64,000 nucleotides of DNA, taken from the NCBI GenBank assembly GCA_040081825.1, contig JBEBFT010000004.1, positions 11,523 through 75,522 on the forward strand, in the 5' to 3' direction. The DNA is from Candidatus Peribacteraceae bacterium. GTDB lineage: Bacteria > Patescibacteriota > Gracilibacteria > Peribacterales > Peribacteraceae. Positions 1-64,000 of the stretch are shown here, piece after piece. A program made the position numbers and the translations under genes. How positions within the stretch are numbered: position 1 is the first letter of the stretch; every line of letters begins with the position of its first letter. Under the pieces are notes generated by a model, which saw only the letters and a program-made list of their open reading frames with translations, searched no databases and had not been told where the DNA came from.

Positions 1-135
1 AAAAAGCGACTCCGGCTCAATGACAATCAATGAATCTGGAGTACGCCGTGCAGCACTGACGATACTCACGACACTATCTCCCTCCTGTGCGATAAAGAGC
101 GTCAGCTGGACCGGTGATGCGTCGGATGAACCCAT
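1..135 (-). CDS. hypothetical protein; only the N-terminal part is in the window (gene runs off the window start)
   Basis: ATG at 135-133 opens a frame (MGSSDASPVQLTLFIAQEGDSVVSIVSAARRTPDSLIVIEPESLF) that stays open to position 1. It lies downstream of pgk on the same strand. No family recognised. Confidence 0.3.
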   Translation of the reverse strand, partial: MGSSDASPVQLTLFIAQEGDSVVSIVSAARRTPDSLIVIEPESLF

Positions 136-223
136 ACTATGACAGTGTACGAATTGTACTCACATCGTACGTGTTATGGTCGGAAACCTGCTTTACAGCG
201 AAACCAATACCCACTACGAAATA

Positions 224-1417
224 CTACTCCTTCAAAAGTTCTAACGATTGAAACTTCTTGCCAGAGATAAACTCAAGCATCGCACCACCACCCATGCTGA
301 CAAACGTATACGCAGACAGTGGAAAATTAAAAGCGTTAAGAAAATCGATCGTATCACCACCGCCAAGAAGGCTGGTAGCACCATTCTCCGTTGCCTTTGC
401 AACTGCTGCAGCAAGTACTTTTGTGCTTTCTGCAAACTGTGCGACCTCGTAGACACCCAGCGGTCCATTCCAGACGATGGTCCTAGAAGAGCGAATAATT
501 TCTACGTACGATTCTATCGACTGGGACCCAAGATCAAAAATAGCACTCCCCTCCTGAATCTGATCGACGGGAACTGATTCTTTTTGTGCATTGTCAGATA
601 ATTCTGCTGCGACGACTGCATCGACCGGCACGTGGATCGTCGCACTGCCCACTCCCCCACTCTGAGCGAGAAGGTCCTTCGCATCTGCCATACCCTCAGC
701 ATCGTACTTGGACGATCCAACCTTGTGTCCCTCGGCAGCGATGAGCGTATTTGCAATACAGCCACCGACTAAAATATGGTCTCCAGATGACAGAAAACGA
801 CGAATCACCGGAACTTTGGTCTCCATTTTTGCACCGGAGACAACCAGCGTCAGAGGGCGCTCTGGCGCATTCAGTACGGCACTCAGGTGCTTCACTTCTT
901 GTTCAAGTGATAATCCCATGTAGCCCGGAATGAGTGCAGGCACACCGATCATGCTCGCATGATCACGATGACAGTTGGTGAATGCATCGTTCACATACAC
1001 ATCACCGAGTGCGGCCAGTTTCCTCGCAAATTCTGGATCATTCTTTTTTTCTTCCTTGTAAAACCGAAGATTCTCGAGAAGTACAACTTCGCCTTTTTTG
1101 GCTTTAGCTACTGCTGATTCAGCTTCCGGTCCAATGCAGTCTGAAACAAAATGTACGGGAACTCTCAATAGTTTTTGTAGAACCGGAACTATAGGCTTCT
1201 GGCTAAATTCTGGGTCAGGACCGTCTTTGGGTCTCCCTTGATGCGCCATGATCACGAGTACTGCACCTGCATCGAGAATATGCTTCATCGTAGGTACGAG
1301 AGCCTCCACGCGAGTGGTATCGGTTACTGTTCCGTCTTTCATCGGAAGGTCGAAGCCGGCACGGAGAAGAACACGTTTTCCTGAAAGGTGAGCAGTAGAA
1401 AGTGTGCGGTACGTCAT
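224..1417 (-). CDS. pgk: phosphoglycerate kinase
   Basis: 397-aa ORF with the typical PGK N-terminus (LSGKRVLLRAGFDLPMKDG..TDTTR) and C-terminal GGGDT/MSHVSTGGGA-like region (SMGGGAMLEF). Confidence 0.95.
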   Translation of the reverse strand: MTYRTLSTAHLSGKRVLLRAGFDLPMKDGTVTDTTRVEALVPTMKHILDAGAVLVIMAHQGRPKDGPDPEFSQKPIVPVLQKLLRVPVHFVSDCIGPEAESAVAKAKKGEVVLLENLRFYKEEKKNDPEFARKLAALGDVYVNDAFTNCHRDHASMIGVPALIPGYMGLSLEQEVKHLSAVLNAPERPLTLVVSGAKMETKVPVIRRFLSSGDHILVGGCIANTLIAAEGHKVGSSKYDAEGMADAKDLLAQSGGVGSATIHVPVDAVVAAELSDNAQKESVPVDQIQEGSAIFDLGSQSIESYVEIIRSSRTIVWNGPLGVYEVAQFAESTKVLAAAVAKATENGATSLLGGGDTIDFLNAFNFPLSAYTFVSMGGGAMLEFISGKKFQSLELLKE

Positions 1418-1509
1418 GGGAGGAGGAGAAGTATGCCGTATGTGATATTAGTATGTGGTATCTAGTATCGAAATACAACGATCACATGAAACAAGGCGAA
1501 ACTGAATAT

Positions 1510-1926
1510 TTATGCGATGTACTCGCGGGTGCCTCCTCCCCACAGGCGGCACCGGGCATCCATCGCGCCATTCACATCCGCATCAAAAAAGTATCCGATG
1601 AGCCTGCCCCCATCATTCACGATCGTATCCACTTTTTTGGATATGGCTGCCGAATCATCCAAACGATCCAGGAGCGGCAGAACCAATGTAATGAATTCAG
1701 GATGAACGATGTATCCCCTTCTCTCTAGTACGAACATTTCTGAGAGTCGTAGCTCCAGCTCCTCCCGTGTACGCGTTCGATAATACTGGAAATCGAGATC
1801 ACTCCCCTGCTGCCTGAGGTAAGCGTTCCACTTGGATCTACACTGGAGAACGCAGACGGGCCCGATCAAGCCAACGACAGTACGCGTATTCATGTTAGAA
1901 TTCTCGCCGATGCTCACCACGATCAC
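1510..1926 (-). CDS. short protein resembling only the N-terminal substrate-binding domain of shikimate dehydrogenase (degenerate)
   Basis: 138 aa. VVGLIGPV... and KVDTIVNDGGRLIGYFFDADVNG resemble the AroE GxxGxPI and AVNT...G.L.G.NTD.G blocks. The Rossmann domain is absent and the catalytic-type Lys/Asn positions appear substituted. Alignment is from memory. Confidence 0.35.
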   Translation of the reverse strand: MIVVSIGENSNMNTRTVVGLIGPVCVLQCRSKWNAYLRQQGSDLDFQYYRTRTREELELRLSEMFVLERRGYIVHPEFITLVLPLLDRLDDSAAISKKVDTIVNDGGRLIGYFFDADVNGAMDARCRLWGGGTREYIA

Positions 1927-2932
1927 AAGCGCGTTTCTCCTGACAGTCGCTGGCTACCTGTTTGCCCTCAAGCTCTTTCCTGCAATCGGGCTCCTGGACT
2001 TCCCTGAACGCTACGGCCTCACACGCACTCGACTCCCCTACCCCGCGGGGTGCATCGCTATCCTCGTATTTGTCATCGTCTTTGCAACTATTGATCATGA
2101 CATCACCAAACAGATCGGAGTACTGGCTGCAATCGTCATCCTCGGAGTCGTTTCATTTCTCGATGACCGCTCTCCCCTCCCCTCGTGGGTCCGGCTCATG
2201 TCGCAGATCACGGTAGCGGTACTCGTGTTCATTGCAGGCGCCCGCATCTACACCATCACGAGCCCAATGGGCGGTATTCTGAAACTGGACGAGTGGATTC
2301 TGACACTTGGTTCGTATGGTTCCTTCCCGATTCTCGGCGGCATTTTTAGCGTGCTCTGGATCCTACTGACGATCAATGCGATGAACTGGTTCGATGGAGT
2401 GCCGGGGCAAGTGCATGTCATCTCGACGATCGGTTTCGTGATGATCGGCTGTCTGGCGTATTTTCGAAACGGCGAAACCACAGTCACAGAAATCGCGTTT
2501 GTACTCGCCTCTATCAGTGCTGCGGGACTGCTCTTTGATTTTCCGCCACACCGCATGCTGATCGGTGATACGGGTGCAATGTTTTTTGGTTTCATGTTGG
2601 GGGTTCTAGGGATCTACGAGGGCGGCAAAGTGGCAACGGCGTTTCTAGCGGTGGGTTTGCCACTGATCGATGCCGCAATTGTCATCGTGCGTCGGCTCAT
2701 GAAAAGACAGTCCCCGTTCCAGGGTGGACGGGATCATCTGCATCACTTGCTACTCGATCGCGGTTGGCACCCGAGAGCAATCATTCTTCTCACCGCATGC
2801 ATCGGTGCTCTCTTCGGAGTCACGGCACTGTTCCTAGGCACGACCGAAAAGGGAATCGCACTGATTCTTCTGGCACTCTTCATTCTGGGACTGATCCGCT
2901 ATGCATCGAGGCCTCTCGCAAAAAATCGATGA
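1892..2932 (+). CDS. polyprenyl-phosphate N-acetylhexosamine-1-phosphate transferase (MraY/WecA glycosyltransferase family 4, WecA/TagO-like)
   Basis: Multi-pass membrane ORF with NAMNWFDGVPGQ (NxxNxxDGxDG motif) and C-terminal GGRDHLHHLLLDRGW. The ORF opens at 1832, but ATG 1892 or 1910 avoids overlap with the upstream gene, so the start is uncertain. Confidence 0.8.
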   Translation: MLEFSPMLTTITSAFLLTVAGYLFALKLFPAIGLLDFPERYGLTRTRLPYPAGCIAILVFVIVFATIDHDITKQIGVLAAIVILGVVSFLDDRSPLPSWVRLMSQITVAVLVFIAGARIYTITSPMGGILKLDEWILTLGSYGSFPILGGIFSVLWILLTINAMNWFDGVPGQVHVISTIGFVMIGCLAYFRNGETTVTEIAFVLASISAAGLLFDFPPHRMLIGDTGAMFFGFMLGVLGIYEGGKVATAFLAVGLPLIDAAIVIVRRLMKRQSPFQGGRDHLHHLLLDRGWHPRAIILLTACIGALFGVTALFLGTTEKGIALILLALFILGLIRYASRPLAKNR

Positions 2933-3075
2933 AGCTCCACCTGGCTTAGCAGGTGGTTTCACTTGATACACCTTCGGTGTCGTACGCGGAATCTCGCCGT
3001 AGCACGCATATTCAAAGTTTAAAGAATTCTTCCACTGCCTCACAGCAGTAGCTTCTTGCGAAGGCGGATAACCGA

Positions 3076-4602
3076 CTATCTGCCCGCAACCATCGGAGCG
3101 CTCTCGGTTTCGAAGGCGCCACGTGTCACGAAATAGACTGTCTTCTGTCCGCGAGCGAGCACATCAACTGTCGCAATCCCCTGGCGAAACTCTGCAGCTG
3201 TCAGGACATCCGGACGGATTTCAGCGTCTCCAAATTCTGGACGGATGTACAACTTGCCATCGAAATTCACGTTCTTCACCAATTGTCCGTAACGATCGAC
3301 AGCACGTAGTGTGACCTTCTGCCAGCCAGATTCGACTTTGCCAGAGTGCGTGAGCTCAATCTGGGCAACCGTGTTCGTCTCGTTGCCAACAGTGCCTGAA
3401 ATGGCAGTACTGGGGATCGTTCCCTGAGCGACGATGCTCTGAATGGTTGCAGTCGTAGCAGTCGCGCGTGTCCGTGACTTGGCAGATGCTGATCTGCTAA
3501 TGAGTCGAGATGTTCTGGATGATGCGAGCGACTGACGAGTGGCAACGCGACTTCGTGATACAGGAGCCGCAGAGCGAAGTGCGCTACTACTACTGGTGCC
3601 ACTCGCTACTACTCCATTCAGTGCTGCATTTCCATTCGTAGCAAGTGCAGAACCACGATAACCCTGAAACGACTGCACTAGAAGAATGGGGCTCTTGGAA
3701 TACAGTACTGCTTGATTCTGATTTAAGCCCGCGTTCACAGCCTGCACAAATGACATCTTGGCACTAGAAGCTTCAGTAGAAGTGAATGGCCAATAGGGGT
3801 GATATGGTGCAGTCTCGGAATCGATCTGGAAGTGCAGGTGCGGACCACTTGCAAATCCCGTCTTGCCTGAACGAGCAATGAGCTCTCCTTTCGTCACGAT
3901 CTGCCCTTCTCGTACCAACGCAGCACTCAAGTGAGCGTATGTTGCAAAGTAGGTAGACGTGCCGTCATCAGCTGCACTGTCTAGGACGTTGGGGTACCTA
4001 ACAAGAATGTATGTTCCAAAGCCTCCATTCTGGACGGAAACTTTTTGAATGACGCCATTCGCAACAGAGCGAATAGGTGTACCGACGGGAACGCGGATAT
4101 CCACTCCATTGTGACTACCACTATTGTCATCCCCTGACTCGTAGCTGCTCAGATGTCCCATGCTGTAGGTGAGCTGTGCGAGGGAACGCGTCTCGTATGG
4201 AATATTCTCGAGATTCTTCATTTCAGATGCACGGTAAGCAGGAAGAGGAACAAGGAGGTCGCGAGGGACAGAGCTATACGTATGCTCCTCAGCACTGCCA
4301 CCGTACTCTGCCCAACGACGATAGTCGGGAACTAATTCGACTGGAGTCACCATGCCATCGAAGACGATGAGTGTGTCACTCTCCTCCCCTAGCACCATAT
4401 GCCAAAAAGCATACAAGCCGTGCTGGCCAACCATGTTCCCAAGCACAAACGCAGTAACTGTAAAGATCGCAACTGTGAATGAAAGCTTCTCACGAGCGAC
4501 TGAAAAGAGATGAGGCTTTCGATAGCGATAGAGTGACCGAGCCGAGAATCCTGTGCGTTTTCGTGACATTGTGGTGTAGGGTGTGTATGAGTGTTTATAC
4601 AA
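3076..4602 (-). CDS. membrane-anchored M23 (LytM-type) peptidase with a Ser/Ala/Thr-rich linker and a C-terminal domain
   Basis: HNGVDIRVPVGTPIRSVANGVI ... GFASGPHLHFQID match the M23 HxxxD and HxH motifs. There is an N-terminal TM helix and a low-complexity SSSSALRSAAPVSRS linker. Confidence 0.85.
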   Translation of the reverse strand: MYKHSYTPYTTMSRKRTGFSARSLYRYRKPHLFSVAREKLSFTVAIFTVTAFVLGNMVGQHGLYAFWHMVLGEESDTLIVFDGMVTPVELVPDYRRWAEYGGSAEEHTYSSVPRDLLVPLPAYRASEMKNLENIPYETRSLAQLTYSMGHLSSYESGDDNSGSHNGVDIRVPVGTPIRSVANGVIQKVSVQNGGFGTYILVRYPNVLDSAADDGTSTYFATYAHLSAALVREGQIVTKGELIARSGKTGFASGPHLHFQIDSETAPYHPYWPFTSTEASSAKMSFVQAVNAGLNQNQAVLYSKSPILLVQSFQGYRGSALATNGNAALNGVVASGTSSSSALRSAAPVSRSRVATRQSLASSRTSRLISRSASAKSRTRATATTATIQSIVAQGTIPSTAISGTVGNETNTVAQIELTHSGKVESGWQKVTLRAVDRYGQLVKNVNFDGKLYIRPEFGDAEIRPDVLTAAEFRQGIATVDVLARGQKTVYFVTRGAFETESAPMVAGR

Positions 4603-4623
4603 TTATAATATATTTTAGATTCA

Positions 4624-5625
4624 ATGTCAAACCTCGATCAATATACGATTTACGTGCCCTCTGACCAAAAAATGAGGCTTTTGGGAGCGTCTCTAGCCCA
4701 CTCCCTGTACCGCCCTCGTCTGACAATCGATCTGGTTGGTGATCTGGGTGCAGGCAAGACGACGTTCGTACAGGGGCTCGCACATGGGTTAAGAATCGAA
4801 ACTCCAGTCACCAGCCCAACGTTTGCTCTGGAAGAACGGCACGACGACAGGCTTTGTCACATCGATCTCTGTCGACTGAACAAGGAAGCGAGTGAACAAC
4901 TGCTTAGGCACTCCGATGACTTCCCGGGCATTCGCGTGATCGAATGGGCGAACAGGAGTACTGCTCACGATGCGGATCTTCGTATCACGATTGATGATGT
5001 TGGAAATGATGCGAGACGCATTACCATCGAATGTCGAGACGTAGCGATCCCGACAGATCAAGAAATCCATGCTCTCTGGGACGAAGTCGCACTGCCGCAA
5101 CATATCCGAAATCACATCACGCAAGTGTCGCTCGTCACAGAGAAAGTCTGCAAGGATTTGCTGAGACAGTGCCGTGCTGTGCGTCCTCGTGCTGTGCGTG
5201 CTGCTGCACTACTACATGATCTCCTTCGTTTCGTTGATTTCCGATCGATGCAGGGAGATGAATATTTTATTCCCGACGCACGCACGACTGCTGTGTGGCA
5301 GAAAATGAAAGAACAATTCGGGACACCGCATGAGCCAGCTGCAGCGCGGCTACTCACAGAACAGGGTTTTCCAGACATTGCTCGCATTGTCTCGACCCAT
5401 CGAGGAAAGAGTGAGGACGATCTGATGCATACAACGATCGAACAGCAGGTGCTCGCGTATGCGGACAAACGAGTGGATCTCGACAAAATAGTGAGCTTAG
5501 ACGAACGATTTCACTCACTGATTGATCGACATCAGAAAAACGCGAGTGACCCCAAGGAACTCGCATGGCAAGAATCGATGCGTCTCCTAGAGCGCAATCT
5601 ACTGCCCGATGGTCTAGATCTCTAA
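4624..5625 (+). CDS. tsaE: TsaE (t6A biosynthesis ATPase) fused to a C-terminal HD-domain phosphohydrolase
   Basis: The N-terminal ~150 aa carry the P-loop GDLGAGKTTFVQGLAHGL plus SPTFAL. The C-terminal ~180 aa carry an HD signature (AALLHDLLRF ... STHRG). Confidence 0.8.
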   Translation: MSNLDQYTIYVPSDQKMRLLGASLAHSLYRPRLTIDLVGDLGAGKTTFVQGLAHGLRIETPVTSPTFALEERHDDRLCHIDLCRLNKEASEQLLRHSDDFPGIRVIEWANRSTAHDADLRITIDDVGNDARRITIECRDVAIPTDQEIHALWDEVALPQHIRNHITQVSLVTEKVCKDLLRQCRAVRPRAVRAAALLHDLLRFVDFRSMQGDEYFIPDARTTAVWQKMKEQFGTPHEPAAARLLTEQGFPDIARIVSTHRGKSEDDLMHTTIEQQVLAYADKRVDLDKIVSLDERFHSLIDRHQKNASDPKELAWQESMRLLERNLLPDGLDL

Positions 5626-6206
5626 AGCGATAGATTCAGTTCCTCTGCGATAATCAGAGAGACACTGTGACCATTCTGAGCAACGAACGGGACAGCGATG
5701 AGAAGCAGTATGAGTGTTACAACAATCGTGATGAGAGACCACTTCTCAACACGCGTGAAAGATTGATCGATGTCTGGATGTGGACTATGCATGTACTCGT
5801 GAATATTCATGCCAACGACGACTGCATGCTGGAGAATGCTTGTCTCAGGAATCAGCATGCCGAGAGCACGCACAATCGTAAGCTGAGAACGCATCAGACC
5901 GCTGACGGAAGAAAGTAAGAATGTATGGTGAAGATAGACTGCAAACGTGATCGCAGTGAGCAAGAGTGCGATATCCGAAGCGCTCTCCAGCAACACAGCC
6001 TTCAGTGTGCGCAGCGTGGAATATCCATGTACTTCACGATACTTCACGATGTCCAAACTCATGTGCAGGACAATGAGAAGAAGAAACCAACCCAGACTGA
6101 GTAGTGCTGCGGCGAGAATAGTTCCCACCAAATACACAGCAGTAAATGCTGGCATGTCATCATGCTCGTGCGCGAAAGTGCGAAAATATTGAAGAGGGAG
6201 GTGCAT
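5622..6206 (-). CDS. hypothetical multi-pass membrane protein
   Basis: 194-aa ORF with about 5 hydrophobic helices. Its 3' end overlaps the stop of the tsaE-HD gene by 4 nt (convergent). No family recognised. Confidence 0.5.
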   Translation of the reverse strand: MHLPLQYFRTFAHEHDDMPAFTAVYLVGTILAAALLSLGWFLLLIVLHMSLDIVKYREVHGYSTLRTLKAVLLESASDIALLLTAITFAVYLHHTFLLSSVSGLMRSQLTIVRALGMLIPETSILQHAVVVGMNIHEYMHSPHPDIDQSFTRVEKWSLITIVVTLILLLIAVPFVAQNGHSVSLIIAEELNLSL

Positions 6207-6264
6207 GTGTGTTTTAATTACTATAACACATATTTTATGTTAGTGCAATTCCCCTTTTTGGCTA

Positions 6265-6969
6265 TTACCAGCGGAAGATCGTGAAGTCAGTATCACGATC
6301 GTACTGATCCAGAGACTCCTGACGTTTAAGGAAGCCTACGACTCGGTATGTGACTGGTGTGAAGAGTACTTCGATCAGCACTTTGAAGATGTAGTTTGAG
6401 AGGATGAGACTGACTGCGATCTCCCACGGGAATACTCCTAGTACGCAGGCGATGAGGACAAATGTTGTCGTATCGACTGCCTGTCCGAAGAGTGTGGAGC
6501 CGATCGTGCGCATCCAGAGCATGCGACCCTGCATCGCTATCTTCATTTTCGCGAGGACAAAAGAGTTGCTGAACGCTCCGAAGAGAAACGCAACAAGACT
6601 CGCGACCATGATACTGCCGCTTGCGACACCCCCCAGAATGGAACTGAACGCTGCGTCGCCTGCATATCCCTGCCAAGCGGATTCACCGGGCATAGCGCTC
6701 ACAAGTGCCAAAGACACACTCATGAGTGCGAGTGAGAAAAACCCGAGCCAGATCACACGCCGTGCGCGGGCATAGCCATATACTTCAGTCAGTACGTCTC
6801 CGAAGATGTAGCTGATCGGAAAAAGCAGTGTGCCCGCATCGAAACTAAGACGCAGACCCAGCAAACCTACACCCCAATCGATGATTTTCGCGGACGACGC
6901 AACATTGCTCGTGAGGATCACAGCAACGAAGAGTGCGACGATGGCATCGAAATAGCGATATGTTTTCAT
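6265..6969 (-). CDS. yhhQ: queuosine-precursor transporter (YhhQ/DUF165 family)
   Basis: 234-aa polytopic membrane protein with FPISYIFGDVLTEVYGY and a C-terminal VDTTTFVLIA block typical of YhhQ. Confidence 0.85.
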   Translation of the reverse strand: MKTYRYFDAIVALFVAVILTSNVASSAKIIDWGVGLLGLRLSFDAGTLLFPISYIFGDVLTEVYGYARARRVIWLGFFSLALMSVSLALVSAMPGESAWQGYAGDAAFSSILGGVASGSIMVASLVAFLFGAFSNSFVLAKMKIAMQGRMLWMRTIGSTLFGQAVDTTTFVLIACVLGVFPWEIAVSLILSNYIFKVLIEVLFTPVTYRVVGFLKRQESLDQYDRDTDFTIFRW

Positions 6970-6996
6970 CCTGCATAGGATACAGAAAATCGACGG

Positions 6997-7128
6997 TTAG
7001 TTGAAGTATGCCAGTGTTTCTCCAATCTCTGATTCGCTCAACCTCATCGCGCGCTCCCGAGCTTCCTGCATTTGAATGAGTAAACGAGCATGCGCATTTT
7101 GCTGGTTTCGCTGCTCCTTGGTCATCAT
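6997..7128 (-). CDS. candidate 43-aa small protein upstream of yhhQ
   Basis: Not in the ORF track (<60 aa). ATGATG start at 7128, TAA stop at 6999-6997, translation MMTKEQRNQQNAHARLLIQMQEARERAMRLSESEIGETLAYFN. A GGAG lies 8 nt upstream of the ATG. The ORF ends 27 nt before the yhhQ start. Confidence 0.3.
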   Translation of the reverse strand: MMTKEQRNQQNAHARLLIQMQEARERAMRLSESEIGETLAYFN

Positions 7129-7197
7129 TGGAACTCCAATGAGAGAACGCGGTCCTGTCGGGTAGTGTGTGAACATTTGAAATAGGTAGTAATAAAT

Positions 7198-7225
7198 AAA
7201 AAAACCTCTTCCAGATCGGGAGAGG
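7198..7225 (-). terminator. intrinsic terminator (8-bp stem, 5-nt loop, U7 tract) on the minus strand
   Basis: Minus-strand RNA is CCUCUCCC-GAUCU-GGAAGAGG followed by UUUUUUUAUUUAUU. It lies upstream of the 43-codon ORF and yhhQ, which is a leader position, not an end-of-operon position. Confidence 0.6.
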
Positions 7226-7254
7226 CGGATGAATGCGTTGATCTCTCGATCACT

Positions 7255-7359
7255 CTACGCACTCACGACCTCTCCCCTGCTAAAGAAGCAGAAGAAAGAG
7301 AACGTAAATGTGGAAGAGTGAGAAATCACGCGGGCAGAATCTACGCGAAAATGCCGCAA
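7255..7359 (-). promoter_or_regulatory. candidate leader peptide ORF (34 codons from TTG 7359, or 24 from GTG 7329) inside an attenuator-like leader
   Basis: Translation is MRHFRVDSARVISHSSTFTFSFFCFFSRGEVVSA, with TAG at 7257-7255. It overlaps the complementary segments 7318-7312 and 7277-7269, which can pair with each other or with the arms of the terminator. Confidence 0.3.
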
Positions 7360-7427
7360 CGAGTCAAATCTGGATAATCAGTTGCCCTGTTCAAAGTGAT
7401 TATTATCGTCTATCGTGTCCGTCAGTC

Positions 7428-7503
7428 CGGGACGTAGCTCAGTTGGTAGAGCGCCTGGTTTGGGACCAGGAGGCCGCGAGTTCGAGTCCCGCCGTCCCGA
7501 CCA
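7428..7503 (+). tRNA. tRNA-Pro (anticodon UGG), CCA encoded
   Basis: Cloverleaf read by eye: acceptor CGGGACG/CGTCCCG, D arm GCTC-AGTTGGTA-GAGC, anticodon arm CCTGG-TTTGGGA-CCAGG, T loop TTCGAGT, then ACCA. Confidence 0.95.
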
Positions 7504-7724
7504 CTTCTCGCTACGCTCGAAGTGACAAAGAATCCCTATGATAGGACGAGAAGCCTGTCCTGAGCGAGCCCCGAGCTTGCGAGGGGCGAGTCGAAGGAAG
7601 TCCCGCCGTCCCGACCACTTCTCGCTACGCTCGAAGTGACAACGAATCCCTATGATAGGACGAGAAGCCTGTCCTGAGCGAGCTTGCGAGGGGCGAGTCG
7701 AAGGAAGTCCCGCCGTCCCGACCA
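7504..7724 (+). repeat. two tandem cassettes (114 and 107 bp), each ending in a 19-nt copy of the tRNA-Pro 3' end
   Basis: AGTCCCGCCGTCCCGACCA occurs at 7485-7503 (the tRNA), 7599-7617 and 7706-7724. The two units differ by one A/C substitution and a 7-nt indel. Confidence 0.9.
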
Positions 7725-7730
7725 TATCCA

Positions 7731-8201
7731 ATGAACGCCAATCTCTCTTGTAGGCAAACTGTCGTGCTTGCTGTTCTTTGTTTGTCATTTGCAAGCTGCG
7801 CTCACTCTACTGATCCTGAGGAATCAGGATTACGCATCCCAAGGTCAGGTAGTGCACTGCTCTCATCTGTGGAAGCCTATGCAACTCAGCAATATAGAGA
7901 ACAGGAAGCGAGCGGGCGCTCTGCATGTAGCGGCATCCTCTATGGATATGACGACCAGTACGTCCATACCTGGATGCTCTGCGAAAATTTTTCTGATACT
8001 ACTGTCATCAGTGCGTACAGTTCCCCTGTCCGATTCACTCGTTCGAAAGAAGGGATCATCATCGGCATGGAGAGACCCAAAGATGGCGTCTTCTTTCAGG
8101 AATCCGTAGAAAGCCTCTTTCCCGCCAGCATCGTCACTCACCTGCAACCATCGAACATAGAGATAGATAGGCTAGAGAAGCGAAATAGAGTAAACAGATA
8201 A
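7731..8201 (+). CDS. putative lipoprotein, function unknown
   Basis: 156 aa. The N-terminal signal has a lipobox-like LSFASC. Confidence 0.5.
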   Translation: MNANLSCRQTVVLAVLCLSFASCAHSTDPEESGLRIPRSGSALLSSVEAYATQQYREQEASGRSACSGILYGYDDQYVHTWMLCENFSDTTVISAYSSPVRFTRSKEGIIIGMERPKDGVFFQESVESLFPASIVTHLQPSNIEIDRLEKRNRVNR

Positions 8202-9299
8202 TTGAATGCGATAATCAAAGGACGCTACACTCTATACGCTATGTTCGCCGTGCGACTTCCCTCTTATCCTCGGCGTACTACAACCTTGTCGATTGTGCTC
8301 ATTGGATATTCGTTCGTTCTGATCCCAGGAATCATGAGAGCAGAACCACTCACAATCACTCCCTCGCTCATTAGTAATACACAAATGCTTGAGAAGGCAC
8401 TGACTGCGAAGGAGGGATACGCATCGACAACACTCAAAGGGGCAGGCGCATTTTTGGAGATCGAGTACTTCTCATCAGAGGACATCGACCTTTTTTTAGT
8501 TCCTCTCAACCGCGATGGTAGGTATGTTCCAACGGATTTCATGACTGCCAAGCTGCCGGCTGCAGCTAACGGAGATGTACGAATTGACCTGCGCGAGACA
8601 CCAGGATGGAAGACATCTGAAACATTGTGGCTTCTCAATATCGCAAGTAGCAGCACCGATACGGATGCGGGGTTCACAGGAATCGAGTTCGTCCCTGCGT
8701 CACCGATCGAAACACTGTCTGCTGCCATGACGCACCTTAGTATCGCCGAGCCCTACGGTCCAAGCAGTTACCACGTACTCAGAGGATATAGAGTGTTGGG
8801 TCTGTCCTTCGCTGTACTGCTTGGACTCATCACCATAATCATCGCACTGATCGTCTGGAGGATCCGTGGAGTCAGTACAGCGCTCTGGGTACTGGTCACG
8901 CTTACACTTCTCTCGCATCTTCGCTACGGCATCGATCTGCTCCGCTTCTCGCACGAGCATCTGACAAGTATGCAGACGGCATCAATCTACGATGAAGCGG
9001 GAACCATCTACGCAGTCGCCGAGTCGATCAAGGAAATACGAATGAAGGAGCAGCGATTTGGCGGAGTCTTCGTCTGTAGAAACGGCACCGACTTTCAGGA
9101 AAAGATATTACGGTACCAGCTCTACCCAACTCCGGTGAGCCACAATGGGGATGGTCCGTTTTCTTTTGTCGTCATCATCGGATCACCAGATTGGTCGCAG
9201 GACGAAGCATCGATTCGTTGCGGTGACGGGCAGTTTCTCCGGATATCATCTCAGTATTTCAGCGACGGGATTTCACTCCACACAACGCAAAAATCATGA
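8202..9299 (+). CDS. hypothetical membrane protein
   Basis: 365-aa ORF with a TTG start abutting the upstream stop (ATG 8241 is an alternative). It has an N-terminal TM/signal and a mid-protein TM segment. It overlaps the next gene by 4 nt (ATGA). Confidence 0.5.
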   Translation: MNAIIKGRYTLYAMFAVRLPSYPRRTTTLSIVLIGYSFVLIPGIMRAEPLTITPSLISNTQMLEKALTAKEGYASTTLKGAGAFLEIEYFSSEDIDLFLVPLNRDGRYVPTDFMTAKLPAAANGDVRIDLRETPGWKTSETLWLLNIASSSTDTDAGFTGIEFVPASPIETLSAAMTHLSIAEPYGPSSYHVLRGYRVLGLSFAVLLGLITIIIALIVWRIRGVSTALWVLVTLTLLSHLRYGIDLLRFSHEHLTSMQTASIYDEAGTIYAVAESIKEIRMKEQRFGGVFVCRNGTDFQEKILRYQLYPTPVSHNGDGPFSFVVIIGSPDWSQDEASIRCGDGQFLRISSQYFSDGISLHTTQKS

Positions 9300-10633
9300 G
9301 CACCACTCTCCCCTTTCTCGGCATTCTCGCGATTCTCATTTTTGAAGGAGGGCTGATCAGTCGCATGATCGTACGTTCACAGGACTGGAAGCTACTCCTC
9401 GCTCTCAGTCTGCCGATTGCTGCGTTCGTAAACGTTCTGCTCGTCGCACTGTGTACGATCACATCGATTTCACTGACACCCTGGTCACTGATCGGTGGGC
9501 ACGTGTTACTGACAGCTGTGTGTGCATTCTTCTATCGAAACATCAGCATTCCATCATCCGCCCCTGCTACCAACGTACTGATAACGAAAAATCGAACTGC
9601 TCTTCTGCTGAGCACGGCAGTACTCACATGTATCGCTGTCTATGCTTTCATCCATGGCTCGCTTCCAACATTCCAGTTCGACAGTCTGACCAATTGGACG
9701 ATGCGATCGCAGATTTCGTTCGTCGATCAGAGAATGGCATTTGACGAGGCAGAAGTACGCGGCATGGCAAAGCCGCAGTACCCATACCTCTTTCATGCAC
9801 TGCAAATTACTTCTAATCAGGGGCACACCTGGAATGACGGACTGGCAAATCTGATTCTGATACTTCTCGGCCTTTCGTCGATCACCGCACTCTGGTTGAT
9901 CCTCAGGCGTTTGCTTTCGCCTAGTACTACTCTCATTACGATCGCGCTTATCTTCGGCACGCCACTTTTGGCTACACACATGGCGCAGGGCTACGGCGAC
10001 AGCGTGATGTTGCAGTATCTGTTCTTGGCGCATGCACTGACGCTCCTGTGGGTCATGACAAAGGAGCGTCGATGGCTGATGCTTTCGGGCATGTGTATCG
10101 CGGCGGGAGTGTGGTCCAAGTCTGAAGGACTCGTGTTTGGTCTTCTGCCCTGGCTCGTGACAGTCGGGCTGATCAGTTGGAATACCAGAACTCTACGCAG
10201 TCTCCGCTCCCCCATTCTGCTCACACTACTTCTCAGCCTTCTCTGGACGATAGGAGCATCGATCGCCGGTCTTTCTCTCACTCCACATCATGGCTCGGAC
10301 GCAACGCTTGCGCTCAGTATTCCTGCAGTAAAGGAGGCATTCATCGGACTCTTCAGTCGCGGCTCATTTGGTATCGCTTGGTACTCTGCACTTTCCGCAC
10401 TTGTGCTCTTTTTTGCTAGCCCAAAATTCCGCAGTCACCGCGCGGCACCGACACTACTCATGGCTGGATTCACCTTCGTCATTATTCTCCTGATCTACAC
10501 CGCAACACCGAACAGCCAGTTTCTTCTCAAGGGCGAATCGTACTATCGTCAGATGCTTCTCCCGCTCGGACTACTCATCCTGTCGCTTGCTGTCATCTTC
10601 ACTACTCGTCCAGACGACCGAAACGACGAGTGA
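9296..10633 (+). CDS. large polytopic membrane protein, possibly a GT-C (ArnT/PMT-like) glycosyltransferase
   Basis: 445 aa with about 11 predicted TM helices and topology and size typical of ArnT/PMT_2-type enzymes. The family call comes from general appearance only. Confidence 0.4.
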   Translation: MSTTLPFLGILAILIFEGGLISRMIVRSQDWKLLLALSLPIAAFVNVLLVALCTITSISLTPWSLIGGHVLLTAVCAFFYRNISIPSSAPATNVLITKNRTALLLSTAVLTCIAVYAFIHGSLPTFQFDSLTNWTMRSQISFVDQRMAFDEAEVRGMAKPQYPYLFHALQITSNQGHTWNDGLANLILILLGLSSITALWLILRRLLSPSTTLITIALIFGTPLLATHMAQGYGDSVMLQYLFLAHALTLLWVMTKERRWLMLSGMCIAAGVWSKSEGLVFGLLPWLVTVGLISWNTRTLRSLRSPILLTLLLSLLWTIGASIAGLSLTPHHGSDATLALSIPAVKEAFIGLFSRGSFGIAWYSALSALVLFFASPKFRSHRAAPTLLMAGFTFVIILLIYTATPNSQFLLKGESYYRQMLLPLGLLILSLAVIFTTRPDDRNDE

Positions 10634-10967
10634 AGTCCTGCTGCTGAAACTCGTTTCCTGATTTAAGCTTTGTTTTCTCGGCTTCATTCAGTTGCTTCTC
10701 TTTGTCCCACTGTGCTTTTTTCTGACACCAGTTACCGAACCGTTGGGCTGTAAACACCATCTTGCCCTTGCTCATACACCAATCGATACAGCGATCAATC
10801 TCGGCAGTCATACCCTTCACGCGTCCGTAGTAGCGATTGATGGTCAAATAAAAGTGCTGCGGGTCGACTTTCTGATACTTTAACCCGACGAGTTCGCACG
10901 CGTCTTTGGAGTACTCCGAGAGTTTCTCAGCTAGTTCCTTTTGCACTGGTGTGAGTTCGATTGGCAC
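10602..10967 (-). CDS. hypothetical protein (weak DnaD/replisome-organiser-like C-terminal pattern)
   Basis: 121 aa, GTG start. IDRCIDWCMSKGK..FGNWCQKKAQW is faintly DnaD-domain-like. The 3' end overlaps the convergent upstream gene by 32 nt. Confidence 0.35.
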   Translation of the reverse strand: MPIELTPVQKELAEKLSEYSKDACELVGLKYQKVDPQHFYLTINRYYGRVKGMTAEIDRCIDWCMSKGKMVFTAQRFGNWCQKKAQWDKEKQLNEAEKTKLKSGNEFQQQDFTRRFGRLDE

Positions 10968-11021
10968 AGGAAACAGAGTAGCAAAAGAGCTCTACGCTAG
11001 CAGCAGCTGATGAACGATTAT

Positions 11022-11050
11022 TTGACTTGTTGCTTCTTTTGTAGTATAAT
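11022..11050 (+). promoter_or_regulatory. near-consensus sigma70 promoter TTGACT-17 nt-TATAAT placed 7 nt before ATG 11058
   Basis: TTGACT at 11022-11027, a 17-nt spacer, TATAAT at 11045-11050, ATG at 11058. Confidence 0.6.
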
Positions 11051-11057
11051 ATTGCAT

Positions 11058-11504
11058 ATGTCCAACGCTCCTGCAAAATCTATCGAAAACCATCCAAATA
11101 CTCTCGATTTTCAAAAGCAAGCGGCTCTTCTTTTACAATCAGGCGGAGAAATTGGGGAAACTGAACATAGTGCGTGTATGAATGGCCCGTCTCTTCCACT
11201 GAAGATAACATGGAAATTGAAAGAACAAGAAGGAGTGATAACTGGAGGAATCGACTTTTCCCAAAACTTTGGCGGAGGCGATGCTGCTGATCAATGGGAG
11301 AGATACGCAAATCTCAGAATGCCTTCTGGAAAGCTGGATGTTGCTTATTCAATGGGAAGAGATAACCCAGATAATTGGGGTCTATCGCTTGCAAGACTGA
11401 AAGATGCCATCAAAAGAATTGGCGCAAAGGGAACTGTAAACGAAGACAGAGTGGCGTCAATGACAGGTGATGCAAGAGTTGAAGTACAGAAAAAAATTAA
11501 GTAG
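11058..11504 (+). CDS. hypothetical protein (orphan, visibly lower GC)
   Basis: The track ORF opens at 11010, but the promoter lies inside that extension, so ATG 11058 (MSNAPAKSIENH...) is preferred. No family recognised. Confidence 0.5.
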   Translation: MSNAPAKSIENHPNTLDFQKQAALLLQSGGEIGETEHSACMNGPSLPLKITWKLKEQEGVITGGIDFSQNFGGGDAADQWERYANLRMPSGKLDVAYSMGRDNPDNWGLSLARLKDAIKRIGAKGTVNEDRVASMTGDARVEVQKKIK

Positions 11505-13605
11505 CAATCGTCGTTCTCTTGGATCGCACTGTCATGGTAAGTACGCCAAGCGCTGTTTCGGCTGCCTTTCTGGCACGTACAACAAGTGCGGGATTGAGGA
11601 GACCACCGAACCGAAGTTCCGGAATTCCACTCTGACGAATACCAAAGAGTTCACCGGGGCCACGAATCATCAGGTCAATCTCGGCAAGCTCAAATCCGGA
11701 GCTATGTTCCTCCATCGCTTTGAGTCGCTCGGAACTCGCCTGATGTTGCTCCGTTGTAAACAGAAAACAGTAACTCTGAGCATCAGACCTGCCGACACGA
11801 CCGCGAAACTGATGAAGTTGCGACAGTCCGAAGCGTTCCGCTCCCTCGATCACGATGATTGTGGAATTGGGCACATCGATCCCTACTTCAATCACCGATG
11901 TCGACACCAAGATATCTGCCTTTCGATCTTTGAAGTCGCGCATCACGTCTTCTTTTTCCTGCGGCGTCATTCTGCCGTGCAGAAGCGTGACTGTCCGTTT
12001 CGGAAATTCCTTTTGTAGACGCTCTGCTTCCGCCTGCACGTTTTTGACATCCTGCATCTCGTCACTCTTCGACATTTCGATGAGCGGGCAAATGACAAAC
12101 GCCTGCCTGCCCGAGGCCATCTCCGTATCGATGAAGAGCTCTACCGTGCGACGCTGACTGGGTGGGACAACCGTCGTTTTAATCGATTTGCGATTGCCAG
12201 GTTTCGTGAGCAGAACCGACAGATCGTGATCGCCGTAGGCCGTGAGCGCGAGTGTGCGTGGAATGGGCGTCGCCGTCATCGCGAGTGTGTGTGGCGGCCC
12301 CTTCTCCTCAAGGGCCTTTCTCTGAAGCACGCCGAAGCGATGTTGTTCATCGATGATCGCGAGCTTGAGATCTTTGAAGACGACAGACTCTTCGATGAGT
12401 GCATGCGTACCGATGACGACATCCACCAAACCAGCCGCTGTGTCACGTTTGATCGCGCGTGATTCGGCACCAGTGATTGATCCAGTCAGAAGCACAACGC
12501 GTGGCAACGCAAAGGTAAGAAGGTGTGCAGCCTGAATCCCCTTCTCTTTCCACGCACCAGACTGGAGGTAAGTGTGAAATGTCGTGAGCATCCTTGTGAT
12601 CGTAACCGCGTGCTGCTTTGCCAATACTTCGGTTGGCACCATGAGCGCGCACTGCCCCTTCGCAATAATCGTGTGTGCGATCACCGACGCTGCAACAAGT
12701 GTCTTGCCCGATCCCACGTCGCCCTCGAGAAGTCGACTCATGGGTTTATCGGACTCCATGTCACGCAAAATTTCGTAAATCGCCACGCGCTGTGCATCGG
12801 TGGGAATAAACGAGAGCGAGGCGAAGAACGCCTTGATGAGCGGGGCATCCATCGGTGTCACGAGCCTCTTCTGCCTATGTCCCTGCCACGCGTTCTTGCG
12901 TTCCAGCGCCTCGGTCTGAATGTGAAAGAGTTCCTCGAATGCCATGCGCTCCCGCGCTTGATTCAGTTTCTCGGGCGTAGAGGGAAAGTGAAGTTCAGTC
13001 AGTGCCTCGGATCGGGCAAGCAACTTCTCTGCAGTGAGAATCTCTGCTGGAAGTGACTCAGGAATAGATGCAAACACGGGGCGAAGGAGTGCCATCTTCT
13101 CGCGAAGCCACCGACTGCTCAGCTTCTCTGTCTGCGGATACACCGCGACGATGCGCCCTGCGTGCAAGAGCTCAGTGCGTGTCCCGTCCTCCACCTGCGG
13201 ACTCATCATTTTGAGTTTGTATCCATCCTCCTGCACTTTGCCCGTGAGTGACACCGCTTGACCTTCGCGGAGCATCCGCATCATGTGTGGCTGGTTGAAC
13301 CAGACGATGTCAGCTCTGGCTCCTTCCTCATCCAGAAAGACCGCCTGCACGAGCTGCTTTCGTGTGCGTGTGCGAACCAGTTTGAGCGATGCAATCGTTC
13401 CTCTGATCGTGACTTTCTCATTCATGGGTGCCGTCGTCAGTGTCACCATCGCACTCAGGTCTTCGTACGCTCTGGGTATCATCAGTATCATCTCGTCCAC
13501 TGTTCTAACACCCATCTCTGCCAACGCGTCGATGTACACACCAGTTGTTTTGAGCATGCCGGGCGTGAGTGAATCGGAGAGACGCATGAGGGTACTATTG
13601 TACAC
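11497..13605 (-). CDS. recG: ATP-dependent DNA helicase RecG
   Basis: 702 aa with a wedge domain plus helicase motifs GDVGSGKT, DEQHRFGV and QLHQFRGRVGR. Confidence 0.95.
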   Translation of the reverse strand: MYNSTLMRLSDSLTPGMLKTTGVYIDALAEMGVRTVDEMILMIPRAYEDLSAMVTLTTAPMNEKVTIRGTIASLKLVRTRTRKQLVQAVFLDEEGARADIVWFNQPHMMRMLREGQAVSLTGKVQEDGYKLKMMSPQVEDGTRTELLHAGRIVAVYPQTEKLSSRWLREKMALLRPVFASIPESLPAEILTAEKLLARSEALTELHFPSTPEKLNQARERMAFEELFHIQTEALERKNAWQGHRQKRLVTPMDAPLIKAFFASLSFIPTDAQRVAIYEILRDMESDKPMSRLLEGDVGSGKTLVAASVIAHTIIAKGQCALMVPTEVLAKQHAVTITRMLTTFHTYLQSGAWKEKGIQAAHLLTFALPRVVLLTGSITGAESRAIKRDTAAGLVDVVIGTHALIEESVVFKDLKLAIIDEQHRFGVLQRKALEEKGPPHTLAMTATPIPRTLALTAYGDHDLSVLLTKPGNRKSIKTTVVPPSQRRTVELFIDTEMASGRQAFVICPLIEMSKSDEMQDVKNVQAEAERLQKEFPKRTVTLLHGRMTPQEKEDVMRDFKDRKADILVSTSVIEVGIDVPNSTIIVIEGAERFGLSQLHQFRGRVGRSDAQSYCFLFTTEQHQASSERLKAMEEHSSGFELAEIDLMIRGPGELFGIRQSGIPELRFGGLLNPALVVRARKAAETALGVLTMTVRSKRTTIAT

Positions 13606-13639
13606 CCGGTTTCTAGGGCCTCATGCTACAATTGGATCC

Positions 13640-13813
13640 ATGACAGAGAAGAGCCAACAATCGTCGGTTCAGGAGTTGCAGACAATGCTGCAGCAGAAAT
13701 CCGAACGATCCGAAACGCTGGAACCTCAAAGCGAAGCCGAAAAAGAACGGCTAAAAGTCGCCATGCAGTCAATTCGTGCACGGCGGATGCTGAGTGGCAG
13801 TATCGCCCTCTAG
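13640..13813 (+). CDS. candidate 57-aa charged, coiled-coil-like protein
   Basis: ATG 13640 gives MTEKSQQSSVQELQTMLQQKSERSETLEPQSEAEKERLKVAMQSIRARRMLSGSIAL. This is the only part of track ORF 13283..13813 that is not antisense to recG. Confidence 0.25.
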   Translation: MTEKSQQSSVQELQTMLQQKSERSETLEPQSEAEKERLKVAMQSIRARRMLSGSIAL

Positions 13814-14328
13814 CGTACGTCCATATCTGTATATTCAGGACACAATATCCCCATTCCCAATTTTTGTTTGGCATACCAAGGCTTGCCGTCCATCCAACAA
13901 TCAGAAATTTCAGAGCACACCGGTTCTTTGTCGCCTAGAACATATTGCTCGTCACTAAGACTAGCTACCCAGTTCTGTACCAAACGAAATCCTATACCAC
14001 CGAATAGTAAAGTCATATCCTGTCGACGCTGCTTTAGCGAATCCTCGATACATGACAGCCAGTCGCCTTCATCTGGTACAGGCGTGTGCGGAAAATCGAG
14101 ACCGTGATCACGTGAAAAGTCTTTCCATGGACCCAGTGAGTTTACGACAGTAAACATCGGTATCTCATGATGTAGACAAAAACTCGTCGAATTTCGTATA
14201 CGATCACACCAGTCATCAACAGTGCACTCTGTACGAAGCGCCATCACGTCATTTGGTCGTGCTAGAATAAAGCCGTTGCAATGCACTTTCATGTTCATGG
14301 AGCTAAAAAGAGTGTAGTAGTCTGCCAC
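13810..14328 (-). CDS. hypothetical protein (orphan, Cys/Trp/Asp-rich)
   Basis: 172-aa ORF between miaA and recG on the same strand. GTG start (ATG alternatives 10-12 codons downstream). No family recognised. Confidence 0.4.
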   Translation of the reverse strand: MADYYTLFSSMNMKVHCNGFILARPNDVMALRTECTVDDWCDRIRNSTSFCLHHEIPMFTVVNSLGPWKDFSRDHGLDFPHTPVPDEGDWLSCIEDSLKQRRQDMTLLFGGIGFRLVQNWVASLSDEQYVLGDKEPVCSEISDCWMDGKPWYAKQKLGMGILCPEYTDMDVR

Positions 14329-14337
14329 GTACTCGGC

Positions 14338-15330
14338 TCACTCATCAAGCCACTTCACTCGCTCATCCCCGCGCCACCATGTTCGGTGACGCCTGGCGTA
14401 CTGCCATGTCTTGGCTGTAATCACGGGAATCGTTGAACGCGGATCGGCTCCATTCTCTATCGCCTCCAAAATCTGGCGGTATCCCACACTCTGCATACCC
14501 GGATCATCCTGTGTGTATCCCATACGTCTGAGGTTTTCGACTTCTTCACCCCAGCCCACATCAAACATAGCCTGAATACGTTTTTCTATACGCTCTCGCA
14601 AAACCGAATCCTCTGGGTCGATGCCCAGAATGAGCGATGTGTAGGGACTACTCTTCTGTTCCAGTATCTCTTTTTTCGTCTTGCCCGTACCTTCGATCAT
14701 CTCCATGGCTCGTACGACGTACACCTTGTTCTGCACAGGAATAGATGCAGCCGTCTCAGGATCGAGTGACTCGAGCCTCGCATGAAGTGTCCTTCCTGCA
14801 TCTCTGTCGTACTCTGCCTCCAGTGCTGCACGCTTACTTGGATCTGAGGCAACCGGAGCAAGACCATCGACAATCGACGACACGTACAGCATCGACCCGC
14901 CGACGAGCAGAGGAAGTGCTGAGCGCCCATGAATATCATCGATCACTCGCATCGCTTCTTTCTGGTACCACGCGATCGACACAGGCTCCCTCGGATCCTG
15001 CAGTGAAAAGAGATGATGCGGCACGCCACTTCTCTCAGTCTCTGTAATCTTCGCAGTACCAATATCGAGGTGACGATACAGCTGACGCGAGTCTGCATTC
15101 ACGATTTCGACAGGCTGCTTTCCCCCCAAAAGCTTCCGAGCAATCTGAACGGAGAGCGCTGTTTTTCCGGATGCTGTTGGACCAATCAGGACGAGAAGTG
15201 GACGCACAGGAACATTCGCGAGAAAGTCGCGGAGTACCAGTTGCCACTTTTGCTCAAGGGGATGCGACAAAGAGGGAGTGTAAAACGTTCTTTTCTTTTC
15301 ATGACGAGACCAGAAAGGATCTCTCTGCAT
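14338..15330 (-). CDS. miaA: tRNA dimethylallyltransferase
   Basis: LIGPTASGKTALS P-loop and DSRQLYRHLDIGTAK motif; length is typical. Confidence 0.93.
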   Translation of the reverse strand: MQRDPFWSRHEKKRTFYTPSLSHPLEQKWQLVLRDFLANVPVRPLLVLIGPTASGKTALSVQIARKLLGGKQPVEIVNADSRQLYRHLDIGTAKITETERSGVPHHLFSLQDPREPVSIAWYQKEAMRVIDDIHGRSALPLLVGGSMLYVSSIVDGLAPVASDPSKRAALEAEYDRDAGRTLHARLESLDPETAASIPVQNKVYVVRAMEMIEGTGKTKKEILEQKSSPYTSLILGIDPEDSVLRERIEKRIQAMFDVGWGEEVENLRRMGYTQDDPGMQSVGYRQILEAIENGADPRSTIPVITAKTWQYARRHRTWWRGDERVKWLDE

Positions 15331-15462
15331 ACTGCCAGCGATTCACAAAATTTGCTAGAATAGTAGGATACATTTGATTCTCTTCTTCCTCTCATTCGTA
15401 TGCACCCATCCATCCAGTCCATCGCGCGAAACATTTCCCGCGGTCACACGACTCCTCAGAAC

Positions 15463-16035
15463 ATGCTGATTCCAACTGTCATCGAAAAGAGTCAGTTCGG
15501 AGAGCGTGCGTACGACATCTACTCTCGCCTCCTCGAGGAACGCATCGTGTTTCTGGGTACGGGTATCGACGATAACGTAGCAAACATCGTTATTGCACAG
15601 CTACTGTTCCTGGATAAGCAGGATCCGAAGAAGGACATCATCCTCTACGTGAACTCTCCCGGAGGACAGGTCACCTCCACGCTCGCGATGTACGACACGA
15701 TGCAGCTCGTCAGTGCTGATGTCTCGACCGTATGTTTGGGTATGGCTGCGTCCGGTGGTGCCATCATTCTCATGGGTGGAAAGAAAGGAAAGCGTTTCGC
15801 ACTCCCCCACTCCGAAGTGATGATCCACCAGCCACTCGGCGGTACCGAGGGACAGGCAACGGACATCGCGATTCACGCAGAGCACATCATCAATACGAAA
15901 AACATCCTGAACCAGATGATCGCCGATCACACGGGCAAGAAGCTGTCACAGGTGAAAGATGACACCGAGCGTGACAAGTTTATGTCTGCAAAAGAAGCGA
16001 TGGAGTACGGGATTATCGATAAGATTATTTCTTAA
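15463..16035 (+). CDS. clpP: ATP-dependent Clp protease proteolytic subunit
   Basis: [24 protein letters not shown]..., a catalytic Ser context GMAASGGA, and MIHQPLGG. The ORF opens at 15400, but ATG 15463 matches canonical ClpP N-termini. Confidence 0.95.
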
Positions 16036-16054
16036 GTGCAGGCATCGCCTGTAA

Positions 16055-16106
16055 GTGACTAGTGGTTAGTGGCTAGTGGTTAGCCGAATACTAGCCACTA
16101 ACCACT
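16055..16106. repeat. heptamer tandem repeat (GTGACTA GTGGTTA GTGGCTA GTGGTTA) folding into a perfect 17-bp hairpin
   Basis: Arms 16061-16077 and 16090-16106 are exact reverse complements. The element lies between the convergent clpP and the DoxX-like gene. Confidence 0.85.
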
Positions 16107-16119
16107 CCTTCGTTGTTCT

Positions 16120-16545
16120 TTATTTTTCCTCGGACTCGCTCACTGTCGTCTCCCACTCCGGCATCCTGTTCACTGCCAAGTAGAAGGCAATGATCCACAC
16201 CATGCTCGGGTACGCGGCAGCCATCATGTCAGGGAGTGGCAGTCCCGTGATTGTGTTCTTGAGCATCAGACCGATCGGCACTGATGCGAGTGCTGTGCCT
16301 GCTGTCAGAACGGAGATGTAGCCATAACGTCCGATTGAAAGAAAGATCCCCCCGAAAATCAGCAGTGCAGGGAGTAGGTACGCCCAGACAGTGGCAAACG
16401 CACTGACGAACCCTAGTCCGTCGGTCACATTTGCGACGAATGGTGCAAAATCCCGGTACGCCGAGATGCCGATGAGCACCATAGTGATGCCCACCGACAC
16501 TCGGAGTACAAGACTCGACGTTTCGCTGGTCGATTTCCAATTCAT
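16120..16545 (-). CDS. DoxX-like four-helix membrane protein
   Basis: 141 aa with about 4 TM helices. It is a paralog-like neighbour of 16551..17048. Confidence 0.45.
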   Translation of the reverse strand: MNWKSTSETSSLVLRVSVGITMVLIGISAYRDFAPFVANVTDGLGFVSAFATVWAYLLPALLIFGGIFLSIGRYGYISVLTAGTALASVPIGLMLKNTITGLPLPDMMAAAYPSMVWIIAFYLAVNRMPEWETTVSESEEK

Positions 16546-16550
16546 AGAAA

Positions 16551-17048
16551 TTACTTAGAAGACTTGGAACTTGAAGCTGGGCAATTGCATCCCATCTTAC
16601 CGCAACCACAACCCATGCCGCACTTCCACATCTTCTTGATGATGTGATAGGCAACGAGGAGAACAGCAGCGTTCTGGATAGCAGGCATCATGTTGCCACC
16701 TGCGGTGTTATCACCCAGAGCAACAGCGAGACCAGCCCATCCCATAATTCCACCGAGAGATGCGAGAACGCAGATCTTGCTCCATGCGCAACACTTATCG
16801 ATCGCGAAGAGGACACCTCCAGCAATCATCAGGAAAGGAACAACGTATGCGAGTGCAGTCATCACACCTGCCAACGCAGAGTTCGTGAAGACGCTTCCTG
16901 CAAATCCTGCAAACTCTGAGATAAATCGAAGATGATTGACGCCATATCCAGCAAGGACAACGCCAAAACCAATGCGTGGCAACCAAAGCGCGTACGCGCT
17001 AAAAGAGCTTTTGCAGGATCCGCCTGCGGAGCAGCAATTCATACCCAT
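16551..17048 (-). CDS. DoxX-like membrane protein with Cys-rich N- and C-termini
   Basis: 165 aa. The N-terminus is MGMNCCSAGGSCKS and the C-terminus is KCGMGCGCGKMGCNCP, flanking about 4 TM helices. Confidence 0.45.
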   Translation of the reverse strand: MGMNCCSAGGSCKSSFSAYALWLPRIGFGVVLAGYGVNHLRFISEFAGFAGSVFTNSALAGVMTALAYVVPFLMIAGGVLFAIDKCCAWSKICVLASLGGIMGWAGLAVALGDNTAGGNMMPAIQNAAVLLVAYHIIKKMWKCGMGCGCGKMGCNCPASSSKSSK

Positions 17049-17216
17049 AAGTGAAAGGGGGAAGAAGTAGACGACACGCAGAGTATGGCACGAGAAAATG
17101 TGTGCTTTATCACAGTCTGGTGGCTCAGCAAGTTGAAAGAATGGAGTTAAAAGGATGCAGACGTAACAGAGGTTTCAGTTGTGGCAGAAGTGCGGGAGGT
17201 GCACAAGATAATCACT

Positions 17217-17252
17217 TCTGTACCCTCTGTACCTTCTGTACCCTCTGTACCA
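17217..17252 (+). repeat. 4 x 9-bp tandem repeat TCTGTACC(C/T/A) ending 4 nt before the tgt ATG
   Basis: tctgtaccc tctgtacct tctgtaccc tctgtacca, read directly. Confidence 0.9.
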
Positions 17253-17256
17253 TCTC

Positions 17257-18411
17257 ATGTTCACTCTGCATACCTCCACAGCCACCGGTCGATCAGCAAC
17301 GCTCCACACCGCACACGGCGATCTCACGACTCCATTCTTCATGCCTTGTGCCACCGCGGGAGCACTCAAGGGGCTCACGTTCGAGGATCACAAAGCACTC
17401 GGTGGCGAGATCCTTCTCATGAACACGTATCACTTGCACCTCACTCCGGGAGAAGAGATCGTCAGGCAAGCAGGAGGGCTGCACACGTTCGCAGGATGGG
17501 ACAGACCCATCCTCACTGACTCCGGCGGATTCCAGGTATTCTCACTCGAGTCTCTCAGAAAGATCTCGGAAGAAGGAGTGACGTTCAAGGACCACAGAAG
17601 TGGCGCCGAACGTTTCCTCGGACCCATCGAAGCCATGCGCATCCAACACGCACTCGGTGCCGACATCATTATGTGTTTTGACGAATGTCCGCCTTCGACT
17701 GCTCCACGCGCTGAACAAATCTCAGCAGTGGACCGCACACTACGTTGGGCGAAGGTGTGTAAGGAGGAGCATGAACGACTGAAGAACGAGACGAACAAAA
17801 GGAATAATAGGAACAATACGAATATCTCGCTGTACCCAAAAGATTCCTTGGATTCCTCTCTTTCCTCTGGTTCCTTTCATTCCTACCCGCTTCTGTTCGG
17901 CATCGTCCAAGGCGGGCTCGAAAAAGATCTGCGTAAAAAGTGTGCTGAGGAACTGATCGCAATTGGTTTCGATGGCTACGCAGTCGGTGGACTGGCAGTC
18001 GGTGAGAGTGAAGAGGAAATGTTCGATGTGCTGGATACTGTCTGTCCGCTGCTCCCAGAAGATAAGCCGAGGTACCTAATGGGTGTCGGCGAGCTCACCC
18101 AAATCAAAATTGCTGTCGCAAAAGGAATAGACATGATGGACTGTGTTGCACCAACCCGCGAAGCACGCCACGGAAACATCTGGATGTCGGATGGCACGAA
18201 ACTCAAAATCCGACGAGCGGAGTACGCGACAGACTTTTCTCCGATTGATCCTGACTCCCCTGCTCCGAGCAGCCGAAAGCATTCCAAAGCGTACCTGCAT
18301 CATCTTCTCAAAATCGGCGAACGGTTCGGTGAGACGCTCGCGTGTCTACAGAATCTGGGGGTGACGCTTGAGACGGTGCGAACGCTTCGAACAAAGATTG
18401 AGGAAAGTTGA
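17257..18411 (+). CDS. tgt: tRNA-guanine transglycosylase homolog (divergent: zinc ligands absent, internal insertion)
   Basis: 384 aa with LTDSGGFQVFSL, MCFDEC, FGIVQGG, YAVGGLAVGE, YLMGVG, GIDMMDCVAPTR and AYLHHL, all Tgt hallmarks. See the findings for the deviations. Confidence 0.9.
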   Translation: MFTLHTSTATGRSATLHTAHGDLTTPFFMPCATAGALKGLTFEDHKALGGEILLMNTYHLHLTPGEEIVRQAGGLHTFAGWDRPILTDSGGFQVFSLESLRKISEEGVTFKDHRSGAERFLGPIEAMRIQHALGADIIMCFDECPPSTAPRAEQISAVDRTLRWAKVCKEEHERLKNETNKRNNRNNTNISLYPKDSLDSSLSSGSFHSYPLLFGIVQGGLEKDLRKKCAEELIAIGFDGYAVGGLAVGESEEEMFDVLDTVCPLLPEDKPRYLMGVGELTQIKIAVAKGIDMMDCVAPTREARHGNIWMSDGTKLKIRRAEYATDFSPIDPDSPAPSSRKHSKAYLHHLLKIGERFGETLACLQNLGVTLETVRTLRTKIEES

Positions 18412-18441
18412 CAGATTTTGAAAAATAATTAAAATAGTATT

Positions 18442-18960
18442 ATGAGACAAAAACCCGGTCATAATTTTCCACCTGAACTTGAAAAAAGCAGGTCCCATAT
18501 CAACCGTGAGGGACGAATGCAGTTTTCATTGCTGCATGTCTTACTTCTCACGGCAGTTGTGGGTGGAGGAATAGTCAGCGTCATGCAGTGGAATAGAAGT
18601 AAAGTTTTGCACAATTCTCGCCAACTTTGGGAGGATGCTCAGGACAACGTCTTAGACAACTTTGATATAGATGATATGTTGAGAAATTTGCCGGAAAAGT
18701 ATTCTATTCGAGACATCCCAGCCACAAGAAAAGAAATCATGTTTCGTTTATGGAACCAGTTAAAAATAGATGCAAATAAGGGCAATCTTGATCCTGATTG
18801 GAGTCTGCAATTCATTCAGAGACTCACCAAGTCTTTACGAAAAGATGGAGAAACAGATATATCGTTCGAGGAAATCGGAGTAACGAAAGAAGATATAGAA
18901 AAATTATTTGAGAGATCATCACAGATAAAAGCGCAGCGCGATGAAGTACGTGAGGAATAG
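18442..18960 (+). CDS. hypothetical protein with one N-terminal TM helix (orphan, low GC)
   Basis: 172-aa ORF. The alternative start ATG 18517 (MQFSLLHVLLLTAVVGGG) is also possible. Confidence 0.45.
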   Translation: MRQKPGHNFPPELEKSRSHINREGRMQFSLLHVLLLTAVVGGGIVSVMQWNRSKVLHNSRQLWEDAQDNVLDNFDIDDMLRNLPEKYSIRDIPATRKEIMFRLWNQLKIDANKGNLDPDWSLQFIQRLTKSLRKDGETDISFEEIGVTKEDIEKLFERSSQIKAQRDEVREE

Positions 18961-18988
18961 ATAGGAAGATCGGTAGTGAGTGTACCGG

Positions 18989-19303
18989 CTACTTCCCTAC
19001 TCCCGTCACCTCAATCTCTGTGTATCCCTGCCTGTGTCCACGGTATGTCTTGTGAAAACGCTTGCGGCGCTTGAACTTGGTAACGCGGATCTTGTCATCC
19101 AAGCCATGTGCGATCACCTTCACAGTGACTGTCGCGCCAGAGACATACGGCGCACCAACAGTCGTATCAGTGCCGTCTGAAAGAAGCAGCACTTTTTCGA
19201 ACGTAACGGAAGCACCTTCCTTTGCATCCAGGGTAGGAACATGAAACTTCATGCCCTTTTCAGCCTTTTCCTGGAAGCCGGCGATATCGACAATTGCAAA
19301 CAT
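18989..19303 (-). CDS. rplU: 50S ribosomal protein L21
   Basis: MFAIVDIAGFQEKAEKG...KFKRRKRFHKTYRGHRQGYTEIEV. The start is taken at the Met that matches L21 N-termini; the ORF opens at 19348. Confidence 0.9.
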   Translation of the reverse strand: MFAIVDIAGFQEKAEKGMKFHVPTLDAKEGASVTFEKVLLLSDGTDTTVGAPYVSGATVTVKVIAHGLDDKIRVTKFKRRKRFHKTYRGHRQGYTEIEVTGVGK

Positions 19304-19376
19304 GAGCTGGGAGAGTGTAGCGGGCAGAAGTAGCTGCTGCAAGGGCACAATTCGTTGTATAGATTGTATGTTAAAT

Positions 19377-19404
19377 TTGACGAGAGAAAAATATAGTTTA
19401 ATAT
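19377..19404 (+). promoter_or_regulatory. sigma70-like promoter TTGACG-16 nt-TAATAT placed 6 nt before ATG 19411
   Basis: TTGACG at 19377-19382, TAATAT at 19399-19404, ATG at 19411. Confidence 0.45.
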
Positions 19405-19410
19405 ATACTT

Positions 19411-20166
19411 ATGCCAAAAGAGATGCCTATCGGTCGATGGAAAAAAGCAGATCGCTTGAGTCAGGCGTTGGGACGTGGAAATAATAACCGTGCACGGCGA
19501 GTCACACTAAAGATTACGGGCAAAAGGGGAAAAACATGTAAAAAAATTGTGCTTGTGATGCGCACTCCAAATGGATCTGGAATTGTTGAAAAAAAGGGGG
19601 AAGGAGAATTTTATGACCTGTTGGGTGAACTGGTCATTCCTCGATTACCAACGTTTCGCATAGACGGGGACACTACGTTCTCTACAGACTTGGCAGAAAA
19701 CGGCGTGAACTATGTTTTCTCTGCCAATAACATCACACACGAAGGCCATCAAACTACTATGGAAAAGTGGGGATATGAATTCAAAAGACGCGAAGAGAAT
19801 GACAGAGTGGTGCAAGAACTTTGTAACATCGCAAAAAAATTAGCGCAGGGTGATATTGAGCTAAGTATGTTAGGTGCAAGAGTGTTCTATTTCATTATGA
19901 ATATTGATACCGGAATTGCTCATGTGCTTGTCGGCGACAACAAAAAAGTCGGGCACACTGAACCGATATTGGATGGTCGCGAGACTACTCTGGAACATCG
20001 AATAGACAGCAACTGCACAGCCGTTCTTTCGGCATTCTTGCATCCCATCGCTCGTACAGACATTACATGCTGGGAACTACTAGGAATTCCCCTAAAAACC
20101 GTAGTCGACATTGTGAATAGGAATCGTCCCTACAATGAAGATGCAGAGGAAGACGATGAGATATAG
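19411..20166 (+). CDS. hypothetical protein (orphan, low GC, basic N-terminus and acidic C-terminus)
   Basis: 251-aa ORF. The TAG stop lies 1 nt from the end of the convergent tRNA-Val. Confidence 0.5.
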   Translation: MPKEMPIGRWKKADRLSQALGRGNNNRARRVTLKITGKRGKTCKKIVLVMRTPNGSGIVEKKGEGEFYDLLGELVIPRLPTFRIDGDTTFSTDLAENGVNYVFSANNITHEGHQTTMEKWGYEFKRREENDRVVQELCNIAKKLAQGDIELSMLGARVFYFIMNIDTGIAHVLVGDNKKVGHTEPILDGRETTLEHRIDSNCTAVLSAFLHPIARTDITCWELLGIPLKTVVDIVNRNRPYNEDAEEDDEI

Positions 20167-20167
20167 A

Positions 20168-20244
20168 TGGTGGGCGCCAAGGGATTCGAACCCCTGACCC
20201 TCTCGGTGTAAGCGAGATGCTCTAACCAGCTGAGCTAGGCGCCC
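20168..20244 (-). tRNA. tRNA-Val (anticodon UAC), CCA encoded
   Basis: The reverse complement is GGGCGCCTAGCTCAGCTGGTTAGAGCATCTCGCTTACACCGAGAGGGTCAGGGGTTCGAATCCCTTGGCGCCCACCA. The anticodon loop is CTTACAC. Confidence 0.93.
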
Positions 20245-20249
20245 TTCGG

Positions 20250-20284
20250 GTATGTCGTATGTTGTACGTAGTATGTAGTATATG
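20250..20284 (+). repeat. 5 x 7-bp tandem repeat GTATGTN running into the ATG of the next gene
   Basis: gtatgtc gtatgtt gtacgta gtatgta gtatATG. A TAGTAT -10-like hexamer at 20269-20274 sits 7 nt before the ATG. Confidence 0.85.
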
Positions 20285-20923
20285 CCTGCAATGAAGCAAT
20301 TCGATCTTTCGCAGGCTCTTACACAAAAGGAAAAACTCATTCTTTCGAAGCTCAGAACCCCACGCGCCATTCAGGACTTTTTGGATACCATCCCCATGAA
20401 CCATGAACCCGAGGGGGATACGTGTCTGTCACCTCGCAGAGTGCTCAGAGAAAAGCGTGCGCACTGCATCGAAGGTGCGATGCTGGCCGCTCTCGCACTC
20501 CGACTCCAGGGAAGGCCGCCTCTTCTGCTGGATCTCAAAAGTACTAAACACGATTACGATCATGTCGTGACTCTTTTCAAAGAGGGAGGATGCTTCGGCG
20601 CAATCAGCAAAACGAATCATGGAGTCCTACGGTATCGGGAACCCATTTACAAAAACGTTCGCGAACTCGTGATGTCGTACTTTCACGAATATTTCCTGAA
20701 TGACTCAGGCAAGAAGACACTGCGCTCGTACTCGGTGCCCGTGGATCTCTCAGAACTTGATCACCTCGATTGGATAACATCCGAAGAGAATGTGTGGGAG
20801 ATACCGATGGCGCTAGAGAATGCGCGTCATTTTCCGATCCTGACACCGAATCAGATCAAGAACCTGCGACCAGCGGATCTGGTAGAGAGGGAGATGGGAA
20901 AGGTGAAGGAATGGAAAGAATGA
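20282..20923 (+). CDS. transglutaminase-like / papain-fold cysteine protease superfamily protein
   Basis: 213 aa with a Cys-His-type pattern RAHCIEGAMLAA ... DYDHVVTLF ... KTNH. Confidence 0.55.
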   Translation: MPAMKQFDLSQALTQKEKLILSKLRTPRAIQDFLDTIPMNHEPEGDTCLSPRRVLREKRAHCIEGAMLAALALRLQGRPPLLLDLKSTKHDYDHVVTLFKEGGCFGAISKTNHGVLRYREPIYKNVRELVMSYFHEYFLNDSGKKTLRSYSVPVDLSELDHLDWITSEENVWEIPMALENARHFPILTPNQIKNLRPADLVEREMGKVKEWKE

Positions 20924-20927
20924 GACT

Positions 20928-20994
20928 AGTGATGAGTGGTCAGTGGCTAGTGCATGCATGGGAAAAACCGTCTAACCACTAACCTCTCATCACT
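20928..20994. repeat. heptamer repeat (GTGATGA GTGGTCA GTGGCTA GTGCATG) forming an imperfect 19-bp hairpin
   Basis: Arms 20928-20946 and 20976-20994 are complementary except at 2 positions. Same repeat family as 16055-16106. Confidence 0.7.
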
Positions 20995-21041
20995 TCCTGA
21001 AATCATTGCCTGCGGATCCCTTCCGCGCTATCATTCCCCCG

Positions 21042-21254
21042 ATGACTCTCCTCCTCATTATCGAAGCAATCCTCGGCAGCCTCCTAGCACTCATGATTCT
21101 GCTGCAGCACCGAGCATCTGGCCTGTCTGCTACGTTCGGCGGCACTGGTGCCACCTTCGTCCAGCGCCGTGGCGCAGAGAAAGTGCTCTTCACCGCTACC
21201 ATCTGGGTCGCAGTTGCGTTCTTCGCACTCGCGATTGTCCTCATGTACGCCTAG
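21042..21254 (+). CDS. secG: preprotein translocase subunit SecG
   Basis: MTLLLIIEAILGSLLALMILLQHRASGLSATFGG..., the typical SecG two-TM layout with a Gly-rich loop. Confidence 0.85.
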   Translation: MTLLLIIEAILGSLLALMILLQHRASGLSATFGGTGATFVQRRGAEKVLFTATIWVAVAFFALAIVLMYA

Positions 21255-21320
21255 ATGAACGAAACTGGAATCGTGACACCTGAATTTCGATTCTAGTTTC
21301 ACCTCTCCGGGCTACTAACC

Positions 21321-23633
21321 ATGCGCTTCCTTCGGTTTCTCCTCCGGCTGCTTGGCTCCATGACGAGCAAAGAGAGAATCGCATTACTGATCCTCCTCTG
21401 TGTCCTCGGCATCAGTGGCTTTCTGATGCTTCGCAGTTTTTATGTGCAAAGCTCGATCGAAGTACCCAAGCGTGGAGGAACGTACATCGAAGGATCTGTT
21501 GGGCAGGTCACGGGCTTTAGCCCTTGGCTTCACACGGGAAATGATATCGATCGCGACATCGTCTCGCTGATCTTTTCAGGACTGATGAAGTATGACCCCA
21601 TTTCGAAATCTATCGTGAATGATCTAGCAGAGGTAACAGTGACGAATGATCAGAGGACGTACACGGCAGTACTACGACCCAACCTCCACTGGCATGATTC
21701 GACCGAGGAGAAGCCACACCTCGTCACAGCGGACGACGTGCTCTTTACATTTCAGACTATTCTGGAACCAGGATTTCCGAATCCGATTCTTTCCCAGAAT
21801 TTTCGTGGCGTAGAGCTGGAAAAACTGGATGATCGCACTGTCCGCTTTAGGTTACAGAAACCATACGCATTTTTCACAAGCAACCTGACTCTCGGACTTC
21901 TTCCGAAGGCGTCATTCCAAGATTTGAGTGTCGAAGACATTGCCCGTGACCGCAGCTTCGATATGCAGCCGATTGGTGCAGGGCCGTACGCATTCGTCAG
22001 CACCATCCAGACCGATCTCTCGACCGAAGTCACACTCAAGAGTTTCGATCGCGCTGGCATGCCCCAGTATCACATCGAGCGCATCGTGTTCCGTGTGTTC
22101 CCGGACTACTCCTCACTACTCACCGATAGCTTGAATTTAGACGGCATCAGACAAGTCCCACGCAACGAGAGTGGTGACCCCATTCTCCCCTCTCGATTCA
22201 CACCGAAGTCGTATGCGCTACCACAATACGTCGGACTTTTTCTGAATCTCGATCGCATCGTCATGCAAGATCAGAAAATTCGACTGGGTCTGCAACTTGC
22301 TACGAATAAACAAGAGATCGTCGATGCGCTCCAAGAAACCAATATTATCGATACTGGCCTGCTGGAACTACACATGAACGACTGGCAATACCGCTTCGAT
22401 GCGAATGCAGCACAGGGCGCACTGTTCGATAGTAACTGGAATGTTCCTGAAAAAGTGCGACTGCAACGGCTCCTAGAACAGCGTGAGGCGAATCAGGTTG
22501 GACCACTCCGGAATACGCCTCGCATTGCGCTTTTGCAAACAGGATCGATGCTCACTATTACGGGATCAACTGCAGATCTCGCATTTCCGATTCGGATCAA
22601 TGGCATCCGAGCCGAAACAGGGGTGACACTGAAGAATGGAACCGTACGCACGCTCTCGGGAAGTTGGATCGTCCACATTCCTTCGGGGGATGGCAGCAGC
22701 GGATCAATCAAAACGGGCCTCAATGTCCTGAGGCTGATGGATGGGAACGATGACATCGTCGACTCTGCATTCGTCGAACGATTTGAACGGACTCGCGACT
22801 TCGCACTCGCATCGGACGAATATCGTATCGTGGAGCAATTCCTTCGAACGCGTTCGCTCCCCGATTCCGATCCCGCAAAAATCACGGTGGGTTCGATGAC
22901 ACTGGAAAATGGCTATCTCCGCAGACGACGTGATAATGACCCAGTACCCACACGTGTGAATAGCCGAGGGGAATCGCTTCGGATACGCCTCCTGACAAGC
23001 CCGCAGCCCACTCACTACGCAACAATCGCAGAGATCGTGCAGAAGCAGTGGAAACAAGTGGGTGCAGAAGTGGTTATCGATATTCCCAGTACACGCAAAG
23101 AGTTTGAAGAAAAACTTCTCAAGCGTGACTACGATGTCGTGCTTTTCGGTCAGTCGATGTTCGATAACTTGGATAGCTATCCGTACTGGCACTCCAGCCA
23201 GATCCAAGAGCAAACAGATGATCAGACGAAACTAAAACTCGATGCGTTTAATCTCTCACAGTACGCTTCATTTGAAGCAGATGCACTACTCACTCGCATT
23301 CGTGAGACTGGGAACGCCGATGCCAGAACCAAGGCGCTCAAGGAACTCAGTGAGCTTCTGAAGCGTGACATCCCAGCAATTACCCTCTATTCCCCTCTCT
23401 CTGTTTTCGCATTGAGTAATGACGTGCATGCCACCGAACTTCAGCACCTCTCACTGCATACAGACCGGTTCAGCACACTGTCAGAGTGGTACATGGATAC
23501 AGACCGCCAATTCCGCGCTGGAAAGGGCTGGCTTTCACTCCCCGCGTGGATGCTCCGGACGCTTCTCGGACAAAGCGAAATATCGGATACTGCCGATCAG
23601 GAAGCGAAGAAAACAGATTCTGGTCAACCCTAA
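21321..23633 (+). CDS. membrane-anchored ABC-type solute-binding protein, family 5 (peptide/nickel type); no cognate permease or ATPase in the window
   Basis: 770 aa with an N-terminal TM anchor and a KRGGTYIEGSVGQ...GLMKYDP block typical of SBP_bac_5. Confidence 0.7.
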   Translation: MRFLRFLLRLLGSMTSKERIALLILLCVLGISGFLMLRSFYVQSSIEVPKRGGTYIEGSVGQVTGFSPWLHTGNDIDRDIVSLIFSGLMKYDPISKSIVNDLAEVTVTNDQRTYTAVLRPNLHWHDSTEEKPHLVTADDVLFTFQTILEPGFPNPILSQNFRGVELEKLDDRTVRFRLQKPYAFFTSNLTLGLLPKASFQDLSVEDIARDRSFDMQPIGAGPYAFVSTIQTDLSTEVTLKSFDRAGMPQYHIERIVFRVFPDYSSLLTDSLNLDGIRQVPRNESGDPILPSRFTPKSYALPQYVGLFLNLDRIVMQDQKIRLGLQLATNKQEIVDALQETNIIDTGLLELHMNDWQYRFDANAAQGALFDSNWNVPEKVRLQRLLEQREANQVGPLRNTPRIALLQTGSMLTITGSTADLAFPIRINGIRAETGVTLKNGTVRTLSGSWIVHIPSGDGSSGSIKTGLNVLRLMDGNDDIVDSAFVERFERTRDFALASDEYRIVEQFLRTRSLPDSDPAKITVGSMTLENGYLRRRRDNDPVPTRVNSRGESLRIRLLTSPQPTHYATIAEIVQKQWKQVGAEVVIDIPSTRKEFEEKLLKRDYDVVLFGQSMFDNLDSYPYWHSSQIQEQTDDQTKLKLDAFNLSQYASFEADALLTRIRETGNADARTKALKELSELLKRDIPAITLYSPLSVFALSNDVHATELQHLSLHTDRFSTLSEWYMDTDRQFRAGKGWLSLPAWMLRTLLGQSEISDTADQEAKKTDSGQP

Positions 23634-23725
23634 GACGAGTAAAAGCATGCTTTGCCGAAGTTGATATAGTGCCTCTTGTGCTTTTGATTCACTTTCCGTA
23701 TGATTTCTCGGCTTTCTGACCACGT

Positions 23726-24178
23726 ATGGAAGTCCTTCTTCTTTCTGACATCAAGGGCATTGGGCACAAAAACGATCTTCTGACTGTCAGAAGCGGCTAT
23801 GCCTTGAACTGTCTGCTTCCGCAGCGGCTCGCGATTGTCGCTACCCCCAAGGTACGACAGCAGTACGCTGACGAAATCCGTAAGCGTGCTGAAGAGAAGC
23901 AGCAGCAGAAAGCTCTACAAGAGTCACTCGCAGATGCCATTTCTGGCAAAGTGGTGAAGATTCAAGCTGAAACAGCGAAGGGAGGCAAACTGTACGCATC
24001 AGTGCACGCACCTGATATCTTGCGAGCACTTGCAGATCAGTTCTCGATCACGCTTCCTGCCACTGCACTGCATATCGAAAAGCCAATCAAATCGACAGGA
24101 GCACATACCGTCACTGTCATGCTCGGTGCAGAGAGCACAAAGCTCAGCATCGAAGTGGAAGGTACGCCAAAAAAATAG
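23726..24178 (+). CDS. rplI: 50S ribosomal protein L9
   Basis: MEVLLLSDIKGIGHKNDLLTVRSGYALNCLLPQRLA..., a canonical L9 N-domain. Confidence 0.92.
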   Translation: MEVLLLSDIKGIGHKNDLLTVRSGYALNCLLPQRLAIVATPKVRQQYADEIRKRAEEKQQQKALQESLADAISGKVVKIQAETAKGGKLYASVHAPDILRALADQFSITLPATALHIEKPIKSTGAHTVTVMLGAESTKLSIEVEGTPKK

Positions 24179-24217
24179 GCTCACAGGATCGCGTGAGTCT
24201 GCTACCCTTGTTTCAGT

Positions 24218-24913
24218 ATGTATCTCGATGAATTCGGCGGCATGGAGTCCTACACCCCAAGCGAAGGGGGTGGGGCTCGTGAACAACTGAGCGAGGAATC
24301 GAAGCAGCGTTTTACGCAAGCTCAAGCGCAGATCAAGCAGTTCATTCGTGAAGAGAAGAAAGCGAAGAAGCGTGATGATCGCGTGGCTGAGACGATCGTG
24401 CAGTTCCTGGGAAATGACCAGTACAGCCACCTCTTTCAGCTCATCGCGACACTCTCTGCAATGAACTGCCCATCGATTTTTATTTTGGCAATCCTGTCAC
24501 TCATTCACGACGGGTGCAAACAAACTGTGGAGGAGTACGTGCAGGAACATCGGGTCGCGATCAGCACTCCGGATACTGCACAAGGAACTGCTCTCTCAAA
24601 AAATAGCGAGCTTCCAGCAGACGCTCGACAGGATCTGCTGCAGTGGATTGCTCGTATGGGCTTGGTACTCGACATCGATACTGTATCGATTCTGAAGAGA
24701 CTCATGACGGATCACGAGAACTTGGATGGCAGCGTGCTCCAGATCACCACGTTCGTACTACGTGATTACTTCGCATCCATTGATCGGAGTGCGCCATACG
24801 AAGAGTTGCAGCCGCTCACGATTGCGATACTGCAGGATATCGTGGGACCGCACCTTCCGACCATGAAAGAGTACTTCGCTTCTGGTGACACGGAGGCATC
24901 GGAGGAGGCGTAG
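24218..24913 (+). CDS. hypothetical protein
   Basis: 231-aa ORF downstream of rplI with a charged N-terminal coiled region. No family recognised. Confidence 0.5.
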   Translation: MYLDEFGGMESYTPSEGGGAREQLSEESKQRFTQAQAQIKQFIREEKKAKKRDDRVAETIVQFLGNDQYSHLFQLIATLSAMNCPSIFILAILSLIHDGCKQTVEEYVQEHRVAISTPDTAQGTALSKNSELPADARQDLLQWIARMGLVLDIDTVSILKRLMTDHENLDGSVLQITTFVLRDYFASIDRSAPYEELQPLTIAILQDIVGPHLPTMKEYFASGDTEASEEA

Positions 24914-24923
24914 AAGTCCCCTT

Positions 24924-26744
24924 CTAGCGCTTCAGAACAGCTAAGAACGTTTCCTGTGAAAGCGTGATGCGACCCATCTGTTTCATGCGCTTTTTGCCTT
25001 TCTTCTGCTTGTCGAGCAATTTATCCTTGCGGCTGCGATCTCCACCGTACAGATACCCTGTAACATCCTTGCGATACGCTGCCACGTTTTCTCTCGCGAC
25101 TATTTTCCCACCGATCGCGGCCTGAATCGGAATCTGGAACTGTTGCTTCGGTAGCACTTCTTTGAGCTGCTTCACGATCTTGTCTCCCACATCTCTCGCT
25201 TCGCTCTTATGCAAGATGACGGAGAGTGCATCAGTCGGCTCACCAAGGAGGAGGATGTCCATGCGCACCAGGTCTTCTACTCGGTAACCAAGATGTTCGT
25301 ACGAGAGAGATGCGTAGCCTGATGACGCAGACTTGAGCTTGTCGAAGAAATCGAGAACGATCGCAGCGAGTGGTACTTCGAAATGCAGGAGTGCACGATC
25401 AGCATCGATGTACTCCAACGAAAGGTAGATACCACGACGCTCCTGCACGAGCTGCATCGCAGGACCAATGTCCTGTGCCCTACACACGATCTCAAGCTTC
25501 ACCCACGGTTCACGTATTTCATCGATGTGCGTTGGATCCGGCAGGTCAGCTGGATTGCTGATGAGCGCTGTGCTTGGCTCATCGACCTTGAGGAGGCTAG
25601 CGCGTACAACTGAGGAAGGATTGGCGGAGCGAAGTGATACTTCGTAGAGCACGCTTGGTGCTGTGATAATGAGCTCACAACCGTACTCACGTTCCAAACG
25701 CTCCTGTGTGATATCCATGTGCAAGAGTCCCAGGAATCCGCAGCGAAAGCCGTTACCGAGCGCAGTATTGTGTTCGTAGGTGATCTCGATCGCGGCATCG
25801 TTGAGTGACAGCTTCTCGAGCGAATCACGAAGACGAGGATAGTCGTCGGCTTGTGTGGGATACAATCCTGCGAAGACCATCGGCTGTACTTTTTTGTATC
25901 CGGGGAGCGCGGCTGCGTCGGGTGAAGAGGAGATCGTATCTCCCACACGAGCGTCCGCCACTGCCTTCAGTCCCGTAACGATGTACCCGATCTGACCTGC
26001 AGAAAGAACGGAGTCAGAAATGTACTTCGGAGAAAAGTATCCGACATCCTGGACTTCGAAATCGATTTTGGTACCGAGGAGTCGTACTTTCATTCCTCTT
26101 TTGAACTCGCCCTCGATGACACGCATGTACGTAACCACACCGCGGTACTCATCCATGACAGCATCGAAGATGAGTGCGCGCGAGACGTTGCTGCCTGTCG
26201 AGCGCTCAGTGGTTGGAGGCGGAATACGCTCCAAAACCGTATCCAGAACTTCCAAAACACCAGTTCCGTCTTTTGCCGAAATCTTGAGAATATCGCTCGC
26301 CTCACACCCAAGCATCTTCATCACCTCAGCACTGACGCGCTCTGGATCTGCGGCAGGCAGATCTATTTTATTCAGAACCGGAATGATCTTCAGGTCATGC
26401 TCCATCGCCATGTAGAGCACCGCAAGAGTCTGAGCCTGGATCCCTTGCGATGCATCGACGAGGAGAATCGCACCCTCACACGCAGCGAGAGAGCGACTCA
26501 CTTCGTATCGGAAATCGGTATGCCCGGGAGTATCGATCAGATTGAGCTCTGTGCCCTTATATTGCATGCGAACAGGAGTCAGCTTGATGGTAATGCCGCG
26601 CTCACGCTCCAGATCCATCGAATCGAGATGCTGCTCTTTGAGTTCGCGCTGCTGCAAAGAACCAGTCTTCTCCATCATTCGATCGGACAAGGTAGACTTG
26701 CCGTGGTCGATATGCGCGATGATGCAGAAGTTACGAATGTTCAT
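24924..26744 (-). CDS. lepA: elongation factor 4
   Basis: NIRNFCIIAHIDHGKSTL, DTPGHTDF, NKIDL, and a C-terminal LepA-specific region. Confidence 0.97.
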   Translation of the reverse strand: MNIRNFCIIAHIDHGKSTLSDRMMEKTGSLQQRELKEQHLDSMDLERERGITIKLTPVRMQYKGTELNLIDTPGHTDFRYEVSRSLAACEGAILLVDASQGIQAQTLAVLYMAMEHDLKIIPVLNKIDLPAADPERVSAEVMKMLGCEASDILKISAKDGTGVLEVLDTVLERIPPPTTERSTGSNVSRALIFDAVMDEYRGVVTYMRVIEGEFKRGMKVRLLGTKIDFEVQDVGYFSPKYISDSVLSAGQIGYIVTGLKAVADARVGDTISSSPDAAALPGYKKVQPMVFAGLYPTQADDYPRLRDSLEKLSLNDAAIEITYEHNTALGNGFRCGFLGLLHMDITQERLEREYGCELIITAPSVLYEVSLRSANPSSVVRASLLKVDEPSTALISNPADLPDPTHIDEIREPWVKLEIVCRAQDIGPAMQLVQERRGIYLSLEYIDADRALLHFEVPLAAIVLDFFDKLKSASSGYASLSYEHLGYRVEDLVRMDILLLGEPTDALSVILHKSEARDVGDKIVKQLKEVLPKQQFQIPIQAAIGGKIVARENVAAYRKDVTGYLYGGDRSRKDKLLDKQKKGKKRMKQMGRITLSQETFLAVLKR

Positions 26745-26843
26745 AGAAGTTGATGCGTGCTACGGCGTAGATTGGCGCAAGTCTCCTGACCTGCGTGAGT
26801 CCAAGCCGAGTGACAGATAGTGTGCCAGAAAATCACCAGAATA

Positions 26844-27812
26844 TCACTCCTGGACAACCGGTGATGCGGCTCCCCCAATCTGGTCCAGCGACTCTTTGAG
26901 TGTCCTCATCCCCTCCTCCACAAGCCTCAGAAGCTCTTCACGCTCACCAGGATCTGCAAGCATCGATAGCTTGTCACCTGGAACCTGTGGCAGCACACGA
27001 TACGGAATACCCATCGCGAGTGCAGCGAGTGCACCATGGAAACGCTGCGACAACACGAATGATGCGCTTGAAATCGCTTTCAAAAACTCGGATACAGTTT
27101 CGGGCTCCTGCACCGTCACCGCGTGGTGTCTGGCTACACGCTTCAGTCGATCGGCTGCCTGCCTATCCTCTTCTGTCGCGTGCATGAGGAGGATCGAGAT
27201 CTCTTCCCACGTTCCCTGCATTTCTTCTGTGGCAGCTTGGATAAACGCGTCCGTTGTATTGGAGCGAGGAATCAGTACCAGTTTTCCTGGGGTAGGTGCC
27301 GGAACCTGCTCAGCAAAGAGCGTCAGTGCCGGATCAAAGCTGAGCACGGGCTCCGTCTGCATATTCCACGAAAGAATACGTGCAAACGAGGCGGGGTCAC
27401 GCACCGAGACATACCCCGCATGTTCTATCACTGAGCGTGCAAAAAAAAGCCCAAGTGGAGTAGTGAGTGGTCCTACACCCTGAAAAGAGAGGAGCAGTGG
27501 CTTACGAAGAACGCGTGCCATCATGGCATGCACCCACCAGAGATATGGTGCAACGATCGATTCATGATCGGTGAAAAGAGATCCACCGCCAAAGACGACT
27601 GCATCTGCACGAATGTATGCACGAACTGTGCGCCACCATGGACGAAAGAACGAACGAACTCCGCACGGTAAACGTGGCACCTCATTCGGTGCAGCTGGAC
27701 GCGCAGAGACGATAGTCCAGCTGTGTTCCGGGAACCCGCGAACAACGCTTTCGCGTAGTGCCTCATCACCAAGATTCTGAACGCCGTAGTTTCCTACTAA
27801 AAGCAGCTTCAT
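26844..27812 (-). CDS. polysaccharide pyruvyl transferase (CsaB-like)
   Basis: MKLLLVGNYGVQNLGDEAL N-terminus and length are typical of the PS_pyruv_trans family. Confidence 0.7.
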   Translation of the reverse strand: MKLLLVGNYGVQNLGDEALRESVVRGFPEHSWTIVSARPAAPNEVPRLPCGVRSFFRPWWRTVRAYIRADAVVFGGGSLFTDHESIVAPYLWWVHAMMARVLRKPLLLSFQGVGPLTTPLGLFFARSVIEHAGYVSVRDPASFARILSWNMQTEPVLSFDPALTLFAEQVPAPTPGKLVLIPRSNTTDAFIQAATEEMQGTWEEISILLMHATEEDRQAADRLKRVARHHAVTVQEPETVSEFLKAISSASFVLSQRFHGALAALAMGIPYRVLPQVPGDKLSMLADPGEREELLRLVEEGMRTLKESLDQIGGAASPVVQE

Positions 27813-27826
27813 GAGTAGGTCGGATG

Positions 27827-28282
27827 CTACGCGGTCTTCTCTGCCTCCGCCACTGGTGCCTCTGCAACAACTTCTTCCGTTGCAGCAAGTTCTGCAACAG
27901 GAACTGCAATCGCACCGAACTCTTCTGAACCCGTGAAGCGCTCAGAGAGTCGAGCCTTCTTACCCGTTCGTGTCCTAAGGAAATTCAGTTTCGCACGTCG
28001 TACCTTCGCTACTTTCTTTACTTCGATCTTTTCGATCAGTGGGGAGTGAACTGGAAACACACGCTCTACACCAACACCCGACGCGATCTTGCGTACTGTA
28101 ATTGTGTGATCTGCTGCACTGTGTCCACGGTGAACGGCGATGACCAGCCCCTCGAACATCTGTACACGCTCCTTATCCCCTTCCTGCACCTTCTGGTGCA
28201 CGCGAACGGTGAAACCAGGACGTATATCCGGCCTAGCCTGTAACATTGTAGAAGCCCGTTCTGTGAGAAATGCGCCTGTCAT
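27827..28282 (-). CDS. rplS: 50S ribosomal protein L19 with an Ala/Glu-rich C-terminal extension
   Basis: [33 protein letters not shown]...[19 protein letters not shown]. The start is taken at ATG 28282; the ORF opens at 28393. Confidence 0.9.
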
Positions 28283-28408
28283 AGCCGAACTAGGGTACGG
28301 AAAGTCAGGACCCTTGTAAAGGGCAAGTATGCGTATATCACTGACTGCTGGGCTGAGCCGGTAGCATGACGAAACCCCATCCAGAAGAGCCAAAATTCAT
28401 TCTTTCCC

Positions 28409-28591
28409 CCGGCGCCTTGCGAGTCGCCGTCGTGAGACTTCACGAGTCGAGCGCCCCAAAGGAGCGCCGCTCTACCTTGATAAAGTGATTCACACAGAAT
28501 AAAAAGTGATTTCTCTGCCCTCCGGCAGGCAGGTTTGCGGCGCGTCGCGAGACGAGTTGATTAGTCTCACAGGCGACGAGCACTGCGCCGG
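28409..28591. ncRNA. candidate structured RNA (~183 nt) or structured rplS leader; identity unresolved
   Basis: Nested long-range helices: 28409-28415/28585-28591 (7 bp), 28423-28428/28572-28577 (6 bp), 28432-28439/28563-28570 (8 bp) and 28464-28470/28537-28543 (7 bp). A local hairpin lies at 28515-28528. The element is GC-rich and non-coding. Confidence 0.4.
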
Positions 28592-28732
28592 AACCTTTTG
28601 GCTCCACCTTTTTAAGTTACGAAAAGGTGGAAATGTAAGCCACAGAATAGTATCTCGTGTAAAAGTATCTTTACAAGAAAAAAGGTCCTAAGAACCCATC
28701 TGCCTACAGGCTTGTACGATAATAGTGCGAGG

Positions 28733-29353
28733 CTACTTTTGCGCTTCCTCGACTTCTTTTTCGATGTTGTTCAGTGCAACGATGTGTCGAGGATCACTCA
28801 CAATCTCCAGAATGAACCGATCGCGTAGGCTGAGTCGATAGAGGAAATCTGCCTTGGAGAAGAGAGAATACTTCACATTACGCATGGATGGATCCTGTGA
28901 GAGGAGCAGTTCGACTACCTCTTTCTTCACATCTCCTACAATCAGGAGATCGACCTTACTGTGGGAACCCACAAAACTGCCAGCCAGTTCCAGAAACACG
29001 AGTCCTGGAAGTTTCTTCAGAGATGCAACAGTCGGCGACTCCCCTCCTTTGACCTCTTTACCGAACATGGACTTGAGCTCTTCAAAAAAGAGAAAAGACG
29101 TATCAGCTTTGTAGTACTTTTTGCGATTTCGGTTTCGTGCCTTCACGAGACCGATTTTTCGCAGGTTCTCGAGCTCACGTCGAATGGAGTTAATCTGCTC
29201 TCCCAGGAGACGCGTCAGCTGCCTAATGAAGTACTCCTCTTCTGGCTGCAGAAGAAACACGGACAGCAATTTCACTCTCGTCTGAGAGCTGAAAAGTGCC
29301 TTGAGTGCTTCATGAGCCATAGAATGATTGTTGTGAAGTCGATTCCTGTTCAC
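28733..29353 (-). CDS. winged-helix (ArsR-like) transcriptional regulator with a C-terminal nucleotidyltransferase-like domain
   Basis: LFSSQTRVKLLSVFLLQPEEEYFIRQLTRLLGEQINSIRRELENLRKIGLV is a typical wHTH. The start could be the downstream Met (MAHEAL). Confidence 0.6.
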   Translation of the reverse strand: MNRNRLHNNHSMAHEALKALFSSQTRVKLLSVFLLQPEEEYFIRQLTRLLGEQINSIRRELENLRKIGLVKARNRNRKKYYKADTSFLFFEELKSMFGKEVKGGESPTVASLKKLPGLVFLELAGSFVGSHSKVDLLIVGDVKKEVVELLLSQDPSMRNVKYSLFSKADFLYRLSLRDRFILEIVSDPRHIVALNNIEKEVEEAQK

Positions 29354-29581
29354 AAATGTTACTCATAAAGAAGAAATAGATCAAGAAAATTGATCATAAA
29401 CTTGTACTATTTGTGTACTCTTATTTTCGCTCTATTATAAGCCATTTAATCTAAATACTACTTCTGTTTCGCAGCTGTATGTTCAAATTATTTATTCATA
29501 ATTTCCAGCTTGTACACAAGTGCTACTCAGGAAGCTTGGTAGAAGTACAGAATAGCGCATCCTCTTGAGGAAATAGTGGAT

Positions 29582-29603
29582 TTTTGGTATACTAAACAGA
29601 TTT
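29582..29603 (+). promoter_or_regulatory. extended -10 promoter module TGGTATACT-10 nt-ATG, near-identical to the one at 52055-52077
   Basis: tttTGGTATACTaaacagatttATG. TGn at 29585-29587 and TATACT at 29588-29593. Confidence 0.55.
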
Positions 29604-31379
29604 ATGAATCGCTCACGATACCTCCTCCCGGTACTGGCTGCCCTGCTCTTGCTCGTCCCTGCAGGGGTGTCTGCTCAGATACCTACTGACGTATCGGGCT
29701 CGATGGGAGAAACCTTCGTGCAGTTTGCAGGCGTTCTGGCTGGGATCAATACATTCATGCACATCATCATTCTGATGGTGCTCAAAATGCTTGGGTATCT
29801 TTTGCAGGCTGACTTCTTCAATGATCCGGAAATGATGGGGGCTCTCAATACTATTTGGCAGCTGAGTCGCAACATCATGAATGTGTTCTTTGCGCTCGGG
29901 CTCGTTGGAGTCGCGTTCTATTCTATTTGGAACGCCAATACCGATCTCATGAAGAGTAAGATTGCTCACTTCATCATGGCGGTGATCTTCGTGAATTTCT
30001 CCTGGTTCTTCCCACGCGTCATTATCGATGTCGCAAACGTACTCACGGCAACGGTCTACAGCATTCCGAATACACTTCCTTCTTTCACCTGCCAGCAAAT
30101 AGCAGTCGGCGGAGTGAAGAAAGACTGTGAAGTGGTGCTGGATGCCGCATTCCTGATCGATGAAGCTGAGCAAGGCGTGTTCTGCGACAAATATGGCTTT
30201 GGAGCTGGTAGCCCCAATTGCCCCTGTATATCGGGACTCGGCTGCTATGCCAAAGACACATGGAAAAACGCAGTCACCAATAATCGCATGCGCCCTGCAC
30301 ACGCAATGATCAATGGACTGGCGGTCAGCTTCGCCAAAGTGACGAACTACGCACAGGTGCCAAACGCTCTCAGTGATGGGGGCACGATCTCACCTGAAAG
30401 GGTGACGCTCCAAATCATCATGGGTGTGATCATGGCATTTCTGGTGCAGATCGCGCTCGTCCTTCCGCTCATCGGTCTGGGTGTCGGGCTCTTCATCCGT
30501 ATCATCATCATGTGGGTGTGTGTCGCATTCATGCCGTTCACATTCATTGGACTACTGGTGAATGGAAAACTGGGTACCAATGTCTTTGGATTTGAGGTCG
30601 ATGTGTGGAAAGAGTTTCTGACGGCCGCATTCCTGCCAGTCATCGTCGGTGTTCCGTTTGCGATCGGATTTATCATGCTTGGCACAGTCGCAAAGATCGA
30701 TCCCCCTGGGGGCTTAGACACATTCTTCATCCCGCTCATCCCCGATGTAGATAACTGGTGGCCGATGCTCTGGATCTTTGTCTCTATCGCCATCATCTGG
30801 ACAGGATCCTTCACGGCACTCAGGAAGAGTCAGATCGTCGGCAAAGTCACCGATAAGCTGCAGGGTATCGGTCAGCAAGCATTCAGCGGAGCAGCGCGCC
30901 TACCGCTCCTCGCGCCTATCCCACTCCCAGGCACGCAGAATATGACGCTTGGTGACGTGATGTCGGGCCCACGAAAGTTTAACGATGCTCTGCGACAAGC
31001 AACGCGCGAAGGGTATTCAACGAAGGAATTCGGTGGACTGCTGGCAGGTAGCTTTAATCCGCAAGCAGCGGGAGGAGAAAAATTAAATGATGGCAAAGCT
31101 CTCGCGGCTGCACTGAAGGCAAATGTCAGCCTCGAAACAAAAATGAACGAAAAACTAGGAGAGATCAAAAACAGCGTAGCAAGAAACGCGACGCCTGAGA
31201 CTCGTCTTCAGCAAGTACAAAACCTCAAAGTCGAGCTCAACATGAACCATCTCACAGATCAAAAGTTTGCTGAGGAAGTGCTCAGTCTCAAAGATTCATC
31301 GGATACCAGCACGGCAATTAAGAATTTAGTGTCTGAGTTAAAGCCAGAACTGGAACGCATCCGAAACTTATCAACGTAA
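29604..31379 (+). CDS. large polytopic membrane protein with signal peptide, Cys-rich extracytoplasmic loop and coiled C-terminal tail (function unknown)
   Basis: 591 aa. It has a signal peptide (LLLLVPAGVSAQ), at least 8 TM helices, and a loop with 8 Cys (FTCQQ...DCEVV...FCDKYGFGAGSPNCPCISGLGCY). Confidence 0.6.
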   Translation: MNRSRYLLPVLAALLLLVPAGVSAQIPTDVSGSMGETFVQFAGVLAGINTFMHIIILMVLKMLGYLLQADFFNDPEMMGALNTIWQLSRNIMNVFFALGLVGVAFYSIWNANTDLMKSKIAHFIMAVIFVNFSWFFPRVIIDVANVLTATVYSIPNTLPSFTCQQIAVGGVKKDCEVVLDAAFLIDEAEQGVFCDKYGFGAGSPNCPCISGLGCYAKDTWKNAVTNNRMRPAHAMINGLAVSFAKVTNYAQVPNALSDGGTISPERVTLQIIMGVIMAFLVQIALVLPLIGLGVGLFIRIIIMWVCVAFMPFTFIGLLVNGKLGTNVFGFEVDVWKEFLTAAFLPVIVGVPFAIGFIMLGTVAKIDPPGGLDTFFIPLIPDVDNWWPMLWIFVSIAIIWTGSFTALRKSQIVGKVTDKLQGIGQQAFSGAARLPLLAPIPLPGTQNMTLGDVMSGPRKFNDALRQATREGYSTKEFGGLLAGSFNPQAAGGEKLNDGKALAAALKANVSLETKMNEKLGEIKNSVARNATPETRLQQVQNLKVELNMNHLTDQKFAEEVLSLKDSSDTSTAIKNLVSELKPELERIRNLST

Positions 31380-31392
31380 TTCCTGACATGAG

Positions 31393-32589
31393 ATGACACC
31401 TTCTAGCGAACTCCGGGTCGAACAGATTAACCCCGCGTCTATCAACACGGCAGAAACGCTGTGGAACAGCGTCGACATGCAGGGGCTGGACGCGGAAAAA
31501 CAAAAGGAGCTCGTAAGTATTAGAAATGGTGCCTTTAACCAAATCTGTCGCATCCGCGTCATGCTGCAGAACCCTGCAGGAAATGCAGAAGAGCAGCTGC
31601 TCAACGCCGGTAGAAAAATGAACGAGCTCTGGGAGCGTGCACGAGGTCTTCTCGCGTCCAGATACACGTCACTCGTCGCAGGTGCTGTCGGAGCAGAGAA
31701 TGCAGACTCGATCGAGGCAGTGCTGAGCACTGATCGCGAGAACGCGCGTGTGAACATCGAAGAAAAGTCAGCGCCAGGACAGATCGCAGGCGAGCTGGAG
31801 AGTATCGGTACGCGGCTGAGCGCTGATCCAAGTGGTCTCCTGGAAGGAGAATCTATCGATTCCTTCTTCAGAACTACCGGAGGAATGGTCGTACCCAATA
31901 TTCAAAAAATCGAGAAGAGCCGAGTATATTTGCAAGATGTTGTGAAGAATGCTGAACTAAGGCGCACACATCCCGCACTCGTCAGTCACGCTGAAAAATT
32001 GCTGAAAGGACTGGAGACCTTACGTGCTGCGGCACCGAGAGAAACCGAGTTCTTTGACTGGCATCAAAGCAGGCACGGCAAAGTTGATTGGCGACCACTT
32101 CGCGGTCTTGGGCTACTTGCTGGAGGACTGATTACTGCCGTGGGCTTACATCAAACATTAAACGGGAAAGGATTCAGCCCAGCAACCGCTTTCTGGGCAG
32201 CAATCGCTGGACTCTCGTACAAGCCTGATATGTTCAAAAGTGTGGGCAAGGTTGGTCTGGATAAACTAGCCTTCCTCGGAAGTGGCGACATGCGAAAAGC
32301 GCTCTGTCTCGGATTCCGTGGAGAAAAGGGGAAAGCAGCCTTCGAGGAACTGCAGGAGCTCTCGGAAGATCCGGAGAAAGTGCGTACACTCAAGGGACTC
32401 ATGAAAAATGATGTCACGATCGAGCCAGGGCTGCTCGCGTCCTTCCTCGGCAGCGTAGATTCAGCTGCATACACAATCCTGGAGAAAATGTCGCCAGAGG
32501 ACAGAAAGCGGATGCTACTTCTCCTTGGTAGAAAGAAGGGCGAAGATGATCGTGCACTGATTTCGGAATACATGCTGGGAGCACCATAA
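31393..32589 (+). CDS. hypothetical protein with a central TM hairpin
   Basis: 398-aa ORF starting 13 nt after the previous gene. The hydrophobic stretch is GLGLLAGGLITAVGL...FWAAIAGL. Confidence 0.55.
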   Translation: MTPSSELRVEQINPASINTAETLWNSVDMQGLDAEKQKELVSIRNGAFNQICRIRVMLQNPAGNAEEQLLNAGRKMNELWERARGLLASRYTSLVAGAVGAENADSIEAVLSTDRENARVNIEEKSAPGQIAGELESIGTRLSADPSGLLEGESIDSFFRTTGGMVVPNIQKIEKSRVYLQDVVKNAELRRTHPALVSHAEKLLKGLETLRAAAPRETEFFDWHQSRHGKVDWRPLRGLGLLAGGLITAVGLHQTLNGKGFSPATAFWAAIAGLSYKPDMFKSVGKVGLDKLAFLGSGDMRKALCLGFRGEKGKAAFEELQELSEDPEKVRTLKGLMKNDVTIEPGLLASFLGSVDSAAYTILEKMSPEDRKRMLLLLGRKKGEDDRALISEYMLGAP

Positions 32590-32622
32590 AAAGAGCGTCA
32601 CTCAGCATTCTTTTCCCTTTCG

Positions 32623-34857
32623 CTACGTTGCCTTCACGAAATCTTTTGAGTACACCTCAAACACGTCACCCATCTCGATCGTAATGTCTGTTGTGATACG
32701 CATACCGCACTCCATCCCCTCCTTCGCTTCCTTGATGTCTTTTTCAACATGCTTCAGAGATGTGATGCGACCCTGTCCGACCGTCTGACCGCCACGCTGA
32801 ATACGAAACGCATTGCGCTTCAGGACGCCATCGGTGACCTTTCCTCCTACGATCATCTCGGACCCCTTGGTGAAGAACACACCACGTACTTCCAAGTGAC
32901 CAGTGACCGTTTCGGTTTCGACGGGTTCCACTAGACCCTTGAGCAGGAGCTCTACATCCTCGAGGAGTTTGTAAATAATGTCGTACATCTTCAGGCTCAC
33001 TCCCTCACGTTCAGAAGTTTTGATGACCGCAGGTGCTGCATCGACATTGAATGCAATGACAATGGCTGTTCCTGCAGCGGCCATCATGACATCGGATTCG
33101 GTGATGTCTCCCACTGCACCGTGAATCACCTTCGCTACCGTCACTCCGGAGGTGAGTTTCTGCAAAGCATGTTCGATGGACTCGAGTGATCCCTGCGCAT
33201 CGGCCTTCAGAATAATCTTGAGCTCTGTCAGTTTTCCTTCAGAGAGTCTGGTGACGAGGTCTGCAAATCCACGCTTCTTTGTATGTGCAGCATTTTGGGT
33301 GTAGAGGCTCAAGTACGCCTTGAGTTCCTTGTCAGTACGAAACACCTGCAGGATATCGCCGAGTCTGGGCAGTGCATCAAATCCTGATACGACTGCGGGG
33401 CCGGAAGGAGTGATCTCCGTCACTCTCTTTCCATGCTCATCGAGCAGTGCCTTCACCTTACCTCCTGTTCCACCACAACCGATCACATCCCCTACAGACA
33501 GTGTGCCTGTATTCACGACGACGGTCGCAAGTGGGCCTGAGTATTTATCCAAGTGGCTCTCGACGACCGTTGCAATTGCTGGGCGCTTTGGATTGGCCTT
33601 CAGTTCCTCCATCTCTGCGACGAGAAGAATAGTATCCAGTAGCTCAGGAATCCCCTGCTTCGTGACTGCAGAACACGGCACCATCGGCACTGTCCCTCCC
33701 CAGTCCTCAGACTGCACCCCGTGACCAGCTAACTCTCCCTTCACGCGATCTGGGTCGGCATTGGGGCGATCCATCTTGTTAATCGCAACGATGATCGGCA
33801 CACCTGCATCTTTGGCATGTGCGATCGCTTCGATTGTTGTTGGTTTCACACCCTCTTCTGCTGAGACCACCAGAATGGCGATGTCAGTCAGCTGTGCTCC
33901 ACGTGCACGCATGGCAGTGAATGCCTCGTGTCCTGGCGTATCGATAAACGTTATACGCTTGCCACCGGTTTCGACTTGGTAGGCACCGACGTGCTGCGTG
34001 ATACCTCCTGCTTCACCTGCAACGACATTCGCAGAACGAATGGCATCCAAAATCGCCGTCTTTCCGTGGTCGACGTGTCCCATGACCGTCACGATCGCTG
34101 GACGCTCGATGAGTACCGATGGATCTTCTTCGCGTGTGAGTTGTTCCAAGTCATTCTTGAGAAGCGCCTCCACCGACACCGTCCCCTGCTCTTTTTCGAT
34201 AGTGAAACCAAGTTCGAGTGCAACGATCGTGGCAGTATCGAAATCGATCTCCTGATTGATGGTCGCGAGAATGCCATTTTTTAGTAGTGCTGCGACGATC
34301 TTTGGCACCTGCACACCAGCCTTCTCAGCGAACTCTTTCACCGAGATGGTTCCTGGTACTGCAATCGGTCCTGTCTTTTGCTTAATCTGTTCTTGGTGCA
34401 CCGAGCGATCCTGTTTCTGAGCGGTGCGTGGAACCGATGGTGCCGATACACGTGATCCTGTGCCTGAAGAGGAGGCTGCAGTACGCTGGCGCTTCAACGC
34501 TTCCTGCTGACGAGCGATTGCCTCTTTGGGTACATCTTCCAGAGTAAGTTTCCGAAGAACATTGACCGAAGGTTCCACTTCTTTTTTCCCAGGTGTCGTC
34601 ACCGCCACCTCTTTTGATTCTGATTCAGTGTCGACTGACTTTTCTTCCACGGCACCCTCATCGTGAGCACCTGATTCAAACGCTGAGAAATCAACGTTGA
34701 TGCCACGTTTTCGAGCGATGAATCGAATGATTCCCATCGCCAAATTGTCCGTCGTCTCACGATCTGTTGGTTTGACACCGAAATCCGTCTGCATCAGCTC
34801 AGTGCGCAGTTCTTGTCCTGTGATGCCGAGGATTTTCGCAACCTGAATGAGTCGCAT
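32623..34857 (-). CDS. infB: translation initiation factor IF-2
   Basis: [28 protein letters not shown], and C-terminal IF-2 domains. The start is taken at [11 protein letters not shown]. Confidence 0.95.
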
Positions 34858-34990
34858 ACGCGATTGGCTTTGGGGAGCCGAACAACGAAAGAGTAACACA
34901 GAGAAAGCCTAAACGCACGTAAATAAAGCGATTATCGAGGCTCATTGAATGAAACCCAAAGAGCCATCTCTCACATACGTCGCATATCTA

Positions 34991-36322
34991 CTACTTGTTG
35001 TCCTCTTCTCGCTTTTTGTTCAACTCCTCAACAACATCGATCTGCTTCGTCTTCTTCATATCAGTCGGCGGAGTGGAAGGCGTAGGTCTAGTCGAGTCCT
35101 TCGTTGGCACCTCTTCAATACGACCGCGCAGGAGCGGCTCTCTTGGGCCCTGTCCCTCTTCTCGCTGACGCTGCATTTCACCTGAGAGGGAACGAATGCA
35201 CTCCATCACCTGTACCTGGAAATTGGCGTACTGTTTTACCTTGAACCCTGCAGCACGCGCATGCCCACCACCACCGAAGAGGCGACCTGCAGCGACATTC
35301 ACATCGATCGCGGGAGAAGAGCGCATACTTGCCTTCATGCCACTATCTTCCAGCTCAGTGAAGAGAACGTGCACGTCAGCATCCGGCACCGTCGATATCA
35401 GTTCATCCAAGATGCCATGCGTTTCCTTGGAAGTTGCTCCCATCTCCAGCAGATCTTCGCGGCTGACAGCTGACCAAACGATACGAGTCTCCGAATCAAC
35501 CTGAATATGATTCAGAGCTCTTCCCCAAATCTTGAGTGTGGAGAGCGGCTTGGTTTTGTACACGTGCTGGATGATTTCCTGCTGTCTGGCACCCAGATCC
35601 AGGAGTTGAGCGGCAACTTCCAGTGACTTCGGTGTCGTATTGGGATTCTGGAAACTACGCGTATCGGTGATGAGTCCTGTGAGGAGAAGCGTCGCGATAT
35701 CGGGTGTGATGCAGATCCTCCACTTCGGATGCATCTGGAACCATGCAAAGAGGAGCTCGGTCGCGCTCGCGGCAGTCGGGTCGATGAGCTGCAGCTGCCC
35801 AAAGTGTGTGTTACTGACATGATGATCGACGTTGAGCACCGGAACGGACTGAAAAAGATCGATATTCTCGGTGTAAAAAGAGCCAAGAAGCGAGAGTTCC
35901 GCACTATCCACAACGACGATCAGATCGTATGCCGTGCCATGTGACTCATGGAAGTGCACATGATCTTTGCGGATCACTCCTTTCTTTGGAACCACGATGA
36001 TGTTTACCTTGCTGTCCTCCACGGTGTAGCGGAGCTTGTCGATCTCCAGTCCCCCATCGCAATCGAGCGTGATCACGAATTCCTGATCCGTCGTGACCGA
36101 TGTTTCCAGATTCTCGAAGCCTGGCAAAAAGTTGAGTGACTCAGGGAGTGTATCCGGACAGATGACGGTGCACTCTTTGCCCATCGCACGGAAGACCGAG
36201 AAACACGCGAGTGCAGAGGAGAGTCCGTCGGGGTCAACGTTCGCATGCGGAACGATCAGAATGCGCTCGGCTTGCTCGATCGCATTGGTCGCTGCCTGTG
36301 TTTCTGAGGGGCTAAGGGGCAT
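34991..36322 (-). CDS. DHH/DHHA1 phosphoesterase (NrnA-like) with a Lys/Glu-rich C-terminal tail
   Basis: HANVDPDGLSSALA, NVDHHVSN and GGGHARAAGF motifs, plus a ~70-aa charged tail. Confidence 0.85.
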   Translation of the reverse strand: MPLSPSETQAATNAIEQAERILIVPHANVDPDGLSSALACFSVFRAMGKECTVICPDTLPESLNFLPGFENLETSVTTDQEFVITLDCDGGLEIDKLRYTVEDSKVNIIVVPKKGVIRKDHVHFHESHGTAYDLIVVVDSAELSLLGSFYTENIDLFQSVPVLNVDHHVSNTHFGQLQLIDPTAASATELLFAWFQMHPKWRICITPDIATLLLTGLITDTRSFQNPNTTPKSLEVAAQLLDLGARQQEIIQHVYKTKPLSTLKIWGRALNHIQVDSETRIVWSAVSREDLLEMGATSKETHGILDELISTVPDADVHVLFTELEDSGMKASMRSSPAIDVNVAAGRLFGGGGHARAAGFKVKQYANFQVQVMECIRSLSGEMQRQREEGQGPREPLLRGRIEEVPTKDSTRPTPSTPPTDMKKTKQIDVVEELNKKREEDNK

Positions 36323-36410
36323 GTTTAGGTTTCGTATTATTATCTCATATTTTCATGTAATTGTCAAATAGTGTGTAGGAAAGGCGAAACTGTACATCAA
36401 CGAGAGGCGG

Positions 36411-36431
36411 GTGGCTAGTGGTTGGTGGCTA
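36411..36431. repeat. heptamer tandem repeat GTGGCTA GTGGTTG GTGGCTA
   Basis: Read directly. Same family as 16055, 20929 and 46436. Confidence 0.7.
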
Positions 36432-36463
36432 GTTTGACACTCCCACGATAGAATCGCGTTAAT

Positions 36464-36539
36464 CGGGATGTAGCTTAGTTGGTAAAGCGCCAGGCTGGGG
36501 GTCTGGAGACCCAGGGTTCGAGTCCCTGCATCCCGACCA
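36464..36539 (+). tRNA. tRNA-Pro (anticodon GGG), CCA encoded
   Basis: CGGGATG acceptor, anticodon arm CCAGG-CTGGGGG-TCTGG, T arm CCAGG-GTTCGAGT-CCCTG, then CATCCCG-A-CCA. Confidence 0.92.
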
Positions 36540-36628
36540 CGTAAAGGCGCTCAGCGAATTTACGTGCCACGTGACGGCGAAGCCGTTTTACGTGTCTTTG
36601 AGGCGCGCCAACGTGGCGCCGCCTAAAG
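36538..36628 (+). other. three consecutive GC-rich hairpins built around CACGT/ACGTG cores, directly 3' of tRNA-Pro(GGG)
   Basis: H1 is CACGTAAA(36538-45)/TTTACGTG(36559-66). H2 is CACGT-g-ACGGC gaa GCCGT-ttt-ACGTG (36568-36594). H3 is AGGCGCGCCA acg TGGCG-c-CGCCT (36601-36624). Confidence 0.6.
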
Positions 36629-36681
36629 CATTTCTCAGGAGGTAGGCAAATTTGTTTAAAATTTTGTTACAATAACCTCAA

Positions 36682-36993
36682 ATGTATTGCGTATAGGTCA
36701 TAGAAAATGAAAGGCAGAAAAAATACATTGGCTATACAACTGACATAAAACGAAGGCTGAAGGATCACAATAGCCATCAGAATAGATCGACGATCAGCGG
36801 GATATGGAAACTAATTTATTGCGAAGTATACGTAAATAAAATGGACGCCTTGGGTAGAGAAAGATTTTTGAAAAGTGGTTCTGGCTGGAGGTACCTGAAG
36901 AAGCAGCTTATGCACTATTTAACAGAAAGACCCCAAGCTCAAAGTCCCATGCCTAACACGTACACTCATACAAGTCGGTCCCCTTCTTTGTGA
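36682..36993 (+). pseudogene. GIY-YIG nuclease-family gene interrupted by an in-frame TAG at codon 5
   Basis: MYCV*VIENERQKKYIGYTTDIKRRLKDHNSHQNRST...LIYCEVYVNKMDALGRERFLKSGSGWRYLKKQL. The TAG at 36694-36696 replaces the conserved Tyr of the GIY element. The locus is low in GC. Confidence 0.65.
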
Positions 36994-37138
36994 GAATCCA
37001 CAGCTCTCCATTCTCCTTTTTGCCAGACCAAGTCTTTCCATGTGGAGCGTCTCGGAGCGTCACTTCTCTGGGTAGAACGAGTGCTCCCGCTGCCCTCAGA
37101 GCAGTGAGCGATTGCTGCGAATCGAGAGGGTCGCTCAT
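36953..37138 (-). CDS. hypothetical 61-aa protein downstream of eno
   Basis: Track ORF 46 nt after the eno stop on the same strand. No family recognised. It overlaps the tail of the GIY-YIG pseudogene frame. Confidence 0.3.
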   Translation of the reverse strand: MSDPLDSQQSLTALRAAGALVLPREVTLRDAPHGKTWSGKKENGELWILTKKGTDLYECTC

Positions 37139-37184
37139 ATCCTGGAAAAGTAAGAAATGAAACTCACGCTGCTAATGGTGAAAC

Positions 37185-38435
37185 CTACGTCGCTCTGCCC
37201 CCAAGTTCCTCTTCGATCCTGAGGAGTTGATTGTACTTCGCCACTCTGTCTGTCCGACTTAAGCTACCGGTTTTGATTTGCCCAGTTGCAAGGCCCACAG
37301 CCAAATCGGCAATGAAGGTATCTTCGGTCTCGCCACTTCGGTGACTGACGATCGACTTCCAACCCGCTTTCCTAGCCATTTCGATCGCATCCACAGTCTC
37401 GGAGACAGTGCCGATCTGATTCAGTTTGATCAGAATCGCATTCGCAGCATGCGTGTCGATCCCCTGCTTCAGCCTGACGACGTTGGTCACGAATAGATCA
37501 TCCCCCACGAGCTGGACAGTCTTACCAAGCTTCTTCTGCATGAGCGCAAACCCATCCCAGTCGTCCTCTGCGTGACTGTCCTCGATACTGATAATCGGAT
37601 ACTTCGTACAGAGATCGGTATAGAAATCGACGAGCTCGGTACTGCTCATCGTTTTGCCATCGAGCGTATATGTACCATCTTTATAAAACTCGTTTGCTGC
37701 ACAGTCGAGTGCGATCTTCACTTTCCCTTCATATCCAGCCTGAGCAATCGCTTCGACAAGCGTTTTCATTGCCTCATCGGAATTCGTGAGGTGTGGTGCG
37801 AAACCCCCTTCATCGCCTACTGCTGTGGAGTGCCCCGCTTTTTTCAAGATGCTTTTGAGTGCATGGAAGATCTCGGCTCCGGCACGGAGGCGGTCGGTGA
37901 ACGAATCGAATTCTGTTGGCACGATCATGCATTCCTGGAAACTCAGACCTGAGTCTGCATGTGCGCCACCATTGATCACGTTCATGAGTGGCACGGGAAG
38001 AACTGGCTTCGCTTGTACCTTGAATTGCGTATGAAGTGACTTCCAGAGTGATTGCTTCTCGGATGCAGCGCGAGCACGAGACACAGCCATAGAAACTCCG
38101 AGAAGTGCATTGGCACCCAGTTTTGATTTGTTCGGTGTTCCATCAGCTTCGATAAGTAAACGATCGACAGCACGTTGATCTGATACATCTTTTCCTGTGA
38201 GTAGTGTCTGAAGAGTGGCTGTCACATTGTCACATGCAAGGAGTACGGACTTGCCGCCATACTTCTTCTTGTCGCCGTCACGCAGCTCCACTGCCTCGTG
38301 TGAACCCGTGGACGCTCCTGACGGCACCGCGGCTCGACCAAACGAACCATCGGAAAGAGTGCAGTCGACTTCGACCGTTGGGTTACCACGCGAGTCGAGG
38401 ATTTGACGGGCAATGAGAGAAGTGATGGTTGGCAT
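37185..38435 (-). CDS. eno: enolase
   Basis: [23 protein letters not shown]..., [24 protein letters not shown] lies 10 nt upstream of the ATG (38451-38446). Confidence 0.96.
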
Positions 38436-38469
38436 ATCGAACGCAAGTATAAGGATAAAGAGGAACGAA

Positions 38470-38580
38470 GAGAAGAACCAATAATCAGGCACTAATCATC
38501 AAATAAGAACCAATAACCAAGCACTAATCATCAAACTCACTCATTGGTCATTGGCATTTGGTGATTCGTTGATGATTGGG
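38470..38580. repeat. composite intergenic repeat: a 15-nt direct repeat (38489-38503, 38521-38535) plus heptamer run ATTGGTC ATTGGCA TTTGGTG ATTCGTT GATGATT
   Basis: Read directly. TTGATGATT (38569-77) is the inverted copy of AATCATCAA inside both 15-mers. Confidence 0.6.
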
Positions 38581-38599
38581 ACTCAGTAGTTCATAATGA

Positions 38600-39376
38600 T
38601 CACTTCTTCGAAACAACCAAAACTACCTTCTCACCATTCTTCACATCTCCTCCATTCCAGTCATGCATCGCATCCAACAATGTCTCCCATCGATACACGA
38701 ATGCCTCACCACGCTTGGTGCCTGGATCATTGGTTATTGCGTAGCCGTCATCCGTAAAGCCGCGCAGCACCAGCATGTGATAGGGAGGACCAGGTTGTCT
38801 GAAGTAAGGATTGCCGAGCGCTTGCCCATCTGCAGGCATGATGATGAGCGCACCATCTGACAATGCTGACGTCAGGTTATCGACCGTCGGATTCCAGAGC
38901 AGGCGCGCATCCAACTCCGGCGAAAGCGACAGAAGTACCTTTCGAACCTCGACAATCGTTGTATCGATCGCAAAACCAAGTGACTCGTTTCGAAGGAGGA
39001 CTGATTGCAGTAGCTCCTCCGCATGATCTGGGGACACAATCTCCTCGGACCGAAAATACTGCAACGTCATCAGTATACTCGCTTCTTCGCAGGCTTCTTT
39101 GTGCACCTCGTCCCACTCCCCGTGCGGCGCCTGAGAAGTAAACGGAACATCCCAATTGATACCCGTGAGATCTGGAGAAAAAGAGGAGGAGGAACCACTG
39201 GAAGTGAGTGCCATCCTCTCCTGCGCAGGTGGCCGCTCAACATCCAACTGCTCCAGGACTTTCTCTCGCCTCAGTTCAGCATTTCTGATCTTCTGAAAAA
39301 CTGTAAAACCGATACCTCCAATAAGGAATGCAGTCAGAAAATATGTCACGCAGGGTTTCAGTCGCATGGCACCCAT
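38600..39376 (-). CDS. membrane-anchored peptidase C39-like domain protein
   Basis: N-terminal TM, then INWDVPFTSQAPHGEWDEVHKEACEEASILM, a pattern of the C39-like (C39_2) family. The start is taken at the Met that avoids overlap with the upstream gene. Confidence 0.55.
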   Translation of the reverse strand: MGAMRLKPCVTYFLTAFLIGGIGFTVFQKIRNAELRREKVLEQLDVERPPAQERMALTSSGSSSSFSPDLTGINWDVPFTSQAPHGEWDEVHKEACEEASILMTLQYFRSEEIVSPDHAEELLQSVLLRNESLGFAIDTTIVEVRKVLLSLSPELDARLLWNPTVDNLTSALSDGALIIMPADGQALGNPYFRQPGPPYHMLVLRGFTDDGYAITNDPGTKRGEAFVYRWETLLDAMHDWNGGDVKNGEKVVLVVSKK

Positions 39377-39377
39377 C

Positions 39378-40403
39378 TTACACGCGATTGCGTGATCTAC
39401 TATGCAGTGTGCCCGCGTATAGAGCCACAAGCGTCAGGGCTAGAAGCACCACTCCTTCAGGCCCAGATTGGGTAAGGTGTGTTGGCTTCTTGATAGCTGG
39501 AGTAGAAGAAGACGAGGAAGTGAAGAGCGGTGGGCGTACGGTAACAACAGAAGCAACAGCAGTCTTCACGGAAGACGTAGCGGAAGAAGCGACGGAAGCT
39601 GAGGATGTTTTTCCAGAATCGCTATTTTTACCATCCCACCAGGCGAGCATATCTGCACCCATTCCACCGCCGCGCTTCAGAGTGTTTTTCTGACGCTGCA
39701 CGATATAACCCACACGCTTTTTAGCAATGGCGAACACTTCAGGGACCGACAGAGAGCTCTTGCTCTGATCGTAGGGGAAGAAGGCTCGTGCAAGTTCAGG
39801 ATTGATATTGAGGGACTCAGCCGAAAATGCGAGTGATGCGAAGAGCGCGCCGACCAGAACCATCGCACCGATGCGTGCCGCCTTTCTCCTGATGACATGC
39901 GAAGCAAAGACAGCAATGAAGAATAGGCCGAGTGCCACAAGTGGCATAGACCAAAGGTAGAAGAACCCGAGCCTGAGGACCTCCAAAATATTCATGTATG
40001 GCGCAGTGATGTGCATGACCATCCAGAGGAAGAACATACCCGCTGGAAACCAATGGAGAAGACGGAACTCGTAATCAGCACGATTCGATCGAAAGGTGCG
40101 TCGTAGGATAAGAGGATAGGCAATCGAAACGACGAAACCCGTAGCCCAGTACCACAGCCCCTGTGGAAGGACCGGCAGTAATGACAAATAGACACCTGCA
40201 AGACAGATTATGAGGCCTAGAACAATCAGATACGCCGTTTCTGTGTGATGCTTTAAAGGCATGGAGGATTGTGGATTCTCCCGAAACACACTTCCAATGT
40301 CAAGTCTTCTAAACTTCATCAAAAAGCCGATACCGAAGCCATGTGCGGACTCCCCTCTATTTCTTCTTCTTAGGCAGATAGCGATCGTACTCCGATGGCG
40401 CAC
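39378..40403 (-). CDS. hypothetical polytopic membrane protein with a Ser-rich C-terminal region
   Basis: 341-aa ORF with about 6 TM helices and a SASVASSATSSVKTAVASV low-complexity tail. Confidence 0.5.
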   Translation of the reverse strand: MRHRSTIAICLRRRNRGESAHGFGIGFLMKFRRLDIGSVFRENPQSSMPLKHHTETAYLIVLGLIICLAGVYLSLLPVLPQGLWYWATGFVVSIAYPLILRRTFRSNRADYEFRLLHWFPAGMFFLWMVMHITAPYMNILEVLRLGFFYLWSMPLVALGLFFIAVFASHVIRRKAARIGAMVLVGALFASLAFSAESLNINPELARAFFPYDQSKSSLSVPEVFAIAKKRVGYIVQRQKNTLKRGGGMGADMLAWWDGKNSDSGKTSSASVASSATSSVKTAVASVVTVRPPLFTSSSSSTPAIKKPTHLTQSGPEGVVLLALTLVALYAGTLHSRSRNRV

Positions 40404-40800
40404 TCACCATCCGCTCTACGGTGTAGTGCCGACGCTGGAACTGCCAAAACTGGAACAGTACGTATAAACCTAAACAGAATGCCCAGAGCAGCCACAGCAC
40501 GCGCATCGAAAGAAATTGAATCTGTTCAACTCGACTCACGGTGAGGAAAAGTCCCAGAATACCAAACCACATACATGCACTAGACCAGCTACGAGAGAGT
40601 GTCTTGGTCATGCCAGTCGCAAGCTTCCTGCGCCATCCCTTCAATAGAAATGATAGAACAATCAGAGCAGCGGAGATCGACAGAAGGAGAAGGACTGAGT
40701 TCGTAGAGTACGTCCAACCTGCGGGATTAGGCCAAAGCCAGTATGTGAGAAACTGCGTCATAGTGAATGGACTATAGGAAATAGAGGGTATCTCCGTCAA
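40357..40800 (-). CDS. hypothetical membrane protein
   Basis: 147-aa ORF with 3-4 TM helices, in an overlapping gene chain with its neighbours. Confidence 0.45.
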   Translation of the reverse strand: MTEIPSISYSPFTMTQFLTYWLWPNPAGWTYSTNSVLLLLSISAALIVLSFLLKGWRRKLATGMTKTLSRSWSSACMWFGILGLFLTVSRVEQIQFLSMRVLWLLWAFCLGLYVLFQFWQFQRRHYTVERMVSAPSEYDRYLPKKKK

Positions 40801-41234
40801 AGGGTGAGTGCGGGTTCCTGGGTCTTCGTTTCAGCCGGCATGTTTTTCAGTATCGATTTTTTCACGAACTTCTCGATCTTTTCCTTCTTCTCGGAAGTCT
40901 GAACAGGTGTCGATGCTACAGGGCTCTGCGCACGAAGGCGTACCAGCATCTCAGTGATGTCTTTCCTGAGCGCTCTATCGGCATTCGTCGTCGCAGGACG
41001 CATCAATAGATAGAGGAAGAAGCCAGCAACAGGAAGAGCAGCGGTGACGAGAATAGAAAAGACCTGGAAGAGTACCGATTGGCTGCGCAGGATCACATCA
41101 CGAGTCACGAAAAGTACAGAGTAGACGACGATGACGCTCGCACAGACTGCAGCGACCTGTAGAGCGAAGATCACTGGATCATCAGCAGAGAAGAACACTG
41201 AGAGAGAGCTCGGAAGAAAAGCGGAGAGATTCAT
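40797..41234 (-). CDS. small membrane protein with a PLDc_N-like (cardiolipin-synthase N-terminal type) two-helix domain
   Basis: VLFVTRDVILRSQSVLFQVFSILVTAALPVAGFFLYLLMRP fits the PLDc_N pattern. Weak call. Confidence 0.4.
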   Translation of the reverse strand: MNLSAFLPSSLSVFFSADDPVIFALQVAAVCASVIVVYSVLFVTRDVILRSQSVLFQVFSILVTAALPVAGFFLYLLMRPATTNADRALRKDITEMLVRLRAQSPVASTPVQTSEKKEKIEKFVKKSILKNMPAETKTQEPALTL

Positions 41235-41255
41235 ACTTGGTACGAGGAAATGTAT

Positions 41256-42245
41256 CTAAAGATGGGGATGCTTACGACGGTGCACGGTAACGTAAACGAC
41301 GATGCCGAGGAGTGCAAGTATCGCGAGTACCTGACTGAACCGAAGTTGATACTGCACAACACCAATCCATGGTCTGAGTATGACGTATGCGACTGTGAGT
41401 ATCATGATGAGCGAGCTGTAGATCGTGTTGACCCGTGGGGTCAATCGGTGCTCGATGAGTGCCAAGACACCAAGACTGACAAAGAGGAGTGCCATGAAGA
41501 AAAAGTCTGTGAGCATCGCAAATACCGGAATACCGAAGTCGCCACGCAAAAACTCGAGAAAGAAAACGCCGAGAGTCGCGATCACGATGCCGATCAACGT
41601 CTCGGAGCCCGAGCGCTTGGAATGCTTGCGAATGAGTAGGAGCAAGAACGTAAGTACCAAGAAGAACAGTGCGTAGTAGAGCTGCACTGGATGGATCGGC
41701 ACGGTATAACGAACACTAAAGGTATCAAATGTGACACCCCAGAATACATTTGTCGGCTTGCCGTACGCTTGTGCGGACATAAACTTGCCGAACCAGTCGA
41801 GTGCTAGCCCAAACGTCGTAGCGGGGAGAAGTACATCCAGCCACTGCAAAAATGTTGTTCGCTGCGCACGCGTTGTGAAGAAGAGAACAGTCGCAACTCC
41901 GACTGCACCACCCAAAAAGCTGAATGCTCCATCCCAAAGAATGAAGATCCTGAGAGGATTCTGGAGAAAGGGCTGATACTCCGCGATAACCGCGAGCAAT
42001 CTGCCACCGAGTATAAATGCGAGGAAATGCCACCTCGCAGCGTCACGGATGCCCTGCAAGCTAAGTCCCGCTGCATGTGCAAGCCGCATGAAGAATTCGA
42101 TCGCCAACCAAATAGCGAGAAGGAGAAACACGACACGGAACCAAATAATCATCGGGCCGACCTCGAAGGCTTCGAACATGTTTGTATTGTAGCGCAGGTC
42201 TACTGACCTGCGCGACCTTCGCAGCGTGGACTTGTCGAAAAGCAT
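41256..42245 (-). CDS. lgt: prolipoprotein diacylglyceryl transferase with a C-terminal extension
   Basis: LWDGAFSFLGGAVG, DWFGKFMSAQAYGKPT and HPVQLYYALF correspond to Lgt signature blocks. 329 aa. Confidence 0.8.
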   Translation of the reverse strand: MLFDKSTLRRSRRSVDLRYNTNMFEAFEVGPMIIWFRVVFLLLAIWLAIEFFMRLAHAAGLSLQGIRDAARWHFLAFILGGRLLAVIAEYQPFLQNPLRIFILWDGAFSFLGGAVGVATVLFFTTRAQRTTFLQWLDVLLPATTFGLALDWFGKFMSAQAYGKPTNVFWGVTFDTFSVRYTVPIHPVQLYYALFFLVLTFLLLLIRKHSKRSGSETLIGIVIATLGVFFLEFLRGDFGIPVFAMLTDFFFMALLFVSLGVLALIEHRLTPRVNTIYSSLIMILTVAYVILRPWIGVVQYQLRFSQVLAILALLGIVVYVTVHRRKHPHL

Positions 42246-42337
42246 AACCGAATTGTGCAGCGCGGATCAGTAGATCCACGCTGCTCGATGGATTGTTGTA
42301 GAGACGCCCCAGTGGAGCATCTCTACGGCTTTTTTTT

Positions 42338-44152
42338 CTACCTAATCGCCGCTTCCAGCTTGCGCCCCTGAATATCTGCAATCGTCTTCTCCGTAAACTC
42401 ATCAACCGACACCGTCACCTGCTTCTTCGTCTTCACATTCCTGACTGTCACAGACTTCTCTGCGATTTCTTTATCTCCCATCACAAGCAGGTAGGGCACC
42501 TTCATCTGCTCCCCTGCCCTGATGCGCTTGCCGAGTGACTCTTCTGACGAATAGAACTGCGTTCGGATACCGTGACCCTTGAGCTCGTTCTCCAGTGCCA
42601 GAGCATCTTTCTCATGTGCTTCGGCAACCGGAATGATGCCGACTTGTACGGGACTGAGCCACAGTGGAAAAAGTCCCGCAAACTGCTCGATCAAGAATCC
42701 GACGAAGCGCTCGTGTGTCCCGAGTGGTGCACGGTGAATGCAGAGAGGGATCTGTTCCTTGCCTGCTGAATCGGTGTAGCGAAGACCTACTTTGCCCGGC
42801 ACATCGAAGTCGACTTGGTTCGTCGCCAGCGTGAACTCGCGACCAATCGCACTCCAGACCTGCACATCGATCTTGGGTCCGTAGAATGCGGCTTCATTCG
42901 GCACTTCCACGTACTCAACCTTTGCCTTTTTCATGGCTCTGCGAACCATTTCCTCAGTCTCCAGCCACAGTTTGCCGTTATCGACATACTTCTTGCCCAG
43001 TTCCTTTGGATCATGGAGCGAGAGGCGCATCACGTACTTCTCGATACCGAAAAGTGTGAAGTACTTCAGGTACATCTCGGCAACGGCGATGAACTCCTGT
43101 TCGAACTGTTCGGGAGTGCAGTAAATGTGCGCATCGTTCATGCAGAGGGAACGCACGCGCATGAGTCCGAAGAGTGCACCCGAATCCTCGAATCGATAAC
43201 AGTGGCCGTACTCCGCAAGACGCATGGGGAGTTCGCGGTAACTCCTGGCTTGCGACGCAAAGATCTGATGATGATGCGGGCAGTTCATCGGCTTCAGGTA
43301 GTAGTCATCCTCTCCCCCATCCAGCTTCATCGGTGGAAACATCGATTCTTTGTAGTGCGCGAGGTGTCCTGTCTCCGCGTAGAGCGCGCCTTTTGCCAAG
43401 TGTGGTGTGCGAACACGCAGATAACCACCTTCTTTCTCCGTCTCTTTTGCAAGCCTCTCGACCTCATCCACGATGATCGTGCCACGCGCAGTCCAGAGCG
43501 GTAGTCCCGGACCTACTTTGTCGCTGAACGTGAAGAGATCTAACTCTTTGCCGAGCTTGCGGTGATCACGCTTCTTCGCCTCTTCGAGCATCGTGAGGTG
43601 TGCAGTCAGCTCCTCTTTCGTCTGGAACGCTGCAACGTAGATGCGCGTTAACTGCTCTCGCTTTTCATCGCCACGCCAGTACGCACCCGCGAGTGACATG
43701 ATCTTGAATGCATCGACAGGGATTTCCTTCAGATTCTCGACGTGTCCGCCGCGACAGAGATCGACGAATGTTTCCTCTCCCTTCGGACCAATGTTTGCGT
43801 AGTGAGTCACCTCTGTCACTTTGTCCTTCTTCTCCAGATCTTCGATCAGCTCGACCTTGAATCGCTGTTTCTGTTCACGCCAGTACGCCTTGGCATCTTT
43901 GACGCTGAGTGTATCGGAACGAAACGTCTGCCCCTGGTGAATGATCTTCTTCATTTCTTTCTCGATTGCACCAAAATCAGCATCGGAAATAGGCTGTGGG
44001 AAGAGAAAGTCGTAGTAGCAACCAGTGTCAATCGGTGGACCAATCGTAAGTTCTGTCCCTGGCCACAGTTTTTGGACAGCCTGCGCAAGAACGTGCGCAA
44101 GTGAGTGACGCAGTTTGTAGAGATCGTCGATGATTGGTTCAGCGGCTCCCAT
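42338..44152 (-). CDS. thrS: threonine--tRNA ligase lacking the N-terminal TGS domain
   Basis: 604 aa. It begins about 12 aa before the HSxAHxLA block (LRHSLAHVLAQAV) and has class II motifs (FRYEDSG-type, GLMRVRSLCMNDAHIY, HRAPLGTHERF). Confidence 0.95.
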   Translation of the reverse strand: MGAAEPIIDDLYKLRHSLAHVLAQAVQKLWPGTELTIGPPIDTGCYYDFLFPQPISDADFGAIEKEMKKIIHQGQTFRSDTLSVKDAKAYWREQKQRFKVELIEDLEKKDKVTEVTHYANIGPKGEETFVDLCRGGHVENLKEIPVDAFKIMSLAGAYWRGDEKREQLTRIYVAAFQTKEELTAHLTMLEEAKKRDHRKLGKELDLFTFSDKVGPGLPLWTARGTIIVDEVERLAKETEKEGGYLRVRTPHLAKGALYAETGHLAHYKESMFPPMKLDGGEDDYYLKPMNCPHHHQIFASQARSYRELPMRLAEYGHCYRFEDSGALFGLMRVRSLCMNDAHIYCTPEQFEQEFIAVAEMYLKYFTLFGIEKYVMRLSLHDPKELGKKYVDNGKLWLETEEMVRRAMKKAKVEYVEVPNEAAFYGPKIDVQVWSAIGREFTLATNQVDFDVPGKVGLRYTDSAGKEQIPLCIHRAPLGTHERFVGFLIEQFAGLFPLWLSPVQVGIIPVAEAHEKDALALENELKGHGIRTQFYSSEESLGKRIRAGEQMKVPYLLVMGDKEIAEKSVTVRNVKTKKQVTVSVDEFTEKTIADIQGRKLEAAIR

Positions 44153-44206
44153 ATGGCAGCAATGGTATCAGAGAATTGTCGAACAACGAAGATTCTGCAC
44201 TGCCTA

Positions 44207-44923
44207 CTATTTCACATCGAAACTCGCACGCACGATCGCCGTCACCTGCTTGGTAACCGTTGTGGTGTCATAGAGTCCATAGTCTGAGATTTCGATAGAG
44301 TTCACGGGAGCGACCTGGAATACCCCAACGCTCGCTGACTGCAGCTTGCCGAGGGAAGAACCGGCGCTCCTTGCGATACTGTCAGCACGCTTCTTGGCAT
44401 CCTCGGTTGCGCGTGACAGAAGTTCTACACGGAGTTCAGGAAGACGAGAGTACGTGTACTCCACACCTGAGGTAGAGATGACAGCACCCTGAGCGAGCAA
44501 CGTGCTACTATTTTTCGCAGCTTCGGTCACACGTGAAACGGAATTACTCTGAACAACAACCGACTGATGCAAGCGATAGCTACTTGGCACGTTACCGAGG
44601 TTGTAGTTGATATTCGTCTCGACACTCACCGGCTGCACCATGACAGAAGAACCTGAAAATCCTTGTTTCGCGAGATACGACAGAAGCACTTTTAGGCTGC
44701 TTGCGAGCGTCTCGCTCCCCTCTCTCAGGGTCAATGTGTCCTGTGTAACATGCTCGAGAGAAATCCGCCATGTAGCAGTATCAGATTCGATCACCTGCTG
44801 GGACGATCCTGTGACTGAAATATAGTTCTCGGATGCGCGAAGATTCTGAAGCGACATGCCGAGGATCAGCGAACACACGATGGCAGTGAGAGCAAAAACT
44901 GAGAGTGACAAACGAGAGAACAT
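44207..44923 (-). CDS. secreted SIMPL/DUF541-domain protein
   Basis: A signal peptide followed by ISVTGSSQQVIESDTATWRISL, a typical SIMPL start. Confidence 0.7.
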   Translation of the reverse strand: MFSRLSLSVFALTAIVCSLILGMSLQNLRASENYISVTGSSQQVIESDTATWRISLEHVTQDTLTLREGSETLASSLKVLLSYLAKQGFSGSSVMVQPVSVETNINYNLGNVPSSYRLHQSVVVQSNSVSRVTEAAKNSSTLLAQGAVISTSGVEYTYSRLPELRVELLSRATEDAKKRADSIARSAGSSLGKLQSASVGVFQVAPVNSIEISDYGLYDTTTVTKQVTAIVRASFDVK

Positions 44924-45002
44924 GCGGCACAGGGGGAAGTTCGTCTCTCATGGTGCCACAAAAAGGATCAGTAATCCATTTTCAATTATCAATTATTCAG
45001 TG

Positions 45003-46430
45003 CTATGCCGCGAGTCCCACTTCTCTCTCAATCGTCCTCACCTCACGCTTCAGCTGTGGATCATCGTCTAACTTGCTGGAGATCTTCTCGACCGCATGCA
45101 TAACCGTCGTGTGATCGCGATTGTTGAAGTTTTCGCCGAGGCGCACGTAACTCATGCGCAGATACTTCTTGCCGAGGTACATGGCGATCTGACGCGGCAC
45201 CAAGATGTCGCGCACACGCGATTCGCTGAGCATGTCAGGGACAGACACAGAGTAGAAACGACTGACGCCCTCCAGCACGTCCTGGAACGTCACCGATCGC
45301 TGGGGTGCAGGGACGAAACCGATGGGTGTCTCACGCTGCTGAGCTACGGGTTCGATCAGGCGCGCCATGATGTGCGAAATGCTCTTCACAGTCGGGACAC
45401 AGTGCTCCAGCTCGTACTGTGCGACGGCCTGCATCAGGATTCCTTCCAGCTGACGCACTGAACGCGTGGCATTCTCTGCGATGAACTCGATGACCTTCTG
45501 ATCTAAGAAGAGTCCGTACTCCTTTGCCTTCTCGGCCAGGATCGCGTGACGCGTCTCGTAATCGGGCATGCCAACATCGGCGATCATTCCGCGCTCGAAA
45601 CGCGATACTAAACGATCCTGCAGACCCATGAGCTCATGCGGAGGTCGATCAGAACTGATGACGATCTGTTTGTGCTCTTCGGTAAGGGAATTGAACGTGT
45701 GGAAGAGTTCTTCTTGCGTACGCTCTTTGTTTGCGAGGAACTGCACATCGTCCAAGATGAAGACATCGACCTGACGATACTTGCGCCTGAACTGCTCCAT
45801 CTTCTGATGCTGGATCGCCTCGATCACCTGATTCGTGAAATCTTCGGTGGTGGTGTAGAGCACCGTCGCATTCGGAATCGAACGAAGGATTGCATTTCCT
45901 GTCGCTTGCAGTAGGTGTGTCTTGCCCAGACCCACGCCGCCATAAATAAAGAGCGGGTTATATTTGTCCCCCGGCACAGCCGCAACTGCCTGACACGCAG
46001 CGTGTGCCAGACGGTTATTCGGTCCAACGACAAAGTTATCGAGCGAGTAACGTGGATTGAGGATCTTACTGATGAGCCCCTCGGCGATCTTCACCTCTGC
46101 CCTGCCCGGCACTTTGCGGCGTTTGGCTTCGGGGAAATGTTCCAGAATTGGCAAAGCGCGGGTGTAATCATCCTTCAGTGTCGTATCGACCTGATACACA
46201 ATCTGATCGATCGTCTCATCAACTTCTTTCAGTGCTGTGAGTGTCATCGTGCGATAGTGCTCAAGGTGCCAGTTGAGAAACATCGGCAATGGCAGCCCGA
46301 TGATGATCGTGTCTTTATCGCGACCGAGAACGGCAGTGTCTTTGAACCACGTGATGAACTGTCCACGCGGAAGCGTGGGTGCAATGCACTGCAGAGTGGC
46401 GAGCCAGAGATCGGAAGGTAAGAGGGACAT
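45003..46430 (-). CDS. dnaA: chromosomal replication initiator protein DnaA
   Basis: NPLFIYGGVGLGKTHLLQA, a DVFILDDVQFL box, and a C-terminal DNA-binding helix (IAMYLGKKYLRMSYVRLGENF..RDHTTVMHA). Confidence 0.97.
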   Translation of the reverse strand: MSLLPSDLWLATLQCIAPTLPRGQFITWFKDTAVLGRDKDTIIIGLPLPMFLNWHLEHYRTMTLTALKEVDETIDQIVYQVDTTLKDDYTRALPILEHFPEAKRRKVPGRAEVKIAEGLISKILNPRYSLDNFVVGPNNRLAHAACQAVAAVPGDKYNPLFIYGGVGLGKTHLLQATGNAILRSIPNATVLYTTTEDFTNQVIEAIQHQKMEQFRRKYRQVDVFILDDVQFLANKERTQEELFHTFNSLTEEHKQIVISSDRPPHELMGLQDRLVSRFERGMIADVGMPDYETRHAILAEKAKEYGLFLDQKVIEFIAENATRSVRQLEGILMQAVAQYELEHCVPTVKSISHIMARLIEPVAQQRETPIGFVPAPQRSVTFQDVLEGVSRFYSVSVPDMLSESRVRDILVPRQIAMYLGKKYLRMSYVRLGENFNNRDHTTVMHAVEKISSKLDDDPQLKREVRTIEREVGLAA

Positions 46431-46435
46431 GACGA

Positions 46436-46466
46436 GTGAAGAGTGATTAGTGGCTAGTGGTTAGTG
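46436..46466. repeat. heptamer tandem repeat GTGAAGA GTGATTA GTGGCTA GTGGTTA GTG, 6 nt upstream of the dnaA ATG
   Basis: Read directly. It is followed by the hairpin GCAGCC-ttcca-GGCTGC (46466-46482). Confidence 0.8.
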
Positions 46467-46491
46467 CAGCCTTCCAGGCTGCGGTAAAAAG

Positions 46492-47604
46492 CTAAAAGAG
46501 CTGCCAGACATCATTGAACGTAATCACAATGATGAGACCAATGAGCAGGAAAAAACCGATCGCGTTCGTCATGAGCTCGAAACGCTGATTGACAGGACGC
46601 CTGATCACCATCTCGACTAAGACGAAGAGCAATCGACCGCCATCGAGTGCCGGCAGTGGCAGGATGTTCAAAATCGCAAGACTGAGGCTCAGGAGTGCTA
46701 CTAGTCTGAGATATGTCATGAATCCTTCCTGCACCGAACTGTAGGTGAGCACCGCAATCCCAACGATACCTGTAATCCCTTCTGGAACGTGCGCCTTGAG
46801 AGCGAGTGAACGGAACAGATTGCCAATGCCGTACACGGTCTGCACCGTCATGAACACCGTCTCCTTCGCAGCGATGGAGATTGCAGAAGGAAGTGAGCGT
46901 GTCGGGGCCGACAGCCTGGCTGCAAACGGAGAAATGGCGACACCGGATTTCCCTTCACTCAGTGTCACGCGTACGTCACGCTCGACTGCGTCTTTCCCTT
47001 CTTTGAGTGTGTACGTGACGCTGCTTCGTCCCTGTTGCAGCGCAATCACTTCTTCGGGTGTCGACACGGGCGTCTTATTCACTGCAACGATCGCAGCATC
47101 CTTCACGATGCCAGCTTTGGCTGCTGGGCTACCAGACAGAACATCGGTGATATACACGCCTTCGGTGAGTTCGATTTCGCCACGGCCTGCAGCTGCGCGC
47201 AGTTCCTCGATCGTCGTGTAGTAGTTCGGCACCCAGCGTCCGATGGAGAAACCAATCGTGAGTAGCACGAATGCAAGGAGGAAGTTCATGGCCACTCCTC
47301 CGATCAGAATCAATATACGAGCTGGGATGGACGCTCCAGCGAAACTCCCCTTCTCACTGCGCTTGCTGGAATCGACTTCGTTCTCTCCTTTGAGTCGAAC
47401 GAATCCACCGAATGGGACCCAGTTGAGTGTGAAATCGGTGCCACCTTTGTGAAAAAGCGTCTTCGCCTTTGGCGGCAATCCAAAGCCAAATTCCTCAACT
47501 TCCACACCGAACAGTTTGGCGAGCGTGTAGTGCCCGAGTTCGTGAATGATGATGAGAAGAGTGAGGAGAAGGACGAACGCGAGGGCTGAGATCAGAACAG
47601 TCAC
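46492..47604 (-). CDS. rseP: RIP metalloprotease RseP (site-2 protease, M50) with a PDZ domain
   Basis: IIIHELGHYTLAKLFGVEVEEFGFGLPP (HExxH) and a C-terminal NILPLPALDGG. The start is set at GTG 47604, about 20 aa before HELGH; the ORF opens at TTG 47685. Confidence 0.85.
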   Translation of the reverse strand: MTVLISALAFVLLLTLLIIIHELGHYTLAKLFGVEVEEFGFGLPPKAKTLFHKGGTDFTLNWVPFGGFVRLKGENEVDSSKRSEKGSFAGASIPARILILIGGVAMNFLLAFVLLTIGFSIGRWVPNYYTTIEELRAAAGRGEIELTEGVYITDVLSGSPAAKAGIVKDAAIVAVNKTPVSTPEEVIALQQGRSSVTYTLKEGKDAVERDVRVTLSEGKSGVAISPFAARLSAPTRSLPSAISIAAKETVFMTVQTVYGIGNLFRSLALKAHVPEGITGIVGIAVLTYSSVQEGFMTYLRLVALLSLSLAILNILPLPALDGGRLLFVLVEMVIRRPVNQRFELMTNAIGFFLLIGLIIVITFNDVWQLF

Positions 47605-47658
47605 AAAGGGGTGGGGGCAAAACAACAAAATCGAGACAGAAGCAGACCTTACCAGCCA

Positions 47659-47684
47659 TGTGGAAAAGAAAAAAGTTATCCACA
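47659..47684. promoter_or_regulatory. inverted pair of DnaA-box-like 9-mers
   Basis: TGTGGAAAA at 47659-47667 is the complement of TTTTCCACA. A perfect TTATCCACA lies at 47676-47684, 8 nt away. Confidence 0.45.
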
Positions 47685-47849
47685 ACGATCTCCTGTTGCA
47701 CTGTTCTCCGGCTCATGACGCGATACTACAATGCGAGCTTCATTCGACTTCTGCGTCTTTGACATGTCAGAGAGACTAGTCACTTAGACCCTTGCAAAAA
47801 AGATCGACTAGTACTACAGAATGCGAAATTATTTCTTTCCCCAATTTAT

Positions 47850-48047
47850 ATGAGTAATACTCCTACTTCTTCCCCCGTTACAGAGAACACTGATGTCGCC
47901 CCGCAAGCGAACAATGGTGTGCCAGCGCAGTCTACAAACGAAAGTAGCAACTCTGCTCGTGAGCGAGAAATTGAAAGGCTCATGCAATTAACATCTGCTC
48001 TTATACTCGCTGAAAATCATGTCAGAAGAGAGCGAAACGGACGCTAA
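47850..48047 (+). CDS. hypothetical 65-aa protein
   Basis: Track ORF with a polar low-complexity N-half and a helical C-half. It is followed by a 12-bp hairpin. Confidence 0.35.
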   Translation: MSNTPTSSPVTENTDVAPQANNGVPAQSTNESSNSAREREIERLMQLTSALILAENHVRRERNGR

Positions 48048-48062
48048 AAACATAATAAACGC

Positions 48063-48089
48063 TACCACGTCACACATTGTGACGTGGTA
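48063..48089 (+). other. perfect 12-bp inverted repeat TACCACGTCACA-cat-TGTGACGTGGTA
   Basis: Read directly. There is no U tract, so terminator function is uncertain. Confidence 0.6.
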
Positions 48090-48153
48090 CAAAGAGGCCA
48101 GGGAACATTGACCAAAAGAAGAGTCATGCGTAGTCTTAGTTAGCTGAAAACAC

Positions 48154-48230
48154 GGGCAATTAGCTCAGCTGGCTAGAGCGCCACATTGACATTGTGGAGG
48201 TCACTGGTTCAAGTCCAGTATTGCCCACCA
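48154..48230 (+). tRNA. tRNA-Val (anticodon GAC), CCA encoded
   Basis: GGGCAATTAGCTCAGCTGGCTAGAGCGCCACATTGACATTGTGGAGGTCACTGGTTCAAGTCCAGTATTGCCCACCA. The anticodon loop is TTGACAT. Confidence 0.93.
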
Positions 48231-48270
48231 TCGAAACGGCAAAAAAGGCGTCACATTTTTGTGAATAAGA

Positions 48271-48302
48271 AAAAAACCTCGTATCAAAGTGACACGAGGT
48301 TT
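48271..48302 (-). terminator. intrinsic terminator for the 48325..49284 gene
   Basis: Minus-strand AAACCUCGU-gucacuuugau-ACGAGGUUU followed by UUUUUU. Confidence 0.7.
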
Positions 48303-48324
48303 AGTTTGCTGCACAGCAACTTGA

Positions 48325-49284
48325 CTATTTTTTCGGCGCGCGGTCGGGATAGTCCTCCCGCCACTTTGCCGCGCCTTTCTTCGCGAGCTCGAAAGCTTCC
48401 GCGAAGGAAATGTAGGTCCGATCTGCCGGCCAATCGGCTGGCAGAAATCCTGCCTCCTGAAGCGCCGCAATCGGCGCTCCGTTTTGGCCGTCAAACGGAC
48501 GATATACTTTGTACTGCTTCATCTCTGTCCAGGCCGTATTCAAGCCTTGGTACAGAGTTTCGGCGAGTTCTGCCTCAGACAACGCTAGGAGTGTCGGCTG
48601 AATCTTGCCCTCTGGGGAGAGGGCAATATTGATGCAGAGATGGTTCAGGCGGAAATCCTCCTGCCCATCTTCTTTAGGGTTTTTTTCCTTCATCGTCTTC
48701 GCGGCAAATGCCGCGAGGTCGCGAAGGCACTTCTCCTCACCGAATCCCCATTCCCCGCCGTCGGCGAGGAAGAACAGGGAATTCGGATAGGGCTCGGAGC
48801 CCTTGAACTCCCCTGGAGCCACATCCTGATACCAATAGGGACGCGGCAAGATGATGCAGCATTGGACTGCTTGAACGGAAAAAAGTCTTCCGTCATAGGG
48901 TTCGTAGTGCCGTGGGAATTCAACGTGGAGTTCCTGACCTGCCTTAAGAGTCAGGGAAACTGGTTCGTAGGTCGGTTCTGTCCGTAGGAGTTCGGTACCG
49001 TTCTCGCGAACGACGTAGGCCGCATGCTGCGGCCATCCGAATCGTAAGTGCCCGGCGCGAATCTTGAATTCCCGGTTGGGAACAAGTGATCCGATCTTGA
49101 CCGGATTCGCATCCATTTGGGGGTGATGAACCAGAATCAGTCGCTTTTGACCCTCCGACTGAGCAGCCAATCGACCAGAGTAAAGTTGACCGACACTGAC
49201 GCCGAATACAGGAACTTCCTGCGCGACCGCAACTGAGCCAAGGCTCAGAAATGCGATCAAACAAAAAATAGAAAATCGAAACAT
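48325..49284 (-). CDS. secreted hypothetical protein (visibly GC-richer than its surroundings)
   Basis: 319 aa with signal peptide MFRFSIFCLIAFLSLGSVAVAQE. No family recognised. Confidence 0.55.
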   Translation of the reverse strand: MFRFSIFCLIAFLSLGSVAVAQEVPVFGVSVGQLYSGRLAAQSEGQKRLILVHHPQMDANPVKIGSLVPNREFKIRAGHLRFGWPQHAAYVVRENGTELLRTEPTYEPVSLTLKAGQELHVEFPRHYEPYDGRLFSVQAVQCCIILPRPYWYQDVAPGEFKGSEPYPNSLFFLADGGEWGFGEEKCLRDLAAFAAKTMKEKNPKEDGQEDFRLNHLCINIALSPEGKIQPTLLALSEAELAETLYQGLNTAWTEMKQYKVYRPFDGQNGAPIAALQEAGFLPADWPADRTYISFAEAFELAKKGAAKWREDYPDRAPKK

Positions 49285-49424
49285 GCTTTATATCTCCATG
49301 ATGTGAGAGAACAGACCGCTTGTGCAGCAAACGGTGCCCGGAATGGGCATGAGACTGGAACATCCAGGCTCATATAGAATTATGATACATTTTTACATTT
49401 TAGTCAATTGTCGCTATTCTCCTC

Positions 49425-49688
49425 TTAGTGGTGCCTGCACCCCTGCCAGCAGCAAGGCCTGCGTTTTCCTGCCCCAAGCTGTTCCACTCCAATCCGTATG
49501 CGCTTCGCCCTCGTCTCTTCTTTCTTGGCGGACTGCATCCAGCAAATCCACTCGTTCCTCGCGAGCGGCGTTATGTCCGACCACGTTATGCGCGCGTCCT
49601 TCGTACTGAGTAGCGCCGCTGCTACGTCCACAGGCAAGTGATGATGACTGCCCGCCTCTAGCGCTCTGGCTACATCATCTTTTTTCAT
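49425..49688 (-). CDS. YdeI/OmpD-associated family (DUF1801-related) small protein
   Basis: MKKDDVARALEAG...WSDITPLARNEWICWMQSAKKEETRAKRIRIGVEQLGAGKRRPC matches the YdeI C-terminal pattern (WI..AK..ETR..RI). The start is taken at the internal Met. Confidence 0.6.
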   Translation of the reverse strand: MKKDDVARALEAGSHHHLPVDVAAALLSTKDARITWSDITPLARNEWICWMQSAKKEETRAKRIRIGVEQLGAGKRRPCCWQGCRHH

Positions 49689-50175
49689 GTTCTGAGCGAA
49701 GCGGAAAGATGCTCGAAAATGAACGAACGGTCCAGAATGCCATCCACACGCACGCAACATATCCCCATACTGTCGCAATCGGATACGCATCTGGTTCACC
49801 GAATGCCACGAGCAGAACGACCCAATGCATAGAAATGAGTGCACAGAAAAACATCGTCCCGATGCTAAGGAGAATCCCGAGCACCGGTCTCATGATTCGC
49901 AACAAAATGGACTGTGGTTTCAGTAATGTGAGGTAGACCAGTAGAGGAAGAAAGATCGTCAGGGCCAGAAGTGATACGGGGCGAGGGCTAGGAACGAGGT
50001 ACGTCTGCATCCCAAGTCCATGAGAGGCTATCTGAAAGAGCGTCACCGCTCCGCTATCACCAAATGAATCCTGACTCAGAACGGAAAGTGACTGAAATGG
50101 TACGACGAAAAACAAGGTCGAAACTGCAGCGATGACAACGATATCAACGATAGTCCGTGAGATGTGTTTGGTCAT
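49675..50175 (-). CDS. hypothetical polytopic membrane protein
   Basis: A start at MTKHISR avoids overlap with the upstream gene. About 5 TM helices. Confidence 0.45.
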   Translation of the reverse strand: MTKHISRTIVDIVVIAAVSTLFFVVPFQSLSVLSQDSFGDSGAVTLFQIASHGLGMQTYLVPSPRPVSLLALTIFLPLLVYLTLLKPQSILLRIMRPVLGILLSIGTMFFCALISMHWVVLLVAFGEPDAYPIATVWGYVACVWMAFWTVRSFSSIFPLRSEHEKR

Positions 50176-50200
50176 TGAATGAGAAGAAAAAAGGTTTACA

Positions 50201-51196
50201 TCATGAGAGTGTTGTCGCTTCTTGAGGCGTGCTGCCGACGTCGCCCTCATCACGAATGTCACCGACCAATTCCTCCAGCGTGTCCTCCAGTGTCACGAGT
50301 CCAACGACCGTCTGTCCATCTTGGACAATCGCCAGTTGCGCATTCGTGCGTCTGAGGAGATTCAGGAGTTCATCGCAGCGAAGACCAGCCTGCACGACGA
50401 GTACCTTACGCTTGAGCGTAGATACTGGAGCATCACGCCTGCCATTGGCAAGCGCCTCCAGCACATCACGACTGAGCGCATACCCAATCACACTCCCATC
50501 ATTCTGGACGAGAGGGTAACGAGAGTAGTGATGATGGAACACAATACGTGCGGCATCGAGCACGGTCGCATCGGTTTTGATCGTCACCATCGTACTCGCA
50601 GGCGACAGAATGTCTCTGACCATACGGTCATTCAGCACGAAAGCGCGATGAATCAGTTCGCGTTCGTCTGCATCGATGTGCCCCGCTCCCCTACCGATAT
50701 TGGCAAGTGCTCTGATTTGCTCCTCGGTCCCAACGTGCCTGTGGCCTGACTTGAAGAGTCGCGCGATGCGCTCAAAAATAAAGACAATGGGAAAGAGAAT
50801 CAGCACACTGATCTGAAGCACGGGAGCGATCACGCGACTGATCGTCGGCGCGTAGTGAGCTCCGATTGATTTCGGGATGATCTCAGAAAAAAGAATGGTC
50901 GCAAACGTGAGAATGGCTGTAATGACGCCGATTGCCTCGCTACCGAAGAGATCAACTGCCTTACGACCAACCAGAATCGGACCCAGAATATTGGTCATGT
51001 TCGTACAGATGACGATGACGATGATCGCTCGAGTTGTGTGGCGAAGAAGAGACTTTAGCTCTCTCGCTCCCCACGCTTTTCGTGTGATCAGTACCTCTAC
51101 TTCTGCAGGCGAGACATTCAAAATAGCCGCATCGATCATGGCAAAGAAACCCGATGCAGCGACGAAGAGTGAAGCGAGAAGAAGAAGTTCCAACAT
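50201..51196 (-). CDS. CNNM/CorC-type transporter (DUF21 membrane domain plus CBS pair) without the CorC_HlyC C-terminal domain
   Basis: The DUF21-like N-terminal half has EIIPKSIG. A CBS pair follows (VRDILSPAS..., LAIVQDGQTVVGLVTLEDTLEELVG). Confidence 0.8.
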   Translation of the reverse strand: MLELLLLASLFVAASGFFAMIDAAILNVSPAEVEVLITRKAWGARELKSLLRHTTRAIIVIVICTNMTNILGPILVGRKAVDLFGSEAIGVITAILTFATILFSEIIPKSIGAHYAPTISRVIAPVLQISVLILFPIVFIFERIARLFKSGHRHVGTEEQIRALANIGRGAGHIDADERELIHRAFVLNDRMVRDILSPASTMVTIKTDATVLDAARIVFHHHYSRYPLVQNDGSVIGYALSRDVLEALANGRRDAPVSTLKRKVLVVQAGLRCDELLNLLRRTNAQLAIVQDGQTVVGLVTLEDTLEELVGDIRDEGDVGSTPQEATTLS

Positions 51197-51348
51197 TTGT
51201 ATCCCTAAGTGTACCACATATTGCACCGTTCTGCACTCATGCGGAACAGTGGATATTCAGCTTCCAGATTCACAATCTCTGATACCCAGCACACTTCCCA
51301 CTTCATTTTCTGATGTGCGTTCGAAGTGTGGCAGAGACACTATGTGAG

Positions 51349-51969
51349 ATGCGCCTCATCGACATCGTTCTTGACTGCCTGCTCGGTCCGCTCATTGCGG
51401 ATTATCACACGCTCACCATGGAGCTCGTGGAACACTGCCCAGACGCACTCAGGATCCGTGGACTCACTTCACTCGACGGACTCATCGCGGCGGGTCGGTA
51501 CGACAATACCAAGAATATGAAGACGCTGCTTCGCCGATTCAAATTCGGTCGCGCATCGCTTCTCTCTCGTCCACTCGGCAAAGTGTTAGCAGACGCTATC
51601 AACACATCGACACTACCCCGCACGAACGATGTCGTATTGGTTCCCGTTCCCCTCTTCTGGGCACGCGAGTGTGATCGTGGCTTCAATCAATCGGCACTGC
51701 TTGCGAACGTCGTGTCCGAGGTGACTCGCATTCCATACATGGAACTACTGCGTCGTACACGTCACACTGGCAGGCAGGCGTTACGTACGAGAAGGGAAAG
51801 ATTGCATGCTCTTGATGGTGCATTTGCATGCACTGTTCAGCATGTTCCACGGACCATCATCCTGATCGATGACCTGTCCACAACAGGAGCCACATTGGAG
51901 GAATGCGCGCTCACTCTGAAGAGGCATGGAGCCAAGATTGTGCTTGGCGCTGTCGTTGCCGTTGGATAG
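51349..51969 (+). CDS. comFC: ComF-family phosphoribosyltransferase-domain protein
   Basis: VPVPLFWARECDRGFNQS and the PRT motif IILIDDLSTTGATLEEC. The N-terminal Cys-finger looks degenerate. Confidence 0.75.
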   Translation: MRLIDIVLDCLLGPLIADYHTLTMELVEHCPDALRIRGLTSLDGLIAAGRYDNTKNMKTLLRRFKFGRASLLSRPLGKVLADAINTSTLPRTNDVVLVPVPLFWARECDRGFNQSALLANVVSEVTRIPYMELLRRTRHTGRQALRTRRERLHALDGAFACTVQHVPRTIILIDDLSTTGATLEECALTLKRHGAKIVLGAVVAVG

Positions 51970-52054
51970 GGCTAGCAGATGCCGAAAACAAGAAGTTTTT
52001 GTTCCACCACTTTTACACGTATATGCAATGTTTGACGAAAGCGAAAGACGGTGT

Positions 52055-52077
52055 TTTCTGGTATACTAAAGAGATTT
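52055..52077 (+). promoter_or_regulatory. extended -10 promoter module TGGTATACT-10 nt-ATG, near-identical to 29582-29603
   Basis: tttcTGGTATACTaaagagatttATG. TATACT at 52062-52067 and ATG at 52078. Confidence 0.55.
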
Positions 52078-52551
52078 ATGGACACACACCCACACACACT
52101 TCTTTCCTGGACTGCAAAGGCAAAAGTCGATCATGAACGTGGCAATCTTTGGTACGTGATCGGCGGAGGTTTCTGCGGATTCATGATTGTGTACAGCATC
52201 CTCACGGCAGCGTATACACAGGTGATCGTTTTCCTACTTCTCCCTGGTGCACTCATGATCATTCGACGTGCATCGCACAAAGAGCACACCGCAGCGATCA
52301 CCGATGCAGGATTCATGTTGGATGGAGCACTCACGCCCTGGAACGATCTGGATGAGTTCTGGATCCTGCGTGGCTCTGACTATTTCGAACTGCACATCTC
52401 ACAGAAGAATTCGCTCAAGGGAGACATCCTGATTCAGACGGGTAGCGAAGATCCGATGCAGGTACGCGACCTGCTACTCACGTACGTAAAGCCGGGTATT
52501 GGAAAAAAGGAAAGAATAGTTGACGCGCTTATTCGTTTCTGTAAACTATAG
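52078..52551 (+). CDS. small two-TM protein with a C-terminal soluble (bacterial PH-like?) domain
   Basis: The track ORF starts at GTG 52051 inside the promoter module, so ATG 52078 (MDTHPHTLLSW...) is preferred. The TAG stop abuts the ATG of the next gene. Confidence 0.5.
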   Translation: MDTHPHTLLSWTAKAKVDHERGNLWYVIGGGFCGFMIVYSILTAAYTQVIVFLLLPGALMIIRRASHKEHTAAITDAGFMLDGALTPWNDLDEFWILRGSDYFELHISQKNSLKGDILIQTGSEDPMQVRDLLLTYVKPGIGKKERIVDALIRFCKL

Positions 52552-55500
52552 ATGCTGCGCAGGAAGTCATTTGCGCGCCTTGCCTTTCACCACTCTCCTG
52601 AGAAGGAGCAGCGGCTGATTGCGGTGCAAGGCGGCAACGCTCCGCAGGGTCCACAGAATCCGCCTGACCAAAACGCGCAGAGAAATCAATCAGGTACACC
52701 GCTTAGCAAGCGTCAGGAATTTCATGACGCGATGTTTGACGCAGTGAGTCCCGACTCCAGTCAACGCGTCGTGAATGACTACTTGCCTGAAATCCTAGAA
52801 GTCACAGGTGGTACCGAGTCTGATGTTATCGGTTCCGATGCGAACGAAATCGTCGAGCTCGTGCGTGGAGCACTGGTTGATAGACTGATTCTAGAAGAAG
52901 GTCGCCGAAAGGAATTGGCAACATTGATTGAAAACATCGATACGAGCGTAGCGGAAGAGACGAAGCTGCAAGCACTGATCGATGGCAACAAAGAGCTCTT
53001 TGCGCACTATGTTGATCTGGAAACCACAGTCGATCCATCGACAATCATCAACCTAGTGCAGGCAATCTTGCATAAAGAAGTACTGCAGATTCAGAAGATA
53101 AAATTCGCTCGAGAAAAAAGTGCAAAGTGGAATTTCCTGATGAGCGATGATTTTGAGGAGCTGTACTGGAAAGGCAAGAAACCAGTGAATGGCGAGACAC
53201 CGTCTGCATTCGTGCTCGGAAACACCGTGCATTTCAATATCGATCATCCGGATTTTCGGGGAGAAGATCGCGAACTTTTGGCAAAGCGGGCAATCATTCA
53301 CGAGATGACGCACATCGCACTCGGAGTTGCCGAGAAAAAGAACACGCTGCTACAGAAGTGGACCGACACACTGCGTGGCCATCCACGATGGAACGATCTG
53401 AGAAGCGCACTCGAAGAAATGTTCCATAGCAACGGCACAATGCAACACGAGCAGCCGACCGTGCGCAAAATGGTCGACGAGGCGCTGGCGATCTACGCTG
53501 CCGAGGAACGATCTCCACGTGAACTGAAACCTGACACTCCACGCAATCGCATCGTGCTGATTCTCCGTGACATATTCCAGAATCCTCACACCGGACACCT
53601 GACGACACTTAAAACAGAGTTGGATGCCAAGTTGGACCTGCTTCTGGAGACCAAGAACCGCGATGGCACAGAGTCGCCATCGATTGATAGCATGCTGCTA
53701 CGGGCAGCAAACGATAGTCAGCAGAATAAGAACGTTGAAGATCGGATCAATAACGATCCAGAAGCCGAGGAGCGACGTGCAAACGCAGCGGAAGAAATGG
53801 AAGAGGTGGATGAAAAAAATGCGAAAGAAAAAATCACCCCCGAGATGCTGGAGGAAAAAGTCGGCACGGTACGAGGAAAAATCAAAACCATGGTCACACA
53901 AGCAGATCTTCTCGGTACACTCGCAGCAGAGAGCCCACATGAAGGTGACGACAAAGAAAAAATGGTCGCTGAAGTGCGCACGCTACGCGAAAGCCTCGGA
54001 AATATGGGAACGGACTTGGTGTCGATCGACAGCCTGACACAAGGACTCAAAAACTGGGGGAAACTCTCAGTCGAAGAGAAGTCTCAAATGACCCAGAGAC
54101 TACAATTCCCAGATAATCCCTACGAACGCGTGGGTGCGAATTACTCAGAGGCAGAGGCAGATGCAGCCACGGCTGTAAACCGTCAGAAGAGCGTGGACGC
54201 ACTGCATGGACTGCTCTCGAAGTGGGAGAAAATGGCAGAAAATATCGAAAAGGCCGTCACGACAGGAAATGATGAGCAAAAAGCATCTGAGAAGGGACAG
54301 GTAGAAGGCAGTTTCATGGGATGGATGAAGAAAACGTTTCGGTCGAACGGAGGCGGGATCGTATGGCTCTCGCCACTCAATATCGTCAACATTGTGAAAA
54401 GTTATCGAGATGCAATCGTCGAAAACTACAAATCAGGGCAGCTCGTGAAAGAAAACATGACCGCACGTGCGATCTCTGAAAAGTTTTTCTTCTTCAAGCC
54501 CATTCGTCACACACTCAAGAAACTTTCTCGCTCAACGAACAATAAAGAAACATCCGAATTCAAAGAATATATTACAGCGGAAGGTTATACCTTTGAGGAA
54601 ATATTTGGACCGGATGGAAAGGGTGAGAAAACGGGCTTACTCCACGAAAACAGGCATAACTTTAACCGTGCTAAAGCCGTTCTAGAGTATGCAGCTGATC
54701 ACGCATGGCTCTACTTCCTCAATCGTCTGGATGGACACAATGTGTATGAAATCGATTTCCAAGGAGTAGAAGGCAAGCAATCCTTCGAAGAGCTGGTTGA
54801 AATGCACGAAGCGGGCAAATCAAAACAAATCCAAAAAGGTACAGACAAGGTCGATAAAGATCCGGATGTACCGCCAATCATGGACATGATGCTCAGTGAA
54901 CTGAAGCAAAAAAACATCTTCGTCGTGCAAGGAATCATGAAAAGACTGCAGGATAAAGCGAAATACTCCCACAGCAACACATGGATGCTCACGACACTGT
55001 TGATGTACATCAGAGACAACAGTCAGGCAGACCCCACTCTCAAATTTTGCTTAGACAAGGGTATGATGGACAACATCAGTAACCACACGATTGGTCAGTC
55101 AGCGTGGTCGATCACTTGGCTAAAGCTGAAACGACACGAAATCGCTCAATGGAAAAATAATGGCGAAAGAGATGGGCGTATAGGTTTTGGAAACAACACA
55201 GTGACATCTACCATGGAACAAATTGAGAAGAAGCTGGCTGAACTGGGAGCTGACTTCCCAGATGACGACGAGGGTAAGATGGCAAAATATGAAGCTATTG
55301 GATTAGTTCTAGCGGGCAAAACATTTTCTGAATCGAATGAAGAAGTGATGCGAAGAGGATTAACCCGATATGGCTGGAAAAAGGGTGCGTCGATCTCAAT
55401 ATTTGATGATGAATTTGTGAAGTATAGAGATGATTACTTCAATACCACTACAGGAAAAACAACGGATCCGGGAAAAACGGATGACGACTACTTCGCACAT

Positions 55501-55881
55501 GATAATGGTGGTTCGGATATTCTCCTTGCCAGTAGGACTATCACTGAAGCCATTGTGAATAAGGAATCCCAAGGTTCGTTTACTGAACCCGCAAAAGCGA
55601 AAGGATACTATGCGCAGCTCTTTGATCGAGACGATGAACTGCAGGCCAGAGGAGGTCCAGCTGCAGCAAATTTCAGAATCGAAATGAAGAAGAAACTAAT
55701 CAGCACATTCAAGGTCGGTTATCAGATTCCCGCTGCAGCAACTCAAATTCGTAAAGACTTAGATTCAACTGGAAGACCTATCCTTGAGGAGTTAAAAAGG
55801 AGAAAAATCATCACTGAAGCAGACTTCAGCACGGACGAAAAGAAGCTTTGGCACAACCTCATGGGAACGAAGGCTGAGTAA
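52552..55881 (+). CDS. 1109-aa orphan protein with an HEXXH motif in a DUF4157-like context and long charged coiled regions
   Basis: An uninterrupted ORF with LGNTVHFNIDHPDF..ELLAKRAIIHEMTHIALG at aa 222-258. There is no signal peptide and no other family is recognised. Confidence 0.6.
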   Translation: MLRRKSFARLAFHHSPEKEQRLIAVQGGNAPQGPQNPPDQNAQRNQSGTPLSKRQEFHDAMFDAVSPDSSQRVVNDYLPEILEVTGGTESDVIGSDANEIVELVRGALVDRLILEEGRRKELATLIENIDTSVAEETKLQALIDGNKELFAHYVDLETTVDPSTIINLVQAILHKEVLQIQKIKFAREKSAKWNFLMSDDFEELYWKGKKPVNGETPSAFVLGNTVHFNIDHPDFRGEDRELLAKRAIIHEMTHIALGVAEKKNTLLQKWTDTLRGHPRWNDLRSALEEMFHSNGTMQHEQPTVRKMVDEALAIYAAEERSPRELKPDTPRNRIVLILRDIFQNPHTGHLTTLKTELDAKLDLLLETKNRDGTESPSIDSMLLRAANDSQQNKNVEDRINNDPEAEERRANAAEEMEEVDEKNAKEKITPEMLEEKVGTVRGKIKTMVTQADLLGTLAAESPHEGDDKEKMVAEVRTLRESLGNMGTDLVSIDSLTQGLKNWGKLSVEEKSQMTQRLQFPDNPYERVGANYSEAEADAATAVNRQKSVDALHGLLSKWEKMAENIEKAVTTGNDEQKASEKGQVEGSFMGWMKKTFRSNGGGIVWLSPLNIVNIVKSYRDAIVENYKSGQLVKENMTARAISEKFFFFKPIRHTLKKLSRSTNNKETSEFKEYITAEGYTFEEIFGPDGKGEKTGLLHENRHNFNRAKAVLEYAADHAWLYFLNRLDGHNVYEIDFQGVEGKQSFEELVEMHEAGKSKQIQKGTDKVDKDPDVPPIMDMMLSELKQKNIFVVQGIMKRLQDKAKYSHSNTWMLTTLLMYIRDNSQADPTLKFCLDKGMMDNISNHTIGQSAWSITWLKLKRHEIAQWKNNGERDGRIGFGNNTVTSTMEQIEKKLAELGADFPDDDEGKMAKYEAIGLVLAGKTFSESNEEVMRRGLTRYGWKKGASISIFDDEFVKYRDDYFNTTTGKTTDPGKTDDDYFAHDNGGSDILLASRTITEAIVNKESQGSFTEPAKAKGYYAQLFDRDDELQARGGPAAANFRIEMKKKLISTFKVGYQIPAAATQIRKDLDSTGRPILEELKRRKIITEADFSTDEKKLWHNLMGTKAE

Positions 55882-55884
55882 CCT

Positions 55885-56313
55885 TTATCCCGTACTCCCA
55901 AATCCTCCTCTACTCTCTGCATTGTGTGAGTCGACTTCGGTGAACTCCGCTCTCTCGATTTTGACAAACAATCCCTGGGCGATGCGTTCGCCACGCTCAA
56001 CGGTTACTGCTGCATCCGTCACATTCTGCACCTGAACGAAGATCTCGTCCTTCTCACCGTGATAGTCCATATCGATCAGACCCACCGAATGAGGACAGAT
56101 GAGTCCTTTCTTTTTCGGCATCGATGAACGAGGCAGGACAAGGAGCGCATACCCCTCAGGAACCTTCACAATGACATTCCCGGGCACCAGCCCAATCTTT
56201 CCAGACTCGATCACGGTCGTCTCGCGTGCAACGAAATCAAAGGCAGCGGCTCCTGCAGAGTGATACTGCGGAAGCGGCATAGTAGGGTCGATGCGCTGGA
56301 GGGAGACATTCAT
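55885..56313 (-). CDS. dut: dUTP diphosphatase
   Basis: YHSAGAAAFD, LPRSS, GLIDMDYHGE and a C-terminal RGGFGSTG are the trimeric dUTPase motifs. Confidence 0.9.
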   Translation of the reverse strand: MNVSLQRIDPTMPLPQYHSAGAAAFDFVARETTVIESGKIGLVPGNVIVKVPEGYALLVLPRSSMPKKKGLICPHSVGLIDMDYHGEKDEIFVQVQNVTDAAVTVERGERIAQGLFVKIERAEFTEVDSHNAESRGGFGSTG

Positions 56314-56325
56314 AATACCAGTGTA

Positions 56326-56418
56326 GCACCTCACCCCCGCCCTTCGCTCCGCTCAGGGCACCCCTCTCCTCAGTTTGCTCGAAGCAAACTGAGGAGAGGG
56401 GGACGGGGGGTGAGGTGC
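56326..56418. repeat. compound GC-rich palindrome (13-bp outer arms, 19-bp inner arms)
   Basis: Outer arms are GCACCTCACCCCC (56326-38) and GGGGGTGAGGTGC (56406-18). Inner arms are CCCCTCTCCTCAGTTTGCT (56361-79) and AGCAAACTGAGGAGAGGGG (56383-56401). Confidence 0.85.
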
Positions 56419-56446
56419 AAAAAAGCCGACCATCTCCAGTCGGCTT
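56419..56446 (-). terminator. intrinsic terminator downstream of ftsZ
   Basis: Minus-strand AAGCCGAC-uggagaug-GUCGGCUU followed by UUUUUU. Confidence 0.7.
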
Positions 56447-56495
56447 CTTCTTTAGATTCTGCATCCTCTGGTACCTTCGGTTCCGTCGGTACCCC

Positions 56496-57749
56496 TTATT
56501 TCCCAATCTTCTTCCTCATAAACGTCGGAACTTCCAGCTCCTCTTCGTTGAACTGTGAGCCCGAGAGCTTCATGACTGCATCGTCAGACGTCTTGTCCTG
56601 ACGCATGGAGCCTGAAGTAGGAACATCCTGACGCTTGAATGCGGGGTTGGACTTGAGCATCGGTGCTGCCTGCGCATCACGGAGCGAGTCCTTCTTGTCC
56701 TCGAATCCTGTAGCAATGACTGTGCACTTCACCTGTCCGGTGTATGCATCGTCGATCACCGCACCGAAGATAATGTTCGCCTCCGGATCAGCTGCCTCAG
56801 TGATAATGCGAGCGGCCTCATCGACCTCGAACATGCTGAGATCGGTGCCACCAGTGATATTGAACAAGATACCCTTCGCACCGCTGATGCTGAGCTCGAG
56901 CAGTGGAGAATCGACTGCTGCACGTGCAGCCTCAGCAGCACGACTGTCGCCGGTTCCGTATCCGATACCCATGAGTGCCGATCCTGCATCCTGCATAACT
57001 GAACGTACGTCTGCGAAGTCGACGTTAACGAGTCCATGCACCGTGATCAGATTCGCGATTCCCTCGATACCATGACGCAGAATTTCGTCGACGATCTGGA
57101 ACGCTTCGGTCAGAGGAGTCGTCTTGTCGATGAGTGAGAGAATCTTGTCGTTTGGAATCGTGATGAGCGTATCGACCTTGCCCTTCAATGAATCCAGGGC
57201 TTCCTCAGCCTGCTTGCGACGCCTCAGTCCCTCGAAGCTGAATGGCTTGGTCACGACACCGATCGTCAGAATGCCCATACTGCGAGCCAATTCCGCGATG
57301 TATGGTGCGCCACCGGATCCTGTTCCTCCACCCAGACCTGCAGTGACGAAGATAAGATCGGCTCCCTCCAGTGCCTTCTTCAGTTCCTCCGAGCTCTCCT
57401 TGGCAGACTGCAAACCGATATCTGGGTTAGCTCCAGCTCCGAGACCCCTCGTCGTACCACGACCGATGTTGACCTTCGTCACAGCAGGATTGTGGAAGAG
57501 CGCCTGCGCATCCGTATTCACTGCGACGAACTCAACACCTTTCACATTACCTGAGATCATTCGAGCGACAGCATTCGTGCCGCCTCCGCCAACACCAACA
57601 ACGCGAATGATCGCGCTTGGCAGCATGTCCGGTCGCACTTCCTGAGAAGTAGGAGCAGGGACTGGTGCAGCACCAGCAGGTGTCTGCTGGAAGATGCCTC
57701 CGTTGGAGGGCTTGGAACCTGAGAAGAGTGAGCGAAGCGTGTCTGACAT
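56496..57749 (-). CDS. ftsZ: cell division protein FtsZ
   Basis: GVGGGGTNAV, GLGAGANP and TAGLGGGTGSGGAP tubulin signature motifs. Confidence 0.97.
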   Translation of the reverse strand: MSDTLRSLFSGSKPSNGGIFQQTPAGAAPVPAPTSQEVRPDMLPSAIIRVVGVGGGGTNAVARMISGNVKGVEFVAVNTDAQALFHNPAVTKVNIGRGTTRGLGAGANPDIGLQSAKESSEELKKALEGADLIFVTAGLGGGTGSGGAPYIAELARSMGILTIGVVTKPFSFEGLRRRKQAEEALDSLKGKVDTLITIPNDKILSLIDKTTPLTEAFQIVDEILRHGIEGIANLITVHGLVNVDFADVRSVMQDAGSALMGIGYGTGDSRAAEAARAAVDSPLLELSISGAKGILFNITGGTDLSMFEVDEAARIITEAADPEANIIFGAVIDDAYTGQVKCTVIATGFEDKKDSLRDAQAAPMLKSNPAFKRQDVPTSGSMRQDKTSDDAVMKLSGSQFNEEELEVPTFMRKKIGK

Positions 57750-57780
57750 GGGAAAAGGGGGAGAGAGAAAAGGAGAGAAA

Positions 57781-59022
57781 TTAAGGAAGGAGATTTTTGA
57801 ACCAGGATCCGACGCTACCGATCGTGCGCTTCATGTCGAAGGAACCTGCAAAGGAGAAGCTGGAACGCTTGATGCCCTCGCGTGAACCCCAGAGGAGAGC
57901 ACCCAGTGCCGTTGCGTACGCTGGGTCATCGACTTTTTCGATCACGCCGCCGATCTCCATGGGGAAGCCCATCTGTACGGGCAGACCCAGGACTTCACGA
58001 GCGATCTCGAGCACGCCTGGTGCCTTCACTGCAGCGCCAGTGAGCAGTGCGCCGGCAGGCAGGAGCCCGTCGCGACCGACACGCTTCAGTTCTTCTTTGA
58101 CCATCGAGAAGATCTCGTAGTACCTCGCCTGCATGATCTCGGCCATGTACTTCTTGCTGACAGTCTGCGTGTCCATCTTGCTGACGGTCGAAAGGTCGAT
58201 CATCTCGCGCTCCTGGATTTCCTGCGGTAGCACGGATCCAAATTCGATCTTGATCTTCTCCGCGGTGTCGATGGAAGTCCTGAGTCCGATCGCGATATCA
58301 TTGGTCACGTTCTCGCCACCGACGGGGAGGCAGACAGAATGGAGGATTGTCCCCTCTTCAAAGACGGTAACGCTGGTCGATCCGGCTCCGATGTCGATTG
58401 TCACGACACCCAGTTCCTTCTGACGCTTCGTGAGCACTGCCTCGGAGATAGCAATCGTGGATGGCACGAGCGCATCGATATCGATGCCTGCCTGATCGAT
58501 ACACTTCTCGATGTTCTTCACGTGTTGAATCTGCCCCGTGATGATGTGTGCCTCGACCTCTAGACGGATGCCCGACATACCTACTGGATTCTTGATGCCA
58601 CGCTGCTCATCAACCGAGTATGACTTGGGCTCGATGTGCAGAATGCGTCGGTTGCTTGGGATACTGACTGCCTGTGCAGCCTCCAGTACGCGAGCGATGT
58701 CATCGACGGTGATCTCGGCGCCCGAAATGGCGATCACACCACGACTATCAAAGGACTCGATGTGTGCGCCGCTCATACCAACGAAGACGTGGTTGATTGG
58801 TACACCGGCCATACGCTCGGCATCCTCGAGTGCGGAGATGATGTTATGAATTGCCTCTTCGATATCGATGACATGCCCCTTGCGCATACCAAGCGAAGGA
58901 GAGAGTCCGACTCCGATGATGCTCGGAACAGATCCTGCCGAGGCAGCGTCTGTCACAGCGACAACAGTACGGATCTTGGAACTACCGATATCGAGACTCG
59001 CGAGAACACGTTCTTTGGCCAT
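57781..59022 (-). CDS. ftsA: cell division protein FtsA
   Basis: Actin-fold motifs LDIGSSKIRTVV, VTIDIGAGSTSVTVF and LTGAAVKAPG. It lies immediately upstream of ftsZ. Confidence 0.95.
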   Translation of the reverse strand: MAKERVLASLDIGSSKIRTVVAVTDAASAGSVPSIIGVGLSPSLGMRKGHVIDIEEAIHNIISALEDAERMAGVPINHVFVGMSGAHIESFDSRGVIAISGAEITVDDIARVLEAAQAVSIPSNRRILHIEPKSYSVDEQRGIKNPVGMSGIRLEVEAHIITGQIQHVKNIEKCIDQAGIDIDALVPSTIAISEAVLTKRQKELGVVTIDIGAGSTSVTVFEEGTILHSVCLPVGGENVTNDIAIGLRTSIDTAEKIKIEFGSVLPQEIQEREMIDLSTVSKMDTQTVSKKYMAEIMQARYYEIFSMVKEELKRVGRDGLLPAGALLTGAAVKAPGVLEIAREVLGLPVQMGFPMEIGGVIEKVDDPAYATALGALLWGSREGIKRSSFSFAGSFDMKRTIGSVGSWFKNLLP

Positions 59023-59316
59023 AGTGCGGGGAGGTGAGGGCGGAAAATGCGTGCAATGTAATCAAAGTGTTCGCACGCGGAATATGGTTACGAGTCTAGA
59101 GAGCGCAGACCGAAGCCCGCAACTACATGTTGATCATCTTTCGTACTCACAAGCGCTGATTTTAGGACTTTTACAGTTTCATGAATTCATTGATCTGATG
59201 CGCAAAAAATACCGAGAGTACAAAAAATGTATGCACTTAAAAATCAGTGTTCAAAAAAAGTATTCTCACTTTCAACTCGTCGCATCAATCAGGGCTCCCC
59301 AGTTTTTCACTCTTCT

Positions 59317-60288
59317 CTACAGAAGCGACATCTGCACTTCGGGGTTCGCTTCGATTTTTTGTGCACTTGTGAGGAGTGAGGCGGATGCTTCTCCATGAAT
59401 GCATCGATTTCCCCACGGCGTCATCATCAGGCTCTCCAGACGCCTACGAGGAAGTGAGAATTCGAGCTGCTGAAAGAGTGTTAGCACTCTCGCGGCATCA
59501 ATATGTAATCGGAGATCCTCAATTGGTACGAGGATCGGAGCATCGGTCCGCAGTGTCGCCATGCGTTCACTGAAGAAGGCCTTCTCGCGACTAGCGACGA
59601 GCTTCTCTTTCCATGATGGTTTCACTTTCTCCAGGTTATCAAAGATGCCTGCGATCGATCCAAACTCTTGGATGAGCTTACTAGCTGCAATGGGCCCGAT
59701 GCCATGCACGCCGGGGAGGTTATCGGAGCTATCCCCGACGAGTCCTTTGTACGAAGGAATCTGCGTGGGGGCGACACCATACTTGGTCTTCACCGCTTCG
59801 GGTGTCATGTACTCGGGTGCCTGGTAGCCCTTGTGAGGGATGGCAATACGGATGTCATCAGACGCAAGCTGCAGCAGATCCCGATCCCCCGTCACGATGG
59901 TGACACGTCCGCCTTGCTTCGCGATCTCGGTTGCATAGGTAGCTGCGAAGTCATCTGCTTCCATCTTCTGCCCCGAAATCGATCGAATACCAAAGGTATC
60001 GATGAGTTCCAGAGCACGTGGGATCTGAATGTAAAAATCGTCCGGAGTCTCAGCTCTCCCTTCCTTATATTCTTTGTACTCCTCGTGTCTGAACGTATCC
60101 TCGTCTGCATCGAAGCAAAAGAGTATGTGATCAGGCGCCTCGGTCTTCAAAATCATAAGCAGCATCGTCGCCATCCCAAATGTTGTATTCACCTGCTCCC
60201 CTGCCCTCGTTTTCATGGTGCGAGGGATCGCCCAGTATGCTCGATACAGGAGGTGATGACCGTCGACAATGACTGTATGAGGACGCAT
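59317..60288 (-). CDS. stand-alone 5'-3' exonuclease (Pol I N-terminal/FEN-like domain)
   Basis: IVDGHHLLYRAYWA, FDADEDTFRHE, VTGDRDLLQL and SDNLPGVHGIGPIAASKLI (H3TH). No polymerase domain follows. Confidence 0.9.
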   Translation of the reverse strand: MRPHTVIVDGHHLLYRAYWAIPRTMKTRAGEQVNTTFGMATMLLMILKTEAPDHILFCFDADEDTFRHEEYKEYKEGRAETPDDFYIQIPRALELIDTFGIRSISGQKMEADDFAATYATEIAKQGGRVTIVTGDRDLLQLASDDIRIAIPHKGYQAPEYMTPEAVKTKYGVAPTQIPSYKGLVGDSSDNLPGVHGIGPIAASKLIQEFGSIAGIFDNLEKVKPSWKEKLVASREKAFFSERMATLRTDAPILVPIEDLRLHIDAARVLTLFQQLEFSLPRRRLESLMMTPWGNRCIHGEASASLLTSAQKIEANPEVQMSLL

Positions 60289-60488
60289 GGAGAGGAGCCT
60301 ACAGCAGGACCGCAAATGTGCACAGTGACACTTTTTGAATCAATGAAATTGTCTCGTTTTAGAGCCCAGAAACGCAATCCATAAAAACGCATACTGTACG
60401 ACAGTAAGTAGGTTTCGCAATCCTACAGAGGGTGCGGAAGAGAGCAGATCGTGCTATACTAATCAGAAACATTCACACACACCCAAAC

Positions 60489-61121
60489 GTGAACACACTC
60501 TCCCCATCCTACGACAACGTCATCGCTCGCAAATACTCTGCGAGAACCATCGAGCATAAGATGGATAATAAGGCGGCTCTACAGGAGAGCCTCGGGTGGA
60601 TCGAGGAACCGAAGCAGCCGATTCTCTGTATTCCTACAGGTCTCAGTGAAGCGAGTGATGTGGCACTGTTTGAAGAGATCGTTCCAGGACTCCTAGAGCT
60701 CCCTGTCAGTATCGTGATTCTCGGACGCGGATCGAAGAAGTGTGGCGAAATGGTTGGATCGCTCGTCGCATCATCGGGTCATCGAGTCGCTGTAGTCGCT
60801 GATGACGACAAAAATCTGAGAAAGTTACTCGCAGGATCAGACATGGCACTGTTTCTCTCGAACGTGCATGACGATGCTGTCGCAACTGCACTCCACTATG
60901 GATGCGTTCCGATCGCACCCGAGTCATATCTCACCGAGAACTACTCGCCGACACAGGAGAGTGGGAATGCGTTTACGTATGAGGAAGCAACAGTTTGGCA
61001 GTGCTTTGCCTCCGTTGTGCGCGCACTCGAGACATTCAAGTTCCCCTATGACTGGCGCACGATTCAACGTCACGCCATCGAGAGCATGACACGTCGTGAG
61101 GAACTGATCGAAGCGAAGTGA
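60489..61121 (+). CDS. stand-alone, degenerate C-terminal half of a glycogen/starch-synthase-like (GT5) glycosyltransferase
   Basis: SPSYDNVIARKYSARTIEHKMDNKAALQESLGW...ILGRGS...LLAGSDMALFLS parallels the GlgA segment WNP..D..YS......NK.ALQ..GL...LG.G...AG.D..L.PS. The start is uncertain (GTG 60489 or GTG 60432). A TGcTATACT promoter-like element sits at 60452-60460. Confidence 0.5.
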   Translation: MNTLSPSYDNVIARKYSARTIEHKMDNKAALQESLGWIEEPKQPILCIPTGLSEASDVALFEEIVPGLLELPVSIVILGRGSKKCGEMVGSLVASSGHRVAVVADDDKNLRKLLAGSDMALFLSNVHDDAVATALHYGCVPIAPESYLTENYSPTQESGNAFTYEEATVWQCFASVVRALETFKFPYDWRTIQRHAIESMTRREELIEAK

Positions 61122-61235
61122 AGCACCTCTAGCTTAAAGCAAGTCGTCACTATGCGGAATCCTCCGTAGTTCCGTGCGATTTCAATAAAGAAGTTACAGA
61201 CGATGGTGTGAATCGAGGGACGAAGGGGGATAATA

Positions 61236-61424
61236 CTAGAAGTCGTCATCGTCATCATCACCGACATCGTTCAGATTGTTGTCTCCTTCTTCAGAGAAAT
61301 CGTCCTCTTCGTCGAAGAGATCCAGATCATCGCCTGCATCTAAATCCACAGCTGTATCGTCATCGTCATCATCGCCACCAAACAGAGCGATCAGCTGCCA
61401 GAAATGGAGAGAAAAGGAAGACAT
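61236..61424 (-). CDS. candidate 62-aa hyper-acidic protein
   Basis: MSSFSLHFWQLIALFGGDDDDDDTAVDLDAGDDLDLFDEEDDFSEEGDNNLNDVGDDDDDDF, from the internal ATG of track ORF 61236..61535. The coding strand is uncertain because of low complexity. Confidence 0.35.
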   Translation of the reverse strand: MSSFSLHFWQLIALFGGDDDDDDTAVDLDAGDDLDLFDEEDDFSEEGDNNLNDVGDDDDDDF

Positions 61425-61575
61425 AGCACAAGCGAGCAAAAAGGATGAGGTAAAGGGTTCGGCGCGAAGTATAGTGCGTACGGAGCCTCTCGCAAGATAA
61501 TCCATACTGAAAACGGATCTTTGCAAGTCAGTCATGCAGAAATGCAGCGCTCATACTTGTACACTCTGCCGCGCT

Positions 61576-62283
61576 ATGACTGTTCGCTCCTCTTCCCTTT
61601 ACGTCCTTCTCCTCTGTCTCGTACTCGCTGGCTGCGGCAAGACTGCTGTCGTCGAGCAACCTCAATTCACTCGTGAGGAGATAGAAGCAATGGCAGCAGC
61701 TGGTGACCCAGCCGCGATGTTCGACCTGGGCGCACTGCATCACGATAAGCCAGGTGCGACAAAAGAGGATCTGAAAACTGCATTCGATTGGTTCACCAAA
61801 TCAGCCGATGCGGGAGAAGTCCGTGCTCAGTTCAATCTGGGAGTGATGTACTACAACGGAACCTACGTGAAGCAGGACTACAAGAAAGCGATGACGTGGT
61901 TCGAGAAGGCAGGAAACCAGGGCAACCCACGTGCAATGTTTAATCAAGGTGTGATGTACTACCGCGCAGAAGGTGTGGATGAGGACTTCACGAAGGCACA
62001 CCGTCTCTTCACTGCAGCATCTCTGCAGGGGTTCAATGAAGCGATGTTCAACCTGGGCGTCATGCACGCACAGGGTCAAGGGGTCGAGACTGACACAGGC
62101 GTTGCCTATGCTTGGTTCTCTGCTGCCAAGAAGTACGGCAACCCTAATGCTCAGGCGGTGCTGACGCAGATTGAAGAGGCTGCCAATAATGAACAAAAGA
62201 AGGCATTGAAAGACGCGAGCAAGGCACTGATCGAGCAGATCGATCAGGCAGTCAAGAACGGAGGCGTCCTGCCACCGCAGTAG
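61576..62283 (+). CDS. Sel1-repeat (SLR/TPR-like) lipoprotein
   Basis: Lipobox LVLAGC, followed by at least 5 Sel1-like repeats (A.FNLGVMYYNG.GV.QDY.KA..WF.KA). Confidence 0.8.
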   Translation: MTVRSSSLYVLLLCLVLAGCGKTAVVEQPQFTREEIEAMAAAGDPAAMFDLGALHHDKPGATKEDLKTAFDWFTKSADAGEVRAQFNLGVMYYNGTYVKQDYKKAMTWFEKAGNQGNPRAMFNQGVMYYRAEGVDEDFTKAHRLFTAASLQGFNEAMFNLGVMHAQGQGVETDTGVAYAWFSAAKKYGNPNAQAVLTQIEEAANNEQKKALKDASKALIEQIDQAVKNGGVLPPQ

Positions 62284-62468
62284 CTTCTCGAACTTTCACG
62301 CATTTCTACCCGCTACTTCCCTAGTAGCCGGTTGAGGCTTATCAAAAACTCTTGTAATATTTGTCCGCTATCTGGATCGGTAGCTTTAGCTGACCGCGCG
62401 ACGCTTGCGGAGCGCGTCAGTAAAGTCTGCTCGATTCTCGTTCTTTCCGTCATCGAAAGTCACCCTTT

Positions 62469-62544
62469 GGATCGGTAGCTCAGTTGGTAGAGCAGGAGAC
62501 TCTTAATCTCTTGGTCGTGGGTTCAAGTCCCACCCGATCCACCA
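62469..62544 (+). tRNA. tRNA-Lys (anticodon CUU), CCA encoded
   Basis: GGATCGGTAGCTCAGTTGGTAGAGCAGGAGACTCTTAATCTCTTGGTCGTGGGTTCAAGTCCCACCCGATCCACCA. The anticodon loop is CTCTTAA. Confidence 0.93.
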
Positions 62545-63128
62545 ACATTACTATCTTCATTGTCACAGCTAGGGTGCCAATCTTTCATTGTCTCTCTTCG
62601 TAGTGTCAGGATTTGTTCCGCCAATTCATTGTCTACCTCTCGATGATTGAGAGTTAAATGTTTTTCTTCGGATACTCGCACTATTTCCAATCTCAGCTCA
62701 ATAATTATTCGGCTCAATTGATCCGCTAATGCATCACGAATTTCTTGGCCTACAGGTAAGGAATCATTTCCTAGGCCTGTATCGCTTTCCCAGACGAGTG
62801 TCAGATTTTCTCGTGCAAGCGGTATCCCTTTGGATTTCGGTCCGAAGGCATCTCCTAGAAGAACTTGGAGTCGATGTCTTGTTTCAATCACTTCAAAAAT
62901 AAATTGGATTTGAAGATTTTTATTTGTGCTTCTACCACCACGAGAATGCATGCGCACGCTGCAGTGAGGGCTACCACTACTCTTATCTACCTCTATGTCG
63001 ATCCACGGCCCATCGTATACTTGGATAGTTGGAACCTCGAGTGCATCAAGCTCAAGAATAGCTTGTTCCAGAGCCAATTCCCGACTGTTTTCTTGCAGGG
63101 TGTGCTGCAGTCCTTTAGAAGGATTCAT
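62523..63128 (-). CDS. hypothetical protein (orphan, low GC) whose last 22 nt are antisense to the tRNA-Lys 3' end
   Basis: 201-aa track ORF. The C-terminal VGGSGGT is encoded by the complement of the tRNA T-arm and acceptor. Confidence 0.45.
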   Translation of the reverse strand: MNPSKGLQHTLQENSRELALEQAILELDALEVPTIQVYDGPWIDIEVDKSSGSPHCSVRMHSRGGRSTNKNLQIQFIFEVIETRHRLQVLLGDAFGPKSKGIPLARENLTLVWESDTGLGNDSLPVGQEIRDALADQLSRIIIELRLEIVRVSEEKHLTLNHREVDNELAEQILTLRRETMKDWHPSCDNEDSNVGGSGGT

Positions 63129-63133
63129 AATAT

Positions 63134-63162
63134 TATTATGAATGTTAATATTTATTTGTCAA
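63134..63162 (-). promoter_or_regulatory. sigma70-like promoter TTGACA-16/17 nt-CATAAT/ATAATA placed 5-6 nt before ATG 63128
   Basis: The minus strand reads ccTTGACAaataaatattaacattCATAATAatattATG. Confidence 0.5.
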
Positions 63163-63274
63163 GGTGTCCAATGCAAATAAGTTCCACTCTCATCTGGTGC
63201 TAATGCGGCGAGCTTGCCTTCGCGACTCGTTCTATTTCTGGATACGGAAACATATACAATCACTCTGCATGCGA

Positions 63275-64000
63275 ATGAAACCTGCACTCTTCGGCATCAT
63301 TTCCTTTGCGGTCATCTTGATCGTGCTTCAGCTCCACTTGATCGATCCAGCTGTTTACCACATACGCTCGCTTTTCGATGCAACGCTCTCGGAGGAAGAA
63401 GTAATGCTAGAGAGGTGGCTCTCGTCGGATCCAACAACACTACTTCAGTCCTACGCTAAGTATCTGCGTGAACACCCAGAGCGCACCAAGGTGTGCCATG
63501 GGCTCCTGCATCAAATAGGACACGAAGCCGTGGAAAGCCTCGGCTGGCAGAGAACGATGGAAATAAGTGACGCACTCTGTGGCGGAGGGTTTATTCATGG
63601 CGCAATCGAGGCGCACTTTGGACTTCTTAAAACCGTTCTCAGTCCTGAGCTCGTTGCTGAGCAAATCGCTCTGGCATGTGGCGACTCCTCCAATGAAATC
63701 TGTTATCACGGGATTGGTCACGGGCTCATGGTGCTACTGGAAAATGACGATGAGCAAGCACTGAGGCACTGCGGATCCATCGATCTTCCTGGACGGATGG
63801 ACTGTCATGATGGCGTCTTCATGCACATCTTCGATGCTGAGGAAACGGGTGTGCCCAAGGAAAGTCCACGTCGCATAGAGGCTGCAGCGTTCTGCGGATC
63901 AGTCACTGAAGAGGAGAAGCTGTCGTGTTTCTTTTATCTTCCTCGACTATTCGCTCAGTCGGCATCGATGGTCCAAAACGCAATCGATCTTTGTGAACTC
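63275..64000 (+). CDS. hypothetical membrane-anchored Cys/His-rich protein, 3' end outside the window
   Basis: Not in the ORF track because there is no stop in the window. ATG 63275 opens a frame of 242 codons to position 64000: MKPALFGIISFAVILIVLQL...CHGLLHQIGHEA...CYHGIGHGLM...CHDGVFMHIF... Confidence 0.5.
   Translation, partial: MKPALFGIISFAVILIVLQLHLIDPAVYHIRSLFDATLSEEEVMLERWLSSDPTTLLQSYAKYLREHPERTKVCHGLLHQIGHEAVESLGWQRTMEISDALCGGGFIHGAIEAHFGLLKTVLSPELVAEQIALACGDSSNEICYHGIGHGLMVLLENDDEQALRHCGSIDLPGRMDCHDGVFMHIFDAEETGVPKESPRRIEAAAFCGSVTEEEKLSCFFYLPRLFAQSASMVQNAIDLCEL

Follow-up and report, generated by a model that had tools for sequence, protein, structure and literature searches.

The gene for a YhhQ-family transporter in the CPR bacterium Candidatus Peribacteraceae (Peregrinibacteria) is preceded by a short leader in which competing RNA helices overlap a reading frame rich in phenylalanine (Phe) codons. 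The question raised by this locus is whether the leader is a transcription attenuator set by a translating ribosome or a structured element with another role. The locus was analysed within a 64-kb stretch of DNA, referred to here as the window, and its main components are as follows.

7428 to 7503, plus strand: tRNA-Pro(UGG), divergent from the leader and forming the upstream boundary of the element
About 7367 to 7198 (about 170 bases), minus strand: leader RNA element, located 5′ of ORF2 and yhhQ
6997 to 7176, minus strand: ORF2, an orphan frame of 59 codons and the first ORF after the terminator
6265 to 6969, minus strand: yhhQ, encoding a queuosine-precursor transporter of the YhhQ family (Pfam Vut_1, 3.4e-47; TIGR00697 equivalog), the presumed regulated gene

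On the minus strand the order is leader, ORF2, yhhQ and a gene for a membrane protein of 194 amino acids. The YhhQ protein scores 111.6 bits against the TIGR00697 equivalog model, for which the cut-off is 50.95. Positions 7177-7427 form a divergent intergenic region between tRNA-Pro and ORF2, so that a minus-strand terminator inside this region cannot serve an upstream gene. The element is shared with a second Peribacteraceae lineage, represented by Logan contigs L162-L165 from four SRA runs, in which YhhQ is 77% identical, the genes downstream follow the same order and the leader is clearly homologous. The tRNA-Pro gene lies on the same strand as yhhQ in L162 and in other Peribacteria and is inverted in the window, where att-like repeats of the tRNA 3′ end adjoin it.

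The preliminary description had placed four pairing segments in the leader, and each was recovered on the minus strand with the same letters and coordinates: seg1 (CUCUUCC) at 7318-7312, seg2 (GGGGAGAGG) at 7277-7269, seg3 (CCUCUCCC) at 7225-7218 and seg4 (GGAAGAGG) at 7212-7205, the last being followed by a U7 tract at 7204-7198. These segments belong to the following features.

7198 to 7226, minus strand: predicted intrinsic terminator, GCCUCU-C-CC, loop GAUCU, GG-A-AGAGGU, then U7 (-10.4 kcal/mol)
7217 to 7228, minus strand: seg3 block CCGCCTCTCCCG, the 5′ arm of the terminator and the antiterminator partner of seg2, identical to L162 at 12/12 positions
7231 to 7264, minus strand: hairpin GAGUGCGU...ACGCAUUC, which stacks under seg2:seg3 in the predicted antiterminator fold
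7312 to 7318, minus strand: seg1 as first described, which in the window complements seg4 better than seg2

Pairing of seg3 with seg4 had been taken for an intrinsic terminator, and this reading agrees with the hairpin at 7226-7204, which is also formed in L162. As is characteristic of intrinsic terminators, a U run comes directly after a G+C-rich hairpin in the transcribed strand, and the hairpin is placed 3′ of the sole promoter-like site returned by the scan for the minus strand of the intergenic region. The stem contains a C/A mismatch, which is probably why a simple terminator scan omitted the hairpin. Direct reading of the plus-strand version finds no T run, and the terminator is thus unidirectional. 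The proposed antiterminator, seg2:seg3, holds equally well: it is a perfect helix of 8-9 bp, mutually exclusive with the terminator and unchanged in L162. The complement, expressed as the pattern GGGAGAGG-N20-50-CCTCTCCC, has a single match in the 64-kb window and appears in 0/100 dinucleotide shuffles. In the antiterminator fold it is continued by the hairpin at 7231-7264, which takes in the U of the leader stop codon; the UGCGU and ACGCA of this hairpin are kept in L162, the intervening loop has diverged, and one G-U pair has become G-C with the pair retained.

The part assigned to seg1 did not survive. It had been proposed to pair with seg2 as an anti-antiterminator; the minimum free energy (MFE) fold avoids this pairing, and seg1 is not conserved in L162. 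The region of seg1 and seg4 forms an inverted repeat (I2) of 11 nt that is 91% complementary, and the duplex between them has an energy of -13.0. As a conserved helix seg1:seg4 was rejected, as it is significant in the window only (P = 0.02, vs P = 0.4 in L162).

Folding of the leader reproduced the terminator and the seg2:seg3 alternative that had been drawn by eye and placed a different helix where seg1:seg2 had been expected. For the 142-nt RNA spanning 7331-7190 the folding energy is -58.5 kcal/mol (z = -7.0). In the MFE fold of this RNA the Phe-codon tract at 7299-7287 pairs with 7281-7269 in a 13-bp helix; together with an outer stem of 8 bp and a basal stem, this helix makes up a rod, followed by the separate hairpin at 7226-7204 and then U7. 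The parts of the rod are listed below.

7260 to 7310, minus strand: core of the rod hairpin, consisting of the outer 8-bp stem (7310-7303 with 7267-7260), the inner helix and the loop
7287 to 7299, minus strand: 5′ arm of the inner 13-bp helix, UCUUUCUUCUGCU, which lies within the Phe codons and sequesters seg2 in the MFE folds
7269 to 7281, minus strand: 3′ arm of the inner helix, AGCAGGGGAGAGG, which contains seg2, alternatively pairs with seg3 and is invariant in L162

According to these predictions, the operative partner of seg2 is the invariant Phe-codon tract rather than seg1. The terminator and antiterminator folds are computed to be near-isoenergetic in both lineages. In the window the rod with terminator reaches -58.5 kcal/mol vs -54.7 for the seg2:seg3 fold (a difference of 3.8), and in L162 the seg2:seg3 fold is the minimum at -45.4 kcal/mol vs -44.8 for the rod with terminator (a difference of 0.6). 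The RNAalifold consensus of the window and L162 sequences is the antiterminator. Equilibrium energies are only part of the matter, since the rod is made first and, in the window, is very stable (-48 kcal/mol for the rod alone, before seg3 is made), so that the kinetic default should be termination. If the predicted folds are correct, the 5′ arm must be held open by something for seg2 to reach seg3.

The comparison of the two lineages provides a measure of how strongly these structures have been retained. Identity between the window and L162 at fourfold-degenerate sites is 35% in yhhQ, 41% in the gene for the 194-aa protein and 28% in tsaE, values that are essentially saturated. The 41-nt hairpin core (7305-7265; ACGTTYTCTTTCTTCTGCTTCTTTAGCAGGGGAGAGGTCGT) is nevertheless identical at 40/41 positions (98%), and the seg3 block is unchanged amid diverged flanks. 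Divergence has affected the spacer that follows the stop codon as well as the terminator's 3′ arm. The L162 version of this arm, GAGAAGGUGG (GAG-A-AGGUGG), still finds a partner in CCGCCUCUC, with the register shifted and an energy of -13.5 kcal/mol; CA and U7 come next, and the terminator tail TTTTTTTATTTATT is conserved. There is thus good evidence, on comparative grounds, that the feature preserved is a hairpin followed by a U tract. Saturated neutral sites set against a near-identical core, an unchanged seg3 and a rebuilt terminator indicate that the element is under selection and amount to strong evidence that it has a function; as far as sequence comparison can tell, a strongly conserved, bistable leader with a terminator is real and selected. 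An alignment of relatives had been proposed as a check, and it bore out conservation of the helices, the Phe codons and the GTG frame; covariation was absent. None of the 27 consensus pairs shows a compensatory double change, in a comparison of two distinct sequences only, and the pairs that differ between the lineages do so by one-sided changes and the register shift.

The reading frame on the 5′ arm of the rod had been described as running from TTG 7359 or GTG 7329 to TAG 7257-7255. The frame is present, and of its two possible starts GTG 7329 is conserved and TTG 7359 is not. The features of the mini-ORF and its upstream region are as follows.

7338 to 7367, minus strand: promoter-like site TTGACT-18-TAGATT, the -10 of which ends 8 nt before GTG 7329
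7255 to 7329, minus strand: putative leaderless leader ORF, composed of GTG, 23 codons and TAG and encoding (M)ISHSSTFTFSFFCFFSRGEVVSA
7282 to 7308, minus strand: Phe-codon run UUU ACG UUC UCU UUC UUC UGC UUC UUU, with 6 Phe codons among 9, exactly as first described

A start at TTG 7359 was rejected, as this codon falls inside the promoter-like site, in the spacer that separates the -35 hexamer from the -10 hexamer, and indels of 1 nt and 2 nt interrupt its frame in L162. A plus-strand ORF at 7229-7321 (beginning GGGAGAGG-CGG-ATG) was also discarded: its ATG is CTG in L162, and a 4-nt indel shifts the frame. The gene called in the leader region of L162 uses a different frame from that of the mini-ORF.

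The mini-ORF keeps its start, stop and length in L162, where 65/75 nt are identical and seven codons have changed, four of them synonymously. Indels between the two sequences fall outside it (1 + 2 nt upstream, 4 nt downstream), and none of the six Phe codons is lost, one UUC having become UUU. Given the base composition of the tract, the probability of at least six Phe codons is 0.005 in the fixed frame and 0.008 in any frame. Four G.U pairs occur in the 13-bp helix (U33, U36, U39, U40), and both enumeration and direct reading indicate that a C at these positions strengthens the helix and removes Phe codons. Some features of the frame speak less clearly for coding. Third codon positions are identical at 20/25 and so are as conserved as the other positions; RNA-level constraint alone could thus explain the kept frame and the lack of indels. 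Phe, Leu or Ser codons are in any case what a CU-rich arm paired to a GA-rich one will yield, and the observed Phe count ranks no higher than the top quarter among 256 arms that keep the pairing.

Neither TTG 7359 nor GTG 7329 is preceded by a Shine-Dalgarno (SD) sequence. This absence is uninformative, since the genome is SD-scarce and has promoter spacing of a leaderless type. SD-like 4-mers show no positional enrichment 5′ of genes in the window, start codons are preceded at 1-14 nt by an excess of TAnnnT, and some genes have TTGACA, a 16-nt spacer, TAAAAT, 6 nt and ATG. The spacing of TAGATT, 8 nt and GTG in the leader is likewise of a leaderless type, as it is for the genes at 18442 and 19411. 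Candidatus Peribacter riflensis has been included among SD-scarce organisms (PMC10783764). A promoter scan of 6000-8500 returned the site at 7338-7367 as its only minus-strand match. The counterpart in L162 is TTGCAC-17-TTTACT, in which the -10 lacks the A at position 2. This weak -10, together with the tRNA-Pro directly upstream on the same strand in L162, makes the 5′ end uncertain.

These observations can be joined in a model of ribosome-sensed attenuation. Transcription would start at about 7331-7329, at or beside GUG 7329, and the nascent RNA would fold into the rod, in which the Phe-codon tract (7299-7287) pairs with the seg2 region (7281-7269). Seg3 would then be free for seg4, and RNA polymerase would terminate at U7 (7204-7198), which would be the default outcome in vivo. 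A ribosome that translates the mini-ORF as far as UAG 7257 would cover seg2 and so would also give termination. A ribosome that initiates on the GUG at the 5′ end and comes to a halt among the early Phe codons, the supply of Phe-tRNA being the presumed signal, would keep the 5′ arm of the rod open; seg2 could then join the invariant seg3 in a helix that the UGCGU:ACGCA hairpin prolongs, no terminator would form, and transcription would proceed into the 59-codon ORF2 and yhhQ.

The consequences of a bound ribosome were modelled by computing folds with a 30-nt footprint blocked and the A site moved codon by codon. For L162 the predicted fold is the antiterminator when the A site is at codons 1-2 and 8-15, of which 8-15 are the Phe run; at all other positions, codons 3-7 and 16-26, it is the terminator. 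For the window, every A-site position from codon 1 to codon 15 gives a predicted antiterminator. When the footprint is placed on the stop codon, the window sequence adopts seg1:seg4 at equilibrium and not the terminator, so that the termination branch there relies on kinetics. The geometry of pheL, pheM and trpL that had been claimed for this leader is therefore present in the terminator, the antiterminator and the Phe frame on the arm that sequesters seg2, and it is lost in the role of seg1 and the TTG start. In structural terms, and on the predicted folds, the leader is built as an attenuator is, with a terminator, mutually exclusive antiterminator and anti-antiterminator helices and Phe codons clustered on the 5′ arm. 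A leaderless Phe-codon attenuator of the pheL/trpL type, sensed by the ribosome and adapted to an SD-scarce organism, is the reading that we favour, although we would stop somewhat short of calling it probable.

The genes that the leader would control are not those expected under the attenuator model. The preliminary description gave a 43-codon ORF as the first downstream frame; this form corresponds to an internal ATG at 7128, and the conserved version has 59 codons. The ATG of ORF2 and its first codons are conserved with a 67-codon ORF in L162 and L163, beginning 22-25 nt after the U tract, and the ORF2 versions of both lineages fill the spacer up to 23-27 nt before yhhQ. Their products are barely similar (global alignment P = 0.03), BLASTP between the two gives no match, and no ORF2 homologue was found in 5.8 billion proteins or 1.84 billion representatives. 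The promoter scan gave no further promoter-like site between the terminator and yhhQ, and read-through would, from this arrangement, feed ORF2 and yhhQ. As had been noted at the outset, neither gene belongs to amino-acid biosynthesis or charging, one being an orphan ORF and the other a transporter of the TIGR00697 family, which is not what is expected of the targets of an attenuator. The tRNAs that receive queuosine (Q) are those with GUN anticodons (Asp, Asn, His, Tyr), and to our knowledge Phe has no link to queuosine. The analysis turned up nothing that connects Phe functionally with yhhQ.

A first alternative is that the leader is a unit in its own right, either a small RNA of about 135 nt or a gene for a small protein of 24 residues, equipped with a promoter and a terminator. 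Insulation of ORF2 and yhhQ from upstream transcription, ancestrally that of tRNA-Pro, would be a further effect of this terminator, and the complementarity of seg2 and seg3 would serve RNA stability or pairing in trans and not regulated read-through. The promoter-like site and the terminator do bound a discrete unit, and attenuator-derived RNAs are able to act in trans (PMC6614838). The element lies directly 3′ of the same-strand tRNA-Pro in L162, and in most Peribacteria tRNA-Pro is found immediately 5′ of yhhQ, 15-170 nt away. A -10-like hexamer is located 6-7 nt before the ATG of yhhQ in both lineages, so that yhhQ may not depend wholly on the leader. Such a unit offers no reason for an invariant 8-9-nt complement of seg2 and seg3, or for near-equal exclusive folds in both lineages, and the retention of the element in the window after inversion of the tRNA argues that it is not merely a terminator of the tRNA transcript. 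The conserved position of the ORF2 start past the U tract, where ORF2 lacks a promoter-like site of its own, also speaks against it, as does the absence of any second copy or target-like site in the homology search of 170 loci and the window. We consider a stand-alone unit unlikely, if still a reading to be reckoned with.

A second alternative retains the switch and dispenses with the ribosome. Here the same conditional terminator would be set by a ligand, an RNA-binding protein, uncharged tRNA or the kinetics of transcription, and the reading frame would have arisen incidentally from the CU-rich arm. Its attractive version is a new riboswitch for queuosine precursors, as yhhQ is controlled by riboswitches elsewhere; preQ1 riboswitches of classes I-III are known regulators of yhhQ/COG1738 genes (PMC10622847, PMC11625349), and yhhQ of E. 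coli is under a type III preQ1-I riboswitch (PMC10622847). The bistable folds suit such a switch, the even conservation of codon positions noted above points to selection at the RNA level, and a GUG start without an SD sequence is of little help to a coding interpretation. The leader also shares with preQ1 riboswitches its place 5′ of a yhhQ-family gene and an output that could be a terminator. Unlike them, it gives no covariance-model match and has no compact H-type pseudoknot, presenting instead a long rod with a coding-like frame.

Rfam scans of 6000-9000 and of 6960-7430 (471 nt) at E <= 10 returned tRNA and meaningless miRNA-hairpin matches of 15-16 bits, with no preQ1, T-box or PyrR match in the leader region, and a scan of 18 related yhhQ loci at gathering score found no preQ1 riboswitch. 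The sensor would have to be a near-fully paired rod with few conserved unpaired bases, which is unlike known aptamers and would resist opening unless a helicase such as the ribosome were at work. The phasing of the Phe codons and the kept start and stop would be left unexplained. A riboswitch had earlier been offered as an equally open reading; the Rfam scans lend it nothing, and the paired rod fits it poorly. A conditional terminator operated by RNA features only is accordingly a reading to which we give rather little credit.

The distribution of the element is narrow. Scans anchored on YhhQ covered 160 loci in genome and metagenome contigs of Peribacteria, Chloroflexota and others, at identities of up to 72%, and the leader and ORF2 were absent from all of them, tRNA-Pro alone being shared. 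Closer YhhQ relatives were taken from Logan assemblies via a protein database. In one lineage at 76% identity (L166-L168) an ACT-like ORF occupies the place of the leader, and two more relatives (L170 at 76% and L171 at 72%) have other neighbours instead. Searches with blastn, tblastn and nhmmer --max over 170 loci and the window recovered the element in the L162-L165 lineage (P0002) only. Among the loci searched, and as judged by sequence, two closely related uncultured lineages are the only carriers of the element. Terminators in the leader were rejected as a general trait of yhhQ, since a terminator-like hairpin within 450 nt upstream was present in only 17/160 loci. The interval between tRNA-Pro and yhhQ varies among Peribacteria and may consist of 15 nt, an ACT-like ORF or partial tRNA copies.

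This variability, the restriction to two lineages and the inverted tRNA with att-like repeats of its 3′ end beside it would fit a functionless relic or passenger of recombination at a tRNA-Pro hot spot, such as the scar of an integrated element with pairing due to repeated CU/GA-rich motifs, yet a core so nearly identical where fourfold sites are saturated makes this unlikely on sequence grounds, the terminator stem has been rebuilt and not decayed, an exact-pattern scan of viral contigs gave no match, and we regard the relic reading as very improbable.

The ribosome-sensed attenuator that we favour has clear parallels among known systems. As in pheL (the pheA leader) and pheM (the pheST leader) of E. 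coli, a short ORF carries dense Phe codons on the arm that sequesters segment 2, and as in these leaders and trpL the RNA follows a 1:2 / 2:3 / 3:4 scheme of pairing that ends in an intrinsic terminator with a U tract and has its stop codon placed so that an arriving ribosome covers segment 2. The leader differs from all three in lacking an SD sequence, in a GUG start that is predicted to be leaderless and apparently lies at the 5′ end of the transcript, in its CPR host and in the unusual length of its 1:2 helix (13 + 8 bp plus the basal stem). Its targets differ from those of pheL and pheM, being an orphan 59-codon ORF and a queuosine-precursor transporter and not Phe biosynthesis or PheRS. 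It has no sequence homology to pheL, pheM or trpL and no Rfam match.

Attenuation from leaderless frames has a precedent in the polycysteine sORFs of mycobacteria (Canestrari et al., bioRxiv 10.1101/834739), where a stalled ribosome is described as remodelling the downstream RNA and so raising expression of the operon. The resemblance lies in a leaderless AUG or GUG sORF, enriched in one amino acid, as the first cistron, which for the present leader is putative. According to the abstract of that work, the mycobacterial elements free a sequestered ribosome-binding site and are thus translational (bioRxiv 10.1101/834739), whereas the element described here has an intrinsic terminator and would be transcriptional; the amino acid sensed in mycobacteria fits the operon (Cys metabolism), and Phe here does not.

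Very little has been described of gene regulation in CPR bacteria, and a literature search returned no paper linking CPR with attenuation or leader peptides. That the leader is a ribosome-mediated transcription attenuator of a CPR bacterium, with a leaderless GUG-initiated Phe-rich mini-ORF that gates an orphan ORF and a YhhQ-family transporter, and the first to be described as far as we found, is put forward tentatively and must at present be called doubtful. The claim is modest, as it concerns two closely related uncultured lineages and a mechanism deduced from sequence alone. If it is true, ribosome-coupled sensing would take place through a leaderless mini-ORF in a setting where SD initiation is rare. 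Either the charging of Phe-tRNA or general ribosome stalling could then be a starvation signal for scavenging transporters in a metabolically dependent organism, or the YhhQ-family protein encoded here might have a substrate other than queuosine precursors.

The terminated leader would itself be a structured, peptide-encoding RNA of about 135 nt, similar in this respect to the rnTrpL sRNA of Sinorhizobium meliloti (PMC6614838). Action in trans of the rnTrpL type would be no more than a possible additional role of the leader.

In the window, yhhQ and tRNA-Pro (7428-7503) are divergently oriented, and a second assembly (L161) bears this out. The relatives that were compared (L007, L014, L024, L081 and L162-L168) have tRNA-Pro instead on the same strand as yhhQ and directly upstream of it; in L014 only 15 nt separate the two. 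It follows from this comparison of gene order that tRNA-Pro underwent a local inversion in the window, in which the attenuator-like leader remained with yhhQ.

Repeats are located beside this tRNA gene:

Window 7485-7724, plus strand: beside tRNA-Pro(UGG) 7428-7503, which is followed by two direct-repeat units of 107-114 nt
L007:3830-3945 and L166:2517-2590: related sites in relatives

At the end of each direct-repeat unit in the window the tRNA 3′ end (AGTCCCGCCGTCCCGACCA) is repeated, so that it is present three times in total. Related partial tRNA copies, with GGACGAGAAGCCTG.CCTGAGCG, are found downstream of tRNA-Pro in other Peribacteria, and the repeat region is a break point in several assemblies. 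The arrangement resembles a set of att-type scars or a hot spot of recombination.

Within the leader, an inverted repeat joins seg1, the first of the pairing segments, and seg4, the 3′ arm of the terminator:

Window 7206-7216 and 7308-7318: inverted repeat, 11 nt, 91% complementary

In the predicted antiterminator fold of the window the 5′ end is paired with the terminator 3′ arm, at a duplex P of 0.02; for L162, a contig of the second lineage with the same leader, the equivalent pairing was no better than chance (P = 0.4).

The interval between the terminator and yhhQ is occupied in both lineages by a small ORF:

Window 6997-7176, minus strand: orphan ORF of 59 aa
L163:229-432: counterpart in the second lineage, 67 aa in L162 and L163

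The start ATG is kept and a C-terminal E.EIG....Y pattern is common to both; outside these features the window and L162/L163 sequences are unalignable, and a search of billions of proteins found no homologue. The product of the ORF may be less important than translation of the spacer.

A -10-like hexamer is situated close to the yhhQ start in each lineage:

Window 6970-6985, minus strand: TATCCT, 7 nt upstream of the yhhQ ATG
L162:465-482: TACTAT, 6 nt upstream of the yhhQ ATG

Given these hexamers, yhhQ may possess its own leaderless promoter, additional to read-through from the leader. Across the whole window, the 1-14 nt upstream of start codons are enriched in TAnnnT hexamers, near-consensus -35/-10 pairs end 6-9 nt upstream of the ATG in several genes, and no positional enrichment of SD-like motifs was seen upstream of window genes. 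Taken together, these signals suggest that leaderless or very short-leader mRNAs are widespread among window genes; examples of the pattern are the starts at 18442, 19411, 40357-40800 on the minus strand and 62523-63128 on the minus strand.

One further ORF overlies the leader on the opposite strand:

Window 7229-7321, plus strand: 30-codon ORF preceded by GGGAGAGG-CGG-ATG, the complement of seg3 (the terminator 5′ arm)

The preceding sequence resembles a good SD followed by ATG. As a gene the ORF was rejected, being unconserved (L162 has CTG for ATG and a shifted frame); SD use is also rare in the organism.

Beyond yhhQ, a fused gene is encountered:

Window 4624-5625, plus strand: single 333-aa protein that combines a TsaE domain with an HD domain

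This gene and that of a 194-aa membrane protein overlap by 4 nt at their 3′ ends. The fusion is retained in the L162 lineage and in the L166 lineage, where an ACT-like ORF replaces the leader, and the gene order yhhQ, 194-aa gene, TsaE-HD and M23 peptidase is common to the window and both lineages.

Follow-up and report, generated by a model that had tools for sequence, protein, structure and literature searches.

A Peribacteraceae tRNA guanosine(34) transglycosylase with intact catalytic residues and no canonical zinc ligands

The gene tgt of a Peribacteraceae bacterium (17257..18411, + strand, of the 64,000-nucleotide stretch of DNA analysed here, the window) encodes a tRNA guanosine(34) transglycosylase of 384 aa in which the catalytic and substrate-pocket residues are kept and all four ligands of the usual structural zinc are replaced. 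We consider it probable that this is the organism's one working bacterial-type Tgt, metal-free, served by preQ1 salvage and carrying a probably neutral insert; we show fold similarity, sequence features and phyletic patterns, and infer activity, the absence of metal, its replacement by hydrogen bonding and the neutrality of the insert. A wider proposal, to which we give slightly less than an even chance, is that the structural zinc of Tgt is dispensable and has been repeatedly discarded (in Peribacteraceae, at least 5 other CPR lineages and Hyphomicrobiales), with a Ser...Gln clamp as maybe one solution, and that, separately, the Q218 loop is a family-wide landing or expansion site for translated hairpin repeat DNA.

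Identity, fold and pathway of the tgt product

Profile searches place the tgt product well within the bacterial enzymes. It scores 415.1 bits against the TIGR00430 equivalog (cut-off 306.75) and 418.8 against Pfam TGT (PF01702; threshold 26.3, E 2.3e-125). PF01702 has a single match in the source genome, a 1.08-Mb draft of 14 contigs that is 97.4% complete, so tgt is its sole TGT-family gene. The protein is 42-43% identical to Z. mobilis TGT and aligns in phmmer to chain 1ozm of that enzyme (E 5.7e-98), and its AF2 model (pLDDT 95.4 overall) matches that enzyme in Foldseek with a TM of 0.89/0.92 and an rmsd of 1.5 Å over 383 columns. Model and structural match together describe a (beta/alpha)8 barrel with an attached C-terminal subdomain.

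The sequence-only reading had called this a Tgt homolog that keeps its catalytic and pocket residues, a description borne out both by the equivalog score and by conservation. The blocks TDSGGFQ, FDEC, IVQGG, GLAVGE, LMGVG and MMDCV are all present. Alignment to 1ozm locates the catalytic Asp D88 (codon 17518..17520, +), D142-E143-C144 of the bacterial-type preQ1 pocket (17680..17688, +) and D295 (codon 18139..18141, +). We take D88 to be the equivalent of Z. mobilis D102, D142/C144 of D156/C158, and D295 of D280, presumably the nucleophile in the solved covalent intermediate; the preQ1-pocket residues of Z. mobilis we take to be Cys158, Val233, Gln203, Gly229/230, Leu231 and Met260. The 120 closest homologs, which come from Peribacteria/Peregrinibacteria (CPR) and are 59-80% identical to Tgt, keep D88, S89, D142, C144, Q218, G244, G245, L246, A247, V248, E250, Y273, M275 and D295 in 120/120 cases. 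D88, D142 and D295 are also invariant in a 149-row alignment (A1) made of every second one of homologs P0002-P0120 and the 88 of 105 representatives that passed a length and motif filter.

Fold, catalytic Asp residues and preQ1-type pocket are thus common to this protein and the Tgt of Z. mobilis and E. coli (TIGR00430, PF01702), and at two positions that, on our understanding, tell bacterial from eukaryotic enzymes apart it has the bacterial Cys and Val (C144, V248). It differs from those enzymes in having S/A/S/Q where they have a Cys3His zinc site, in a 33-aa disordered insert before the strand carrying Q218, and in a His at the position of the Z. mobilis interface Trp, which we take to be W326.

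Comparison with the TGT, ArcTGT, DpdA and QTRT2 families, suggested together with the sequence-only reading, assigns the protein by score to bacterial Tgt (TIGR00430), with DpdA and TgtA below their cut-offs. For DpdA, the DNA-guanine transglycosylase, profile NF041059 gives 22.9 bits against a cut-off of 200 and PDB 7ui4 an E of 0.00099; for archaeal TgtA, TIGR00432 gives 93.7 bits against 350. The C1/C2/PUA domains named for archaeal TgtA in one paper (PMC5699537) have no room here, since the protein has only 384 aa. We also rejected a QTRT2-like non-catalytic subunit: the catalytic Asp residues are retained, the genome has no TGT paralog, and QTRT2 chains match residues 173-304 only (E ~1e-10). 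The same paper (PMC5699537) describes the zinc-site residues of phage 9g DpdA as not conserved, 'two out of the four'; that enzyme is DNA-modifying and belongs to a distant subfamily, whereas Tgt here has lost 4/4 ligands.

Gene content points to a preQ1-salvage route, because YhhQ, QueA and four GUN tRNAs are present and QueC/D/F/G/H are missing. The YhhQ precursor transporter noticed earlier at about 10 kb from tgt is an ORF ~10.3 kb upstream (6265..6969, - strand) that encodes a 234-aa member of the YhhQ/Vut_1 (queuosine-precursor) transporter family (PF02592, E 7.4e-48 at G000:C13:17862-18362). A genome search for queA, queG/H and queCDEF, also suggested at that stage, returned queA; QueC, QueF, QueH, QueG and QueD were not found in the 97.4%-complete genome. 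The substrate tRNAs are Asp(GUC), Asn(GUU), His(GUG) and Tyr(GUA). As this small-genome member of Peribacteraceae (CPR) apparently cannot make the base, the route would run from YhhQ through Tgt to QueA: Tgt would put imported preQ1 in place of G34 in tRNA-Asp, -Asn, -His and -Tyr, and QueA would turn the Tgt product into epoxyqueuosine. These findings support a minimal preQ1-salvage route in a CPR bacterium. The end product of the pathway is uncertain, because queA is missing in 38/93 tgt-bearing genomes of the order and no epoxyqueuosine reductase (QueG, QueH) was found in this genome.

Across the order, tgt is retained in 93/101 genomes of ~1 Mb. All queA-positive (55/55) and all yhhQ-positive genomes (57/57) are tgt-positive, counts in which related genomes are non-independent samples, and queA and yhhQ are both missing from all 8 genomes without tgt. 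This pattern weighs against a degenerate or repurposed Tgt, that is, a dead protein, a QTRT2-like tRNA-binding scaffold or an enzyme for another substrate (DpdA-like DNA or another base). Such a protein could have lost a site described in print as absolutely conserved, and would fit both the tgt-bearing relatives without queA and the missing QueG and QueH. Its catalytic and preQ1-pocket residues would not be expected to be invariant in 120/120 homologs, however, nor do the DpdA and TgtA scores favour it, and as the sole TGT-family gene in the genome it has no catalytic partner. The sequence-only reading had raised the question of an inactive or repurposed enzyme: with a single tgt copy, invariant functional residues, and queA and yhhQ found only in genomes with tgt, we judge this unlikely and keep to a working bacterial-type Tgt.

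The former zinc site and the distribution of ligand loss

The former zinc site (18256..18351, +) consists of S334, A336 and S339 in a loop and Q365 in a helix. In the phmmer alignment to 1ozm, S334/A336/S339 fall under the C-x-C-x-x-C of the chain and Q365 under its His, consistent with what we take to be the Z. mobilis zinc ligands, C318/C320/C323/H349. This confirms the replacement of all four ligands at identical spacing that had been proposed from an alignment by eye. Only 80/384 positions are invariant among the 120 homologs, and S334 (ligand 1) and Q365 (ligand 4) belong to them. We attach practically no weight to a sequencing, assembly or binning artefact in the substitutions or the insert, to which a 14-contig draft might lend itself: the same substitutions recur in 120/120 independent homologs from many sources and at the loci of 30/30 related genomes, and the frame is open throughout tgt.

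Against an active metal-free Tgt, mutating the zinc ligands of the E. coli enzyme reportedly abolished its activity (work of Chong et al. in 1995), so a compensating change must exist in a ligand-less Tgt. The C-terminal subdomain, normally a loop clamped to a helix by the Cys3His zinc, would fold metal-free here. Most likely, the place of the metal cluster is taken by hydrogen bonds and packing among the side chains of Ser334 and Gln365, which occupy ligand positions 1 and 4, and of the small residues at 336 and 339, a geometry that we infer. The AF2 model has a pLDDT of 98-99 over residues 320-384, the former zinc subdomain, a confidence that may derive from the input alignment, which includes CCCH sequences.

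The C-terminal 85 residues contain a single Cys, C363, and four His, H308, H342, H348 and H349, with no alternative Cys3His set among them. C363 and H342 are clade-typical residues near the old site, present in 117/120 and 109/120 homologs, where Z. mobilis has Thr and Trp. Taken with H348 and H349 on the adjoining helix, they would suit a structural metal still bound through C363, H342, H348/H349 and nearby Asp/Ser, the site having moved and not been lost. We regard this as improbable. The whole subdomain has a single Cys, which lies two residues before Q365 and, judging by helix geometry, should point away from the former site. Neither H342 nor C363 is invariant, and H349 is, with Y346, a conserved dimer-interface residue of canonical TGT that lies in the modelled interface. 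Other lineages without the zinc ligands, moreover, carry quite different residues. A metal-free subdomain held by Ser334 and Gln365 is the reading that we prefer.

This subdomain would also keep its role in the homodimer interface, with F78, Y346, H349 and E355 conserved. The predicted homodimer uses the same surfaces as bacterial Tgt, the loop-helix motif and the C-terminal subdomain (residues 34-41, 59-80 and 324-360). It scores 0.84 against 0.00 for the best of 3 controls, a mark reached by 20/30 proteins solved as pairs and 1/23 solved as single chains; because TGT dimers have already been solved, the pass may reflect likeness or memory. At least 95% of the contacts are shared among the three runs, with a partner pLDDT of 88.

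Published work does regard the zinc site as a family hallmark, as the sequence-only reading held: the Cys3His site of Tgt has been described as 'absolutely conserved', across all three domains of life, and at least one published phylogeny dropped sequences without the ligands (PMC3074131). No bacterial Tgt without zinc ligands is described in the freely readable text searched, although alignments in supplements may already show the substitutions. No paper in this literature was found to bring 'Peregrinibacteria' and 'queuosine' together, and the words 'zinc' and 'cysteine' are absent from the text of a Bartonella queuosine paper (PMC11570991).

Relatives surveyed for the same substitutions do have them, but as a trait fixed family-wide (120/120 homologs) and therefore not special to this gene. 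Ligand loss also occurs in 17/80 Tgt orthologs from other Patescibacteria, a sample of 80 of the ~150 matches listed, without in-match stops and spanning the whole score range. On a FastTree tree of 82 rows (the window's protein, 73 automatically parsed phylum loci and 8 Peribacteraceae, with 7 later-parsed loci left out), there are at least 8 zinc-site state changes in Patescibacteria, 5 of them forced by starred branches; within the phylum, ligand loss recurs in at least 5-8 further events. Elsewhere, ligands are lost in the Tgt of Devosia, Phycisphaerales and one Bacteroidia MAG. The full ligand set is missing in 37/37 Hyphomicrobiales Tgt sampled, including 8/8 from Rhizobiaceae, with Rhizobium, Mesorhizobium, Bradyrhizobium, Brucella and Devosia among the genera concerned; Rhodobacterales Tgt have CCCH in 25/25. 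As in Peribacteraceae, the first ligand position of Hyphomicrobiales Tgt is usually Ser. Unlike the protein studied here, most of them retain the second Cys, have Asn, Ile, Ala or Val in place of Gln at position 4 and lack the insert, and their loss, in another phylum, is independent.

We therefore treat the Cys3His site as a usual and not a defining feature of bacterial Tgt, given its absence from those 37/37 Hyphomicrobiales and 17/80 other Patescibacteria orthologs. In Peribacteraceae the zinc site was probably lost once, in the ancestor of the family, as one of many independent losses. The earlier judgement that a Zn-less Tgt is unusual stands when set against the 'absolute conservation' of the literature; in sequence space it does not, because the loss is family-wide and recurs in other lineages.

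Many Hyphomicrobiales besides S. meliloti make preQ1 de novo. For S. meliloti, brought in here through its family, Rhizobiaceae, one study names the de novo preQ1 genes queC and queF and reports that a tgt mutant behaves like queC/queF mutants and that preQ1 does not rescue it, so that queuosine-dependent phenotypes genetically require tgt (PMC3568095). A search with the Shinella protein gave Shinella-like clusters only among the 120 rows listed, with neither the S. meliloti nor the Bartonella Tgt. Other steps of queuosine and folate synthesis exist, as is probable for Tgt here, in forms without their usual zinc requirement, namely QueD2 (PMC9894224) and FolE2 (GTP cyclohydrolase IB). Those are separate paralogs that are induced under zinc limitation and use other metals, whereas here a single ortholog has lost a structural site. 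Unlike the FolE2/QueD2 setting, this genome has no general zinc sparing. Zinc economy as the cause of the site loss was accordingly rejected, as ribosomal L31, L36 and S14 all keep CxxC-type motifs; L33 was not found in the genome with PF00471.

The zinc subdomain has been treated as invariant, yet whole lineages, some of them cultured and genetically tractable, have a Tgt without the ligands, and the ligand-less Tgt in the window is nothing unusual for its lineage. In Shigella the enzyme is a drug target, and it serves as a model for how proteins recognise RNA and for the design of dimer interfaces; the ligand-less proteins offer natural templates for the role of its zinc, be it in folding, in dimer stability or in nothing essential. 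They also serve as a warning that the Cys3His motif is unsuitable as an annotation or quality filter, and because of them models of queuosine loss under metal starvation would no longer count Tgt among the obligate zinc enzymes.

The insert in the Q218 loop and the upstream leader

Residues 179-211 (17791..17889, +) form an in-frame insert, Asn/Arg-rich and then Ser-rich, marked by a gap in the PDB alignment, by TRF repeats and by inverted-repeat arms. The 1ozm alignment splits around it into Tgt residues 6-178 and 212-383, in agreement with the low-complexity insert of ~33 aa proposed earlier, and the count of 46 residues between RWAK and LFGIVQGG proved exact. In the AF2 model its pLDDT is 65-70, a long helix (151-192) runs into it, and it lies outside the modelled dimer interface. 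The insert would be a disordered extension of the loop joining that helix to the Q218 strand and, judging by barrel topology, would sit on the opposite face of the TIM barrel from the active site.

Its DNA is made of 9-nt-period repeats, detected by TRF as AGGAATAAT x2.8 at 17800-17824 and ATTCCTCTC x3.7 at 17852-17884, and its halves are imperfectly reverse-complementary, with arms of 23-31 nt that are 71-78% complementary. The imperfect inverted repeat described in the sequence-only reading is strong in relatives but weak in this genome, where the RNA hairpin has a z of -1.35, 15/200 dinucleotide shuffles fold equally well, and a second dinucleotide-shuffle estimate gives a z of -1.58. Among 30 related genomes, the insert-site DNA folds beyond dinucleotide shuffles (z < -2) in 18/30, a figure that supersedes the 22/30 obtained with mononucleotide shuffles, and the median z is -2.86. 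By raw-MFE rank in 4-kb loci, the insert is among the top 5 of ~270 windows in 8/30 genomes.

The reading frame is open across the insert site in 30/30 related genomes, and the length of the site ranges from 31 to 72 residues among the 120 homologs, with the canonical 37 or fewer in 53/120. In relatives, the long forms usually consist of one half rich in Lys/Arg/Gln and another rich in Ser/Pro/Asp. In three of them (L014, L025 and P0087) the site is occupied by an unrelated palindromic element that is GC-rich, which fits repeated insertion at a permissive site. The insert thus appears to be translated, tolerated and probably neutral, and may have arisen when hairpin-forming repeat DNA of short period was inserted or expanded; such DNA would have accumulated at this site repeatedly within the family.

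The paired composition of the long forms, the continuation of the AF2 helix into the insert and the folding excess in 18/30 genomes could also be read as signs of function, with the basic first half (in the extended helix 151-192) acting as a tRNA-binding arm or the mRNA hairpin regulating translation or stability of tgt. We think this rather unlikely, as the 53/120 homologs with the canonical span have no insert, neither sequence nor length is conserved, the hairpin is weak in this genome by both estimates, and the GC-rich elements that occupy the site in three relatives are unrelated. A probably neutral insert remains our preferred account.

The intergenic regions of the genome are filled with heptamer-array inverted repeats, of which the Q218 loop inserts may be an in-frame counterpart in coding sequence. 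An ungapped inverted-repeat scan of the genome returned 55 strong hairpins, where a triplet-shuffled control gave 1, and the tgt insert falls below the threshold of the scan. A genome-wide class of in-frame hairpin inserts is not supported, with 3/55 strong hairpins in ORFs of at least 200 aa. Rickettsia palindromic elements are in-frame palindromic repeats within genes and, like the tgt insert, place translated and tolerated hairpin-forming repeat DNA in a surface loop of a conserved enzyme. The tgt insert differs from them in having no single conserved element, its arms being 9-nt tandem repeats that differ between genomes, and in the low share of strong inverted repeats (the same 3/55) found in ORFs of at least 200 aa.

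The sequence-only reading had also linked the insert to a nonamer array just upstream of the gene through CTGTACCC, which occurs in the insert at 17830-17837. We reject this tie because the 8-mer has the frequency expected by chance in the genome (32 observed against ~33 expected), and the 'SVP' repeats in the inserts of relatives use other codons. The upstream array itself, TCTGTACCC x4.3 at 17217-17255, ends 1 nt before the ATG of tgt, and a search with the pattern gave 3 matches against 0 in 100 shuffles. It forms one arm of a 5' leader hairpin (17165..17262, +) that has no Rfam family; at gathering scores Rfam reports only 5 tRNAs in the window, with sub-threshold miRNA/snoRNA chance matches near tgt and yhhQ. 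The leader RNA folds with -34.7 kcal/mol and a z of -3.08, and 0/200 shuffles equal it.

Identity of the enzyme and its former zinc site

The tgt open reading frame (window 17257-18411, + strand) is clean over 384 codons and encodes a bona fide bacterial Tgt, in line with the Tgt homolog named in the sequence-only reading. Its product matches the Pfam TGT family with an E-value of 2.3e-125 and scores 415.1 bits against TIGR00430, the NCBIfam equivalog for bacterial Tgt (cut-off 306.75). Scores for archaeal TgtA (93.7 bits; cut-off 350) and DpdA (22.9 bits; cut-off 200) are far too low for either identity. It is the only TGT-family gene in its genome (1.08 Mb, 14 contigs, 97.4% complete). The nearest solved structures are Z. 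mobilis TGT entries (E ~1e-97), and an AlphaFold2 model built from a 149-row alignment (mean pLDDT 95.4, pTM 0.92) superposes on Z. mobilis TGT with a TM-score of 0.89-0.92 and an rmsd of 1.5 Å. A homodimer model scored 0.84, the highest of three controls 0.00; since TGT dimers have already been solved, this shows no more than likeness. Of proteins with solved structures, 20 of 30 pairs and 1 of 23 single chains attain the homodimer mark. The runs share at least 95% of contacts (partner pLDDT 88), and the interface (residues 34-41, 59-80 and 324-360) is the canonical surface, former zinc subdomain included.

All four zinc ligands proved to be replaced at identical spacing, as claimed. HMMER alignment to the Z. 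mobilis structure 1ozm placed S334, A336 and S339 on the C-x-C-x-x-C of the zinc loop and Q365 on the zinc-binding His, with no gap close by. We also looked for Cys/His ligands elsewhere in the C-terminal region; C363 is the sole Cys of this subdomain, so the Cys3His set has not been relocated.

We then compared the 120 best database homologs (59-80% identity), which, where named, belong to Candidatus Peribacteria, Peribacteraceae or Peregrinibacteria. Ser occupies the first ligand position and Gln the fourth in 120/120; the second holds Ala, Ser, Thr or Val, apart from two Cys and one Pro, and the third Ser, Gly or Ala. Every catalytic or pocket residue checked is likewise conserved in 120/120 (Z. 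mobilis equivalents D102, S103, D156, C158, Q203, G229, G230, L231, A232, V233, E235, Y258, M260 and D280), upholding the view that the active centre is kept. This shared pattern excludes sequencing error as the source of the substitutions. Invariant positions across these homologs number just 80 of 384, and S334 and Q365 are two of them. Judged from these alignments, tgt is under purifying selection, the two replaced ligand positions included, and the invariance of both suggests that S334 and Q365 may now tie the loop to the helix directly. We predict that this Tgt is probably an active, metal-free enzyme.

Zinc-ligand loss across Tgt

In the literature, the zinc site of Tgt is called invariant ('absolute conservation', PMC3074131), Tgt is counted among zinc metalloenzymes (PMC9894224), and absent zinc residues are remarked for phage DpdA only (PMC5699537). 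The literature searched yielded no paper on a bacterial Tgt without zinc ligands. The earlier description of a zinc-less Tgt as unusual therefore holds against the literature but fails in sequence space, where the homologs above are joined by 37/37 Hyphomicrobiales and 17/80 other Patescibacteria proteins. Among the 150 nearest representatives at 50% identity, 102 have the full Cys3His set (CCCH); at least two ligands are missing, with diverse replacements, from about 30 full-length ones, whose named clusters are Devosia, Phycisphaerales and a Bacteroidia MAG. The sample of 80 other Patescibacteria comprised 62 CCCH proteins, one CACH and the 17 without ligands, which are spread over seven family codes. 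Counting zinc-site state changes on a FastTree tree of 82 Tgt rows required at least eight, five of them forced by well-supported branches, and recovered Peribacteraceae as one ligand-less clade with full support. Five of seven same-class genomes outside this family are CCCH, and the loss is therefore specific to Peribacteraceae.

Scanning named alphaproteobacterial genomes (tgt loci L117-L196) revealed that the full set is missing from every Hyphomicrobiales Tgt sampled, across 15 named families and typically with S-C-A-N at the ligand positions. Ligand-incomplete proteins include those of Rhizobiaceae (8/8), Nitrobacteraceae (5/5), Brucella, Mesorhizobium, Methylobacterium and others; Rhodobacterales (25/25) and Rhodospirillales (4/4) keep CCCH. 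According to PMC3568095, a tgt mutant of S. meliloti (Rhizobiaceae) resembles queC and queF mutants, and preQ1 gives no rescue. If S. meliloti Tgt resembles those of its Rhizobiaceae relatives, a ligand-less Tgt would be functional in vivo. A Tgt of this probably metal-free kind is ordinary within its lineage yet runs against a textbook generalisation, and loss throughout Hyphomicrobiales, an order of well-studied bacteria, conflicts with the 'absolute conservation' in print.

A zinc-sparing proteome was rejected as the cause, since ribosomal proteins L31, L36 and S14 of the same genome retain Cys motifs of the zinc-ribbon type (G000 C10:118416-118604, C9:38270-38380 and C9:51873-52019); PF00471 found no L33 there. 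We have no better cause to offer than drift to a metal-free fold of equal stability.

A permissive loop within tgt

The proposed in-frame insert of about 33 residues was recovered, at 33 residues, as a break in the 1ozm alignment between residues 178 and 212, with 46 residues separating RWAK from LFGIVQGG. In the model, the insert prolongs a long helix (151-192) and continues as low-confidence coil (pLDDT 65-70) to strand 212-217. This places it in a helix-to-strand loop, predicted from barrel topology to lie on the face opposite the active site, and outside the modelled dimer interface.

Among the 120 best homologs the span measures 31-72 residues and is canonical (≤37) in 53. Long inserts usually have two halves, the first rich in Lys/Arg/Gln/Asn and the second in Ser/Pro/Asp/Leu; at the DNA level the two correspond to a purine-rich arm and a complementary pyrimidine-rich one. 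The frame is open across the site in 30/30 family genomes read, and in 18 of the 30 the site's DNA gives a more stable fold than dinucleotide-preserving shuffles do (z < -2; median z -2.86). An unrelated, GC-rich palindromic element occupies this loop in frame in three relatives (L014, L025 and P0087). From these observations we conclude that the site is a permissive loop where insertion or expansion of hairpin-forming repeat DNA has recurred many times, and where this DNA is translated. The window's insert is an eroded example: the imperfect inverted repeat noticed earlier exists as arms of 9-nt-period repeats, only 71-78% complementary, but folds weakly (z -1.35). That the insert serves as a tRNA-binding arm or an mRNA structure is an unsupported possibility; it is probably a neutral, hypervariable loop.

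L014 and L025 are the tgt loops of genomes G062 and G013, and the GC-rich element translations include ..CHPERS.. or ..VILSG..; the window's own insert is AT-rich. At L017 (genome G040), a strong hairpin immediately precedes the tgt start, roughly 90 nt ahead of the gene, with arms of AAGCAAACG-like and CGTTTGCTT-like 9-nt-period repeats in the architecture of the in-gene inserts.

Queuosine salvage and the tgt leader

The YhhQ/Vut_1 transporter gene noted near tgt is present (window 6265-6969, - strand). Checking the genome (97.4% complete) for queuosine genes gave a partial set: queA is present, and QueC, QueD, QueF, QueG and QueH were not found. All four tRNAs with GUN anticodons occur in it. 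On the simplest reading, preQ1 would be imported, inserted by Tgt and converted by QueA to epoxyqueuosine, which may be the end product because queA occurs without a detected QueG or QueH. The final nucleoside is uncertain, since no known reductase was found and 38 tgt-bearing relatives lack queA. Across 101 genomes of the order, all of one family, tgt occurs in 93, queA in 55 and yhhQ in 57; every genome with queA or yhhQ has tgt and none of the eight tgt-negative genomes has either, a pattern rather than a test among related, non-independent genomes. That 38 of the 93 tgt-bearing genomes lack queA and 36 lack YhhQ suggests differing salvage variants inside one family.

The tgt leader forms a hairpin (window 17165-17262; -34.7 kcal/mol, z -3.08, 0/200 shuffles as good) with no Rfam match and no visible Shine-Dalgarno-like purine run. 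Its 3' arm is an array of 4.3 copies of TCTGTACCC that stops 1 nt before the ATG and was not seen in the leaders of seven relatives examined. Each repeat contains CUGUA, which we take to resemble U33-G34-U35-A36 of the tRNA-Tyr anticodon loop, possibly by chance. Rfam found no riboswitch in the window, its only matches at gathering score being five tRNA genes (7428-7500; 20171-20244, - strand; 36464-36536; 48154-48227; 62469-62541).

Short-period repeats are unusually abundant in this genome (646 TRF arrays, 231 of period 7). Strong inverted repeats number 55, versus 1 in a shuffled control, and lie mostly outside long ORFs; many intergenic ones have ~32-nt arms of tandem heptamers. Repeats of these kinds occur in the window (16054-16105, 20250-20281 and 46442-46466) and throughout the genome (for example G000 C8:14016-14090, C3:53886-53988 and C1:4374-4464). 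The heptamer varies by site, as in (TAGTGGT)n..(ACCACTA)n, (AATAATG)n..(CATTATT)n and (GTACGTA)n, such that the architecture is conserved within the genome and the sequence is not.
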